Shown piece after piece: positions 1 through 64,000 of a DNA stretch of 64,000 nucleotides (positions within the stretch are counted from its first letter, which is position 1; every line of letters starts with the position of its first letter). The DNA is from Octopus vulgaris (lineage: Eukaryota), in NCBI GenBank assembly GCA_951406725.2, contig OX597818.1:113460001-113524000 (forward strand), in the 5' to 3' direction. The translations under genes and the position numbers were made by a program. Under the pieces are notes generated by a model. The model was not told the origin of the DNA, did not search any database, and worked only from the letters and a program-made list of their open reading frames with translations.

Positions 1-597
1 CACATACTTTCAAACAAAATATTCTCATTAATGATTCAATGGAAAAGGCAAGCAATCTGTGGAGAGGTGCATTCTCTTCGCTTTTGCTACAAAGAACAAC
101 TTCATAAATCCAACTGCAAAACTAAACGCTACATACAGCCGGGAGTTTCATGTCATATGATTGATGTAAGATGAAATTATTTATGGCATCGGAAACGCTT
201 CAAACTGAATCTGTTATTCTATTAGGAAATATAGTATTTTCCATAAAAAGAAAATAAAAATATGTCTATGCATATATTCTGTCTCCTGTACAGATTAGGA
301 TGTTTTTCTATGTCTCTTTGTATTACTTGGGGTTCTTATCCAAAGATGGTTAAACTGCATTTAGGGGATTCAATAGCATATAACATTAACACAAGAAGAA
401 TTATTCCAATTTTGTTGCTTTCACTGTTTATTTTCAGGCCAAAGAAATTCCAGCCATAAACATCTCGTCTGTTTTAAGTATATTTGGGAATGTACTGTGT
501 ATGTAATGTGTTTTTGCCTTGTTTAAGAGGATATGGCGTTGTCTGAGTCAGACATCGATGCTCTTTTTTAGCAGGCTGATCAAAACAGAAGTGATCT

Positions 598-668
598 GTG
601 CGTTTGTGTGCGTGTGTGTCTGAGGGAGGCGTATATTCGTATGTGCGTGTGTGCCTGTGCGTGTATTC

Positions 669-718
<50 letters not shown>

Positions 719-1290
719 CTCTGTGTGTGTGTACGTGTGCCTGTATATGTGTGTCTGTATTTGTGTGTGCGTGCGTGCGTGTGTGTGTGCCTGTGTGTTT
801 ATTCGTGTATGTGTTCGCATGTGTCTTCATGCGTGCATGTATATGCTTGTGTGCCTTTGTGTGTGTCTCTGTGCGTTCGTGTGTATCTGTGCGTGCATGT
901 ATTTGCGTGTGTGACCGTGTGCGTATGTGTGCGTGCGTGTATATGTATGTGTCTTTGTGTGTGTGTGTGTGTGTGTGTGTGTTTGTGTGCGTGTGTGTGT
1001 GTTTGTGTATTCGTGTGTGTGTGTTTGTGTGTGCGTGCGTAGTGTGGCGGTGCGTGTATTCGTGTGTGTGTGCGCGTGTGTATGTGTGCGTGTATATGTG
1101 GGTGTCTTTTTGTATGTTTGTGTGTTTGTGTGTGCGAGTGTGCGTGCGTGTGTGTGCCTATGTGTGTATTCGTGTGTGTGTGTGTGTATTTTTATGTGCG
1201 TGCTTCTGTGTGAGTCTGTGGGTGTGTGTGTGCGAGTGCGTGCAGCGCGCGCGAGTTTGCATGTGTGTGTGTGTGTGTGCGTGTGTGTTC
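598..1290. repeat. Long degenerate (TG)n microsatellite
   Basis: About 700 bp of TG/TGCG/TATG repeats; explains the Cys/Val and His/Thr ORFs. Confidence 0.95.
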
Positions 1291-2519
1291 TTCCATCTTT
1301 ATAGCCACGTTATAGCTCCTGCTTGCTTCTTTCTTCTGCTTTATTATTCTGTAGATCTCAAGAATCGACAAATTTGTTGATTATGAATTGATTTTACCGC
1401 ATAGAGCAGATTTTACGAAAACTAAGGTCAAGGAAAGCATTTCCAATGTAATTCTAATTTTCTTTTCAATGCTTGAAGCCCAGACAAATATATGCAAGAT
1501 ATTATGCAACAAGATTTGAACGTATCATTTGAATAAGTTAGCAGAATTTTGAAATTTGTTTTCCATTAACATCATAGAGAATATTTACACTGAATGGCGA
1601 ACAGTTAGTGTATGTTTACCTTGACAAACAACGCTAAAGACGTGTGTTCTCGGTAATGTCTCCAACCGTGTTACTATATTCTCTATTATTTCTTTTAATA
1701 CTGTTAATAACAATTCTGCACGTTATTTTTATTATTATTCCATTTCTAGTAAAATATTACATCATCATACAAAACTATTGCATTAATCGCACAGTTGCTA
1801 GCATCGCCACCACTATCACAACCATGACTGCCAAATTGGCAACAATCCAGGTTTTATACGCTACAAGAAGGGAGTTTTTGAATCTCTACATGAACTGTAA
1901 CCAAAGAATTCAAATGGAAATAGTACAAATGTTGAAGCCTACATTAAAATTCACATGATGTACGAATATATTGGAATCACTCCAACCATCACATTACATT
2001 GCAACTAATTTCCTTTGCAACATATTGTAGTTATACTTCCTAACGAACGTTCCTTTCATTGTAATGATGCAATCATTCAATTATAATTTCCTATGCAGAA
2101 ATATTTGAAATACAACATACTGGGAAAAAAAAATAATGATGTAAATCTTACAAATTTTAAACAGTTATCAGAATATACAAACTTCTAACAGAAGTTTGTA
2201 GTTCGTAATATAATTTTTATCGTCATATAAAACTTTTAAGCGTTTCTTTCTTTTATATGTAGCTATCGCTTTGTCTCCGCAACCACTACAGTGCTGAATT
2301 ACGTCGTGTTAATTCCAAAGTTTGTCACTCACAGTTTCACTCAATTCGTCTCTTTTTCTAACGAAACTTGTATCTATATTTTGCTGAAGCAACTCGTACA
2401 CGTTGTAAGAATAAATCTGAATATTCAACATTCTACTTTTAACATTGCATTCTTTTCATTTGTGGACTGCTAAGTTAGGAATTATATATATTATTGTTGT
2501 ATGCATTTTTGTGCGTGAG

Positions 2520-2863
2520 TGTGTGTATCATGTACACACATACATATGTATGTATATATGTGTGCGTGCGCACGTGAGCAAATGTACATATGTATGTATA
2601 TATCCATATATATGCATGTCTAAATATATATATATATGCATGTATATATATATATGCATGTATACATACATATATATATATATATATGTGTGAGTTAATG
2701 TAAGGTTAAGCAAGTTAGGAAAGTCAATATATAAAAAATATTAAATACATTTGATGCAAAAAATCTACTTATGTTTAAATATGCCTATCCTTACCTTTAC
2801 TCCTTTACCTGATCAAATTTATACCTCTTGAGCACTGCGAAGTGGGTATATACATACATATTC

Positions 2864-2907
<44 letters not shown>

Positions 2908-3127
2908 GATTTGCACACAAATACGCGACTACACATATTTAACAACGAGTAGATATAAAGATATATATGTACATCCGATATGAGAAAAGACAAAGCAATA
3001 AAATTAGTTTTTTTCGTGACATTAAATGCCGATTTACAGAACTATAACCACGAACTTGAACTAGAATATAGCCTATTTATATCTCAACTCTTGATATTAA
3101 ACAGTAATTTTCGGAAATTTTCTTATT

Positions 3128-3170
<43 letters not shown>
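2520..3170. repeat. Cluster of (TA)n/(TACA)n microsatellites
   Basis: TA-rich arrays at about 2520-2690, 2866-2902 and 3130-3170. Confidence 0.9.
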
Positions 3171-3174
<4 letters not shown>

Positions 3175-3359
3175 GAATTTAACACTGAAATCATGGAACA
3201 GTTAATTGTATAAGCGAAACACAATCTGCAGTTAAATTTCGTTAGTAGTTAATTTCACATTTCAGATATCCACTTCACACATTTCTGCTATGTTTTAACT
3301 ATAAAACCGAATCGATTTGGCAAGGTGTAAAATCAATGATAAATTATTTTGATGCGATA

Positions 3360-3467
3360 ATTATTTATCATCGTCATCGTCATCATTTTCATCGTCCTCA
3401 TAATTAGCCTCAACGTCGTCGTCATCATCATCCTCATGATCGTCGTCGTCGTTATCATCATCGTCAA

Positions 3468-3521
<54 letters not shown>

Positions 3522-3523
3522 CA
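3360..3523. repeat. (ATC/GTC)n-(ATT)n trinucleotide repeat
   Basis: Seen directly. Confidence 0.9.
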
Positions 3524-4451
3524 TACACTTAACAAATTAGACTGTTGGAAAAGAAAAGAATCCTAACATCGGGCTACAACAAGTAGCCTTAGATGCCAAG
3601 AACGAACCTCCTATCAGGTTACAGCAACTAACCTTAGATGCCAAGGTCAAATTCCTCCATCAAAATTCATATACGATATCAAACCAATCTTGAAATAAAT
3701 CGTGAGAATACGAAATACATAGATGTAGATTCATCAGAGCCATTGGGTGTCAAGCATTTCAATATTACAAGTCAACGATGGATTTAGATGAGCAGTAATA
3801 TAAAATAACGGATATATCCTTACGATCTTTTCAGGAAATTGTGTTTGTATTGGGTAAATCTTCCAACTAATACAAATTGCAACATTTCCCTCATTAGAAT
3901 GAAATGAAGCGATTAAAATATTTTCGAAGTAGTTTTAAAATAATTTAGATATTATCTGCTTACAGAGCACAGGAGTGTTTGAAAATAATATAGTTTTTTA
4001 GAAAAGTTGTAAAAAGATGTTGTAAAAAATCTTTGTAAAATGAAAAATATTTGTGAAAATAGAATATTTGCGCAGATAAAGATGAAATATGTGTAAAAGT
4101 AGAATGTTATATCGGGTGAACATTTACATTTTAAAAGGAAAGAGGACAATAGTTCGAATTCAACCTAAGTTGATAGTTTAAATAAGCGTACATGGAAAGT
4201 TGGTGGGAATAATAAAGTAATTTAAATAATATTTTAAAACTAAATTAAATTATCATATGAGTAGAAGTACTTAGTATATACTAAAGCAATAATAAGAACT
4301 ATTTCCTTTATTACAGGAGGACAAGTATAAGATATCGTAACATATTGTATCGAATATAAGGGGTAATTAAATTAGAGGTATACTAAATGTATGAGGGAGT
4401 ACATTCGGAAGCAATACCTAAACCAATTTGGACTTGTAAATATTTAATGAA

Positions 4452-4760
4452 AGGAGCAGGCTGTCCGTTACGATGACGAGGGTCCCAGATGATACGATCG
4501 GGAAATTAACATGGAAGTGGCGGAGCATTCCACAGACACGTGTACCCTTAACGTAGTTCTCAAGGAGATTGAGCGTGACACAGAGTATGACAAGGCTGAC
4601 CCTTTGAAATACTGGTACTACTCACTTTTGCCAGTTGAGTGGACTGGAGCAACGTGAAATAAAGTGCCTTGCTCAATGACACAACGCGTCACCAGGAATT
4701 GAACTCACAACCTTATGATCGTGAGCCGAATGTCCTAACCACTAAGCCACGCGCCTTCAC
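4452..4760 (-). mobile_element. tRNA-headed CORE-like SINE (family A) with 10-bp TSD
   Basis: Minus strand: A box TGGCTTAGTGG, B box GAGTTCAATTCC, then CORE-like 'ttgagcaaggcactttatttcacgttgctccagtccactca'. ATTTAATGAA flanks it at 4442-4451 and 4761-4770. A closely similar copy lies at 13609-13934. Confidence 0.9.
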
Positions 4761-5539
4761 ATTTAATGAATATTGCATGATTAAAAAACATACTAAAATA
4801 AGGATTTCCCTATCCAATAAATTTTATAAAAAAGACCTTATAAAAATTATTTATGAATTACAAACTCTAGGAAAGTATATGAAAGGATATATAAATGTAT
4901 AAAAATATCAAATAAAGATATAAAAAGATTTTAAACATAATGTGTAATTATAAATATAAAATATATTATTGTATTATACAGTGAATTTTAGGAAAAGAAA
5001 TTGTAAACTCTTTATAAGCTAAATAAGTTTCACAATGTATAATAGGGTATATAGATACATAAAAATTTAATAATATAAAATATAAAAAATATTTTAAAAT
5101 TTTATAAAATCTTATAATGCATTTCTTTAGAAAATGATATAAAAGGTATTTCCTTACAGAATGTTGTAAAAGGTATAACAGAGATAAGAGGAAGGATAAA
5201 TCAAAATAAAATAAATCAAATAAGGATTATTTTATGAATTTTGATATAAATTATAAATTATATTGGTATATTGAAAAGAATATTTAGATATGATATTATA
5301 AATATTACCATGTAAAAAATAAATATATATGTATCAAATATTAATTGAAAACAATAAAAATAACGGTGCCTTTAGAAATGGTTTCCTAAAACATTTCTAA
5401 AATATATCGAAGGCACTGATCTAGCTAGAATAATAACAGTTCCTGGGGTGGTGTGGTGGGGTTATACATTATACTTAGGCGCGGTGTAAGATTTAGTAAT
5501 CCATTGTAAATGTATGTTATACTAACTATAAGGGAAAAG

Positions 5540-5800
5540 AATCCTGAAACTGAAGGGGTACATATATAATATAATTATTGAAAGATTACAGATCGAAGGG
5601 ACCACCGAAAAACAGACGTCAAAAGACACTGATACCGCCATAAATTCTCCGAGAAAAACACACTACATAATAGGCTAGCAGAAGAAAGAAAATGAATTAA
5701 AACTTTGGTTAACCACGTACATGATCGTGTTATGGGCTTAGAGTAATAAAAACATTAACGATTGCCTTCATCAGCGTCGGTATTCCAAGGCATAAATATA
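5540..5800 (-). mobile_element. Possible decayed PLE terminal repeat with degenerate hammerhead
   Basis: Minus strand CTGATGA-AGGC...GCCC-ataac: the core is intact but the GAAA half has decayed. Adjacent to a very AT-rich, coding-like remnant (about 3950-5400). Confidence 0.3.
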
Positions 5801-5917
5801 CGAGTGTCATTTGACGTCTATTTTTAAGTGCGTGGCGAGGCACAAGCCAAGCCCTTGTTATAATTATGTATATACTTATAAAATATTTGTAAATATACAT
5901 ATATACGTATTCTATTA

Positions 5918-6321
5918 ATCTTTTATCTGTTCCAGCCATTTTGACTGCGGCCATGCTGGAGCACCATCTTAAGGGGTTTTAGTCAAAAAATTCGAACCCA
6001 AGAATTATTATTTGTAAGCTTAGTACTTATTCTATCGGTCTCTTTGACGGGGCCGCTAAGGTACGGGAACATAAACACACCAGCATCGGTTGTCAAGCGA
6101 TGGCGGGGCAAAACACAGAAATACAGACACACACACACACATGTATATATGTATGTATGTATATTTATACGCCTGGCTTCTTTCAGTTTCCGTCTACGAA
6201 ATCTATTCACAAGGTATTGGTCAGCCCGAGGCTATAGTGGAAGACACTTGCCGTAGTGGGATTAAACTTGGGAGCATGTAGGTTGGAAGTAAGATTCTTA
6301 CCACACAGCTATGCCTGCTCC
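5918..6321 (-). mobile_element. tRNA-headed SINE family B (CORE-like head, internal TA/TG microsatellite, 'gctccagcatggccgcagtc' tail)
   Basis: Same architecture as 36908-37312 (+). Parts recur at 12712-13035, 15175-15331 and 48550-48790. Resembles the octopus OR2-type SINE (from recall). Confidence 0.85.
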
Positions 6322-6344
6322 TATGTATGTATATATGTTTGTAT

Positions 6345-6605
6345 GAAGGCACAGGGCCTTGTGGTTACGGTGCAATTGTTGGTTCGCTTCCCGGATCGAG
6401 CAAAACATTTCATTTCCCGTTGCCCCAGTCCACTCAGCTGTAAAGGTGTAACCCTGTAACGGACTAGCCATCCGATCAGGGGGAATGTTGGCCTGCTCTC
6501 TTAACCAGAGTGGTGGCATCATTCGAAAGCTAAAACGATACAAAAGTGCATTGTGACCAGCGATTTGAAACAACATCCGATAGTCTGGTCGATCACGCGG
6601 TCACA
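6345..6605 (+). mobile_element. Degenerate SINE: tRNA head + CORE-like + V-domain-like segment
   Basis: 'gtggtta...ggttcgcttcc...tttcatttcccgttgccccagtccactcagctg...ccctgtaacggactagccatcc'. Confidence 0.65.
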
Positions 6606-6889
6606 TCATGTATCTTCATATGAATGTGTATGTGTGTACATATATCTCTAGATTCTATAATAGTTCGTTTCTTACTTACTCTCGTTTTGTGCTCTCTTTC
6701 TCTTCCTTTCTCTCTCTCCTTCGTCTGTATCTTCCTTAATCACTCATGTGTAACGAACCATAAACATTTTCACAAATTTTCTGATCTATCCATCTTTTTT
6801 GCCCAATTCTTAACCCAATAATATCTCCACTACCGCAGTATTATCTCTTATCGTTTCGTTACTCTGTATGTGTGTCTGTCTGAATTTCA

Positions 6890-7165
6890 ACTCCTCTCTC
6901 TCTTTGTCTCTCTCTCTCTCTCCCTCTCTCTCTCCCTCTCTCTCTCCCTCTCTCTCTCCCTCTCTCTCTTTGTCTGTCTATATTTATCTCCTTCTCTCTC
7001 TCTCTCTCTCTCTCTCTGTCTTTCTATCTTTCTATGTTTCTGTCTCTCTGTTTCTTTGTCTCTGTCTCTCTCTCTCTGCCCCTTTCTCTCTCTGCCCCCC
7101 TCTCTCTCTCTCTTTCTCTCTCTCTCTCCCCTTCTTTCCCTCTCTCTCTCTCTCTCGCTCTCTGA
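6890..7165. repeat. (CT)n microsatellite
   Basis: Seen directly. Confidence 0.95.
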
Positions 7166-9502
7166 CTTATTCTTACTTCCCTTCCTATTATCACATCTGA
7201 ATTTTAGTACCGTTTATCAAACTATGGAACATCGCTATAACCATTTCCTATCTTTTTCTTTTTTTTCTTTCTATTTATCTCCCAAATATGTCTTACTATA
7301 ACCATCTCCAACTCCCGTCTACTATCTCTAACAAACACCATCTTTCTGACACTTGTAATCTCTCTAACCACTGCAAACCTTCTAACCATTACCACCTCCG
7401 TAACCCCTATCATCGCTCCCTCACGTCTGCCCCTTACCTCTTTTGCCATGACCAACACTCGTCCTACTATCATATATCCCTAACCACTCTGCTAACTGTT
7501 CTCCTTATCCAAACCAAAATAGATTTATTTTATTCACAAAATGTCAGAACTATACGCATAATTTTCTTTCTTTTTTTTTTTTTGCTTTGTTAAACGGCAC
7601 TATTTATTGATTAGTTTCATTTCTACAGCACTGGCACGTGCATACAGACACACACATGGAGACAAACACACTTTAATCTCTTTTCGGTTTACGTATTAAA
7701 ATAAAACGTCAGTCGAATAAAACGTCAAAAAACATATATAATATAATAAATGAATAAAACAGGAGCTGATTCTAAGAATTATATTTTTGAAATGTCAAAG
7801 ATTTCATTCAAAAGTACCGAACTTGTTTTGATGGATTGCAAAGAATAAGCTAGAGACAAGGATATAATATAAATCTTTAAAAGAAAATATACAATCTTTA
7901 GTAATAGAGGGAAAAAATAAGAACATAACAACATCCCATAATGCTTTCCAAAGCGAGAGATAATGGCAGAAATAAATTCCTAAAATAATAATGAAGAATG
8001 TATTAATATTTCAAAGAGTATCTTGTCCTGCATGCCGTGATCTTCTAAAAGCAATTTGATTGAAGAACTACAGTGGGAGATTAATATTTGGTTGAATAAG
8101 AACATTAATCAACAAAGACATTGCCAGCTTTTGGGTGGATTTAGACATTTGTTTTATCTTTATTGAAGTGCGTTGTTTTCTTTCTTTATTTTTTTGTTTT
8201 CATTATCACAATTTTGAAATGTGCTTAGAAGTGCATAAATTCCGCAGTGAACGGATTGCAAATGTTACCAAAAAAAAAAAATCAAAGATTAAACTTTTCA
8301 TTTTAAGGTAATATGGGTATCCGTGTTGTAGCTAACAATAACCAACTGCTTTTTGTTTTTATATGATAAATATGATAGAAATTGTTTGATCGTAACCAAT
8401 GTTATAACACCAACTGTAAATCTCTTCTTCAATTTATTGCTACATTAAATTTATTTATTCTTAAGTTTCGGACATTTTGATGGATAAAAGACAGAATAAA
8501 ACTCAATCCTTATATGGCTTTTAATGAAACTTCCTGATCGGTAATGCCAGAGATGATGTTAACATGTGTTTTATGTATTTGGCGTTAGATTTTAAAAGTG
8601 GCGTGTTTTCTTCATAACATTTACAAAAAATTATGTTGAGAATTTTTCAGGAATTTCCTGAACATAATTGATGAATGAGCCAAATATGTTGGAACAGGCA
8701 GCTATAAAATTATATATTTTAGCTTATTTTAAAGGCAGGTCGATGTAAATGCTTAAAAAACAGATCGGTGATTCGCATGTTTCAAGTGAAACTTATTAAA
8801 AGTATTTTCTTTTGTTTCTGAATAGGATTGGATTCTTAATTATCCATGAAGGCAACTTACCTTGCTGAGAGAACCCCGAGGGAACTGGTACCAAGACTCC
8901 CACGGTAAGGTACTTACAATGAACTTGCAACTTACGCAGAATCTGCTTAATTTCATCTATTTAACAGCTCAAAATGAACCTCGCGATATTAGTATCCTTG
9001 TACTTTGAGACAACATTTAAACAATATAAAGGATGCTGAATTCAGAGTTCTTATTTAAACCTCTAATGGTGCCTTAGACATTTTAAAAGCCTAAAGTTGT
9101 TACGAAACTATAGAAAAGCTGAAGAAAATATATACGTAAGTATTAAGCGATGTATCTGTTAGAAAGTTTCTTTATTAATATCAAGTGAAACTCGTTAAAC
9201 TGAAGACCATTCAATATTCTAAAATGCTGATTTCACACAGAGTACATCATGAGAAGGTGAAACTTGCAAGTAAATAACCATGCAACTAGTTAACGGATCT
9301 CAACTTAGTGTCCAATAGTTTATCATATAGGACAGTTCAAGCAGCATGGTGCACTTTTACTAAATCTGTTTCCTTGAAGTCGGTAGCCATATTCTATCTA
9401 AACACAGATATTGAACTGTTCTATATTTAAGAGATGAGGAATTAAGTACATTATTTACATTATTTACATTTGACGATATTTGTCCTCATCTTGTTTGTTG
9501 TT

Positions 9503-9548
9503 AACACAACGTTTCGGCTGATACACCCTCCAGCCTTCATCAGGTATC
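9503..9548 (-). ncRNA. Minimal type I hammerhead ribozyme (PLE type)
   Basis: Minus strand: GATAC-CTGATGA-A-GGCTG(gagggtgtat)CAGCC-GAAAC-GTT-GTGTT. Stem III is the loopless palindrome AACGTT, consistent with dimer-type minimal HHRs. Confidence 0.75.
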
Positions 9549-9622
9549 TTGAGGAAATTTCGAACCTAGGTTCTCATTCCTAATGTATTTTTCGATGTTG
9601 TTGTCATTATTATTATTATTAT

Positions 9623-9691
<69 letters not shown>

Positions 9692-9711
9692 ACTGTAGTA
9701 GTAGTAATAAG

Positions 9712-9783
9712 GTCACTGCCAGGAATCGAACTCGGAATCTTGAGGTTAGTAGCCCGTGCTCTTAACCACTACGCCATATGCCT
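9712..9783 (-). promoter_or_regulatory. tRNA-like Pol III internal promoter (A and B boxes)
   Basis: ggcataTGGCGTAGTGGttaagagcacgggCTACTAAcctcaagattccGAGTTCGATTCCtggcag. The stems are imperfect, so this is not a functional tRNA. Confidence 0.8.
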
Positions 9784-10449
9784 ATGGTGAAGGCTGGAGG
9801 GTATATCAGCCGAAACGTAGATATTGAACTGTATTTGAATCCGAAATTTGTTTAAAATTTAATTTTGCTTTAAACTTTCAGCTCTTAACTTTACATCATT
9901 TTTATTCACTTTTAAATATCTATTGTTTTTTAACAGTAAAACACAAATCCCCAAACTCGTGTACTCTCTTATTTGTCTAAAGCATTTCCAGAATATATCT
10001 ATATTCAGGTGTTTCTAATCATTTACAAAAATATCTCTAGATTTGTTCTGGAACTCAAAGACTATTCATATCTTATATTTCGGTAACCCCTAACTTTTTC
10101 AAAACGGTACCACCTAGAGGCACAACTCGGTCACTCGATTGCGGGAGTTAAAGTAGGCTCTAGTGTTTAAGAAAATAAACATTAGATGATGTACTCCAAG
10201 GTGCACTGCGTCCTTGGCACTCGTTGAGAGCTGATTTTAGGAGACAACCTTGCATAATATGCGAATTGAATGTAAAATGCTTTGCAAGATCTAATTGCCA
10301 AGATTTATTTCTTCTGTTCATTACTTGCTATAATATCAACTTACATATTGATTATTCTTCAAATAACGAATCTCCTATTTTCCTTCCTCTGAATCTTCCA
10401 ATATTTCCCGTATCTTATTTTATTTTAATTTCCACTGAAATTGATCGTA

Positions 10450-10970
10450 TATGAGCTTCCCCTGTATTTACCTGCGTGTAAATATATATTGTCATGCTGG
10501 GTACGAGGCTAATCTATCGCAGATTCTAATTTCCATTAGAATGCCTTACGTTTATCAATTAAAGCTAACAAAACACTAAACAATTACACCGTTCCCATAC
10601 TGCCGATAGCTAACCCATGATGTTTATTTATCTCAAGGTAGACTGATCCATTTTAAGAAATGCTTCCTCGGCCTGGAAACAGTATAACGTCAATAACAGA
10701 ATACGAAAACTTTATCGATTTAATCTAACTTGGCGCCTTCAGAATACTTTCGTGGGTAATTGAGGCCTCTTAGATCTTTGTTTCATTAAATCTTGCCAAA
10801 AGCTTATAGGGTGATAATTTTATTCGATCAGCGATAATTAAAATCATTCGTTAGCTTACTTATGTCAAAACAAAATGCTTCACTGCATTTAACTATGTGT
10901 TAGTTCCATTTATTTTACTAATCTCCCATGTCCAACGAGAAATAATAAGCAGTTTCGATTATTAGCGCTC
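10450..10970 (-). pseudogene. Possible highly decayed PLE-type reverse transcriptase
   Basis: Minus-strand peptides in RT order: LLIIS (cf. RPIIS), DLRGL..ITHESILKA (cf. DV.SLY.NI.H....A, frameshifted) and KHHGLAIGS (cf. Q..G.AMGS). Confidence 0.35.
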
Positions 10971-12327
10971 CTTATTTCGTCTTATATTAATATTCCTCTT
11001 GTCCAAATGAAGAAAATTATTCATATCAAACTTAACGGTCCCTTAATTCGTTACAAAACCTTTTGTGAAAGGTTCTTTTGACAATGAATTTCTATAAAGG
11101 CCTTCAAGAATATTCAGGTGATATTGGTCATCTCACTAAACATAAAGTCACTCTTTGTTAAATTGTAATTGAATTGCTTACACCTGTAACAATAGATTTT
11201 AATAAAAAAAAATGTTTATGATTTTACTGTTAGCTCTCAAGCGCAAATGCATCTTATATAACAGATGGGTTTAGCTATTTCTGCTACTTTGGACATTTTG
11301 ACATAGTTCAGATTGACTAATTTTTCATAATAGTTTTCTTGAACACTGTAAGATATATGGAATTTTCAATAACTCTATTACTTTGAAAGTAAGGATCTTA
11401 TTCTAAATTCATCCCCCACATCTACCTTTAAAATCTTATAATATATCTATCAAGCGGTTAAAGGTGTTTCCTGCCTTTTTATTAAGACGATCAGATAGTT
11501 TCAAAGGAATTGCACGATTTACAGTAATTCTTATATACTGAACATGCTGGCTATTCAGGGTGATATTAGAGATTGTACAGAAGAAAGTGATAATTCCATG
11601 CATGTATAATGCTTAAATTCTGAAAAGTATGCAATAAAACCGAACAATAAAGATATCAGGATTATCCGTATCGAAAAAAGTAAAAGAAATTGTTAGTTGA
11701 ACGGTTTTACCTTGTCATGCAAAAGATTCCCTTAGATCTTCTTCCCCGTTACCAATTTTTCCAATTTTCCATCGTCGGCAGTGGCAGAAGGGATTGTTGG
11801 TGGTTGTGTTTATAGTATCAGTACAAGAGACGACTAAACTGTCGTCCCTGTTTTTACATTTGTTAATACAACAGATAAGATTATTTAAAACTTTACATTA
11901 ATGGCCGTCATACGAGTTTATTAGATTACATCTGAAGAGGCAAAAAGTTTGCTGCAGACGATATGTTATAATGAGAAAGATGTGATAAGATTACGTGAAA
12001 GACTTATCGTGGAAATCAAATGGAGAACACAATGCAACACAAACTTACTTCGTTTCGTATGTAGACAGAGGAAGCTAAACATGTTTAAGCTTTTCATTCA
12101 AGAATATACGTACGACTGCTCTATGTGTGTGTGTGTGTTTTGTGTAAGTATGTACATATGTATATTGGTAGACTGGAGGCGCCTCCGTGACCACGCTTGT
12201 GACTGGCTAATCCTGCCTTTGAAAAGCTGACACAACCACACTAGTCACAAGAAACCTTTCCATACCTTTCTCAGGGAAAACTGTTCACATCTTGCTTATA
12301 TGCATTAGCATGTTTCAACTCAGAGTA

Positions 12328-12455
12328 ACTCCGCCGAGGTCGACTTTCATCCTCTCGGGGTCGATAAATTAAGTACCGGTTGCGTACTGGGGTCAATCTA
12401 ATCAACTGGGCCCCTCCCCAAAATTTTCAGGCTTTGTGCCTAGAGTAGAAAAGAA
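12328..12455 (+). mobile_element. Fragment of SINE family C (Meta/MESC-like domain + tail B)
   Basis: 'ccgccgaggtcgacttt...ggggtcgataaattaagtacc...tgtgcctagagtagaaaag', matching the 3' unit at 63300-63430. Confidence 0.8.
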
Positions 12456-12711
12456 TATTTCAACTCTCAGAGATATGCAACCCTGCTGTTCTCGGATTCT
12501 TTAACACCAGTTGGAATCAGATCTTCCCAAGGAGTTGGTAGCGATATTGATCCTTTTAAGTGTGTCTTTAAGATTCTTTGAAATGCTTGCATGACTTACA
12601 GTGGGAACGTTGTCCTTGCTCCTGCTTACCATACAAAGCCTGTTTTGGCATGTGGGTGCCCTCTGGACGAACAAGATGCCCAGGCCATACAAGTATGTGT
12701 TTTATAATACT

Positions 12712-13035
12712 CTTTTACTATTTTACTTGTTACAGTCATTTGACTGTGTCCATGCTGGAGCATCGCCTTTAGTCGAGCAAATCAACCCCAGGACTTATTC
12801 TTTGTACTTATTATATCGTGTGTATTTGTATGTTTGTTCTCCCCACCATCGCTTGACAACCGATGTTAGTGTGTTTACGTCACCGTAACTTAGCCGTTAG
12901 GCCGAAGAAACGATAGAATAAACATTAAGCTTACAAAGAATTAGTCCAGGGATTGATTTCTCCGACTAAAAAGCGGTGCTCCAGCATGGCCACGGACAAC
13001 AAATAACTGAAACAAATAAAAAAAATAAAAGAATA
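12712..13035. mobile_element. Two SINE family B tails in inverted arrangement
   Basis: About 12712-12810 is the reverse complement of the tail at about 12915-13035. Confidence 0.8.
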
Positions 13036-13339
13036 CTCCTAAATATGAAAAACAATCACAATAACATAGTAAACAAAACTATTATTCTACAATGGAATCG
13101 ACAATATCTCTTATGACAAATTTGTGGGAAAACAAAACAAAAAACGCAGAATCATTTCTTTGTTGTCGCCATCTCATAAAGTCTAATGATTGACAAATTT
13201 AAAATGGTTAGATATATTCGAGAATCGACAATATGATTTATATCATGCATCGACGAGTATATCAATTTATTCTAACAATATTTCTTCTCTCTGTCTGGAA
13301 ATATAAATAAATGTGGTTGCTACAAAACATACATAAAAC

Positions 13340-13960
13340 AATAGTACTCAGAGAGCGTAAACCTCCACCAAAAAGTATTATCCAAGGGAAAGGCAAGGTC
13401 CGATACACCTTTGCATCAGTGATGTCGCAACTCATTTCTACATCTGAGTGAACTGGAACAACGTGAAATAAAGTGTCTTACTCAAGAACACAACACGCAG
13501 CCCGGTCCGGGATTCGAACTCACAACCTCACGAAGGTTCGAGGTTGTAGCAGAAGACCCCTACCCACCCAAGACGCCACGCATGGTGTTTGAAAGCCCGC
13601 TCCTTACTTTAAAGACTCCGCCGGTTACGACGACGAGGGTCCCAGCTGATACGATCAACGGAACAGCTTGCTCGTGAAATTAACGTGCAAATGGCTGAGC
13701 ATTCCACAGACACGTGTACCCTTAACGTAGTTCTTCGGTGATAATCAGCGTGACACAGAGAGTGACAAGGCTGACCCTTTGAAATACAAGTACAACTCAT
13801 TTTTGCCAGCTGAGTGGACTGGAGCAACGTGAAATAAAGTGTCTTGCTCAAGGACACAACGCGTCGCCGGGAATCGAACTCACAACCTTACGATCATGAG
13901 CCGAATGCCCTAACCACTAAGCCACGCGCCCTCACCCGCTCCTTACTACTCAGCCACGTA
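13340..13960 (-). mobile_element. Nested SINE cluster; family A copy 13609-13934 with 13-bp TSD inside an older SINE head
   Basis: CCCGCTCCTTACT at 13596-13608 and 13935-13947; intact A/B boxes. Another CORE-like SINE piece at about 13400-13532. Confidence 0.88.
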
Positions 13961-14842
13961 TATGTATATTCTTAGCTGGTTCAAGTAATTTGAACGTGAG
14001 TATGCTAATTTCTGTTGCATTTCGCCTTTGGAAGACAACTTCGCTAATCAGACAACATTTGTCAACAATTCTCTTGATTCAGTAAGAGGAGGGGACTTGA
14101 AGACACCGGTGTTTTGATCTCCGTGTGTCTCTTCCGTCAAAACAAACCTTGGATCTCTGAAACTAAACAAGCATGGTGCCTCTTTTATATAGAATTCAGC
14201 AAACAAATTATTTGCCGATCTATGCTGGTATTGCCATCTTCATCTTAAATTTAATATCAAATTACATACCTTTGCATTTATTACATAAAATGCGCCATAT
14301 TTCATCTTGGTGGGCTTTTGATTATGTTAGTCTGTTATTGGTAACTTCACACGACAACAAATTCCAACATGTTTTCATAACTAACAGTTGTTCTGCGATA
14401 ACAGATCTGGTATATATAAACAGAAAGACGAGACAGCCATCGATATTTCTGTTTGAAATTGACGTTTCTACGAAATTACTTTCGAAGCCATTTTCACTTA
14501 ATGTCGGGTTATTATCAGCTGTAAAATACTGTTGTCGAAAGTTACAAAGTACATCCAAAAGCAATTGTTTCCACCCTTATATCATAACTATTAGTGTCTC
14601 CCCGCCTTTAATAATCATTTCTAATAATGGGTCAGGACCACAAACATTTCAACAAGAACTAATTTCACATTATTGAAACAGTACTTGACAGGCGCTACTT
14701 AATATATCGACCCCTTCATGATAAAAGATATAATTGACGCCTTGCGAATTGCTGCTCACTTTCATAGTAAATTCATAACAGCAAAATCAGAAATCACCCA
14801 CAACAATAACACTAATAATAACAATAATAATAATAAAATTAT

Positions 14843-14910
14843 GGGGTTTAGTACAGCTTCAGAAAACAGTGTTATTAGGGACAGCTAGGATACTTAGGTG
14901 AGTTCTTGGG
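14843..14910 (+). mobile_element. 3' end of an R4/Dong-like (RLE) non-LTR retrotransposon
   Basis: Translates GLVQLQKTVLLGTARILR*VL, matching the C-terminal LQK..LLGTA.ILR.VL motif; lies next to a TAA repeat. Confidence 0.65.
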
Positions 14911-14964
14911 GGTACAAACACAGACTCAAAGACACACAAACATTTATACATACATACATACATA

Positions 14965-15125
14965 CGGAGTGGTTGGCGTTCGGAAGGGCATCCAGCCGTA
15001 GAAACTCTGCCAGATCAGACTGGAGCCTGGAGCAGCCCCTGGCTTCCCAGACCCTGGTCGAACCGTCCAACCCGTGCTAGCATGGAAAACGGACGTTAAA
15101 CGATGATGATGATGATGATGATGAT
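14965..15125 (+). mobile_element. SINE 3' part with RTE-like tail ending in (GAT)n
   Basis: 'ggcgttcggaagggcatccagccgtagaaa...gctagcatggaaaacggacgttaaacgatgatgat'. Confidence 0.7.
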
Positions 15126-15174
15126 ATATATATATATATACATACATATACATATATATATATACATATATATA

Positions 15175-15331
15175 TACGAAGGGATTCTTTGAGTTTCCGT
15201 CTACCAAATCCACTCATAAGGCTTTGGTCGGCCCGAGGCTCTAGAAGACACTTGCCCAAGGTGCCCCGTAGTGGGACTGAACCCGGAACCATGTGCATGG
15301 GAAGCAAACTTCTTACCACACAGCCACGCCT
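15175..15331 (-). mobile_element. SINE family B head (tRNA + CORE-like)
   Basis: ggcgTGGCTGTGTGGtaag...GGTTCAGTCCC...accttgggcaagtgtcttct. Confidence 0.85.
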
Positions 15332-15371
15332 GAATATTATTGATAGTGGCCTCGAATCTCCCAGAGAACGA

Positions 15372-15488
15372 CGTTAAGTGTACGCGTGTCTGTGGAGTGC
15401 TCGGCCACTTGCACGTAAATTTCACGAGCAAGCTGTTCCATTGGTCGGATCGACTGGATCCCACGTCGTCGTAACCGACGGAGTGCCA
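15372..15488 (+). mobile_element. 3' fragment of SINE family A
   Basis: Reverse complement of about 13615-13725. Confidence 0.8.
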
Positions 15489-15899
15489 CGATATATTGTC
15501 GCTGTAGTTATTATTCTCGTAACCATTGTTGATAATGTTGGGGTTGTTGTTGATCAGATTTGTTTGTTATTGTTGTGGAATGTTCTTACTGTTGAGGTCC
15601 CTGTGGGTATTTTTCTTTTTTTGCAGTTATTGTCGGCCTCATTATTGATTCGTATGTTTGGCCATACCTTGGCAAGGATTGAGTGCCTTCGTGCTGCAAA
15701 GGCGGTCACTACTTTTCCCTGCCCCACTTGTCATTCGATTTTTCTACAGCTTTTATTCCCTAGTACTTTTTTGTGTTTTATTGTTGGTCTTGACATTTTC
15801 ATCCATCGGATGGTCGGATGGCATGTGTTACGGTGTACTCGAGTCAGTGTGAAAGTTGATATTCTTTTGGTAGAGGCACTGGGTCGTATAATTCTTTGT

Positions 15900-16500
15900 G
15901 AGTCTCTGTTGTAGAAATGGATGTTACTGCTTGTAACATCTGGAGATCTTCTTGTTCAGTTGTCGTTGAAATCGTTGCTGTGAATAGGATCGTAGTTGCC
16001 AAAGTGTTGTTAATATTGGCGGAAGTAGCCACTAGGCATTTGTTTCTTTTCCATGTTCCAGAAAACCCGCTGCTTCATATTTTCGAGACTGTAGAATTTT
16101 GACTCATAGTCTTCGATCGTCACCAACATCTGCTTATTATTCTTACGCAAAACCGAGCTATTTGTGTATATCGAAAAACCGATGTTGCAACAAACGTCTC
16201 AATTTCGTGATGTCTCCGTTTTGCTCTGCTAGGAAGTAGAACTTGATTTTGCTTCTCTAGAAGTCTTCTTATCTTCACTCATAGTCCCAGACATTTCTAA
16301 TATACATCGATCATAGCAAATTCCTGATATGATTGCTGACATAATTCGAGCTTCCTTCTCACTGTTACAAATGTTCACCATCATCTCAAGATATTTCTTA
16401 GTAGTTACTCAATGATAAGCTATACCAATTGCATGTACTTCTCGGTTTACACTGGACTGGGATATTTCTCATTCTCGTTAATGTAGTGAAGCGTTCGTTT
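15900..16500 (-). pseudogene. Possible decayed LTR-retrotransposon gag
   Basis: Minus-strand peptides EARIMSAIISGICYDR and KYEAAGFLEHGKRNKCLV, the latter resembling a decayed CCHC knuckle. Confidence 0.3.
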
Positions 16501-18059
16501 TTAGTTGTTATTCATCATGTTGGCTGGAAATATCAGAATAGAGCAGATAGTGACAATGTTGTATTATTTCACAGATTCTTTTTTGTCTTTGAGTGAATGC
16601 TACACTTAATGACTGGTTGTAAGGACTGACAATAAATTAATTTTTGCGATATCATCATTGTTGTTATTTTGTCAATTCTGTACTTAGTGCTGTTGTATTT
16701 ATTAAACAGGCGTTTTGTTGCTGCGCTGCTGTTACTATTACTGCAAACGGTGATGCAGATTTCTATAATATCTGCATATAATTAGTGTAATGAAAAATAT
16801 AGTAACTATGACGTCAATGTATTGGCTGGTATATATTAGCTGCAGTGAAATTGCTGCTATCATGAGGCAGTTGGCCTTTGTAAATAGAGTTGAATATTTC
16901 TCCTTTTCCCGTTCGTGTTCACATTCTCCATCACCTCATGCTTTCATCTTTTCCTCTTCGGGCAAATCATTAAGATGACATTATTCGATTCCATATTTTA
17001 ATTTAAATCTTTCATGAAAAATAATGAATATTTTCTGGACAACAATGACCCATTGAATAGTTTTTCCTGTTGAAGGCTGACATAGTTGAAAACAAGACAC
17101 ACTTCTATTCCGTCACTTATTTCCTCTACAAAATTGTCAACAGAAATTAATATTTACGAAACCCTGTTGATGCATCAACGATAATGAGAAGCAGATCGCT
17201 CAGAGCCACTAGAATCACTATTGCTCAGTGATGACTACTACTACCACTACTACTACTACAACTAGTAATGATGATAATTGCAACGACGATAGTAACTATA
17301 CGAGGAGAATGATAATAATAGTTCCCTACTTACTAAGAATTGGTAGAACCACTGAAGACAGTGAGGGATTATGTGAAAGCGTCAACAAGGAAATACAAAG
17401 AACACAAAAATTCTAAGAAAATTTCTCCAAAAGGAGAAAATTATCCAAAAAGAAGATCTTTGGATGTTACTTGCGGAAGGACCTCGAAACCGTGGTCACT
17501 CTGGCCACTAAGTCAACTGTCCTCTCCCCGTCGTCCTTGTACAAACTACAGGTCCGTTCAGTCGGACCGCTCTCACTCCTCTCATCCCTTTTCAACAAAT
17601 TTCCTACAAAGTAGTACTTCACTCTCGATCCTCAATTTTTTTAAAACTGGAACTTGGAAAATTTGAAGATGGTTTGGCCAAAGACAAATGGCAACCACAC
17701 TTATTCACTGCCAAGTAATTACTGGAGATGTAACTGCCTCAGTGCAAAAGTGCACATATCAGCCACGGTGTGCCAAGTCCTCCACTCAGCGTTTGTTCGC
17801 TGTAAATGAAGCTCCTGGCCAGTGAAACGCATTATTTCCGCAAGAAACAAAATAACAGACACTCCAGTCTGGTCGGAACAGAATTGAAGCGAGACTCGAT
17901 AGTCAAGCGGTAGAAATTATAGGAGCAAGGTACATCTTCCGATGTTTTACACAGAGCTTCTGGTCTCTAATTAACACACTATAATGGTACGACGACTTGG
18001 ATCTGCCTTTCCAGATGCTGAGCTACAAATCCACCAGTATTTCCTGACTGATTTTGGTT

Positions 18060-18450
18060 CTTGTTTCTATCTCGCAGTCCCTTAAAGAGGTACTGATCAT
18101 CTTGATTTCCCTGTTAGCCGACGCTAAGCTTGTGGTGTCTGCATAAGCCGACTTGGATCATTATCATCCTACTTCAAGCTGGATACTCTTAAATGCCTCT
18201 AGTTTCACCATTTTGGTTCGGGTGTCAGCTCATTCAGAAGAGAAGAAAGGGAACAAGTCTGACGGATCAAGCGCATGATATTCAAAGGCTTCGTTTGGTA
18301 GTCATTTACCCTTACAACCGAACAGATGTTGCTATACATTGCTGCGATCCAACTGCAGAAGACTGGATGGAACTTGGCTGCCTTCATTCCAGCCACTCAA
18401 TATTAATAATTGACTCTATCGGAAGTTTCCAGGGAATCTAAGTTTGTTGG
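18060..18450 (-). pseudogene. L1/Tx1-clade LINE reverse transcriptase fragment
   Basis: D....SDRVNY, then WIAAMYSNICSVVRVNDYQTKPLNIMRLIRQTCSLSSLL (cf. RGVRQGCPLSPLL), then SAYADT (cf. YADD) near 18140-18150. Confidence 0.8.
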
Positions 18451-19482
18451 GGTCTCAGTCATACCAGGTACCTTTGAGCTAACTAATTTACAAACAATCT
18501 CATTGTGGAAACGAAAAATGTTCAATGTTCATAGACGGATTGAAAAATGTTTAAATAAGACAATTACTGATAAATTTAGAGCCGAAAATGCAGACAAGGA
18601 GGTTGTGAAACTGCAATCCTGTTTGTGACATTTTTCTGTTTGAAAAATATTCAAGAGATAACATTATTATTTTATTCGACACACTCATATGAAACATTGT
18701 TTTCAATGACGAACTTTGTCAATCCTAACTATATGAATAATCTTAATGAGGTGCTTACATAACTCACACAACGACTAAATACAATGATTATATAATGAAT
18801 ATGTCATCCCTAGTACAGCTGCAAAAGTGTTACCGAGAGCGAATGCATAATTTCCTTTGATATTTGTTTTATAAATGTCCATAGTTCTTGTATATTATCA
18901 TTAAGGTACAATATATAATTTTTAAGAATGGTATTCTGGCTATTGTTTTGTTTAAATTCATTGATGTTAATTACTTTCATTTTACGTATATAGTACAAAA
19001 CAATTTATAATTGGTATTTTTCAATTGCATTTTAAAAGCCATTGGACATGTATAATTGTTTAAACATATTTTCTAAAATGTTTCCAATTATTTCAATTTC
19101 TCTGTAGTACTTTTGTTGATAGTGAACAACAGATACTTGGAAAAAAGATTCAAAATTCCTTTTTCTTGAAAACGAAGATGCATTTTCTTTTTTATTCATT
19201 ACATCTGTTTTATGTTTTATATAGAAAATATGCAATTCCTAAACTTACCCACTTCAAATAATTCCGTAGTTATTAATTATCTAAACAGATGTCTTTAAAA
19301 TACTTTTAAGCGACTTGTTCTGTTTACTTATAAAATATCTTTTTTTTTTTAATAATAAATCTCTGAGCGGAGTTATAAACAGTAGCTGCACGACAATGTG
19401 AAGTTTCTGCGTATCGTCACTGGAAAAAGGATATATATATATTTGCATTGGGAACCACATCACATCGACAACCGGTGATTGT

Positions 19483-19527
19483 CACACGCTGATGACGGGT
19501 CAATATCCAGAAACTCCAGTCCGTGTG
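19483..19527 (+). ncRNA. Type I hammerhead ribozyme
   Basis: CACACG-CTGATGA-c-GGGT(caat)ATCC-a-GAAAC(tcca)GTC-CGTGTG. Perfect 6-bp stem I; predicted cleavage after GUC at 19521; C-A mismatch at the base of stem II. Confidence 0.75.
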
Positions 19528-20220
19528 TATCATGTCAGGTTGAAGATGGGAAGGATGGCTTCTCTTTACAAATACTGATAGGGCACAGAAAGTGCGTCAA
19601 TATCCAGCAGGAGAATGTGTCCTCTGGGGCTACAGACTACAGTAGCATCAACCCTTAAGGGTTAGCCACATTTAGGTGGCATATTTTCTTCACAGTTTTC
19701 AAAAATTAGAAATATAAATGAGAATCTACCATGATACGTGAAAGATTTTTAACATATTGCCCATGTAAGCACAACTTTTTAAAATGTTTACTACCTTGGT
19801 CGAGTGGGAACCGTTCCCTTCCGAACTCTTCGCATCAAATTACGATTATATCGGAATTTGATGTGAAAATGGAAATGGTGAGCACGCACATATACATACT
19901 GACACATCAAAGTTTATTTTCGAAATGTCAAATTTCCTTCTGTTGATATATGTGATAACGTATCAGTATGTATATTTGCGAGACCACCATTTTGTTCCGT
20001 TATCAAAATGAGATGAAATCGAAATCTGCACTATTTGAATGCTATTTGCAGAAAATGTCATCGAAGAATATTCATTTTTATACGAGGAAAGCCGACTCGT
20101 ATGAATTTTCAGAAACTCTTCTCCCTATACACAGAAAAATATTTTCACAACAAATTCCCATATCATTCGAATCTGCATCATCTGAAGCGTATTCTTAGAA
20201 ACTTTCATTAAAAATGATCT

Positions 20221-20366
20221 TTTTTTTCTGGAAGTTATGAGGAAATAAAATCGGGGTAGTGCACACTTGTATAGGAGTGCGCTCTATTCTTTGCAAAGAA
20301 TAGAGCGCACTCCTATACAAGTGTGCACTACCCCGATTTTATTTCCTCATAACTTCCAGAAAAAAA
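20221..20366. repeat. Perfect 146-bp spacerless palindrome
   Basis: 73-bp arms centred between 20293 and 20294 (…ttctttg|caaagaa…). Confidence 0.95.
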
Positions 20367-20859
20367 GCGACGTGGATAGGATAATAATTTTCAACTCGTC
20401 AATGGAAGGTCATTTTTCCTCATATAGTTATATATACTGTTAAGTTAATATGTTACAAAAATGGATTAATTCTATCCTTTTCGTATACCTAGTAACAAAC
20501 TTTTCCTTTCTTTTGTTCTTTTTTCATTTTCTGTTACGAATACAATTTCTCTACCTTTGAACCACTTCTGCCTTGATCTCATGGCTTCATGTTTTGTTTA
20601 ATTTGGAACACTGAATTATATAAGAGCATTATATTCTGCATGGCTTTAATGTATGAGAATCTCACCAAAACAGCGTGTCAGCACCTGTACACACGTAACA
20701 ATTAGCTCTCAACTAATTGCACACTGGATACTGAGCACCGCTTTGCATCATTGGGTCTTCATAATTTTCTGTTCCTTTCATCTTTGAACAAACAGAAATG
20801 TAATGAAAGAATGAAATGTGGATACAGATAGGAAGAGAGATGGAGAGCAGATAGAGTGT

Positions 20860-20966
20860 AAACGACATAGACTGACAGACAGACAGCTGGATGGATTTGG
20901 TAGGTGGGTGGATAGATGGATGGATAGACAGATAGAGAGACAGACAGACAAACAGACAGACGACTG

Positions 20967-21065
<99 letters not shown>

Positions 21066-21115
21066 GGATAGACAGACTGATGGTTGATCGATTGATGAAT
21101 GATTGATTGATAAAT
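20860..21115. repeat. (GATA)n/(GACA)n microsatellite
   Basis: Seen directly. Confidence 0.95.
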
Positions 21116-22054
21116 AATTGCTGAAATCACTTGCGTAGATATAGATCTGCAAATCATGTGTAATACAAAACCTTGAAGGTATTTGATATTGATTTCGCTT
21201 AATGCCTTGCATCATAAATTTTAAGTTTAATTAACAGATATCCTATATTTGCAAGAACGAAAGATAACATTTTACAAATTCGACAGTTATTTAACGCTAT
21301 TAACTACTGCTAAAACCATTTACTTCTCTGAATGCTTGTCTTTCTAAAGGCGCAGATTTGATTAAGCATTTGTGTTTTTGCCTTTTAATTCGTTTTATTT
21401 TGCCAGTCTTTTTTTTCATTCAGCATTAAAATTTTCGAATTTTCTCGATCAATATCGCTCTAATGATTTAACAGTTTAAATTAAAAACGACGACTGAATA
21501 GGAATCACATGTTCATCGGATGTAGCTGGATTGAAAATCAATCGATAATGTTCACACAAAAGACGTCGTTAACAACAAAGAATCACGGAAACATAAATAT
21601 AATTCTTAACCATGTATCATTATTCGCTTTACACACGCAAAAACTGACATGTACAGAAAGAGAATCGCAGAGAGAAAGTAAAAATGAGAGGCACATGATT
21701 ATCTTTAAACAATGTTATCTTGCTGGACTTCACACTGAGTATTAGCAATTCTTCATCGCACATTTCTTATTTTGAGATTAAGTATTGCAAGAGAAAAATG
21801 TGATTGATCAAAATGGCGATTTTCTTCGAGGTTCTGTTTTCTAATCTGTTTTGATTGATTTATTCCGTGGTCATCTTGGTGTGTTTGGGATTGTTATTAT
21901 ATACCCGCGAGACATAGTACTACTCCATATCCCCGTGATATAGTGTTATTACATATCCGCGCGTGCTATAATGGTGAGGAATATTCGATAAGTGCTGCAT
22001 TCGACAGATTAATTTAAACGCTAAAGGCTTACCTGTTTAGCTTTTAAATATATA

Positions 22055-22109
<55 letters not shown>

Positions 22110-22113
<4 letters not shown>

Positions 22114-22342
22114 TAGAAGAAATAAGGTCCTCAGAAATCTGGATGGTTTTATATTTACAGATTTTTATTAATATGTCACATGTTTTTATAAATCATATAT
22201 TAGCGCTTGCGTCCATTCTAGGAGATTCTACTAGAGTAGATGCAAGCGCTAATTTATCATTTATAAAAACATGTGACATATTAATAAAAATCTGTAAATG
22301 TAAAACCATCCAGATTTCTGAGTACCTTATTTCTTCTAATAT
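22110..22342. repeat. Fold-back inverted repeat embedded in (TA)n
   Basis: About 110-bp arms 'tattagaagaaataagg...' / '...ccttatttcttctaata' with a few mismatches; TA arrays on both sides. Confidence 0.9.
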
Positions 22343-22369
22343 ATAATACCTGTGCATCACCTCCAAACC

Positions 22370-22430
<61 letters not shown>

Positions 22431-22554
22431 ACGTATGTATGTATTATGTATGTGTTAAAGAAAGCAAAAAATAAAACAAAAGTAACAGTGTTCAGTTGTT
22501 GGTTCAGCATACTAACCACAAGAGTTTTATCCAGGGAAGTTGTACATCTACTCC

Positions 22555-22569
22555 CGCTTTCTCTCACAT

Positions 22570-22617
<48 letters not shown>

Positions 22618-23030
22618 CCTCCTATAATTATTACTCTCACTGCTGCCATCAGTACTACTACTTTTAGTAAAACATCATCAACTCTCCCTAAATTTATTTG
22701 TCTCTCTTTCCCTCCCTCTCTCGCTCTTCCTCCCTCTCTCCCTCTCCCTCTGTCTTCCCTACCCCCCTCACCGTCTCTACATCTACTATTACTCTCACCC
22801 CAGCATGAGGAAGTGTCATTGATTAGTGAGAGAGAGGGTCAAAGTGTGACACACTGACACACAAAAATTAGTTTTCGCATTTATTATATTAGATATATAC
22901 ACACATTGTATGTACCTATATATGTGTGTATGTGTGTATGTATGTATGTATGTATGTATGTATGTATGTATGTATGTATGTATGTATGTATGCATGTATG
23001 TATGTATGTATGTATGTATGTATGCATGTA
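22555..23030. repeat. (CT)n and (TATG)n microsatellites
   Basis: Seen directly. Confidence 0.9.
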
Positions 23031-24044
23031 TTGGTTTTTAAAATAGAATCTCAACACTACAGTAGCAGATATGTTACAAAGAGAATATCAGAGAAACTGT
23101 AATCGGCTCAAGGATAATAGATATGCAGAAAACAACAGCAGTGTGATAATAAAAATATTTAGTCTCTGGAAAACAAAATTTATTGTGGTGAATATTAAAA
23201 GAAATGTTAACACAGAACAAAAGAATTTTCCCTACACTGCACTATGTCACTGGTCATTCATACACTTCAATGCCAAATGTCCCTAAACTTCCAGTTATAA
23301 ATAGGGGCCATGCGGTGATGCTGTTCGTCAACGGAATCGGACGAATCATTATCTATGCATATTGTTTGAGTTTGTCGTTAGCCTGAGGGGCCGAGTTCAC
23401 ATACTATAATGAGTGCAGCTTCCAGAGGTTGGCTTGAATTGAAAGTAAGAAGTGAAACTGAGATTTCAGTTGTTTACACGAGGCAGTAAATGAGAGAGAG
23501 GGAGAGAGAAAGAGAGAAATATATTTACAATGAAACGACGATTGTCAAATGTTTCTTCGTCCATTTTGTTAAGATTTACGATCAACAATATTAAAAATAA
23601 TCCGGATCTTTTCTCTTTGACCGACAGATTTTTAAAATAATTTCTTTGTAATTAAACACTTTTAAACTTCGTATACTGGTAGTGTGTTACATAAAATATC
23701 TTTTCCTCCTGGCTTTCTGGAGAAAATTATGTAGATTGTAAGCTATTTGCTTGCATTTCGGCAATTTCAACCGATCAAAAACGTCTATTGAGATGAATAC
23801 AATTTCTGCCGTAACATTTTCTGACGGTGTCATGTCAATGTGTCACTGTTATTTATGAAAAAAAAGATACCCTGTGGTCATAATCTAAAAAAAATATTTA
23901 ATTGTAGTCTGTTACAAGAATTTCTTTTATGTTTATGAACCGTTATAGTCATGATGGGACGAGGGGCATAAACAGTAAGCAAAAGCATAGGCCTTGCATT
24001 AAGTAATACCATCTTTCATATGAATTGTTTGTAGAAAGTGACAG

Positions 24045-24085
<41 letters not shown>

Positions 24086-25562
24086 CACCTAATGATGCTA
24101 AATTTCTGTCTATGAGCTAGAGATGGAGATAGCTGTCAAGTTATGGATATATTCTATCCTATCACAATAAGCTAATTTAAGACCAGAACAAAGAAAATAC
24201 GGAAATAGCCTGTCGGTACTAATTTCTGCAGAAAAAGTAATTAAATGAACACATGAGAAAAACAGAAAAATTCAGCTGACAAACATTATTACGTTCATTA
24301 GAAAAATAATTTGAAGTTATTTTGTTAGGAGAAAAAAATAAGTGAGACTGCAAACTCAACTGATATTTACCAAACTTTTGGAGAACAATAACAAATCTTT
24401 TTGTCTGACTGGGAATAAACCAGAAAATTACTATTTTCAGATATTTAATTTTTTATATATATATAACAGAAATTAATCCTCTCGGTCAATTTGTTCTTTT
24501 TTTTTTTTTTTCGTCAGTAAATAAAAGTAAATATATATTATTTTCAATTTTCAATTTGCTGTGAACAATTCAAAAATAAACTAGATTTGCTCCGGGCAAC
24601 TCATATATCAATATTAACATATTTTAATTGTGATATGTAATCACACGCAGCTGTTTGCTATTTTGAATGTTGCAAGCGGATAGTATTTTCTTGTTTAGCG
24701 CTTCCATCCAATTCCTTGACTACAATGTTCATCTTTTCCCTCCACAACTTACTTAACACCTGTGATTGAGCCACGAAGATTTCAGATACTTAGTTGGCTC
24801 ACCTTTTTTATTTACGTGTTTTATTTATCGCTGATTTATATATTTGTTTTGATTTTCCTTTTTTATTTATATTTTTCATTTGTATTTTTCTGTTTGCATT
24901 TTACAACACGACATGATTAAATTAAACAGAATACACTATATGCTAAATAGATAAATATTTAAAATATACAAACATATATCCAGATTTCGAAAATTAATTT
25001 CGATTTACTAAATGCAGTTTGGACTTGAAGCCTATTAGAAATAATATTTTGTTAGCTTCGTAAAGTCTTACTCAGATATCATTATGATGGTGATTCAAGT
25101 GAAATCCTAACTTAAGATTAGAACCAAGTTAAATATTCGGATCAAGCAAGCCAAACACACTCTACTATGTTCGCCAAATCAGTTGCTGAAAATTAATTAT
25201 TAGTGACAACGGCCGCTTAAAATACTTATAAGGTACTTATAATAGATTCCAGAGTCGTCTTCTGTGGCTCACTACGTTGTCTAATGGTGCCATAGTTGCG
25301 ATCCCGGTCGGAGTTAATGTCAGTTTATATCTCTCAGACATGACCTGAAAGGTGAACCAACAGTATTTCGGTCTTCTTCCATAGCTATATATTCATTCGG
25401 TTTATTCTTGAACTATCACTTCTCATTGTTATAATCTATCGAATGGGTAATGGCAATGTGTAACCATAAAGAAATATAGTTATACAAAATGTAGCAATAA
25501 ATAAAACGCTCTTGATGAGTACTTCATCTTTGGAATTCTAAAGTAGGCCCAACATTATAATA

Positions 25563-26122
25563 CTTTCTACTCTAGGCACAAGGCCTGAAATTTGGGTGAT
25601 TACATCGACTCCAGTACTCAACTTAATTTATCGACTCCGTAAGGATAAAAGGCAAAGTTGACCTCGATGGAATTTGAACTCAGAACGTAGCAGCAGACGA
25701 AATACTTATTTATTTACTACCCACAAGGGGCTAAACACAGAGAGGAAAAACAAGGACAGACAAACGGATTAAGTCGATTATATCGACCCCAGTGCGTAAC
25801 TGGTACTTATTTAATGGACCCCGAAAGGATGAAAGGCAAAGTCGACCTCGGCGGAATTTGAACTCAGAACGTAGCGGCAGTCGAAATACCTATTTCTTTA
25901 TTACCCACAAGGGGCTAAACACAGAGGGGGCAAACAAGGACAGGCATAGGTATTAAGTCGATTACATCGACCCCAGTGCGTAACTGGTACTTAATTTATC
26001 GACCCCGAAAGAATGAAAGGCAAAGTCGACCTCGGCGGAATTTGAACTCAGAACGTAGCGGCAGACGAAATACCGCTAAGCATTTCGCCCGGCGTGCTAA
26101 CGTTTCTGCCAGCTCACCGCCT
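25563..26122 (-). mobile_element. SINE family C, trimer of an ~177-bp unit
   Basis: One head 'ggcggtgagctggcagaaacgttagcacgccgggcgaaatgc', then three B-box + Meta-like units; the last ends in tail B. Confidence 0.9.
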
Positions 26123-26724
26123 TTTCCTTTTTCTTGTACACCAATAAAACTTGTTAATTCACAGTAAAATATTCATCACTTGAATCAATCAATGAAAATT
26201 AGAAAGTAGGAGATGTTTTACTGTACATACACTGACAACATCTCAGACGACGAAATTGAGACGCTTCTATATTGACTGTCGATATCTTCAAGATGTTCAT
26301 TATGAAACTTCCAAGAATATTCTCTCCTAATTGGTAAAACTTCTCTTCAAAGGAAAAATTTAACTTGCATCCTAGTCTTAAGTTATTTCTGAAGTCTAGC
26401 TTCTCGCTTTCTGTAATCTTTATGCAACTATTTAACTTTTATGTCGACGCTGTGTCAACGACTAAACCAAATAATTGGAGTTAAATGCCAGTCTGTACAA
26501 AATAAAGCAATGAATATATATGAAATAGTTTCACGCTATTTCATTAGTTATGCTATTATATTTCATGTTTTGTTTGCTGTAGAAGGATTTATTGAATAAT
26601 AAATGTTCACTTAAGGGACAAAATTGAATTTTTTTCATTTTCATAATGATGAAAATTACGTTAAAACTCGAGGGAACATTGAAATAATTCTTGATCATTA
26701 TATATCTGAAACGATTCGAAATTT

Positions 26725-26803
26725 TAAATTATCAGTAGGATAATTAAATTATCAGGAGGATAATTAAATTATCAGGAGGATAATTAAATTATCAGGAGGA
26801 TAT
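26725..26803. repeat. 20-bp minisatellite x4
   Basis: taaattatcaggaggataat repeated. Confidence 0.9.
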
Positions 26804-27151
26804 TTATCCCTGCTTAAACGTGGATGTTCTATTAGAACAAACAATGCAGTGATATTGGGGCAAAATGAGAGCAACTCTCATATTGACTCTTGGTGCAAAC
26901 TGCGGTCTTCTTTATATCGCTTCGATGGTCTCGCCGCTGAAGATGGCGGGGATTTATCGCCCCGCTTTTCACCAAAAGCCAACATAATAGTTTCTCTCAT
27001 GTTAACTATCGCAGTACAGTTTGTTCTAACAAAACAATGACGACAAATATTGCCTCTCAGTATTATAACTGCCTCTGTCGCTAATATATATTTTCTAAAT
27101 TTTCAGTTTTAGTCATTTTTATGCATTTCTTACATTATTTTTATATACATA

Positions 27152-27547
27152 CTAGCAGTATCGCCCGGCGTTGCTCGGGTTTGTAAGGGAAATAACTATA
27201 TAAGCATTTTTAGAGAGTTATAGCCAAAAAATAGCAAAAAAATGCATTAAAAATGGAAAAAAAATTATGGTAATTTTTTTTTAAATCGTTGACTCATCGT
27301 AGACATTTTTAGAGAGTTACTTCCCTTATATAATAGCGAAAAAATGCATTAAAATGGAAAAAAATGATGGTAATTTTTTTTTAAATCGTAGACTCATCGT
27401 AGACGCGCGCTAATACCCAGAAGAGCTCGATATGAATCACGACTATAAGATACCCGGTTTTGGTTAAACTGCACCGCAAAATGTGGGAGTAGTTAGGAAT
27501 CTAAATCGTAGGAGACAGACACACAACCTCACTTTTATATATAAAGA
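27152..27547 (-). mobile_element. Non-autonomous Helitron
   Basis: Minus strand begins TCtttatatataaaa and ends with hairpin cccgagcaacgccggg followed by CTAG. Inserted between A and T with no TSD; internal ~100-bp tandem duplication. Confidence 0.88.
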
Positions 27548-28774
27548 TATTTGTATTCTGAACACTTATATATTTTTTTCTTTTGAAGCTGTTGGAATAT
27601 TTATTTCATACATCATAAACTAATCAACCTTCAGTTCGAGGTGGAAAGAAATCTTACTCTATTTATCTAACAGCGATAGAATTTTTTGATATCAAATAAT
27701 TTTTTTCGAAGCTTCTTGGTGTAAAAATAAAAGCAGCTCGATATTAAGGAATATTTACAGATTATATGAGCATTGTTTTCAGATATAACACTTGAATGAT
27801 GCATTCAGAATATTAAAGAATTTTCTTTTTTTTTTTCTCTGTTAAAAGAAATTCAATAAAGAGATAACATATACAAAACACCGAATAGATAGTGAAGTTC
27901 GACTATACTTTTCTTTTGATTATATATTTCTAAATTACCGAATCTTTACGTAAATACTGTTCGTAGATGTAACGAAAATACTATGAAAGTATGGCGGTTA
28001 AACAACTACGATGAATTGAAAAAGTAAAAGCGCAATATTTTATTCATATTAGTGCAGCGTCCCAAGTATTCTTAAGAAAGACATTAGCGTCACTACCATG
28101 TAGTTCTTTTGAACTCCAAATTTTAATTTTTAAATCCTAATTTCGTTCCTTTTAAGCAAACAATTCTGTACAGTGAATCAGTTAATGCCGAAGAAGTGTA
28201 ATGTTTTAGTTATTTTCAAATTAAATCAATAATTTGTATACTTGAAGCTGCTAAAGATCTAATTAATTATCCTCCAGCTGCAATGGATTCAAATCTCACC
28301 AATGTCGGTTTCTTTCTATGTGTCGGGTATCGATAAAATCAGTAAACCGCATTTAGTGTTGTCCCTATGTTTTAAATTCAGATCCCAAGATGGATCCCCA
28401 TTTCCTTTTCCCCCTATTGATAATAGAAGTATCAGTAATAGACGGAAAGGGCCAAGTTGTTCGACTTTGCTTTTGCATCAATGTGATTTTGTTAATCACT
28501 TTGTTTGGAGGGGGAAGCAGCGTCCATGACTGAGAGGAGGAATCTAGCCCAAAAGCTTGTTACTCTGTAGACTCCGCTCAGAGACCAAGGTGTCAAATGG
28601 GTTGTATTAAACTGGTGGGCCATAACAGGATCTTAACTGAGAAGGCAAAGAGTCGGAAGAAATATAGTCAGGCATGTGGTCCGACGTTCTTACATTCTTT
28701 TTAACCGCGAAATGTTAAATGTCAAAGTGGTACTCAATGGGATTTGAATTCAGAGAACAGAAAACTGAGCTAAC

Positions 28775-29560
28775 ATTTGTTGGTAACACCATGTTTCGGC
28801 TGATATACCTTCCAGCCTTCATCAGGTTTCTTGGGAAAATTTCGAACCTGGGTTCTCATTCCCAAGGTATTTTTCGATGTTATTATTATTATTATTCAGA
28901 GTACTGGCTGGAATCGAACTCGGAATCTTGGGGTTAGTAGCCCGCGCTTTTAACCACTACGCCATATGCCCGTGGAGCGAATTTTAGGGCTTATAAATCT
29001 AATATTTTCCTATCCTTCCTTAATATCGGTTCCCATATCTGCACTCGGTTTGCTTAGGAGGATTTTCTGTCCTAGCATATGAGCTGCTTCTTTTAGTTTT
29101 CGTATTTTCCAGTGGTGTTCTCTCTCTATTATTTTAACTTCCCCCCACAGGAGGAGGTTGTCTCCATTTTTCCATACATGATCAGCTATACCCGATTTAT
29201 CAATATCTCCTTATTTTGAGGGAGCGGCATGTTTCGCCTTCGTATAACCTACCATAGCTGCATGGGATGGAGTACAGGCAGTTTTGGGTCATATTCTCTT
29301 CTATTAGTGGTTTTACTCGAAGGAGATATTTGCGAAGAGTTGTATTACTCTTGAATACTGTCCTGATGTCATATGGGCCGCATATCTTTTGTATCTCTTC
29401 GGAGAGGCCTTTCACATAGGGTAGACAGACTGTGGATAGTTTATCGGTTCCATCCTCTCTTTTCTTCATAATTGGAGTGGATAGTATGTTTTGGGGGTAG
29501 CTGTTGCTTAATAGATTATTACTGAGATTGTAAATAATTCCTCATCTCTTAAATATAGAA
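28775..29560 (-). mobile_element. 5'-truncated Penelope-like element: GIY-YIG end, tRNA-like promoter, HHR and inverted 3' tail
   Basis: ORF remnant, then the module shared with 9420-9787. About 29529-29560 is the element's 3' tail in the opposite orientation (reverse complement of about 9419-9460). Confidence 0.88.
28991..29520 (-). pseudogene. PLE RT-thumb/GIY-YIG endonuclease C-terminus, frameshifted
   Basis: LPYVKGLSE..KICGPYDIRTVFKSNTTLR..L.RVK; NCLYSIPCSYGRLYEGET (GIY-YIG); KSGIADHVW; WKIRKLKEAAHM; WEPIL...DL* with stop at about 28991. Confidence 0.88.
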
Positions 29561-30312
29561 CTGTATTAACATCCTGTAGCTCCTTATTTTATAAATAACA
29601 AAATATTCCTAATCTCATATAATATATATTTATCAAGAAATAAAATCAAAACATTTCCATCTTTCATTGGCTTTAAAATTAAACCACAAGAATCGTTTAG
29701 CAGATTTGTTTTGACTTCTGTAATTATTTGTACAATCTCCGTTATTTCGTATATTCCCCATGATGCAGTTTTGTGTGAAGAAACATTATAATTACGCTTA
29801 AAAATTTAGTAGATCATTTATATCAATTACATACGCAGCCTACCCAGCCACAGGCCCTCTGAATAACGATGCCTTGCCGTTAACTCTGATTAGGCGGTTT
29901 CTTGTGAAACAAAACAAGAAATTTTACAGAAAGAAAGAATAATAGGAATTTCTTATGAAAACAGATTTTGTTACGAAATGTTTTGTTTTCCTTTTTAATT
30001 TAATAAAATATCTGAAGACTTCGGAAATTGTGAAACAGTAGGATAATGGTATATATTGAGAAAACAAAGACAACATTAAAACAAACTGAAGCAAAATGTT
30101 TACTTTTATAGATGAAGGTAGGAAAATTATAAAGTTGCTTCGTCGGAGCGACACTAGGAGGTAATAGACATTGAATGCCATTGAGATTTGTTCGCTAATC
30201 AACACTTTAGATCTTTTGCCAGAACCTCGACAGATGCTATTTATGACTGACGTTAAATGCCGTAAGCGAGAATTTCTTTGTTGTAGCTGTTGCTTAATTC
30301 CAAGTCCGATAC

Positions 30313-30544
30313 AAGGCGTCGCGTTGTATCCTTGAGCAAGACACTTTATTTCACGTTGCTCCAGTCCAGTCATCTGACGAAAATGAATAGTACCAGTATT
30401 TCAAAGGACCACCGTTGTTATATTCTGCGTTAAGGGTACACGTGTCTGCGCAGTGCTCAGCCACATGCACGTTAATTTCACGAGCTGGATGTTCGGTTAA
30501 TCATATCAACTGGAACCCTCGTCGTCGTAACCGACGGAGTGCCA
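30313..30544 (+). mobile_element. Headless SINE family A copy
   Basis: CORE-like segment and tail '…accctcgtcgtcgtaaccgacggagtgcca'. Confidence 0.85.
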
Positions 30545-30989
30545 CTTTTTTCTTTATCACCTAACTCCAAGTCCGCTTCAATCAAGCACCTCTATAGCCA
30601 AATTTTCTAGTTTTTAGAATTCCGTCATTTTTAGGCATAATTTATCTAAGATTACACGAATAATGTCCATTACTTATCTCTATCACCTTTTATTCCCCCT
30701 AACGCATACCAATGCACACACACATATTGCTACCTAGTCACATATACACGACACGGTTATATACACACACTGTTGTACCAGCAGACATACTTACCCATGC
30801 TCTCTGATTCATACCCCAAATATGTTCCGGTTTATTATTCTACCCAGGGTAAATCACAGCACTCCTTTACTTAAACTCCAAGCGCCTACCTAATCAATGC
30901 CTTCATCTATTACTACTGCATAACAGGACAGATATTTTTCTTATTTTTATCATAACTATATCTTCTCTCTCTCGCGCGCGCTCGCGAGA

Positions 30990-31039
<50 letters not shown>

Positions 31040-31232
31040 ATGCCAAAGAGGTTAATCTTGAAACTTCAATGATTTTTGTTTTCCTTTCCGTCACAACAAA
31101 TACAATTAAATAACATTTTATGACATTTATTTTCATTCCTTTACATTGTACAAGACTTGCTTCACTTTGTAACACGGTTGGGTGTCATTTGAAAAAGAGT
31201 TCACTGTTATATTTCCCTGCAGCAGCAGTAGC

Positions 31233-31278
<46 letters not shown>

Positions 31279-32639
31279 TGGATGAGGGTGTTATATCCAC
31301 CCAGATCGTATGGGCCCGTGGTCAAAAACTTTCGGGTCATGATAATCGTCCACTTCTTTAAACCATGTACCAAAGACTTTATTATCCTAAACCCTTCTTA
31401 TGGCAAAAAGTTAGAATACAGTTTCATGGAAACTTGCTGGAATGTAGAGTAACAAGACAGACACATCCTCGCTCGTTCATTGAAGTCCATTATTTTCACA
31501 TCTTGTACTTTGGTAGAACTTTGGAATTTGGTTTGCGAGAACTCAAATCTTAAAATAGAGTATGTAAGATAGCACAGTATCAGTGCTCAAATTCGATATT
31601 TCTATGACCAAAGATTAAGAAATAAATGTCCACTACACAGGATATTGGACTATTGCAGATAGCTTCAGAGACGACTTACTGCGGAAATATAACGGCATGT
31701 TGTGGTATTCCTTATTTGAAAATAAAAGAACTGAACGGTTCAACCCGAAATTCTTTATATAAAGAACTACCAACAATGGGAATAGGTATTATATATTACC
31801 GAGCACCGATTTATTTTCCTGGGTCCTTATCACTTAACTATAAGTAACATCATAATAATACTTAGTAAGGTCACAAAATGTTTATAATTAACCGAAGCAG
31901 TTTTCTTAAAGTAATACTACAAGACACAAGTTTGGCATTTATATTTATTTGTTTGAATTCTTATTATTGTGACGAACTATAACTATAGGCGATGCAAGAA
32001 TGCCTGACTCAAAATATCGAATAGGATTTGTATGCTGTAGTTGATTACGTCAATTGATCCATTGATATAAAACCAAATAAGGCTGAGGATTTGTAATCTG
32101 TAAGAGAGAAAGTTATTTGTGAAATTGAAATGTGAATTTATGATGTTTTTATCTTTCTCCAAATCCCTGTTTTTAACGGAAAATCAGAGCTTAGTTGCAG
32201 ACAAACAGTTGATAAAGTTTTCATACCTTCAAGAATGTAAATGCAAACGCAACAGCAGGTAACATATTGTTTCTTATTTCTATTTACTGTCGGCAGTATT
32301 GATATTCTCAAGATTTAATTCAGTCGTGTTGCCTTGCTGAGTTTAAAGCCTACAGTGACCATAAACCACGCAGGAGATATGGCGACAGAAAAAGAAAGAG
32401 TTCATTAAATCTTGTTTAGATTTACGTAATTCCTAATATCAATCTCAAGGAGCTTGACTACAAAATAAGTATTAAACGTAAATTGTGAAAGTCACTACAG
32501 CGCATTTAAACCACGTTCAACGCCACCTGAATTGTAATGGATATCACACAAAAACAGACAGACTCTACTCTTGAAATGGATTCTTTTTTATGGATAACAG
32601 TGTTTGACGAGGCAACAAAATAATAATGGCACAAGGCCA

Positions 32640-32920
32640 GCAATAATGCCTGGCTCATAGGACCGGTTTCCTTGGCGTATAGGTTCCCCACCTGGACGGA
32701 ACGCCGGTCCGTCGCAGCTGAGCTGCAAATTGCAGGAGGAAAGAGTAAGAGGAAGTTGTGACGAAAGAGTCAGCAGAAGTTCACCATTACCTTCTACCGG
32801 AGCCGCGTGGAGCTTAGGTGTTTCGCTCATAAACACACACATCGCCCGGTCTGAGATTCGAACCCACGATCCCTCGACCGCGAGTCCGCTGCTCTAACCA
32901 CTAGGCCATGTGTCTCCACA
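32640..32920 (-). mobile_element. tRNA-headed SINE family D
   Basis: TGGCCTAGTGG and GGTTCGAATCT boxes; head related to 59190-59512; V-domain-like 'ctgcgacggaccggcgttccgtccagg' near the tail. Confidence 0.85.
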
Positions 32921-32929
32921 GTAATGGGA

Positions 32930-33105
32930 AAGAGTTAAGTCGATTCCATTGGCTGCAGTGATCAACTGGAATTTATTCTATTGACCTCGAAATGATGAAA
33001 GGTTAAGTCAACTGTGTGAGAGTTTGAGCTCAGAACATGCAGACGGACATAAAGCTTCTTAGCATTTGGCCCAGTGTGTCAAGTATTCTGATAGCTCGCC
33101 GTCTT
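32930..33105 (-). mobile_element. Old SINE family C monomer
   Basis: Degenerate match to the head and unit of 25960-26122. Confidence 0.7.
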
Positions 33106-36056
33106 CTCGAGGTAATAAATTAATAATATTATCGATACTGTGTATTTAAATGAGTCAAAGTTGGACAACGTCTCTACTTTTACATCTCCGTCAACACACA
33201 CATGACTTGCAAACATGCCCACAACAGCAGAGTTAAGCTAATCGCCTGCACATATGCTTTTCGACATAATGAACTTAACGAACGATAAGAACCGAGGCTC
33301 CATGTTATATAGAAAGTGCTATCTTTAATGTTTAATGACGCTCTTCGTTAAGTAATATCCTCCACATATTTCCAAAATTTATACACAACATACAGATAAT
33401 AACTTTATTACTGCCTTAATTTAGCTATTTATTTCTGTATCCAAGAAACAATAAGAGATTATATAATAAAGTGCCTATCTACAATTTCAGAGGAATTATT
33501 GTTAAAATAGGGAGGTTGTCTTCGTTTCGTGTCTCAGTCAGTTTATTTCATAATTAGCTGAAGATACTATAATTCTAAATTTTACTTGTAGCAAACAGTC
33601 ATGGTTAGGATGTAATATCATGGTTTCGATTACTCAGTCGGCTGCTACATTGTGTTCTTGAACAAGTCATTTCATTTCGCCTTGCTTTAGTCCACTCATC
33701 CGGCAAAAAAAAGTGATTCCTGGGTACCGTCAAGACGGGATGGATGTGTTCGCCACAGAAACCGACAACCGAACCTAGGAATTTACAGGACTTAAGAAGG
33801 AGCCTTATCCTTTTTATCCAAACAGTGGTGGAACTAATGCAATTTTAAAGACAGATCCAAAAGGGAAAAAGAAAGCCAAGTAAAATACACGTTAGGGGAG
33901 ATGTCCATGTTAGATAAGTTCATGACTTGGTCGGAAGACTATAGAACAATCTGGTGGTTTGTGCGTTGTCAAAGGCATTATTATCTCCCGAGCTAAGACA
34001 CTTCACTTTTAATTGTCGAGTTTATTTTGCTCTAATAATTAGGTGAACAGTTATTCATTGTCGACAGTAGTACTTCTGTAATTTAAAGAGAGAAGAGGGT
34101 CTTTTCTGTTGCTGAGCACAGTTTGTCTGGTGGTGAAACAAACGGTGGAACAGCGTCCTCATTGGGGAAGATACCTTTCTCTTTTGCGAAGCGTTTTAGA
34201 AACTGGTGTTTCATCGCAGTCCTATGGATCTTTATGAACTGGAAAAGCTTGGCCATTAACTAGATTTCGCGTTTGCTGTACAAAGAAGAATACTACTTCT
34301 ACTACAACTTCTGATCCTGCTGCTGCTGCTACTTCTACTACTACAAGTCTACGCACATAACTACTTAAATACTACAAGTGCAAAAATCACAATAAATATT
34401 TCAAGTCTATCCCACATCAAAGACCTGTCGATTAATAATCCATTAAACCTTTTACAAACTAGCAAATACTGTGGTGTGGTGTGCATAAATGAATAATAAA
34501 AGACTTCTGAAAGAATTAATAGTGATTTTTGTTTATTTTATATCGAACAAAACCTACTGAAATTAATAATAATATTGATTTCCTTCTGCTGAAGACAACG
34601 GAAATATTCTAATATAGATATACACAATGGCTTGAAACAACCAGAATATATTACGGCTAAAAAATTCTTGAGAGCATGAAAGGCAAATTTGCTTAGATAT
34701 GATTTGATCTCAGAACGAATAGCGATCATATTAAATATTGGTAATAGTCTAGCTCAGTTATTACTGTTTTTTAAAACTAATGACCGCTACCATAAGACAC
34801 GCTCTGCACACAAAGCTTACCGTAAGGTCTGTGTTAACCTGCTCATTATACTGTGGCAAGACATTCCGATTTCCCTATATTCCGGAATATAAATCGAAAT
34901 GGTGTATAGTGTTAACTTTCAAAACATCGTCACTGTCTTTCCAAGTTCTGCTGCATTTCACATGGAATTCTTGGTCTTCCAGATTCGTCATGGCCTATAA
35001 GTTGATGAACCCTTTATGGCTGTTAATTTTGGTCTAAAAAAATTTGTTTTGTATGCCGGAAGATACTCTAATTAAATTATGTCGTGACAAAATAAAAGCA
35101 TTAGATTAGTTATCAATTCTTGTTAATAAAGGTGATGGAAACAACTTATTACATAAAAGGTGAGCTTACTAATAATTCTGCTTGTCATTTTGTTACTTAG
35201 CCCGTCGGTAACGCTTTCACGTGATTAGAGAAAAAGAAGGAGAAAGAGGGAGAGAGAATAAGAGGGAGAAAGGAAAAGAGGGAGAGATAAAAGACGGAGA
35301 GAGAAGCATTCATGACATGTGATAGGGGGAATGTAATATTTATTACGGGGTTAAAAAAGTTAGTTGAAGGTAGTGATATAGAGGAGAGTAAGGAATATAA
35401 TTTTAGCAGAGGGGTGACGTTCTGATGGCGTGATTAAAGAAAGGCACATAGAGGTGGGAGATGATGGTGGTGATGGTGAGTGCATAGTGAAAAATATTTT
35501 TTTTACATTGAACTAAGTTTTTTTACATCACCTTTCACTTAACGCATGCGCATCCCAGCTTTTCCATTCACTTTAGAAAAAAAGCAGTTTTCCATTTGCC
35601 TGTTATATACAATGACTATGAATAAATCACACGGCTAGACATTTGATAAAGTGGGGCTGTTCTTGCCAGAACCCGTACTCGTTATGGTCAGCTCTATGTT
35701 GCATTCTCAAAGGCTCGCTGATTATCTGATGTGAGAGTTAAAGTTATCAACATTGACAAAAAAGGGAAAAGAAGCGGGAGAACTTACACGAACATAGTCT
35801 TCCAGAAAGTGTTGGATTGAAAGTTGTGCGCTTATTGAAATGTGTATTGGCTCTGACCCATCGCCTTGGCTTATAAGTTACCAACGATATGGCTTTCAGA
35901 TTATGCTATGTTGCATAAAATTTTTACCTCTGTGATATTGTGATCACCTATATTTTACATATAAAATAATTTTTTTATTATAAAATTTTCGTTTTCTAGA
36001 TCTGAAATTGTGACCATGTAAATTTTAATATATAATTGTTTCTCTTTATGGGGAAA

Positions 36057-36510
36057 ATGGAAAAATAAGAGCATCCGGCATGGATGCAGTCTAATGACTG
36101 AAACAAATAAACTATAAAAAGATATCTGAAAAAAGACGTGATGGTCACGGCTGAAATGTCATTTTATTACAGGCGTATTCGACGCGATTCGACTGCGTTT
36201 ATGCAATAACTAAACAATCTGGAAGTCACATGCTGATGATAGCGCCATCTACTTGTGAAAGCGACATTTGGATTAATGGAAAAATAAGAGTGAATATATA
36301 TTTTATGGTTGCTCCAGCATGGATGCAGTCTAATGACTGAAACAAGTAAACTATAAAAAGATATCTGAAAAAAGATGTGATGGTCACGGCTGAAATGTCA
36401 TTATATCACAGGCTTATTCGACGCGAATCGACTGCATTTATGCAATAGCTAAATCTGAAAGTCACGTGCAGATGATAGCGCCATCTACTTGTGAAAGCGA
36501 CATTTGGATA
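36057..36510. repeat. ~235-bp tandem duplication containing SINE B tail
   Basis: Two diverged units, both with 'catggatgcagtctaatgactgaaac...gtgaaagcgacatttggat'. Confidence 0.9.
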
Positions 36511-36907
36511 TTCCAGTTGACGATAGCGACCATGTTGCACTGATTTAATCGTAGGTTCCTATTTAATTAACTTTAATAAATCATGATGAAAGTATTCAAT
36601 TGGGTAAAGAGATTTCTGAAATAATTAAATAGGTCTGTAGGATTAAGAGATAATAGTCTGTGTGATAATAGACGTTGATAGTAAGACTTACTGACTGGCC
36701 AGTTGTTGAGGAGGGAAATACAGTTACTGATACGATTCAAAATAAACAAACCAATTCTGCAGCAACTCTAAGTACTACTTCCGTGTGACAGGCAGAGCAA
36801 GTAAATCTTTCTCAAATTACACCCTACCGGTAAGGGCTGAACACAATCGATGATGGAGTAGAAGATAAGGTCAGCTTTTGTCACAACTTGAACATCTTTG
36901 ATCAAGA

Positions 36908-37312
36908 TTGGTTGTGGTAAGAAACTTATTTAGAAACTACGCGGTTCCGATTTCAGTCCGACTGCGTGGCACCTTGGGCAAATGTCTTCTACTATAGTCT
37001 TGTATCGACAAAAGCCTTGTGAGTGGATTTCGTAGACGAGAACTGAAAGAAACCCGTTGTATTTATATATATATATATGTATGTATGTGTGCGTGTGCGT
37101 GTGTATGTGTATCTGTGTTTCTTCGCCACCACTGCTTCACAGCCGGTGTTGGTTTGGTAACATCCACATACCTTAGTGTTTGGATGAAAAAGACCGATAG
37201 AACAAGTACCCTGCTTTAAAAAGTACTGGGGTTGATTGGTTCGATAAAAACCTCTTCAAGGCTGTGCCCCAACATGGCCGCAGTTTAATGACTGAAACAA
37301 TTAAAATATAAG
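36908..37312 (+). mobile_element. SINE family B, near full length
   Basis: Head + 'accttgggcaaatgtcttctactata' + TA/TG repeat + tail. Confidence 0.85.
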
Positions 37313-38028
37313 AGATCAACGATAAATATATCTTCCCAGGGTCCAAGAGAGGACGTCTGAGAAGAAACGATTTGAGACAGATTATCTCTGTATTATTATT
37401 CAACAGTAAAGGTAAGAAATGCTGCAAGACCCCATTTAAAATCAGCGAGAAAATATAGCGACCAGCCATGGCGAGCTTGTTGCCTTGAACACTTTTACTA
37501 AAGAGATAGGAAAGGACATTTATACAAAGATGGTGTTATTTCTTTTCTTTTCTTTTTCTTTTTTTTTTCTTGAACCAGCGCGTTCATAGTCAAAACTGAA
37601 CAGCTAATCAATGCAACCATCTAATTCATGTTTTACGTATCAAGACTACAATTTATTGCGGTGATATTTCCGTGCTCTGTGATGTAGATTTAATTTCAAA
37701 TATATAAATCATAAAATGTTTTATCTCGAATACAACCAACAACTGAGGCGCTCATATATAACTTGAAATAGCAGCTGCCAGCAGAGAAGTTCAACACGCC
37801 TTTTATCTAATCTCCTTCAAATTTTTTCAGCAAAAATATAATTCTCTCGTAAATACTTAAAATGCTGTAACGCGTTTTACTGATAAAAATTTTATTACTA
37901 AATGAAGAAATGATATATCTTATAAGTTGATCAAACTATTTGCAAGTTTCGTTTTATACAAGTCATTTAATTTCGATTTATGACACAATGTCTCTCCTTT
38001 AGAGAAACATTAGATTCTATATTCACTT

Positions 38029-38109
<81 letters not shown>

Positions 38110-38204
38110 CTATCTATATATATATATATATATATTATGTATATGTGTGTGAGTATATATTTATATATGTATATATTTATGTGTGTATATATATAAATGA
38201 ATAT

Positions 38205-38241
<37 letters not shown>

Positions 38242-38278
38242 CATATATATGTAGGTGTATATGTAGGTGTATGTGTAA
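38029..38278. repeat. (TA)n-rich microsatellite
   Basis: Seen directly; a similar TA/TG block lies at 39930-40180. Confidence 0.9.
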
Positions 38279-40716
38279 GTATTTTACTAGCTAGCTTTCA
38301 GTCAATCGATCTTTATGTACCATTAATTTGAATGATGTAGCATGTTTAATTTAGATCAATAGCTAACTGCAATTAGTAGTGTTTCAAAGAATTGCCAGCG
38401 CTTTCTCAGTCTGTGTCAGCTGGCAAATATGATAAAAGATTCATTTAATTTGCTTATTGGACACATTTAAGGTTGCTCTTTGATTAATGGGAATCTGAAG
38501 CGTTTCATTAACTAATAGATAATGATGCTTACAGACCTCGGACAAAGCTATTTCCTATTGCTTTTGCTCGCCAAATGTTAATAACATTCAGAAGTCTTTA
38601 AATTATTTACGGCACACATAATGATGACAAGAACCAAAATCTGATTATATTATTAAATATCTATAACGAACAACAAAGACTAATTATATTTCTATGAATG
38701 AATTCACTAACATTTTTCATTAAAAGGATGCAGGGTAGTGTCTTGTTAAGATGCTAATCACGACTGGCTTATAGTCTTCTCTCACCATAATTTTTTCTAT
38801 AGTAAAATACATTTTAGGTTGGTGCTAATTTAACATTCGAAAATTTAACATTTTGCCGCACGCTTTCTTCACAAGACGTAAGTGCTTTACTTCAGTGGCT
38901 CGACATCGAGTAGCACATATCATTACTGAAGGATTTGGCGAATATTGATTTTATTATTTGGCAATCAAGGGCGATGGCTGGAATTGTTGAATGGAATGGA
39001 TGAGGTTATTCATTTACGCCCTTTTATATCCTGTTTTCAAATCTTCCCGAAATTATCTTTGCCTTTCATCCTTCTCCTGATGAGAAAATGAATAATAGCT
39101 AAGTACTGCGGCTTTATTTAATCGACCATAACATTTCCAACCCGTTTTTTTTTTCTTTTTCGTGACTCGTCCTGTTATTAGAAATTCTTGTATTGAATAT
39201 AAGGATTTACTTGATTAAATGCGAGGAGGTCTTTTGCAGGATGGAATATATTTGCGTAAGTGGGCTCCACTTACGTTTGCCGAATTGATTTTATCGACCT
39301 CGATTGTATGAAAGAAAATATATCGTCCAGAAGATGACATTAAACTTAGAATGCATGGAAGAGGAGACTGTGATATATCGAGTTCCCTTCCTTGCCTCTG
39401 GTATTGATCTAAATCGGTAATTGAATCAATATTAGAAAACGCTACTGGACAAAACCAAATGAATTAAGAAAAGTAAATTTTAAGAATTTCCATATAGAAA
39501 TTCATGAAAATTCCTGAAGTGTTACTCCCTAACCGACTTTTGAGGAACTGAAGGTGAGCACCATTGAACATTTGAGAAGACCAGTTCCACCACAACACGG
39601 GTTTATTTTTTTCGATTCTTTCTTGAGAGTTGTTGTTTAACATCATTCGTCCTCGATCCAGCAGACTTAAGATCAAAGACGTTTCAGACGTGACTATCCT
39701 GTGTTTCTTTTTTTAATTCATATCAATATCAAAGCCTGAAGGTTTCTTTTCGTTTCTAAGACGGCATGGTGTGATTTTAGGAACATTTCTTTGCTTTTCT
39801 AGTAAATTGAACGATCGCAGAGAATTAGGCCATGTTTTTACAGCGTTATAGCACAAATTGGTTTTCCATGTTACATTTCAATTATGGTAGCTTACTAATT
39901 GATTCCGTTCATTTCTTGTTATATTGTTATCATACACACACACGTGCGTATACATGCATACATACATTATATATATATATATATATATATACACATACAT
40001 AGACATATATATATATATATATACACGTGTGTGTGTGTGTGTGCGTGTATATATAGATATGTATATATTGCGACTCTCCATGTATATGTATGTGTGTGTG
40101 CGAGCCTGTCTCTCTGTATATATCGGTATACTGATATATACAGAGAGACAGGCAGACGGACATACTGACAGACTGACTGAATCGCAATGTTTTTATGGAT
40201 ATCAACGCACGCTTAACATTATGGATTGATGTAATGGTAACACGTTTTGTTACACCATAAGAGAAATCAGATAAAGATTGCTATTTTGGTTAAATTACTG
40301 TCCACAAACGCTATCATAATTGAATACTTCTACAAAACATAGTATGCAACAAGGAATAACACTGCTTCTTTCGGTATCAATGTTAGTTGATTTATGAGCA
40401 CATTAATAACAAATCGCACGTTGCCTGCCTTAAATGGGAGCTTTATACGCTTAATTCATATACTATAAATAGCGGTTATGTATCCTTTGAATCATACCCA
40501 GATATATTTTAAAAGGGCGCATTTGATGATGTAATTGTATATACCCCTACAAAGATGCGATGATAACATTCTGGAATGCTTTTGATCGCGGTTTGCTCGA
40601 TAAGGCTTTGCCTAGATGGAAGCAACTACAAAAACATGCCTCCTGGGTGAGAGTTATAATGTATAATGAAAAGGTTTGTGGTAATGAGCAGATGTTCTAG
40701 TAGGAATGCTTAAGAA

Positions 40717-41940
40717 CGAGGATCAGCAGAAAAGTTCATAGGCAGGCGAAATATTCTGAAGGAATGTGATCAGATGAGGTTTATTTTTTCATCATAGTCT
40801 CCCATGCGGCCAACACATGTGTTGCAATGCTTGCATCCCATCGGTGAGGAAACTTTCATATTGTTACTCAAAACAGTCGCCAACAGCAGATACGATGTTA
40901 TCACCCCTGCGATACAGGTTCCTAGCTGGGGCTTTTTTCATGTTAGGGGGCCAAATCAGGAGAAAAAGGAGGGTGATCAACCAGTTAAAAGCCACATTCG
41001 CACAGCTGCCATTGAAACCAAGGACTTATGTGCTGGAGTATTGTCCTGATGAAACAAGACTCCTTTCGTCAGATTTCCCTGACATTTGGTCTTTCGTAAC
41101 TGCTTCAACAAGTTGGCACAATATTCTACATTGATAGAGTGGCCCTTCTCATGATAATCATGATAATCCCGCAGATGAAACACACTTCGTCTCCTTTAGA
41201 GCAGGTGAAGAGGGGTGTTTCCATTGCATGTAGAGTCTCTTTGTCTTTGGCTCAAAGTGATGAACCCAACGCTCATCTTCGGTTAGGAAACGTTCAAGGA
41301 AACCAGCTAGATCTGCCTGAAACAGTTTTAGATTTCCCCCTTGTGTGATCAGCCTGGTGTGCTTTTCATCAGGTTTCAGAAGACGTGGCACCCACCGAGC
41401 AGAACCCTTCGTCATGCCAAGATCATTGTTCAGAATATTCTCAACACTTCCACGGAATATGTTAATAGCTTTGGCAATATGGTCTACAGTCAGTCGTCTA
41501 TCATCCATCGCCAATTGGTGAGCACAACCATGTTTTCCTCGGGGGTGGCAGTTGCATGACGTCCAGACCTTCAGTCATCTTTAAGGCTCTCTCTTCCCTT
41601 CCTACATTCAGCTGCTCACTTTTGCGCCATTTATAAAGCTGGGGCGTCATCCCCTAATATAGCAACCATGTGAGCACGAATGTCTTAGGAGGCTATGCCC
41701 TTTTCCTGCAGGTACTTGATAATACCATGATGTCAAGTTTTGTTCATTTTCAAGAGAATTTGCTACTAGTTACATTTAAAGTCTTCTTTGAATCGTCGGA
41801 TGTCAGTTCACCTGGAAGAAAACAGTGCAGGTATTAATAAGAAGAGTCGAAATGAATGCATGTAACATTTCACAGCTCTAACATCCTTCAAAGTCTAACA
41901 TTCTTCATGGTCAGTCTATGAACTTTTTAACCAACCCTCG
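40717..41940 (-). mobile_element. Decayed mariner transposon
   Basis: Imperfect TIRs cgaggatcagcagaaaagttcatagg / ctatgaactttttaaccaaccctcg-TA. Transposase motifs SGRHAT, DRRLTV, SARWVPRLL, TEDERWVHHF and FHQDNTPAHKS, with stops and frameshifts; start near 41747. Confidence 0.92.
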
Positions 41941-42879
41941 TAGAACTAGATATGGAATACTGAATAACTGAACACTCTGTTGAATACAAGAATCTTTCAG
42001 TAAGCGAATCAAGCAAATAGAGTTAATAGCTGATTGTATAATATTCATCGTTCTTTTCATGGCTAATTCTTTAAAATGTAGACATTGCTCAGAATAATTT
42101 TTCGATTAGAAGCAAAACAACACGTTTGAACAATAAACTTGCCTCCAGTTTTCCTGCATAAACTGACAGCGGTCTAACGTAATATTTTTTTCTTTTCCCA
42201 AGACAGCTACAAGTTTAATTCGGTACTGAGGGCACGACCTGCGATATAACATTTGGTTGATCAACATTTATGGTAAATAAAGTTCAATATTTGTAGTAAA
42301 TAAAGCTCTTTTCAATGTTTTGTATTTCTCCATTAAGTTTCCTGTTTAATAAATATAAATCACTAAATCAATTTTTTCGTCTGCAGGACTAAACATATTT
42401 TATTTTATTTCGCTGAAGTAAACCAGATTCTCATAAAATAGTAAATATTATTCTACAAGGACTTTTAGAACTGTCGATCAGAAAGAAGTAATCTACTCAC
42501 AAACACAGCGTATACATATATTTTGATTTGAAATCAAAATAAAATTTTCGGTCAGAGTTTCTTTGCCTGCAACACCCCAAATGATTCAGGAAATATTAGA
42601 GCATCGTAATTCCTGTTTCCAATATCTCCACTGGGTCAGTTTAAGCTAATAAATGCGTAATAGTTATCTATACTGACGGCTATTCTTAGGAATTGTAATA
42701 CACAGTTACTAACATTATGTTTAGTCATTCTTGAATGTATAAATTCTTTTCTTATGCAAGAGGATATGTGTTTGCACATTTATATATCTTTGTATATAAA
42801 TATATATACATATATACAAAACACTCAAAGACTAAGATTTGAAATAAGATGTCACTACTCTTAATATCATCTGTGGATA

Positions 42880-43390
<511 letters not shown>

Positions 43391-43939
43391 TTTTTACCTT
43401 GCTGCCTTATATAGTATATATTTTATATTTTGATTTATATATTATGAAAGCCATGGTAATCTTTATTTATATATGATGTATGCTGGCGGTTTGATACCGT
43501 ATATAAAGTCGTTAACTCATGTTAATGTGTGTTCTATGACCAATATTTAATTATCATTGCCTCATTTATCTGAGCACTTCTTTTTGCTGTCCTATTAACT
43601 CTTTGTCTCTTTTGAAAGAAACAATTGTTATTCTTGATGTATTATATATATATATATATATGAACATTATCGACCGCACATACTTAACATAAATGCTTAG
43701 TGTGTTTGCTGGTAGGTGCGATTTGACGTGCTGGAGATTACTCCCTGAAAGTGCCGGGTATTAAAACAGTTAAAAGAGTCATGAATGGGCGAGACAACTC
43801 ACTGCAAATACCATTTCGGGAGTGGACATCGATGTTTCGCCATTTTTGTGGTTTATAAACATCATGTATCCGAACTGTCTTTGAGGTGAATCATACCGCC
43901 AGTCCACTACTGATATGCATCTAGTGTAAAAGCTGTGCT

Positions 43940-43940
43940 G

Positions 43941-44026
<86 letters not shown>

Positions 44027-44063
44027 TGTTGTTGTTGTTGTAGTAGTAGTGGTGGTGGTGGTG

Positions 44064-44113
<50 letters not shown>

Positions 44114-44176
44114 GGTGGTAGTGGTAGTGGTGCTGGTGGTGCTGGTGGTGCTGGTGCTGGTGCTGGTGCTTGTGGC

Positions 44177-44230
<54 letters not shown>
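43940..44230. repeat. Compound (GTA)n/(GTT)n/(GTG)n repeat
   Basis: Seen directly; another (GTA)n at 31225-31276. Confidence 0.95.
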
Positions 44231-46150
44231 TGCCGTTTTTGTGTTATCACAATTGTAAAAGCAGGGGTACTAATGTTTCTCATTTTTTTTCTATTCATTA
44301 AAATTTCGTGCGGTCTCCTCTGATAGCATCTAAACGTCCCCCAAGTCGGTGATTCATTCAGGTGAATATCGAGGAGTAATAATAATATATCCGGACAGGC
44401 AAAGAAACAGGCTGGCAGACGATCAATGATATCGTAACGATGATCATATTTGTTGCTATCGATTCACTTGGTGGAAAATCAAGAATTAACAACAAACAAA
44501 TTTATCTTATAAACAGAATAGAATTTACTTTATAAAAGCGATATTAGTAAGTTGTAGTGAGAAGCGTTAGGCTGACACATTGTCTTGGTCTTCATCAAAA
44601 TTACATTTCGTTGTTTCGCTTTGTTTGTCTCAATGGTTCAGGATAATTTAGTGTTCGGAAATTCACTTGCTATGTATATTGTAATGTAAGAAGTGTCGGT
44701 TGTGCTTGCTGGAAACGATCTGATTTTATGATGTTTTGTCCGTATGTATGTCCATTATATCGACTTCATCTATACACAAAGACATTTCGGCCATATATTC
44801 ATACGAGACATAAGTTATATTTAAAATATGTTTAAAAAACAAATTGATGTCTGCTCCGAACACTGGGGACTTTGTAGTGTCACGTTTTACATTTTCTTAT
44901 TAAGCTACGTTTTGATTGAATGTATGCTATAGGAATGATACGAGAGCAAACAACGAACCTATTTTCTTCGACATTTTGTCGATAGTAGCTTCTCGAAATT
45001 ATTTTCAGAAGTTAGGGTTGGCGAAATTTCCGAATAAGTATTCATTTGATAAAATATATTTACCTAGTACAATAGGTATACTTCGAGTCGCTGCACCAAC
45101 ATGGATGCATCTTAGCTGAAGATAAGTGAAAAAGAGAACACCTATGCTGAACTAATTAGAAATCTGTAGTCACTCTATCCAGATTAGAAGTTCAGGTTCA
45201 TACCTGTAATTATTGGGGCACTGGGATATGTAACACACCGCCTAAATAGCAATCATGAGAAATTAGACTTCTCAAAACCAGAAAGGTGAAGGCTGATTCG
45301 AAGACAACAGACCAAAGCTATCACTGGAACTGTAAAAATCTGTAAAACTTTCCAGAAGTTTATCATTTAAATATACATGAGAATGTCTAGATATGTAACT
45401 ATATGCATGAGAACACATACATAAGACATACAAATATGCACATATATGCAAACATACATAAACACACGCACACATATACATACATACGTGTATGTGTGTG
45501 TGTGTGTGTGTAAATGGAAAAAGTTCCTGCGTCTTACAGAGAAGAAGGAGTAGTTCTAAAATGGCAAATTCATCTGGAAGAAATCATGTTCTACAATGTT
45601 TGGAACAACTCACGAGAGTAAATATTGGCAGTGACAACACTATAATATTGACAAGTTCCTTTCATTGCTTGGTCAGAGAGAGCATCCAAGTTAATTTGTC
45701 CAAAAACACCACAATGTCAAAGGTCTAAATGTTTTGTCAGATCTAGTCTTTAAAATCTCTAATTAATATTTCACATTTAAATTGTCTCTCACAAAAATAA
45801 TGTTTCAGACTGCAATCTTCATTTGTTCTGTTTACGCTTGTAAGAAGCAAAGTACAGACGAGTCAAGCATTAGAAGAAAACAACTATTGAAGAAATACTA
45901 GTAAAACTTATATAAACCATCGTTGCTTTAATTGTTTATTCCTAGACCCAATGTTATGAGCGGGTATCTGATGATCAAAGCCGTTCTACACATGACTATC
46001 AAGGCTTGTTTTCTTGCATAGACTATCTAGATCTACATTAACTGTTGCGTCCATTATTTTTAACAAGAGACTCAGATTTGAAGAAGTATTGCCTGCTTTT
46101 TCTTTCTGATTGGTTGACCACGTACAAGCTTCTGTGGTGGGTCTCATATA

Positions 46151-47399
46151 CGAGGGGCATTCAATAAGTAATGCCCCTGACCCACTTGCAGTTGTTTGAT
46201 CTAGCTGAAATTTTGAGTGTGCAATTATTTGTCTCTCTATAGAGTAGGTAGCAAATTACAGCTCTGAACTAATTGGGGTTTCTGATTTACAGGTATTTGA
46301 ACTGAGTCAAGTGTGAAATGGAGCCTGTTGAGTGTCGAGTAGTGATCTGGTTTTTGTATTTGAAAGGACGCACACCACGGGAGACTTTTGATGAAATGAA
46401 AGTAACTTATGGTAATTATACCCCATCATATGACCTTGTAAAACGCCGGCATCGTGAATTCAAACATGGTCGGAACTCGGTGGAAACAGCTCCCAGATCT
46501 GGTCGCCCCACTTCTGCAATTGATGAGGCATCTGTCCGTCAAGTTGAGGCTGCCATTTTGGGAGATCGACGAATAACTTTTCGCCAAATAGCCCACGAGG
46601 TCAAGATTAGTACCGGTTCTGTGGAAACTATCATTCATGACCATTTGCATATGCAAAAGGTGTCTGCCAGATGGATTCCCAGGTTGCTCACACCTTTCCA
46701 GAAGCAAGAACGCGTCGAGTGCTCGAGGATGAATTTGGAGATGTGCCAAGAAGATGAGTCAAAATTTTTCAAAAGACTGATTACACAGGATAAAACCTGG
46801 GTCCATCACTATGATCTAGAGACCAAAGAAGGCAAGGGTGCAGCCCTCCACTGGCAAGGTCATGCTCACAGTCTTCTGGGACCAGGACGGAGTATTGATA
46901 ACAGATTTCCTGGCAAAGGGTACCACAATTACAGGAGCCTATTATGCTTCACTTTTGAGGAAATTAAGAGAAGCTATCAAAATCAAGAGGTGGGGCAAGA
47001 TCAGCAAAGACATCCTCCACCTGCAGGACAACGCTCCGGTCCACAACTCGCTTGTCGCCAGATCAGAAGCACAGGCGTGCGGCTATGAAATCCTCCCCAT
47101 CACCCCTACTCTCCTGACCTTGCACCCTCTGATTTTCACCTCTTCCCAGCCATGAAGTTGTTTTTGAAAGGAAAGCGTTTCCCAGATGATGCAGCTTTGA
47201 TTTCTGAAGTCACGTCGTGGTTGGAGGACCAAGCTGGGTCTTCTAAAAAAAAACGGTCTCCAGAGCTGCATCAAACGATGGGAGAAATGCGTAACTCTGG
47301 GTGGTTCCTATGTAGAGAAAGACTAATAACTGTGCAAAGTTTCGTTGCTCTACTGTTATGGGAAGTGTGTCACGGGCATTACTTATTGAACGCCCCTCG
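46151..47399 (+). mobile_element. Near-full-length mariner transposon
   Basis: TA-flanked ~31-bp TIRs cgaggggcattcaataagtaatgccc / gggcattacttattgaacgcccctcg. Confidence 0.96.
46318..47327 (+). pseudogene. Mariner (D,D34D-type) transposase, frameshifted
   Basis: PRSGRP, SARWIPRLLT, ITQDKTWVHHYD; frame switch near 46826; GKVMLTVFWD, LQDNAPVH; YSPDLAPSDF in another frame; MKLFLKGKRF. Confidence 0.93.
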
Positions 47400-48549
47400 T
47401 AAACTGTTTCCGCCGGAAATGTAATGCGCATGACATTGATCTTGCTGTGTCACAAACACGGAATTTTTAACTGCATTCGATTCGATTAAATCAATGAAAG
47501 AGACGGCTTGAAGTCCCTTGAGTTTATAGAAATAGCAGCTGGTATTCTCAAATCACAATCTATCGCCTTAAAAAAAGGAAGGAAGCATTAAATAATTTAA
47601 TCCTTAATATAGTAAGTTTAAGAAATCCAATTCTTTACACTTTTGGTCATATGTATATGTATACACACAGACACACACATATATTAACATTTGCGCGCGC
47701 GTGTGTGTGTGTGTATAAGGGTGTGGGATCCTGGCTGATCTGTAACAATAATATCAATATATCAATACTACGAGGAGGGTGCCTCAACTTGGTCATCCAA
47801 CCAGCGAGAAATAGGAACAAAATACCCCTCAAACCATGTCTTACTCTCTTTGGAAAGCACTGAATAATGTACATTAAACTTCATAATATCTGAAACATAG
47901 TCGAGACAGTCATTGTTCGAATGCCATTCAATGTGTGTAAGTACGAAGAGGAATGGTTCACCCGATTCTAAACAACAACAACAATAACAGAATACAAGAA
48001 CCCAGTTCGCCATTAACAGCAAAACTGATATTCCGACCAAGATTGCTTAGTCATTTGTTTGTTACGGAGCAATGCAAAAACTTCACAAAATATTTTATAC
48101 GTTCATTGTTATTCGTGTCAACTATTAATTTGCAACGGGGTTATATAAAAGTAGTTCTTTTCTTCATAACTAATTTCCCCAGACAAACGCTAATTGAACA
48201 AACAAAGTAAATTTCTAACAAGAAACAAGGTTTAAACCTGCTTAATTTTGTTTCTCTTCTTCGTTACCATCGTCGTCATATTATTCTGTTCTTTGTCATT
48301 ACCATTCTTATTGATATTCAGCAACTTATATTGACTCACCATTTTAAGAAGAGCTGACATTCTTCTTAATTCAAGCTATGACTAACAATACCACTGGGAC
48401 AACAATCAAGAGATGTTGCATATGAATCGATGCCTCTACGTAATTATGTAACCGTATATGGTAGGTGCTCGTGTAATGGGTATTGAATTCTCTAACTCTC
48501 TTTCTAAATATGTGTGTTTGTGTGTGTGTATTGAGAGAGAGATAGATCT

Positions 48550-48894
48550 ATTTTTTGTTTTGGTGTGGGGGTCATGGACTGCAGCCATACTGGAGCAACG
48601 CTTTCAAGGGATTTTATCGAACAAAGAGACCTTAGTACGTTTAGTTTTGTTTTTTGTTTTTTTTAAGCGTGATGATTATCGTATCGAAATCTTATGCCGA
48701 ACCGCTAAGTTACGTGAAGGTATACAACCCAAAGCCAGCTGTCAAGCGGGAATGGACAGACAGAAACATAGACACACAACCACACACACACATACATGTA
48801 TATATAGTGTGTGTATATACGTATATGCGTGTGTGTATACATACATATACATGCACATAAATACATATACATGCATACACACAGATATATGTGT

Positions 48895-48940
<46 letters not shown>
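48550..48940 (-). mobile_element. Old SINE family B tail plus TA/TG microsatellite
   Basis: 'gactgcagccatactggagca...gccgaaccgctaagttacg...tgtcaagcgg'. Confidence 0.7.
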
Positions 48941-48941
<1 letters not shown>

Positions 48942-48995
48942 CGTTTATGAATTCCTGTTGCAAGATTCCTGATGTGAAGTCCTGTGTTGAAACAG

Positions 48996-49408
48996 ATATT
49001 ATTGTATTTCAAGACGCTATTTTTTTTTGCCAAATAAACACACGCACTATATATTCGTTCTTCGCTCGTTTATTATTGTTCTTCTTCTAACGCATGTTCA
49101 TTGTCCGGAAATCTTTCGTCACACATTTGTTACCACCTCAGCGAGATTTTCCGTCATCGTGTGTGCTCTTGCCCTGCTTATTCCATTCTGAGAATGGAAT
49201 AGGCAGAGCAAGAATAGAATAAGCTGAGCAAGAGCACACATGAAGACAGAAAGGGTCGCTGAGGAGGTCATAGATGCGAGACGAAGGATTTACGGACAAT
49301 GGACATGAGTTAGAATAAGAACAATAATAAACGAGTGAAGAACAAATATATAGTGCGTGTATTTATTTGACAAAAACAAAAATAACCATCTTGAAATACA
49401 ACAATATA
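48996..49408. repeat. ~410-bp diverged fold-back element
   Basis: Arms 'atattattgtatttcaaga…gtgtgctcttgc' / 'gcaagagcacac…tcttgaaatacaacaatat'; each arm carries a degenerate HHR-like CTGAGGA/T…GAC-GAA motif. Confidence 0.85.
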
Positions 49409-49440
49409 TACCTATATAGAGAGATAAATATGTGTGTGTG

Positions 49441-49477
<37 letters not shown>

Positions 49478-49482
<5 letters not shown>

Positions 49483-49722
49483 GATATAAATAAGAGATAA
49501 AACCACTATTATGCAACTCAAACAGTGATAGATATGAACCAAAACTTAAATAACAAATAAAATATATTTTATAAAACATATAACTAGATCTCAAAAAGTA
49601 TAAAAATGAATAATCAATATATAATAAGTAAAAATAACTACGTACGTTTCATGGCTACAATTAAATTCGAATTACAATCAAATTTAATTGAAATAAATTC
49701 AATTTAAAATTATAGTCAATAT
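49478..49722 (-). mobile_element. PLE terminal-repeat fragment between TA arrays with 3' half of an HHR
   Basis: Minus strand ttgactata…tgtagccat-GAAAC-GTAC-GTA-gttat (49635-49722); palindromic stem III; the 5' core is absent. Confidence 0.55.
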
Positions 49723-49754
49723 ATATATTTACATACATACATACATATACTTAT

Positions 49755-49800
<46 letters not shown>

Positions 49801-49803
49801 ATA

Positions 49804-49836
<33 letters not shown>

Positions 49837-49874
49837 ACACACACACACACATATATATATATAAAATAAATAAA

Positions 49875-50058
49875 TGCGCCCTTTTAAAGCCTAGCCAAGC
49901 TCATGGGCCCGGTTTCCTGGTTTTCAATGGCGTATGTGTTCCCCAACTGGACGTGACGTCAGTCCATCGCAGTGTTACTCATTTTTGCCAGCTGAATGGA
50001 CTAGAGCAACGTGAAATGAAGTGTTTTGCTCAAGAACCCAACGCGTCACCCGGTCCAG

Positions 50059-50060
<2 letters not shown>
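49875..50060 (-). mobile_element. SINE with family A CORE-like body and family D-type tail
   Basis: The body matches 13795-13870; the tail matches 32650-32716. Confidence 0.75.
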
Positions 50061-50125
<65 letters not shown>

Positions 50126-50134
50126 AATGGATGA

Positions 50135-50990
50135 ATGAATTATCCTTTGTTGATAGTTAACACGGAAAATTCAATAAACAGTTACCAGGGTAGCAAAATT
50201 CACGCAAGTAGCAAGGATGTAGCGACCTATTCAAAGGTAGAAACTCCGGGTTAACGTGCAATAATTTGCATAGTATAAGTAAATAAATGGAGTTGGACGC
50301 AGATGTTATTCAAATTCTTTTACTTTCGACATATGTTTCGAAGACAACATGGGTTTTATTCCAAAGGAATAAACGGTGTAAAATAATGTGATCTTCTCAT
50401 CAGGAAAGAAAGGGAACGTATCTCAACAACAAGACATTATAACAATTTTGATGACTGCATAAATGATAAACAGAACGCTATCAAGTATTTTTTAAAAAAC
50501 CGTTAGTAGATCTGACGTCAAAGGCAGACCCTAGGAAGAGAAGGGGTAAAGAAATAATAAGTAGAGAACAAATAAAGAGGGATATATTGGTTGAAAAAAT
50601 GTTCAAAGGCTTGGAAGTAGATTTCTCTATTGAAGTAAAGTGCAAGGTGAACTAAATGTTCAAACTATACAGACTGGTATAAATCACTTATACGGGTATG
50701 TTTCTGGTATAAATCACTTATAAAGGTATGTTTCTGCTAGTGCTTACATTTGTAAGATCGATCTATAAGAGTGTTAATAAGGTGATTCTTAGAGAAAAGA
50801 ATATGGAAGAGTTCAGAGTTGCAAATGTTACAAAATCCTTTGCCCATATCATAAGAGAAAGAAATGGACAGGATGGACCGTCTAAATTAAAATCCTTATG
50901 GTTGTCTTTAAGATACCAAGCCAATTTCCTAAGCCCTGTGCTATTACGTTCACTGCTATCCCTAAATGAAGAATATTTAGGGATAGCAGT
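50135..50990 (-). mobile_element. Penelope-like element 3' end (GIY-YIG C-terminus + terminal repeat + HHR) abutting (TA)n
   Basis: SSFRDSSERNSTGLRKLAWYLKDNHKDFNL, then after a frameshift WSILSISLSYDMGKGFCNICNSE (cf. STELSK.IW.LK...W.I...C.LC..E). Confidence 0.78.
50323..50408 (-). ncRNA. Intact type I hammerhead ribozyme with extended stem II
   Basis: CTTTC-CTGATGA-GAAGA(~47 nt)TCTTC-GAAAC-ATAT-GTC-GAAAG; all core positions canonical; palindromic ACATATGT stem III. Confidence 0.88.
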
Positions 50991-51525
50991 AGACGCAAGG
51001 AACAAGGAAAACTAAAGACTCACGTGTTGCTTTGAATTTTTTGTATAGAAAAAGGTTTTAGTGTATACATTTTTCAGTTTTGGAGTGAAAACAGAATTTT
51101 TGCTAGTATAGGGGAAAAAATCGCATTGTGCTAACTTGGATCCTGTTTCGCCAATTTTAGCTGAAGAAAGTTTTTATGTAATTTTTCTTTGTTTTTTTCC
51201 ATGAATGTTTTTGTCGGTGAATATTTATCTGTATATGTACACAGGTGTATCCGTGGAGAGATGGGATATACGTAAATGCGTATACACGAATATACTCTGC
51301 AGCTTTTATTGGAACGGGGGTAGAACGCTGAAGATTTCATATTTAGTGCATTTAGTCAAGGACCATCAATCTTAAGGAATTTGTCCTCTTTAGGCTGTGT
51401 AATAAAATCGGATTTACAGACCTTAAACTGCATCAGAAGTAAAATAACTGAATCTCGAATAGTAACCAAATTGCAAATTTGACCAGCTAAAGTCATGTGT
51501 AACGCAAGCAAACACATACAGAGAT

Positions 51526-51526
<1 letters not shown>

Positions 51527-51586
<60 letters not shown>
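51527..51586. repeat. (GA)n microsatellite
   Basis: Seen directly. Confidence 0.95.
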
Positions 51587-51589
<3 letters not shown>

Positions 51590-52152
51590 GAAGAAAGACA
51601 CACACATTCAAGTATATGTGCAAATATTCCTGTGAGAGTGCTTCTATTGATGGTGATCTGGTATGAATCTCTGTTGGTGAGTGTATTTCTGTCTGCGCAT
51701 CTAAACGATAATGTCAAAATAATACAAAACAAATAATACATTAATGACTTAATGTCTAATTTATTTTCTGTTTAAACCTTGGTGGGTTTTTTTTTTCTTT
51801 CCGATATTATTCCTCAGTGAACAGGAGATTTTCTATAAAGCTTTCAAAATTAATATCAATTTACATTAATCATCAGTCTGAGCTTCTCCAGTAGACATAT
51901 CTGAAGGTCAGCCCTAATGTGGATTTAAAATTTTGTAAATGATGGAATCTGGTAACAAAATGTGTATCATATTGTGTTCTGTGAATTAATAATGTATTGT
52001 TAAGAAAACACTTTATGTCTTCATATAGTCTCCTGATCAATGTAAATCGTTCTAATGTTCGATTTCGCACCTCGATATCGTGCAGTAGTTTTAACGGGGC
52101 TTCTTCCTGTCCAAGAATATTTTGCTTTGGCGGAATTTACTCTAATATATGT

Positions 52153-52697
52153 ATTTCTTTATTGCACACAAGGGGCTAAACATAGAGGGGACAAACAAGG
52201 ACAAAAAAACGGATTAAGTCGATTACAGTGCGAAACTGGTACTTTATTTATCGACCCCGAAAGGATGAAAGGCAAAGTTGAACTCAGAACATAACGGCAG
52301 ACGAAATACCTATTTATTTATTACCCACAAGGGGCTAAACAAGGACAGACAAACGGATTAAGTCGATTATATCGACCCCAGTGCGTAACTGGTATTTATT
52401 TAATCAACCCTGAAAGGATGAAAGGCAAAGTAGACCTCGGCGGAATTTGAACTCAGAACGTGGCGGCAGACGAAATACCCACAAGGGGCTAAACACAGAG
52501 GAGACAAACAAGGACAGACATAGGTATTAAGTCGATTACATCGACCCCAGTGCGAAACTGGCACTTTATTTATCGACCCCGAAAGGATGAAAGGCAAAGT
52601 CGACCTCGGCGGAATTTGAACTCACAACGCAACGACAGACGAAACACGGCTACGCATTTCGCCCGGCGTGCTAACGATTCTGCCAGCTCGCCGCCCT
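52153..52697 (-). mobile_element. SINE family C trimer with ~18-bp TSD
   Basis: ATTTA(C/G)TCTAATATATGT at 52135-52152 and 52698-52715; one head and three units. Confidence 0.9.
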
Positions 52698-53924
52698 ATT
52701 TAGTCTAATATATGTTTGCTTAAATAAACAATAGTCATGTCAGCCAATCGCTTTATTCTCCATCAATCTGTGTTTTATGTCACGCCGTCAATCCTCTTTT
52801 ATCATTGTGCTGCTAGCTATATTTCAACGTCCACTTTTACGTTCAAATACATTGTTGAAAGAAAGTAGGTAGACAATTGAATACTAGCAGAACACGACTT
52901 GAAATGTCTTCAGTAAAATTTCCAGAGCTCATCATAGTTTATAAAGCTAAAATAAAATAATTTTCCTATCAACAAAAGGAAATGTATAACTCGAACAAAA
53001 CTTCTCGCTTAGCTGTCAGAGATAAATTAAAGTTTCTGATGTAGTCATTTCAGGATTATATAAATCTATTCTATATTGTCGTAAACCTAGAGCATTATAC
53101 CCGTGCCGAAGGTGGGGGACGACGTATCTCTTAAGCGGTTAATGCTATGGAAACTGAGATTGTAATAATATGGTATATATTGATCTGAAAACGTATAAAT
53201 AAATACTTGAATGAAATCAGTAAGGTACCTTGCCGGAAGATGAATGTTTATAATATTATCTTTTGACATCCCAGGTCTAGTTTAGGCTAACCCAATAACA
53301 GTTTACAATTGTTCAGGCGTCACATGTGCAGTGTTTCTCAGTTATTTACGAGTTATTTTAGTCCATCCACGGTGGACGTAATAGCTTATACCGAACTCTA
53401 GCACTAAATCGTAAAACTAAAATTCCATTAATTTCCAATTGCTTCGGTTTCTGCAGCCAAATTGCACTTCAAAAGATCATATTTCACCAGAAGAAGTGCC
53501 TACTGACATAGATGAAGATAACTCCTTGCCATTAGCAATGTTTTGCATTCAACAACTTTTCAAATGTGGGCCGAGGAAATGGTTTTAATTTCAATAAGAA
53601 AGTTTTCTGAGAGTTTTTTTTTTTTTTGTCCTTTTAGGCTTAAATTAAAAAGTTGCTAAAGCCAAATCATTAATGGCTTTTTTTAGATTTCTATCGCTGA
53701 TTTTTTTTTTATTTACTGATACAAATCTAGGTCGTGATGGATAATTGAATTTTGTTTGAAAGATGAATTTTAAAGATAATCCATGAGAGATTAGTCCTGA
53801 CATTCCTATACTGTTTTTTTTTCAAAATTACTTGGGATATTTTTAACCATTCTTTTGTAAAGTAAACATATTTTCCTTACTTTCTGTTAGTATAAACAGT
53901 GTTAAAACACATTTTAAATCAGGG

Positions 53925-54260
53925 ATATTTTTCATCATTATCTGCAGTCAGCTGTCGCGACTGTGACAGTTCATGGCTGTTTTGGCATAACTTGGTAAGT
54001 TTTCTCCATACTGGTCGGTTTTTCACTTGGGTTTGCCATTTATTATGACCAATTCCTTTCCACGTCTGGTTCCTTTTTGCAGTATATTTGAATCTCATTC
54101 TGGGTCTTCCGTGGTTTCTTTTCCCCTTGCATTGTTGGGAATAAGGGATTTTCCTGAGGAGTCTGTTGTTGTATATCCTGTGTATGTGACCCAACCAACG
54201 TAAGTTTCTATCAACAAAGATTTCCATCATAGGAGGCAGACAAGAATACCGTAAGGTCTC
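53925..54260 (-). pseudogene. RTE-clade LINE 3' end
   Basis: RNLRWLGHIHRI..NRL.RKI.YS....GKRNHGRPRMRFK, the RTE C-terminal motif. Confidence 0.85.
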
Positions 54261-55799
54261 TTTATTTCTCATAAGGGATTCTATATGAAATTTAATCTTA
54301 GATCGTATGGATACTCAGGAATAAAACGTCTTATGAAAATAGCTAAGTAAACCTTTAGAAATACTGTGAATGCCCACTGTAGAGATGAAGATGGTAAATC
54401 GGAAGTTTATATTGTCAATAGCAACAACGCTTTGCAGAAGAGAATCAATAAGTAAATTAGCAATATTGCACTGTTTTGTAATTAGCATATTAGAATTGTT
54501 TTCATAATAATTAACTCGGACACGTTAATTAAATGTTATATATCAGTGCACTGTTTCCCTTCAAAACTAGAGCCATTAGGTCTTATTGCTGCGGAAGTAG
54601 GTACCAGGATAAGATAAAAGGTTTGTTTTTTTTTTTCTTATTAAGAAAGTTCAATTCGCTCGTCTGAGACTCCACAAGTCATACCGTTTGTATAATATTA
54701 ACTACTGCTTTCTTCAAGGAACTACGTGCTATTCAGATTAGAAACTGAAGCCACGATTTTGCTATCGTGAGTCCATCACCCTAACCATTAGGCTACTCGT
54801 TTCAAATTTAGAAAGTATATCGAGGATGCTTTCGGAACATAAAGGAAGCTGATATATTAACACTGTTGTAAAATACTATAGATTTCTGCTATTCTCTTTT
54901 CAGCTTGAAAGAAGGCGTCTTGCCTGAGAAAAGAATCAGCCTTGGTCACAAGGGGATATCGTTGGTTGTTCACAACAATATATCTTTCCGTGCTACCTGC
55001 AGTTTGTTGTTATTGAGTCCCAGATCATCTCTGATCCAGAAGATCGATGACACAGAGAAATAACTTATTGATAGATGTGAACTCGATCCGAATATGATAG
55101 CTGCTGTTTTTCTACATTTATCATTGCAGAATATCTGAGGTTGGCTCATCAATAATCATATTTTAACTTAGATTGAGAAGCAGCTAAGTGAGAATTCTCA
55201 AGAGTATTCTGTTATTCTGTTTGTTCTTTTTTTTCTTTTTGCCATCACACTTCCCCTCTCTTTTTCTTTCTCTTTTTCTGTGTCTCTTTTGTTATGCTTT
55301 CTGGAGAAGCAACAACAGAATGCTTACAGCAAAAATCCGTACCTTCTCCAAGATATTTTTTATGGCTACCAAGAAAGAGAAATTGAAATATTTCCTTTTC
55401 AAATTGTCTTTTACCATGTAATTTTTGTGCTGTTTTTTTAATATTTCCTTCACAAATTGTCTTACATCATCTATTTTTGTTGTTTACTTTATCATTCCTT
55501 GTTTGTTTCTGTTTTTCTTTATAATATTAATGAATGTATTCAATATGTTTCTTTCGATAGAAAACTGACAATGATAACAAATATGAAATTATATTCAAAA
55601 ATATTTAATTAAATTTTCCAGCGGTTTAGATTCCATCTGCAAGTGACACTGACAACGTGTACAAAATATTTTTCAATCGATGCCAAAATTCTATTCGAGT
55701 ACGTTTACAGCTTAACAGAAGTGTAATTAAAATATATGGGATATAACTGCCAGTACGACTAATGGTACTGTGGCGGCGAAAAATATATTGCATATGGCC

Positions 55800-56360
55800 A
55801 ATAATGGTTTCAAATTTTGGCGCAGGGCCAGCAATTTCGAGGGATAGGAGGGGTTAGTTGATTAAGTCGACCTCAGTGTTCTTCCGGTACTTATTTTATC
55901 GAAGTCGAAAGGATAGAAGACAAAGCCGACCCCGGTAGAATTTGAGCTGAGAACCTAAAGACGGATGAGATGCCACAAACATTTTCCAGGCTAGCAATCG
56001 ACTCTACCAGCTCCTTGCCTTGCATACGTTTTATAATGGTTTTAAATTTTAACTCAAGTCCATCAAGTTCGAGGTAAGGTGGTAAGTCGATTACATCGAC
56101 CTCAGCGCTGAACTGGTACTTAATTTATCGACCCCGAAAGGGTGAAAGGTATAGCTGGAAGGTTAAAACAGACGAAATGCCGCGAAGCATTTTGCTGACG
56201 ATTCTGCCAGCCTGTCGCCTTGCAATACGGTAAATAATCTTTTCTGCTCTAAGCACAAGGCCTGAAATTTTGGGGGAAGGGGCCAGTCGATTAGATCGAC
56301 CCAAGTACGCAACCAGTACCTAATTTATCGGCCCCGAAAGGATGAAATGTAAGATCGAAG
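55800..56360 (-). mobile_element. Three tandem old SINE family C copies
   Basis: Degenerate Meta-like units at about 55805-56020, 56035-56220 and 56235-56355; the first two have their own heads. Confidence 0.75.
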
Positions 56361-56553
56361 CGATGATATTGATTTCGTTTGCATAAGATACAAAACATTA
56401 TATCTTTAAATGAGAAGAATCTAAAATAGTGACTTATTATCTATCTCGCCGAGAAGCATCGGGGAATTAAAGGGTAGGAAAATCACTTTCAACCTGAGAT
56501 TGAAATTGGTACCTAGTCTTTTCATAAGATAAACAATTGGTTTGTGGAATATA

Positions 56554-57539
56554 CAGGTTGCGGCAGAAATAAAGCCCTTTTTATTTACTTTTTTTTTTTA
56601 TTGTACAAAAATCTATTACAGTATTTAAAGAAATGAAAAAAAAAACAATTAATGAAATTAAATTGCAGTAGTTTCGAGAAATTTACTAAGTAATGCTCCA
56701 TCAAAATAACGTAATTCATTATGATTAAAAACTTAATTAACATGTTCAAAACGCTCTCTTTCGTTTTCAGTACAATGCTGAACCCCACCAGCAACACTTC
56801 TTCAAACCTTTTGACACATTTCCCCGCTAATTGCAGAAAATTTATCAGAAATTGCTTGTTTTAATTCATGAATTGTTTTCGGTTTCAGGGAATAAATAAG
56901 ATCTTTCAATACACCCACAAGGAAAATGTCAGGTGGTGTTAGGTCTGATGATGGCGATGACCACTCAATTGCTCAACGTTGTCCTATTCATCTCACCTTA
57001 AAATTAAGATTTAACCATTCCTGAACGTTTGACCTGTAGTGAGATGAAAGTAGAAAACTATACAAATTAAGGCGGCGAGCTGGCAGAAACTTTAGCACGC
57101 CGGGCAAAATGCTTAGCAGTATTTCGTCTGCTGCTACGTTCTGAGTTCAAATTCCACCGAGGTTGACTTTGCCTTTTATCCTTTCCGGGTCGATAAATTA
57201 AGTACCAGTTACGCACTGGGGTCGATGTAATCGACTTAATCCCTTTGTCTGTCCTTGTTTGTCCTCTCTGAGTTTAGCCCCTTGTGGGTAGTAAAGAAAT
57301 AGGTATTTCGTCTGCCGCTACGTTCTGAGTTCAAATTCCGCTGAGGTCGACTTTGCCTTTCATCCTTTCCGGGTCGATAAATTGAGTACCAGTTACGCAC
57401 TGGGGTCGATATAATCAACTTAATCCGTTTGTCTGTCCTTGTTTGTCCTCTCTGTGTTTAGCCCCTTGTGGGTAGTAAAGAAATACAAAACTATACAAAT
57501 TATACAAATAAGAAAGAGCGTAACTTCTGCCGCACCCTG
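56554..57539 (-). mobile_element. Internally deleted Tc1/mariner-superfamily element containing a SINE
   Basis: TA-flanked TIRs caggttgcggcagaa / ttctgccgcaccctg; remnant IEWSSPSSDLTPPDIFL..VLKD (cf. WP.RSPDL.P.DF.LWG.LK) at about 56900-56970. Confidence 0.8.
57070..57486 (+). mobile_element. SINE family C dimer with 16-bp TSD
   Basis: AAAACTATACAAATTA at 57054-57069 and 57487-57502. Confidence 0.92.
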
Positions 57540-58384
57540 TATGTTACCCCTAACTTGCAATAATTGTTTCATGTTCTCAGTTTGAAAGCTTCATATTAAA
57601 ATGCTTTATTAACAAGAAACAAGCGCTTAATTAGCTCACATCAGTTCTTGTTCGCGACTGAAAGTCCAGAAAGTTGAAATATGCAACATAATCCATGTCA
57701 CAGTAATATTCGAGCATGTCAAATCTATGTGCGCAATTTAAGTACGCAATTAGGCCACATGGCAACAATTCTCTATGTATGTCATGTGCGTTATTTTAGT
57801 GGCGTTGATTCGGTTGGTTTGGTTGGCTTGGCTGATAAAATGGTTTTGACAAAATACTATAAAATGACGTTTACAAAAGAAATATATCGATTTCATTTCT
57901 AATTGTTTTCAGGAATAAAATAACATTATATTTCAGACAACGCATTAATATATTTTGCGTAAATAACTCTTTTTGGCTGACGTTTAAAGCATATTGTGGT
58001 CTAAAGAATTGCCGTGTCAATGAAGAAATAGCAGCATTTGTTTACGCCATTGTCGTTAATGACCTAGGAAAAGATATAGCTTACCACATCCCATAAAAAT
58101 ATCAAGTTTCATTTGTATATAACAAAGAATGTCTCAAAGTAGAGAAGCATCGCTAAATCAATCGTGAAGCAATGTTTACGTAATGATTTCTTATCTCGGC
58201 ACACGGCCAAACGTTTAGAAGGAGAATAATATAACCGATTGAAACAACTCCAAAATATATATTGTATTTATTTCACTGATGTTGAAGGAGAGAGGGATGT
58301 CAAAGTCACCCCTGATTTAACCGAAATTTTGAATATAAAGGGAAATACAAATCCTGCGATGCGTACAACTATGCCTGTCCACTC

Positions 58385-58647
58385 CACTGCCCTCTCCATG
58401 TGACTTTATATCAACGCCACCACATCACACCGTAACGGTACTTCACTTCGGTAATCTAAAGCTGATGCGAAATAGGTGCTTCTACACTGTTTAACGCTGA
58501 ATATGAAACTCACTTCACTGCCCTCTCCATATGACTTTTTATCAACACCACCACATCACACCGTAACGGTACTTCACTTCGGTAATCTAAAGCTGATGCG
58601 AAGTAGGTGCTTCTACACTGTTTAACGATGTATATGAAACTCGCTTC
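58385..58647. repeat. 131-bp tandem duplication
   Basis: Units start at 58385 and 58516 and differ by only a few substitutions. Confidence 0.92.
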
Positions 58648-59189
58648 AAAACGAGTTCATTGCCACCTTCTTATTAACTGTTACGTATCTGAACGAAAAA
58701 TTGATTACTGTTACGAGAAGATAAGATCAGCACAGAAAGAGATAAATATCATTTAATGAACAGAGTATGAAGGTACGGACTACAAATAGTTTCTTGCCGT
58801 GAGGGCACGTTTCCAGGCATCCTTTTATAACATACCCAGACACAGATCTGCCCAGAAACGTGTCTCCAGAGCAAAAAAAAAAATATTTGTAGAAATAACG
58901 ATTAAAGATATTGAAAACCGTAACATTAATTATTATTTGTGTGTACTTGAACATTCTACCTTCGTTCCCCACCACCACCACCAAAAGATAGTCCATCTCA
59001 GAAATTCAAATCAGATGCAAATACGTTCGATGGACTGTAACAGCAGATGTAATGACTAGATTTGTGACTAACGGCATATGAGTTGATTCGGTCGGTTAAA
59101 AGTTAACTGAATCTCGGCATCGGCGAACAGTTTGCTTGCAGTTGCTGCTGCTGTTGAGCGAAGCGGTCTTCGTCCCAGTGTGAGAAGTC

Positions 59190-59512
59190 CGAAACGTGGT
59201 CCTTTGCTATTCGTAAGACACGCAGAAGAGAAAGCAGGTCAACCCCCGACACCGAGAGCATCGACGGATGGAGGAATGCGCATCCAGGTTCAGCGGTTGC
59301 GTAGGAAGTCGGGGACAAGAAACAGGAAAAAAGAGTGAGAGAACGTTGGAGCGAAAGAGTACAACAGGGGTCACCCCCACCCCCTGCCGGAGCCTCGTGA
59401 AGCTTTAGGTGTTTTCGCTCAATAAACACACACAACGCCCAGTTTGGGAATCGGAACCGCGATCCTCCGACCGCGAGTCCGCTGCCCTAACCACTGGGCC
59501 ATTGCGCCTCCA
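59190..59512 (-). mobile_element. tRNA-headed SINE family D variant
   Basis: gtggaggcgcaaTGGCCCAGTGGttagggcagcggactcgcgg…GGTTCCGATTCC; head and body shared with 32740-32920, tail different. Confidence 0.85.
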
Positions 59513-59739
59513 CTTGCGGTTGCTGCTTTGGCTGTATTTGCTACATCTGCCTTGGAAAGCGAGGTGCATCATATATCAAGGCCCTTCATCTTCATTCCTG
59601 GGCATGAAAGAGAAAAGAAACGTTTGTCAAGACTTGAAAGTTCAAAGCTTAAATAATTGCACCACTGCCATTGTGGCAATCGACTATAACAAGGATCCGA
59701 CATGTCAGCAAAGTGGGCAAGGACTTTCTCTTTCCCCCT

Positions 59740-59799
<60 letters not shown>

Positions 59800-60541
59800 A
59801 ACAACAACAGGATTAAGAAAAACACAGCAACAGCAGCAATGATAGCAGGGATAACAGTCTTCTCCTGGAAGAGGAGGAGGAATTTCTATCGTTGAAAGTT
59901 CAAAGTTCAAAAACTTGCACCACTCTAACGGCACAAAAGAGAGTAGCAGTAGAACAATAACAACAACATGAAAACAGTAACAACAACAGCAATATAGTTA
60001 CTAAAAGGAACAGCAGCAGCTGCAGCAGTAGTAGCAGCAATAGTAGCAACGGCTGTGACGATAGCAATTGTAGCAGAGAGCAGGGGCAGCAATAGGAACA
60101 AGGAAGAAGGGTAACAGTAAGAGTACTAGCAACGCTTTATCCACAACAACAGCAGCAATTACACCATCAACGAAAGGAAAACACACAAACGCAACTGCGA
60201 ACGTACCTGAGCGTCGACGAGAGTCATCTAGCTGGTCTGTTCTGGAAGGTAGTCTGGCCGGGCAGTGCTACCGGAAGAGGGGACATTGCCGATTCGGGAT
60301 AAACTCTACAGGTATCGTTGTGCAGTCAGCAGGGCCATCTTGAGACGTGTGCAGCGTGACAAAACTATTCTAGAGGTACTCTCGGACAGTACCCGAGCAT
60401 TACTGAATTGTGAAGTAAATACGTGGTAACTCCATCACGACACACAAGGATCCGACACGTCAGCAAAGTGGGCCAGGACTTTCTCTTTCCCCCTTATTCT
60501 CTCTCTCTCTTTCTCTCTCTCTCTTTCTCTCTCTCTCTCTT

Positions 60542-60586
<45 letters not shown>

Positions 60587-61010
60587 TTCTCTTTTTCTCA
60601 TTCTTTAAAGTTTTGTTATGGAGACTTAAACACGAAATATCAAAACTAATTATATATTTCTACGGAATAAGTGAAATATCTTTGTTGTAAACATTTTTGT
60701 CACAGCGTCACATTTATGTATTTTCTTTAAAATGGAAAGGTGCACAAAGGGTTTTATACCTTGTAGAAGGAAAATGAATACATAGATGTTTCATGTGAAA
60801 TCAAAAGAAATTTCTATAAAGTGTCTTCCGCGTAGTGACAAGGAATGTATGTACAGGATTTGTGCCAAAAGAAATTATAATCAACAGTTGTGTAGTTAAC
60901 CTCAGCTGAGCTGTAACAGACGAGAAATAACACCTGATGACAATAACGAATCGTCGATCATTCTCTCAGAAGGTTGCCATATTATCGACTTTACTTTCTC
61001 TGACACATAA

Positions 61011-61115
61011 ATATATCTTTAGTGTTCACAGCAAACAAAAATCGAAAAAGATGCCATATGATATATCTTTAGTGTTCACAGCAAACAAAAATCGAAAAAG
61101 ATGCCATATGATATA
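61011..61115. repeat. ~50-bp tandem duplication
   Basis: atatatctttagtgttcacagcaaacaaaaatcgaaaaagatgccatatg x2. Confidence 0.9.
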
Positions 61116-61469
61116 TTAAAACAAAAACCAACAGAAAAACAAAACTAACATGTCTCAAGTATATGCCAATCGAAGATTAATTACAACTCTGGCATCAAAT
61201 ACAATTTTTTTTTAACTCTTAAGTTATGGAGAAGTAAAATTAATAAATGATGACAATCAAAGCTGTCTGCAATGCACCATTGTAATCACTTCCTCGCTAA
61301 CACTTCTCTCAAAAACAATCTTCTTAATGACGCTTCCTTGTATTTATATCATTGTCTTTCAGTAAATTGTTTATGTGTTGACTTGTTTATTTAATTTTTT
61401 TCTTTCACTTTGCTGCATGATTATATTGATGTATGTATTTATTAGGCATCATTACCAAAATATAATTAA

Positions 61470-61472
61470 TGA

Positions 61473-61532
<60 letters not shown>

Positions 61533-61574
61533 ATTATTATCATTATTATCATTATTATTATTATTATTATTATT

Positions 61575-61615
<41 letters not shown>

Positions 61616-61638
61616 TATTGTTGTTGTTATTATTATTA

Positions 61639-61672
<34 letters not shown>

Positions 61673-61680
61673 CATAGTTA
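61470..61680. repeat. (ATT)n/(ATC)n repeat
   Basis: Seen directly. Confidence 0.95.
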
Positions 61681-62039
61681 TGATAACTGTATAGATTCTA
61701 AGTTCAAATACCATCGAGATCGTCTTTACTTTTTATCCCTTTCGAGATAATAAACTTCAATACCAGTTATGTACTTGGGTCGATGTAATCGACCAACTCG
61801 CACCGCCTCCGAATTTCAGGCCTTGTATCTATATTAGAAATAATTATTTTCATAACGGCGGTGGATTACCAGAATCGCTGGATCGTCGTAAAATGTGTTT
61901 TGTAGTAGCTGTTCTGGCTTTTAACATTCCGAGCTCAAATCGTGCCGTGGTTAACTTTGATTTTTATACCTTTCGAGAACGAAGAAACAAAGTACCATTG
62001 AAGTACTGGACTAATTTAATCAACTAACCTTTTAACCAA

Positions 62040-62380
62040 ATTTCACTATACTCGTTGCCAACCCTCACCTTACTGACAGCATCCCTGTACTGGGCTTCTA
62101 CAGCTCTTACCAACCACTCATCTATCTCTAGCTTCTGCATTGATCACTAGATAAGAGAACGGAGGATGCTGTCAAAGACTTCCTCCAAGCAGGCAAAAGC
62201 AAAGTACAGAGGTTTATCTTTGGTCAGGTATTTCTCCTGCAGTTGACTTACCAGAAATATTAGCATCAGTGATGCTTCTATCTGGCACAAAACCAAACTG
62301 CATCTCATCTAGGCTAGATCTTTCCCTAATTACTTATCCATGCACTTATGATGGATATAGACTCGTGAGAGCACCGGAAA
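62040..62380 (-). pseudogene. RTE-clade LINE reverse transcriptase fragment
   Basis: LDEMQFGFVPDRSITDA..FLVSQLQEKYLTKDKPLYFAFACLEEVFDS...EWLVRAVEAQYRDAVSKVRVGNEYSE. Confidence 0.88.
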
Positions 62381-62994
62381 AATCACAGCCTGTCGTTTCC
62401 ATAACGGAAGAACACCCTGGCCAATGTAATTCGTGAAATACAAAAATATTGGATTGACATGGCTGGAAAGGTTTGCTCAACTAAAACTGAGCAATGATAA
62501 GTACAGTGTATGTTAAAGAGTACCTTGGTTCCTCTAAGATATAAATGTGTTGTAATATCTTAAACAAATGAAACCGATACTATAACAAGTGCAGCCGCGA
62601 GGGGGATTGGTGCATTTGTCGGCGTTAGGAAATCTTTTGTAGCTGCAGTAATCTTTATCTCCGGTCACGATTTACGATCATTTTTTACTTTTCATTTGAA
62701 AAGGAAGGTGTGGCTGGAGAAGAGATGTCTGTTGGAGAGTATGTTCAAAAGGAGATGGAAGCACGTTGCACGAGTGGTGTGCGTGAAAGGAACCGTGTGA
62801 ATAGACTATAAAAGAAGAATACAAAAAAAAGGTACCAGTGATAGATCAGGGCTTGTGGGGTCGGAGCGTGGCCGGATCATCGCTACATTTGTGTTGTCTC
62901 TGTATTGTTAATTTCATTCGAATTTTTAAAAATATTTTATATAATTTTTATATTCATATTTTATGTAAAATCATAACGTATTACTGATCCCAAT

Positions 62995-63432
62995 TAGTTG
63001 TTTTGTCCATTTCTGTGTTTGGTCCCCTGTGGGCATTAAAGAAATTGGTATTTCGTCTGTCTTTAGGTTCTGAGTTCAAAATTCCGCCAACGTCGACTTT
63101 GCCTTTCATCCCTTCGGGGTCGATACATTAATACCAGTTACAGACTGGGGTCGATGTAATCGACTTAATCCCTTTGTCTGTCCTTGTTTTTCCCCTCTAT
63201 GTTTAGCCCCTTGAAGGCAATAAAGAAATAAGAAACGTTAGCAATCCGGACGAAATACTTAGCGGTATTTCGTCTGTCTATACGTTCTGAGTTCAAATTA
63301 CGCCGAGGTCGACTTTGCCTTTTATACTTTCGGGGGTCGAGGAAATAAGTGACAGTTGCATACTGGGGTCGATCTAATCGTCTGGCCTCTCTCCCCAAAA
63401 ATTTAGGACCTTGTGCCTAGAGTAGAAAAGAA
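62995..63432 (+). mobile_element. SINE family C multimer
   Basis: Tail A remnant, a unit with tail A, then a partial head and a unit with tail B. Older fragments lie at 61700-62030. Confidence 0.85.
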
Positions 63433-64000
63433 GACTTAGCTGGCGCATTAATTTATATTTTGGTTTCGTTGAGGAGGTTCTCTTCTGATTGCAACTTGAG
63501 TTGATACCTTCTTTACTACGCTGCCCTAGTTTTTCTTTCCCGAGATATTGTTAGATATAATAGATGAAGAGAATGTATTCTATGTAGTATATTGTCGTGC
63601 GTTAAAGCTGTTGCTTCTTGCGTTGACCAAAAGTGGTTTCTGTTTTACGTCATTTTCTTAGTATTACTTTGTACATTGATTAACTATTTTTACTTGGATG
63701 TCTTATATAAGAATGCTGTAGACGCGATGCACGTAAATCTTATCTTTATTCTTTCTCAGTGCATGTAACATGCTAATATTGTTGATTTTCAGGATTGGCT
63801 GCATTAGATTATTGCTTTTAGTTTTGCTGGTGAGAAGAAATATTGTGCATTTGGTGGACGGTAATTTTCGTCTCTTTACTGAAAGGTTTCTCTACTGCTT
63901 GTTCTTTTCCCCATTTCAAATAAATGCATTTCGTGTCCTATTACTTAGTTTTTTTTCATGTAATGTCGTTTGTGTTGTCTATGTAGTGGATGTATCTAGG

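What the first reader, a model, noticed from the sequence alone, without database searches (positions are those of the whole stretch)
9406..9832. Apparent Penelope-mobilised SINE: tRNA head + microsatellite + ribozyme, with TSD and inverted HHR piece
Seen: a 399-bp insert between 14-bp direct repeats with no ORF sequence. Homology to the coding copy begins only about 5 nt upstream of the tRNA-like head, which is where a Pol III transcript would start. It is preceded by a 30-bp inverted copy of its own HHR stem II/GAAAC. The internal repeat has grown to (TAC)n(TAA)n. Known: inverted terminal fragments are a PLE integration hallmark, and classical SINEs borrow LINE 3' tails. Inference: a Pol III SINE-like RNA copied by PLE machinery.
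Basis: partly seen in the sequence, partly recalled or inferred. Interest (0 to 1): 0.85.

Follow-up and report, generated by a model that had tools for sequence, protein, structure and literature searches.

The report
Penelope retroelement making its own SINE
This insert is one of thousands of short copies of the end repeat of a Penelope-like jumping gene that carries a tRNA-like start module, and most copies begin at that module, so the jumping gene likely mass-produces SINE-like copies from a promoter predicted to be read by RNA polymerase III.

Summary
Its last ~158 nt encode the first ~53 codons of the partner ORF. The insert is a solo pseudo-LTR of a canonical RT + GIY-YIG Penelope-like element (PLE), and the tRNA-like A/B-box head belongs to that autonomous element too (23 of 30 ORF-picked copies). 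5' ends pile up at the head (46 of 72 copies picked without regard to their 5' end; 18-mer counts drop 6,097 to 1,090 across it). A-run chimeras put the RNA start at a G six bases before the head. PLE hallmarks are present: 12+ bp target duplications (35 of 56; control 1 of 150), inverted second halves and two ends 35-40 nt apart. Short and long copies share one consensus. Best reading: internal reverse-transcription initiation on a head-started transcript of the PLE itself, probably Pol III, not a separate SINE lineage. Untested: polymerase identity, ribozyme activity, empty site (none found). A strong hairpin at the head start is a rival. This scan noted tRNA-bearing, hammerhead-free Penelope-type repeats in other genomes, not this family.

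The parts
9406..9419 (+). Target-site duplication, left copy (12-14 bp)
   Evidence: exact repeat of 9819-9832; family-wide duplications of 12+ bp in 35 of 56 two-ended copies vs 1 of 150 mismatched pairs
9819..9832 (+). Target-site duplication, right copy
   Evidence: one substitution at 9829 in runs X4 and X7
9420..9787 (-). Solo pseudo-LTR of the PLE (sense half of the insertion), about 96% identical to the family consensus
9710..9787 (-). tRNA-like head; this copy starts 4 nt before tRNA position 1, the family RNA start is inferred 6 nt before it
   Evidence: 46 of 73 positions identical to a host tRNA-Arg(TCG), z 8.3 vs shuffles
9766..9776 (-). A box
   Evidence: sequence; box consensus recalled
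9722..9733 (-). B box
   Evidence: sequence; box consensus recalled
9606..9708 (-). (TAC)n(TAA)n microsatellite; usually (AAT)n of very variable length in other copies
9503..9549 (-). Minimal type I hammerhead motif: stem I, CTGATGA (9543-9537), stem II, GAAA, palindromic AACGTT in place of stem III; predicted cut between 9508 and 9507
   Evidence: architecture as described in PMC4209133; activity untested
9420..9577 (-). First ~53 codons of the PLE ORF (decayed), overlapping the hammerhead and ending at the distal of two family end points
9785..9818 (+). Inverted second half (34 bp), ending 1 nt short of the predicted hammerhead cut; unusually short for the family
   Evidence: junction also present in runs X4, X5, X7
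28776..29564 (-). Second copy in the window: inverted 3' end, C-terminal ORF fragment with GIY-YIG-like region, same head, (AAT)n and hammerhead
   Evidence: 48% identical to P0020 residues 656-764, pairwise E 3e-34

Best explanation
The insert is a solo pseudo-LTR of an RT + GIY-YIG Penelope-like element whose end repeat starts with a tRNA-like A/B-box module, and it was likely copied from an RNA that begins six bases before that module, a start predicted to be set by RNA polymerase III. Shown: the head is part of the autonomous element, the short unit ends inside the first ~55 ORF codons at two preferred points 35-40 nt apart, most copies start at the head, and they carry PLE-type junctions. 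Inferred: the PLE protein binds the transcript in the ORF's first codons, nicks both target strands, starts reverse transcription internally at the two points (as shown in vitro for the anole PLE, PMC11167929) and runs about 250-300 nt to the RNA's 5' end. The two cDNAs then join back to back, giving the inverted half and the target duplication. The template is likely the upstream pseudo-LTR of ORF-bearing master loci, so the element would make its own SINE-like progeny (about 80% of head-bearing copies); long copies would come from read-through of tandem masters. The hammerhead is probably a passenger in this step.
For: Head directly behind the ORF in 23 of 30 ORF-picked loci. Upstream pseudo-LTR with head runs into the ORF in L268. 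Exact 18-mer counts: ORF about -175: 917; UTR -25..-8: 1,090; head +30..+47: 6,097. Of 84 insertions picked by a motif downstream of the head, 72 keep head sequence: 46 start at -8..+8, 10 reach further upstream, 16 start inside the head; ends per base are about 16 times denser in the peak than in the 300 nt upstream. In 12 loci both halves stop at the head start (2 are compound). Six loci show an ORF piece, an untemplated A-run, then the head starting at -6, -6, -5, -6, -4, -6 (L247, L253, L264, L270, L272, L275), the pattern expected when RT runs off a real 5' end and jumps onto an adenylated 3' end; 0 of 9 other internal junctions printed had such a run. Genome-wide, 6 of 8 loci with A6 close to the head have the -6 G next to the run. 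In 54 of 56 two-ended copies one end is at 184-195 and the other at 124-166 of the 195-nt body. No diagnostic position separates long from short copies (median non-CpG divergence 5.9% vs 4.5%, p 0.20). No run of four or more T in the 2,641-nt stitched consensus.
Against: No RNA data: all laid runs were contigs of DNA or unknown kind. Adenylated 3' ends and the need to translate the ORF fit Pol II at least as well, and D. virilis Penelope has an internal LINE-like promoter with a defined start in its pseudo-LTR (PMC2377424 passages). The strongest 30-nt hairpin of the 2,050-nt consensus (-10.8 kcal/mol) straddles the head start. The absence of T-runs is not significant (codon shuffle P 0.14). 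The long-versus-short comparison has only 10 unbiased long copies. No intact master copy was found. The tRNA isotype is insecure and the acceptor stem does not pair.
Confidence: 0.55

Rival explanations
1. A true, independent SINE: short copies are themselves Pol III-transcribed masters that borrow PLE proteins.
For: Same 5' peak and intact A/B boxes; short copies outnumber long ones about 5 to 1; no T4 terminator inside the unit. An imperfect inverted repeat of the head's first bases just upstream of it in the long element may record an old joining of a head-started unit to the ORF (inference).
Against: No diagnostic substitutions between short and long copies. Chimeras show templates that continued hundreds of bases into the ORF. 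Short copies end at the initiation points, while the anole PLE needed RNA downstream of them (first 172 nt of ORF; PMC11167929; cross-species inference).
Confidence: 0.2
2. The sharp 5' end is the ordinary Pol II start of the PLE pseudo-LTR promoter; the tRNA-like boxes are a captured relic or only assist it. Short copies are still strong-stop-like products of internal initiation.
For: Adenylated 3' ends at several ORF positions; one chimera has an extra G before -6, as a copied cap could leave (L275); precedent in D. virilis Penelope (PMC2377424); the ORF must be translated.
Against: The start sits 13 nt before an intact A box, typical type 2 Pol III geometry (recalled); no canonical polyadenylation signal was seen by eye before the A-runs.
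Confidence: 0.15
3. No promoter is involved: RT stalls or the cDNA snaps back at the hairpin spanning -17..+12, or a nuclease cuts the long RNA there.
For: It is the strongest local hairpin in the consensus; several junctions are symmetric around it.
Against: A stall would be expected at the 3' foot of the stem (about +9..+12), not at -6 after the stem is already copied (inference). Many junctions are asymmetric, symmetric copies have two different outer ends, and A-run jumps cluster at one base. A nuclease cut is not excluded by these points.
Confidence: 0.09
4. Ordinary random 5' truncation of the autonomous PLE.
For: 10 of 72 copies do end at scattered upstream positions.
Against: 5.6-fold step in k-mer counts across about 55 nt against 1.2-fold over the next 150 nt; 46 of 72 ends within 17 nt.
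Confidence: 0.01

Closest known systems
Canonical EN+ Penelope-like elements (Penelope/Poseidon type, e.g. anole PAc; PMC11167929, PMC8557442)
   Same: RT followed by a C-terminal GIY-YIG-type region; ORF starting inside the pseudo-LTR across a minimal hammerhead; inverted 5'-truncated half; 30-40 nt 'tail' between two end points.
   Different: The pseudo-LTR begins with a tRNA-like A/B-box module, and most insertions are unit-length solo pseudo-LTRs starting at it instead of being variably truncated.
Schistosome Sm-alpha / Sj-alpha SINE-like elements (seen through PMC2770079 and PMC8490949 passages)
   Same: tRNA-related, high-copy short element carrying a type I hammerhead.
   Different: In the passages read no PLE partner is shown for them; here the partner is identified, shares the whole unit including the head, and leaves PLE junctions. 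The hammerhead here is the minimal PLE type.
Animal non-LTR retrozymes (PMC7229834; bioRxiv 10.64898/2026.07.22.740005)
   Same: Short, non-autonomous, hammerhead-bearing, derived from PLE pseudo-LTRs.
   Different: Retrozymes are defined by head-to-tail arrays; this family is mostly dispersed monomers with an inverted half, its ends are not set by the ribozyme cut, and it has a tRNA-like head ('tRNA' 0 hits in the preprint's text).
Classical tRNA-derived SINEs, including octopus OR1/OR2 (CORE-SINEs per PMC4758252 and PMC4824008 passages)
   Same: tRNA-like head with A and B boxes, defined 5' end, target duplications, 3' part shared with an autonomous partner; the head is 62-68% like the heads of other SINE-like repeats in the window.
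   Different: The partner is a PLE, the shared part is the ORF's start, the partner carries the head too, and there is no room for a CORE domain between head and PLE sequence. The octopus OK family could not be compared (paper not held).

Membership tests
EN+ Penelope-like element (partner) | Single ORF with PLE-type RT | tested here: met
   RT motifs in L069, L071, L083, L250; RVT_1 hit below cut-off for the fragment, above it for homologues P0001, P0020, P0023; 55-68% identity to the closest relatives
EN+ Penelope-like element (partner) | C-terminal GIY-YIG endonuclease | tested here: inconclusive
   No Pfam GIY-YIG hit for the window fragment or P0020. The fragment aligns to the C-terminal region of P0020; relatives P0082 and P0087 carry PF01541 and P0030 is named a GIY-YIG endonuclease by its source. 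Motif reading is recalled.
EN+ Penelope-like element (partner) | Pseudo-LTR in partial tandem before the ORF, containing a hammerhead motif | tested here: met
   L268, L246, L247, L256, L266
EN+ Penelope-like element (partner) | Inverted 5' half and 30-40 nt tail at one end | tested here: met
   56 two-ended copies among 85 loci (4 compound or duplicate loci skipped); 54 of 56 with one long and one short end
Penelope/Poseidon clade | Placement in an RT phylogeny | not tested
   No tree with named references was built; assignment rests on domain order and likeness to PAc
tRNA-derived SINE | tRNA-related head with A and B boxes | tested here: met
   not called by default ARAGORN or Rfam
tRNA-derived SINE | Defined 5' end at the head | tested here: met
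tRNA-derived SINE | Transcribed by RNA polymerase III | not testable with these tools
   No raw RNA reads were offered
tRNA-derived SINE | Independent non-autonomous lineage with its own masters | tested here: inconclusive
   No diagnostic differences from ORF-bearing copies, but only 10 unbiased long copies
tRNA-derived SINE | Non-coding throughout | tested here: not met
   Last ~158 nt are the partner ORF's first codons
Non-LTR retrozyme | Head-to-tail tandem units delimited by hammerheads | tested here: not met
   Direct tandems of the unit or its body seen in 3 of 85 loci (L109, L166, L180); ends fall about 50-95 nt past the predicted cut
Minimal type I hammerhead | Conserved core, stems I and II, palindromic stem III replacement | tested here: met
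   the cofold did not return the active dimer fold
Minimal type I hammerhead | Self-cleavage as dimer or with protein help | not testable with these tools
   needs an in vitro assay

The most novel reading that the evidence does not exclude
An autonomous Penelope-like retrotransposon captured a tRNA/SINE-type internal Pol III promoter as the start of its pseudo-LTR. Because PLE reverse transcription starts internally near the 5' end of such a transcript, the element generates a SINE-like family on the order of 10^4 copies directly from itself, a route to SINE birth without any LINE; the T-run-free ORF might even be transcribed whole by Pol III.
Probability: 0.4. Interest if true: 0.8.

Novelty: new variant of a known kind. 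Interest (0 to 1): 0.62.

Why it matters
SINEs are normally paired with LINEs. Here a tRNA-headed, unit-length element is tied sequence-for-sequence to a Penelope-like partner. The genomic record also matches the in vitro finding that PLE reverse transcription starts internally at two sites, and adds a mapped template 5' end and end-to-end template jumps. It offers a testable route by which SINE-like families and retrozymes arise from pseudo-LTRs, a candidate explanation for the tRNA-plus-hammerhead Sm-alpha elements, and a warning that some 'unclassified SINEs' in such genomes may be PLE products.

Tried and rejected
Default ARAGORN and Rfam (gathering and E-value modes) found neither the head nor the hammerhead; a relaxed ARAGORN call fell on the opposite strand and was disregarded. 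Loci L001-L030 were picked with a query spanning the inverted junction and L031-L060 by likeness to this copy, so neither set was used for the 5'-end count. Empty site: none seen; contigs of X4, X5 and X7 (three organism labels) run from both flanks into the insert, and X12 does not cover the junctions. RNase P cutting at tRNA position 1 was considered and thought unlikely: the acceptor stem does not pair and many copies start 2-6 nt upstream. The idea that the inverted piece marks a ribozyme-cut RNA rests on this one copy; no pile-up of ends at the cut site was seen in the 85 loci. T-run avoidance is not significant. The metagenome scan gave 9 distant loci, none with an A/B-box pattern by my regular expression. 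A search for more chimeras at one recurrent ORF end found only the known locus. Two family motifs were absent from the supplements held for PMC13282606 and PMC8557442; the repeat library itself, Repbase and Dfam were not available.

Full report
Observation. On the minus strand the region reads: target repeat, a 34-bp inverted piece, a tRNA-like head, (TAC)n(TAA)n, a 50-nt linker, a hammerhead motif, about 85 further bases and the second target repeat. The repeats at 9406-9419 and 9819-9832 are exact and enclose 399 bp. The inverted piece (+9785-9818) matches 9542-9509 at 32 of 34 positions. A second copy at 28776-29564 has the same order of parts but about 550 nt of coding sequence before the head. 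The window lies in a 2.8-Gb genome of 227 contigs; an octopus host is my inference from that size and from recalled repeat types.

The partner. Searching with the coding fragment gave 30 loci; 23 have the head directly behind the ORF, and of the 7 without it 4 are near-identical duplicates. Longer copies carry RT motifs, and relatives in the protein database are 55-68% identical at best, with RT domains and in a few cases a GIY-YIG label. Walking upstream (25 loci fetched of 40 matches) showed that the sequence after the hammerhead continues into the ORF; in L268 an upstream repeat with 62 nt of ORF end, head, microsatellite and hammerhead runs straight into it. The start codon lies inside the short unit (window 9577), and the window's translation matches the N-terminus of the full-length homologue P0020. 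So the short unit is the PLE's pseudo-LTR, the head is part of it, and 'no ORF sequence' is wrong.

Where copies begin. Exact 18-mers without CpG occur 917 times about 175 nt upstream of the head, 1,090 times at -25..-8 and 6,097 times inside the head; a degenerate hammerhead pattern occurs 9,199 times. These counts include inverted halves and miss diverged copies, so the family is on the order of 10^4 insertions (estimate). For an unbiased sample I took the first 100 listed matches of a 25-mer downstream of the head (5,342 in all), fetched 94 of them as 90 loci, and dropped 5 overlapping loci and 1 duplicate. Of the 84 left, 12 keep no head; of 72 that do, 46 start at -8..+8, 10 further upstream (-46 to -1891) and 16 inside the head. 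Seven starts first mapped at -14 to -17 were reassigned to -7 because they came from an inverted copy of the head matching the upstream palindrome. All sampled loci are from one contig.

A real RNA end. Six loci contain an ORF piece in the same orientation, then an untemplated run of 7-12 A, then the head starting at -6, -6, -5, -6, -4 and -6 (L247, L253, L264, L270, L272, L275). Nine other internal junctions printed for comparison had no such run. A genome-wide pattern found 17 distinct loci with A7 within 14 nt of the head; 7 start at -6, none extends beyond about -10, and the rest start between -8 and +1 or have extra bases between. A tighter pattern gave 8 loci, 6 with the -6 G next to the run (overlapping with the former set). 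I read these as RT running off a 5' end and jumping to an adenylated 3' end; this is inference. They also show that templates extended into the ORF beyond the points where copies end. In loci such as L287 and L292 the A-run sits at an inverted junction and could have another origin.

Integration signature. Among 85 loci, 56 had both outward-facing ends mapped (4 compound or duplicate loci skipped). Repeats of 12+ bp with at most one mismatch flank 35 of them, against 1 of 150 mismatched pairs; at 10+ bp the figures are 40 of 56 and 18 of 150. In 54 of 56, one end lies at 184-195 and the other at 124-166 of the 195-nt body (the reference stops at 195). This is the 30-40 nt 'tail' described for PLEs (PMC8557442 passages), which Frangieh et al. 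traced to two internal RT start sites about 111-150 nt into the ORF, with hammerhead cleavage not required in vitro (PMC11167929, parts 1-2 of 4 read). Here the two points lie about 130 and 165 nt into the ORF. The window copy is atypical in that its inverted half stops 1 nt short of the predicted ribozyme cut instead of reaching the proximal point.

The head. It aligns best to a host tRNA-Arg(TCG) (46 of 73 positions, z 8.3) among 25 distinct tRNA genes from 30 fetched loci, with tRNA-Ala and another tRNA-Arg close behind, and many isotypes were not sampled. Identity is concentrated around the A and B boxes, and the acceptor stem does not pair. It is also 62-68% like heads of other SINE-like repeats in the window, so it may have come through a SINE. 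The -6 G follows a pyrimidine and lies 13 nt before the A box, the usual geometry of a type 2 Pol III start (recalled). Against this: the A-tails, the need to translate the ORF, the Pol II-like internal promoter of D. virilis Penelope (PMC2377424 passages), and a hairpin across -17..+12 that is the strongest 30-nt fold in the consensus.

Independent SINE or by-product? Long and short copies share one consensus. In the large but selection-biased set (31 long, 103 short halves) differences were scattered deletions and CpG decay; in the unbiased set (10 long, 46 short) divergence did not differ significantly. With chimeras showing longer templates, and the anole PLE needing RNA beyond the start sites, I favour production from the upstream pseudo-LTR of ORF-bearing masters, but the power to detect short-only subfamilies was low.

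Other runs. Contigs from X4, X5 and X7 join both flanks to the insert, so the insertion and its short inverted piece are real and shared by three organism labels; no empty site was seen and no RNA evidence could be obtained.

Literature. Nine searches returned no paper describing a PLE with a tRNA-derived head in its pseudo-LTR or a tRNA-headed element with a demonstrated PLE partner. Read: PMC11167929 (parts 1-2 of 4), PMC4209133 (part 1 of 4 and passages), bioRxiv 10.64898/2026.07.22.740005 (part 1 of 5 and passages; supplements closed), and passages of PMC8557442, PMC2377424, PMC2770079, PMC8490949, PMC13282606, PMC4758252, PMC4824008, PMC7229834 and PMC10886601, with supplement searches for PMC13282606 and PMC8557442. 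[quoted passage not shown] The family may already sit in a repeat library under a generic label, which I could not check. Three earlier notes of this scan describe tRNA-bearing, hammerhead-free repeats with Penelope-type junctions in other genomes; I did not test them.

Verdict. A real PLE-made insertion and a new variant of a known kind. It works like a SINE in having a tRNA-like head, a fixed 5' end and high copy number, but it is most likely the solo pseudo-LTR of an element that carries the head itself. Interest 0.62.

Noticed in passing
window 46306-47088 (+): 260-codon open frame that looks like a Tc1/mariner-type transposase fragment (identification from recalled motifs).
   Followed up: no
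window 20221-20366; 22058-22408; 48996-49407: A perfect 146-bp palindrome and two long imperfect ones in the self-comparison.
   Followed up: no
window 25564-26126, 52150-52707, 57059-57491, 62998-63432: A common dispersed repeat arranged as 169-184-bp tandem units.
   Followed up: no
window 4450-4760, 13615-13935, 32883-32912: Other SINE-like repeats whose heads resemble the head studied here; possible donors of the module.
   Followed up: partly
L212 295-1422 (-): A 375-codon open frame of a different PLE-like element with RT-end and GIY-YIG-like motifs next to a copy of this family; usable as a head-less control family.
   Followed up: partly
L264, L272, L251, L268 (about 665 nt from the start of the body): Four copies break off or switch template at nearly the same ORF position, two with an A-run; possibly a preferred RNA 3' end.
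   Followed up: partly
L270, L275: Permuted copies: ORF start region, A-run, head, then body up to near the proximal end point, as if one RNA were copied end to end or as a circle.
   Followed up: partly
L071, L073, L074, L076, L077: One truncated PLE copy repeated with 98-99.7% identical flanks in four of these loci on different contigs, i.e. segmental duplication.
   Followed up: no
long-element consensus, -17..+12 around the head start: The bases before the head are an imperfect inverted copy of the head's first bases, which may be the scar of the event that joined the head to the ORF.
   Followed up: partly
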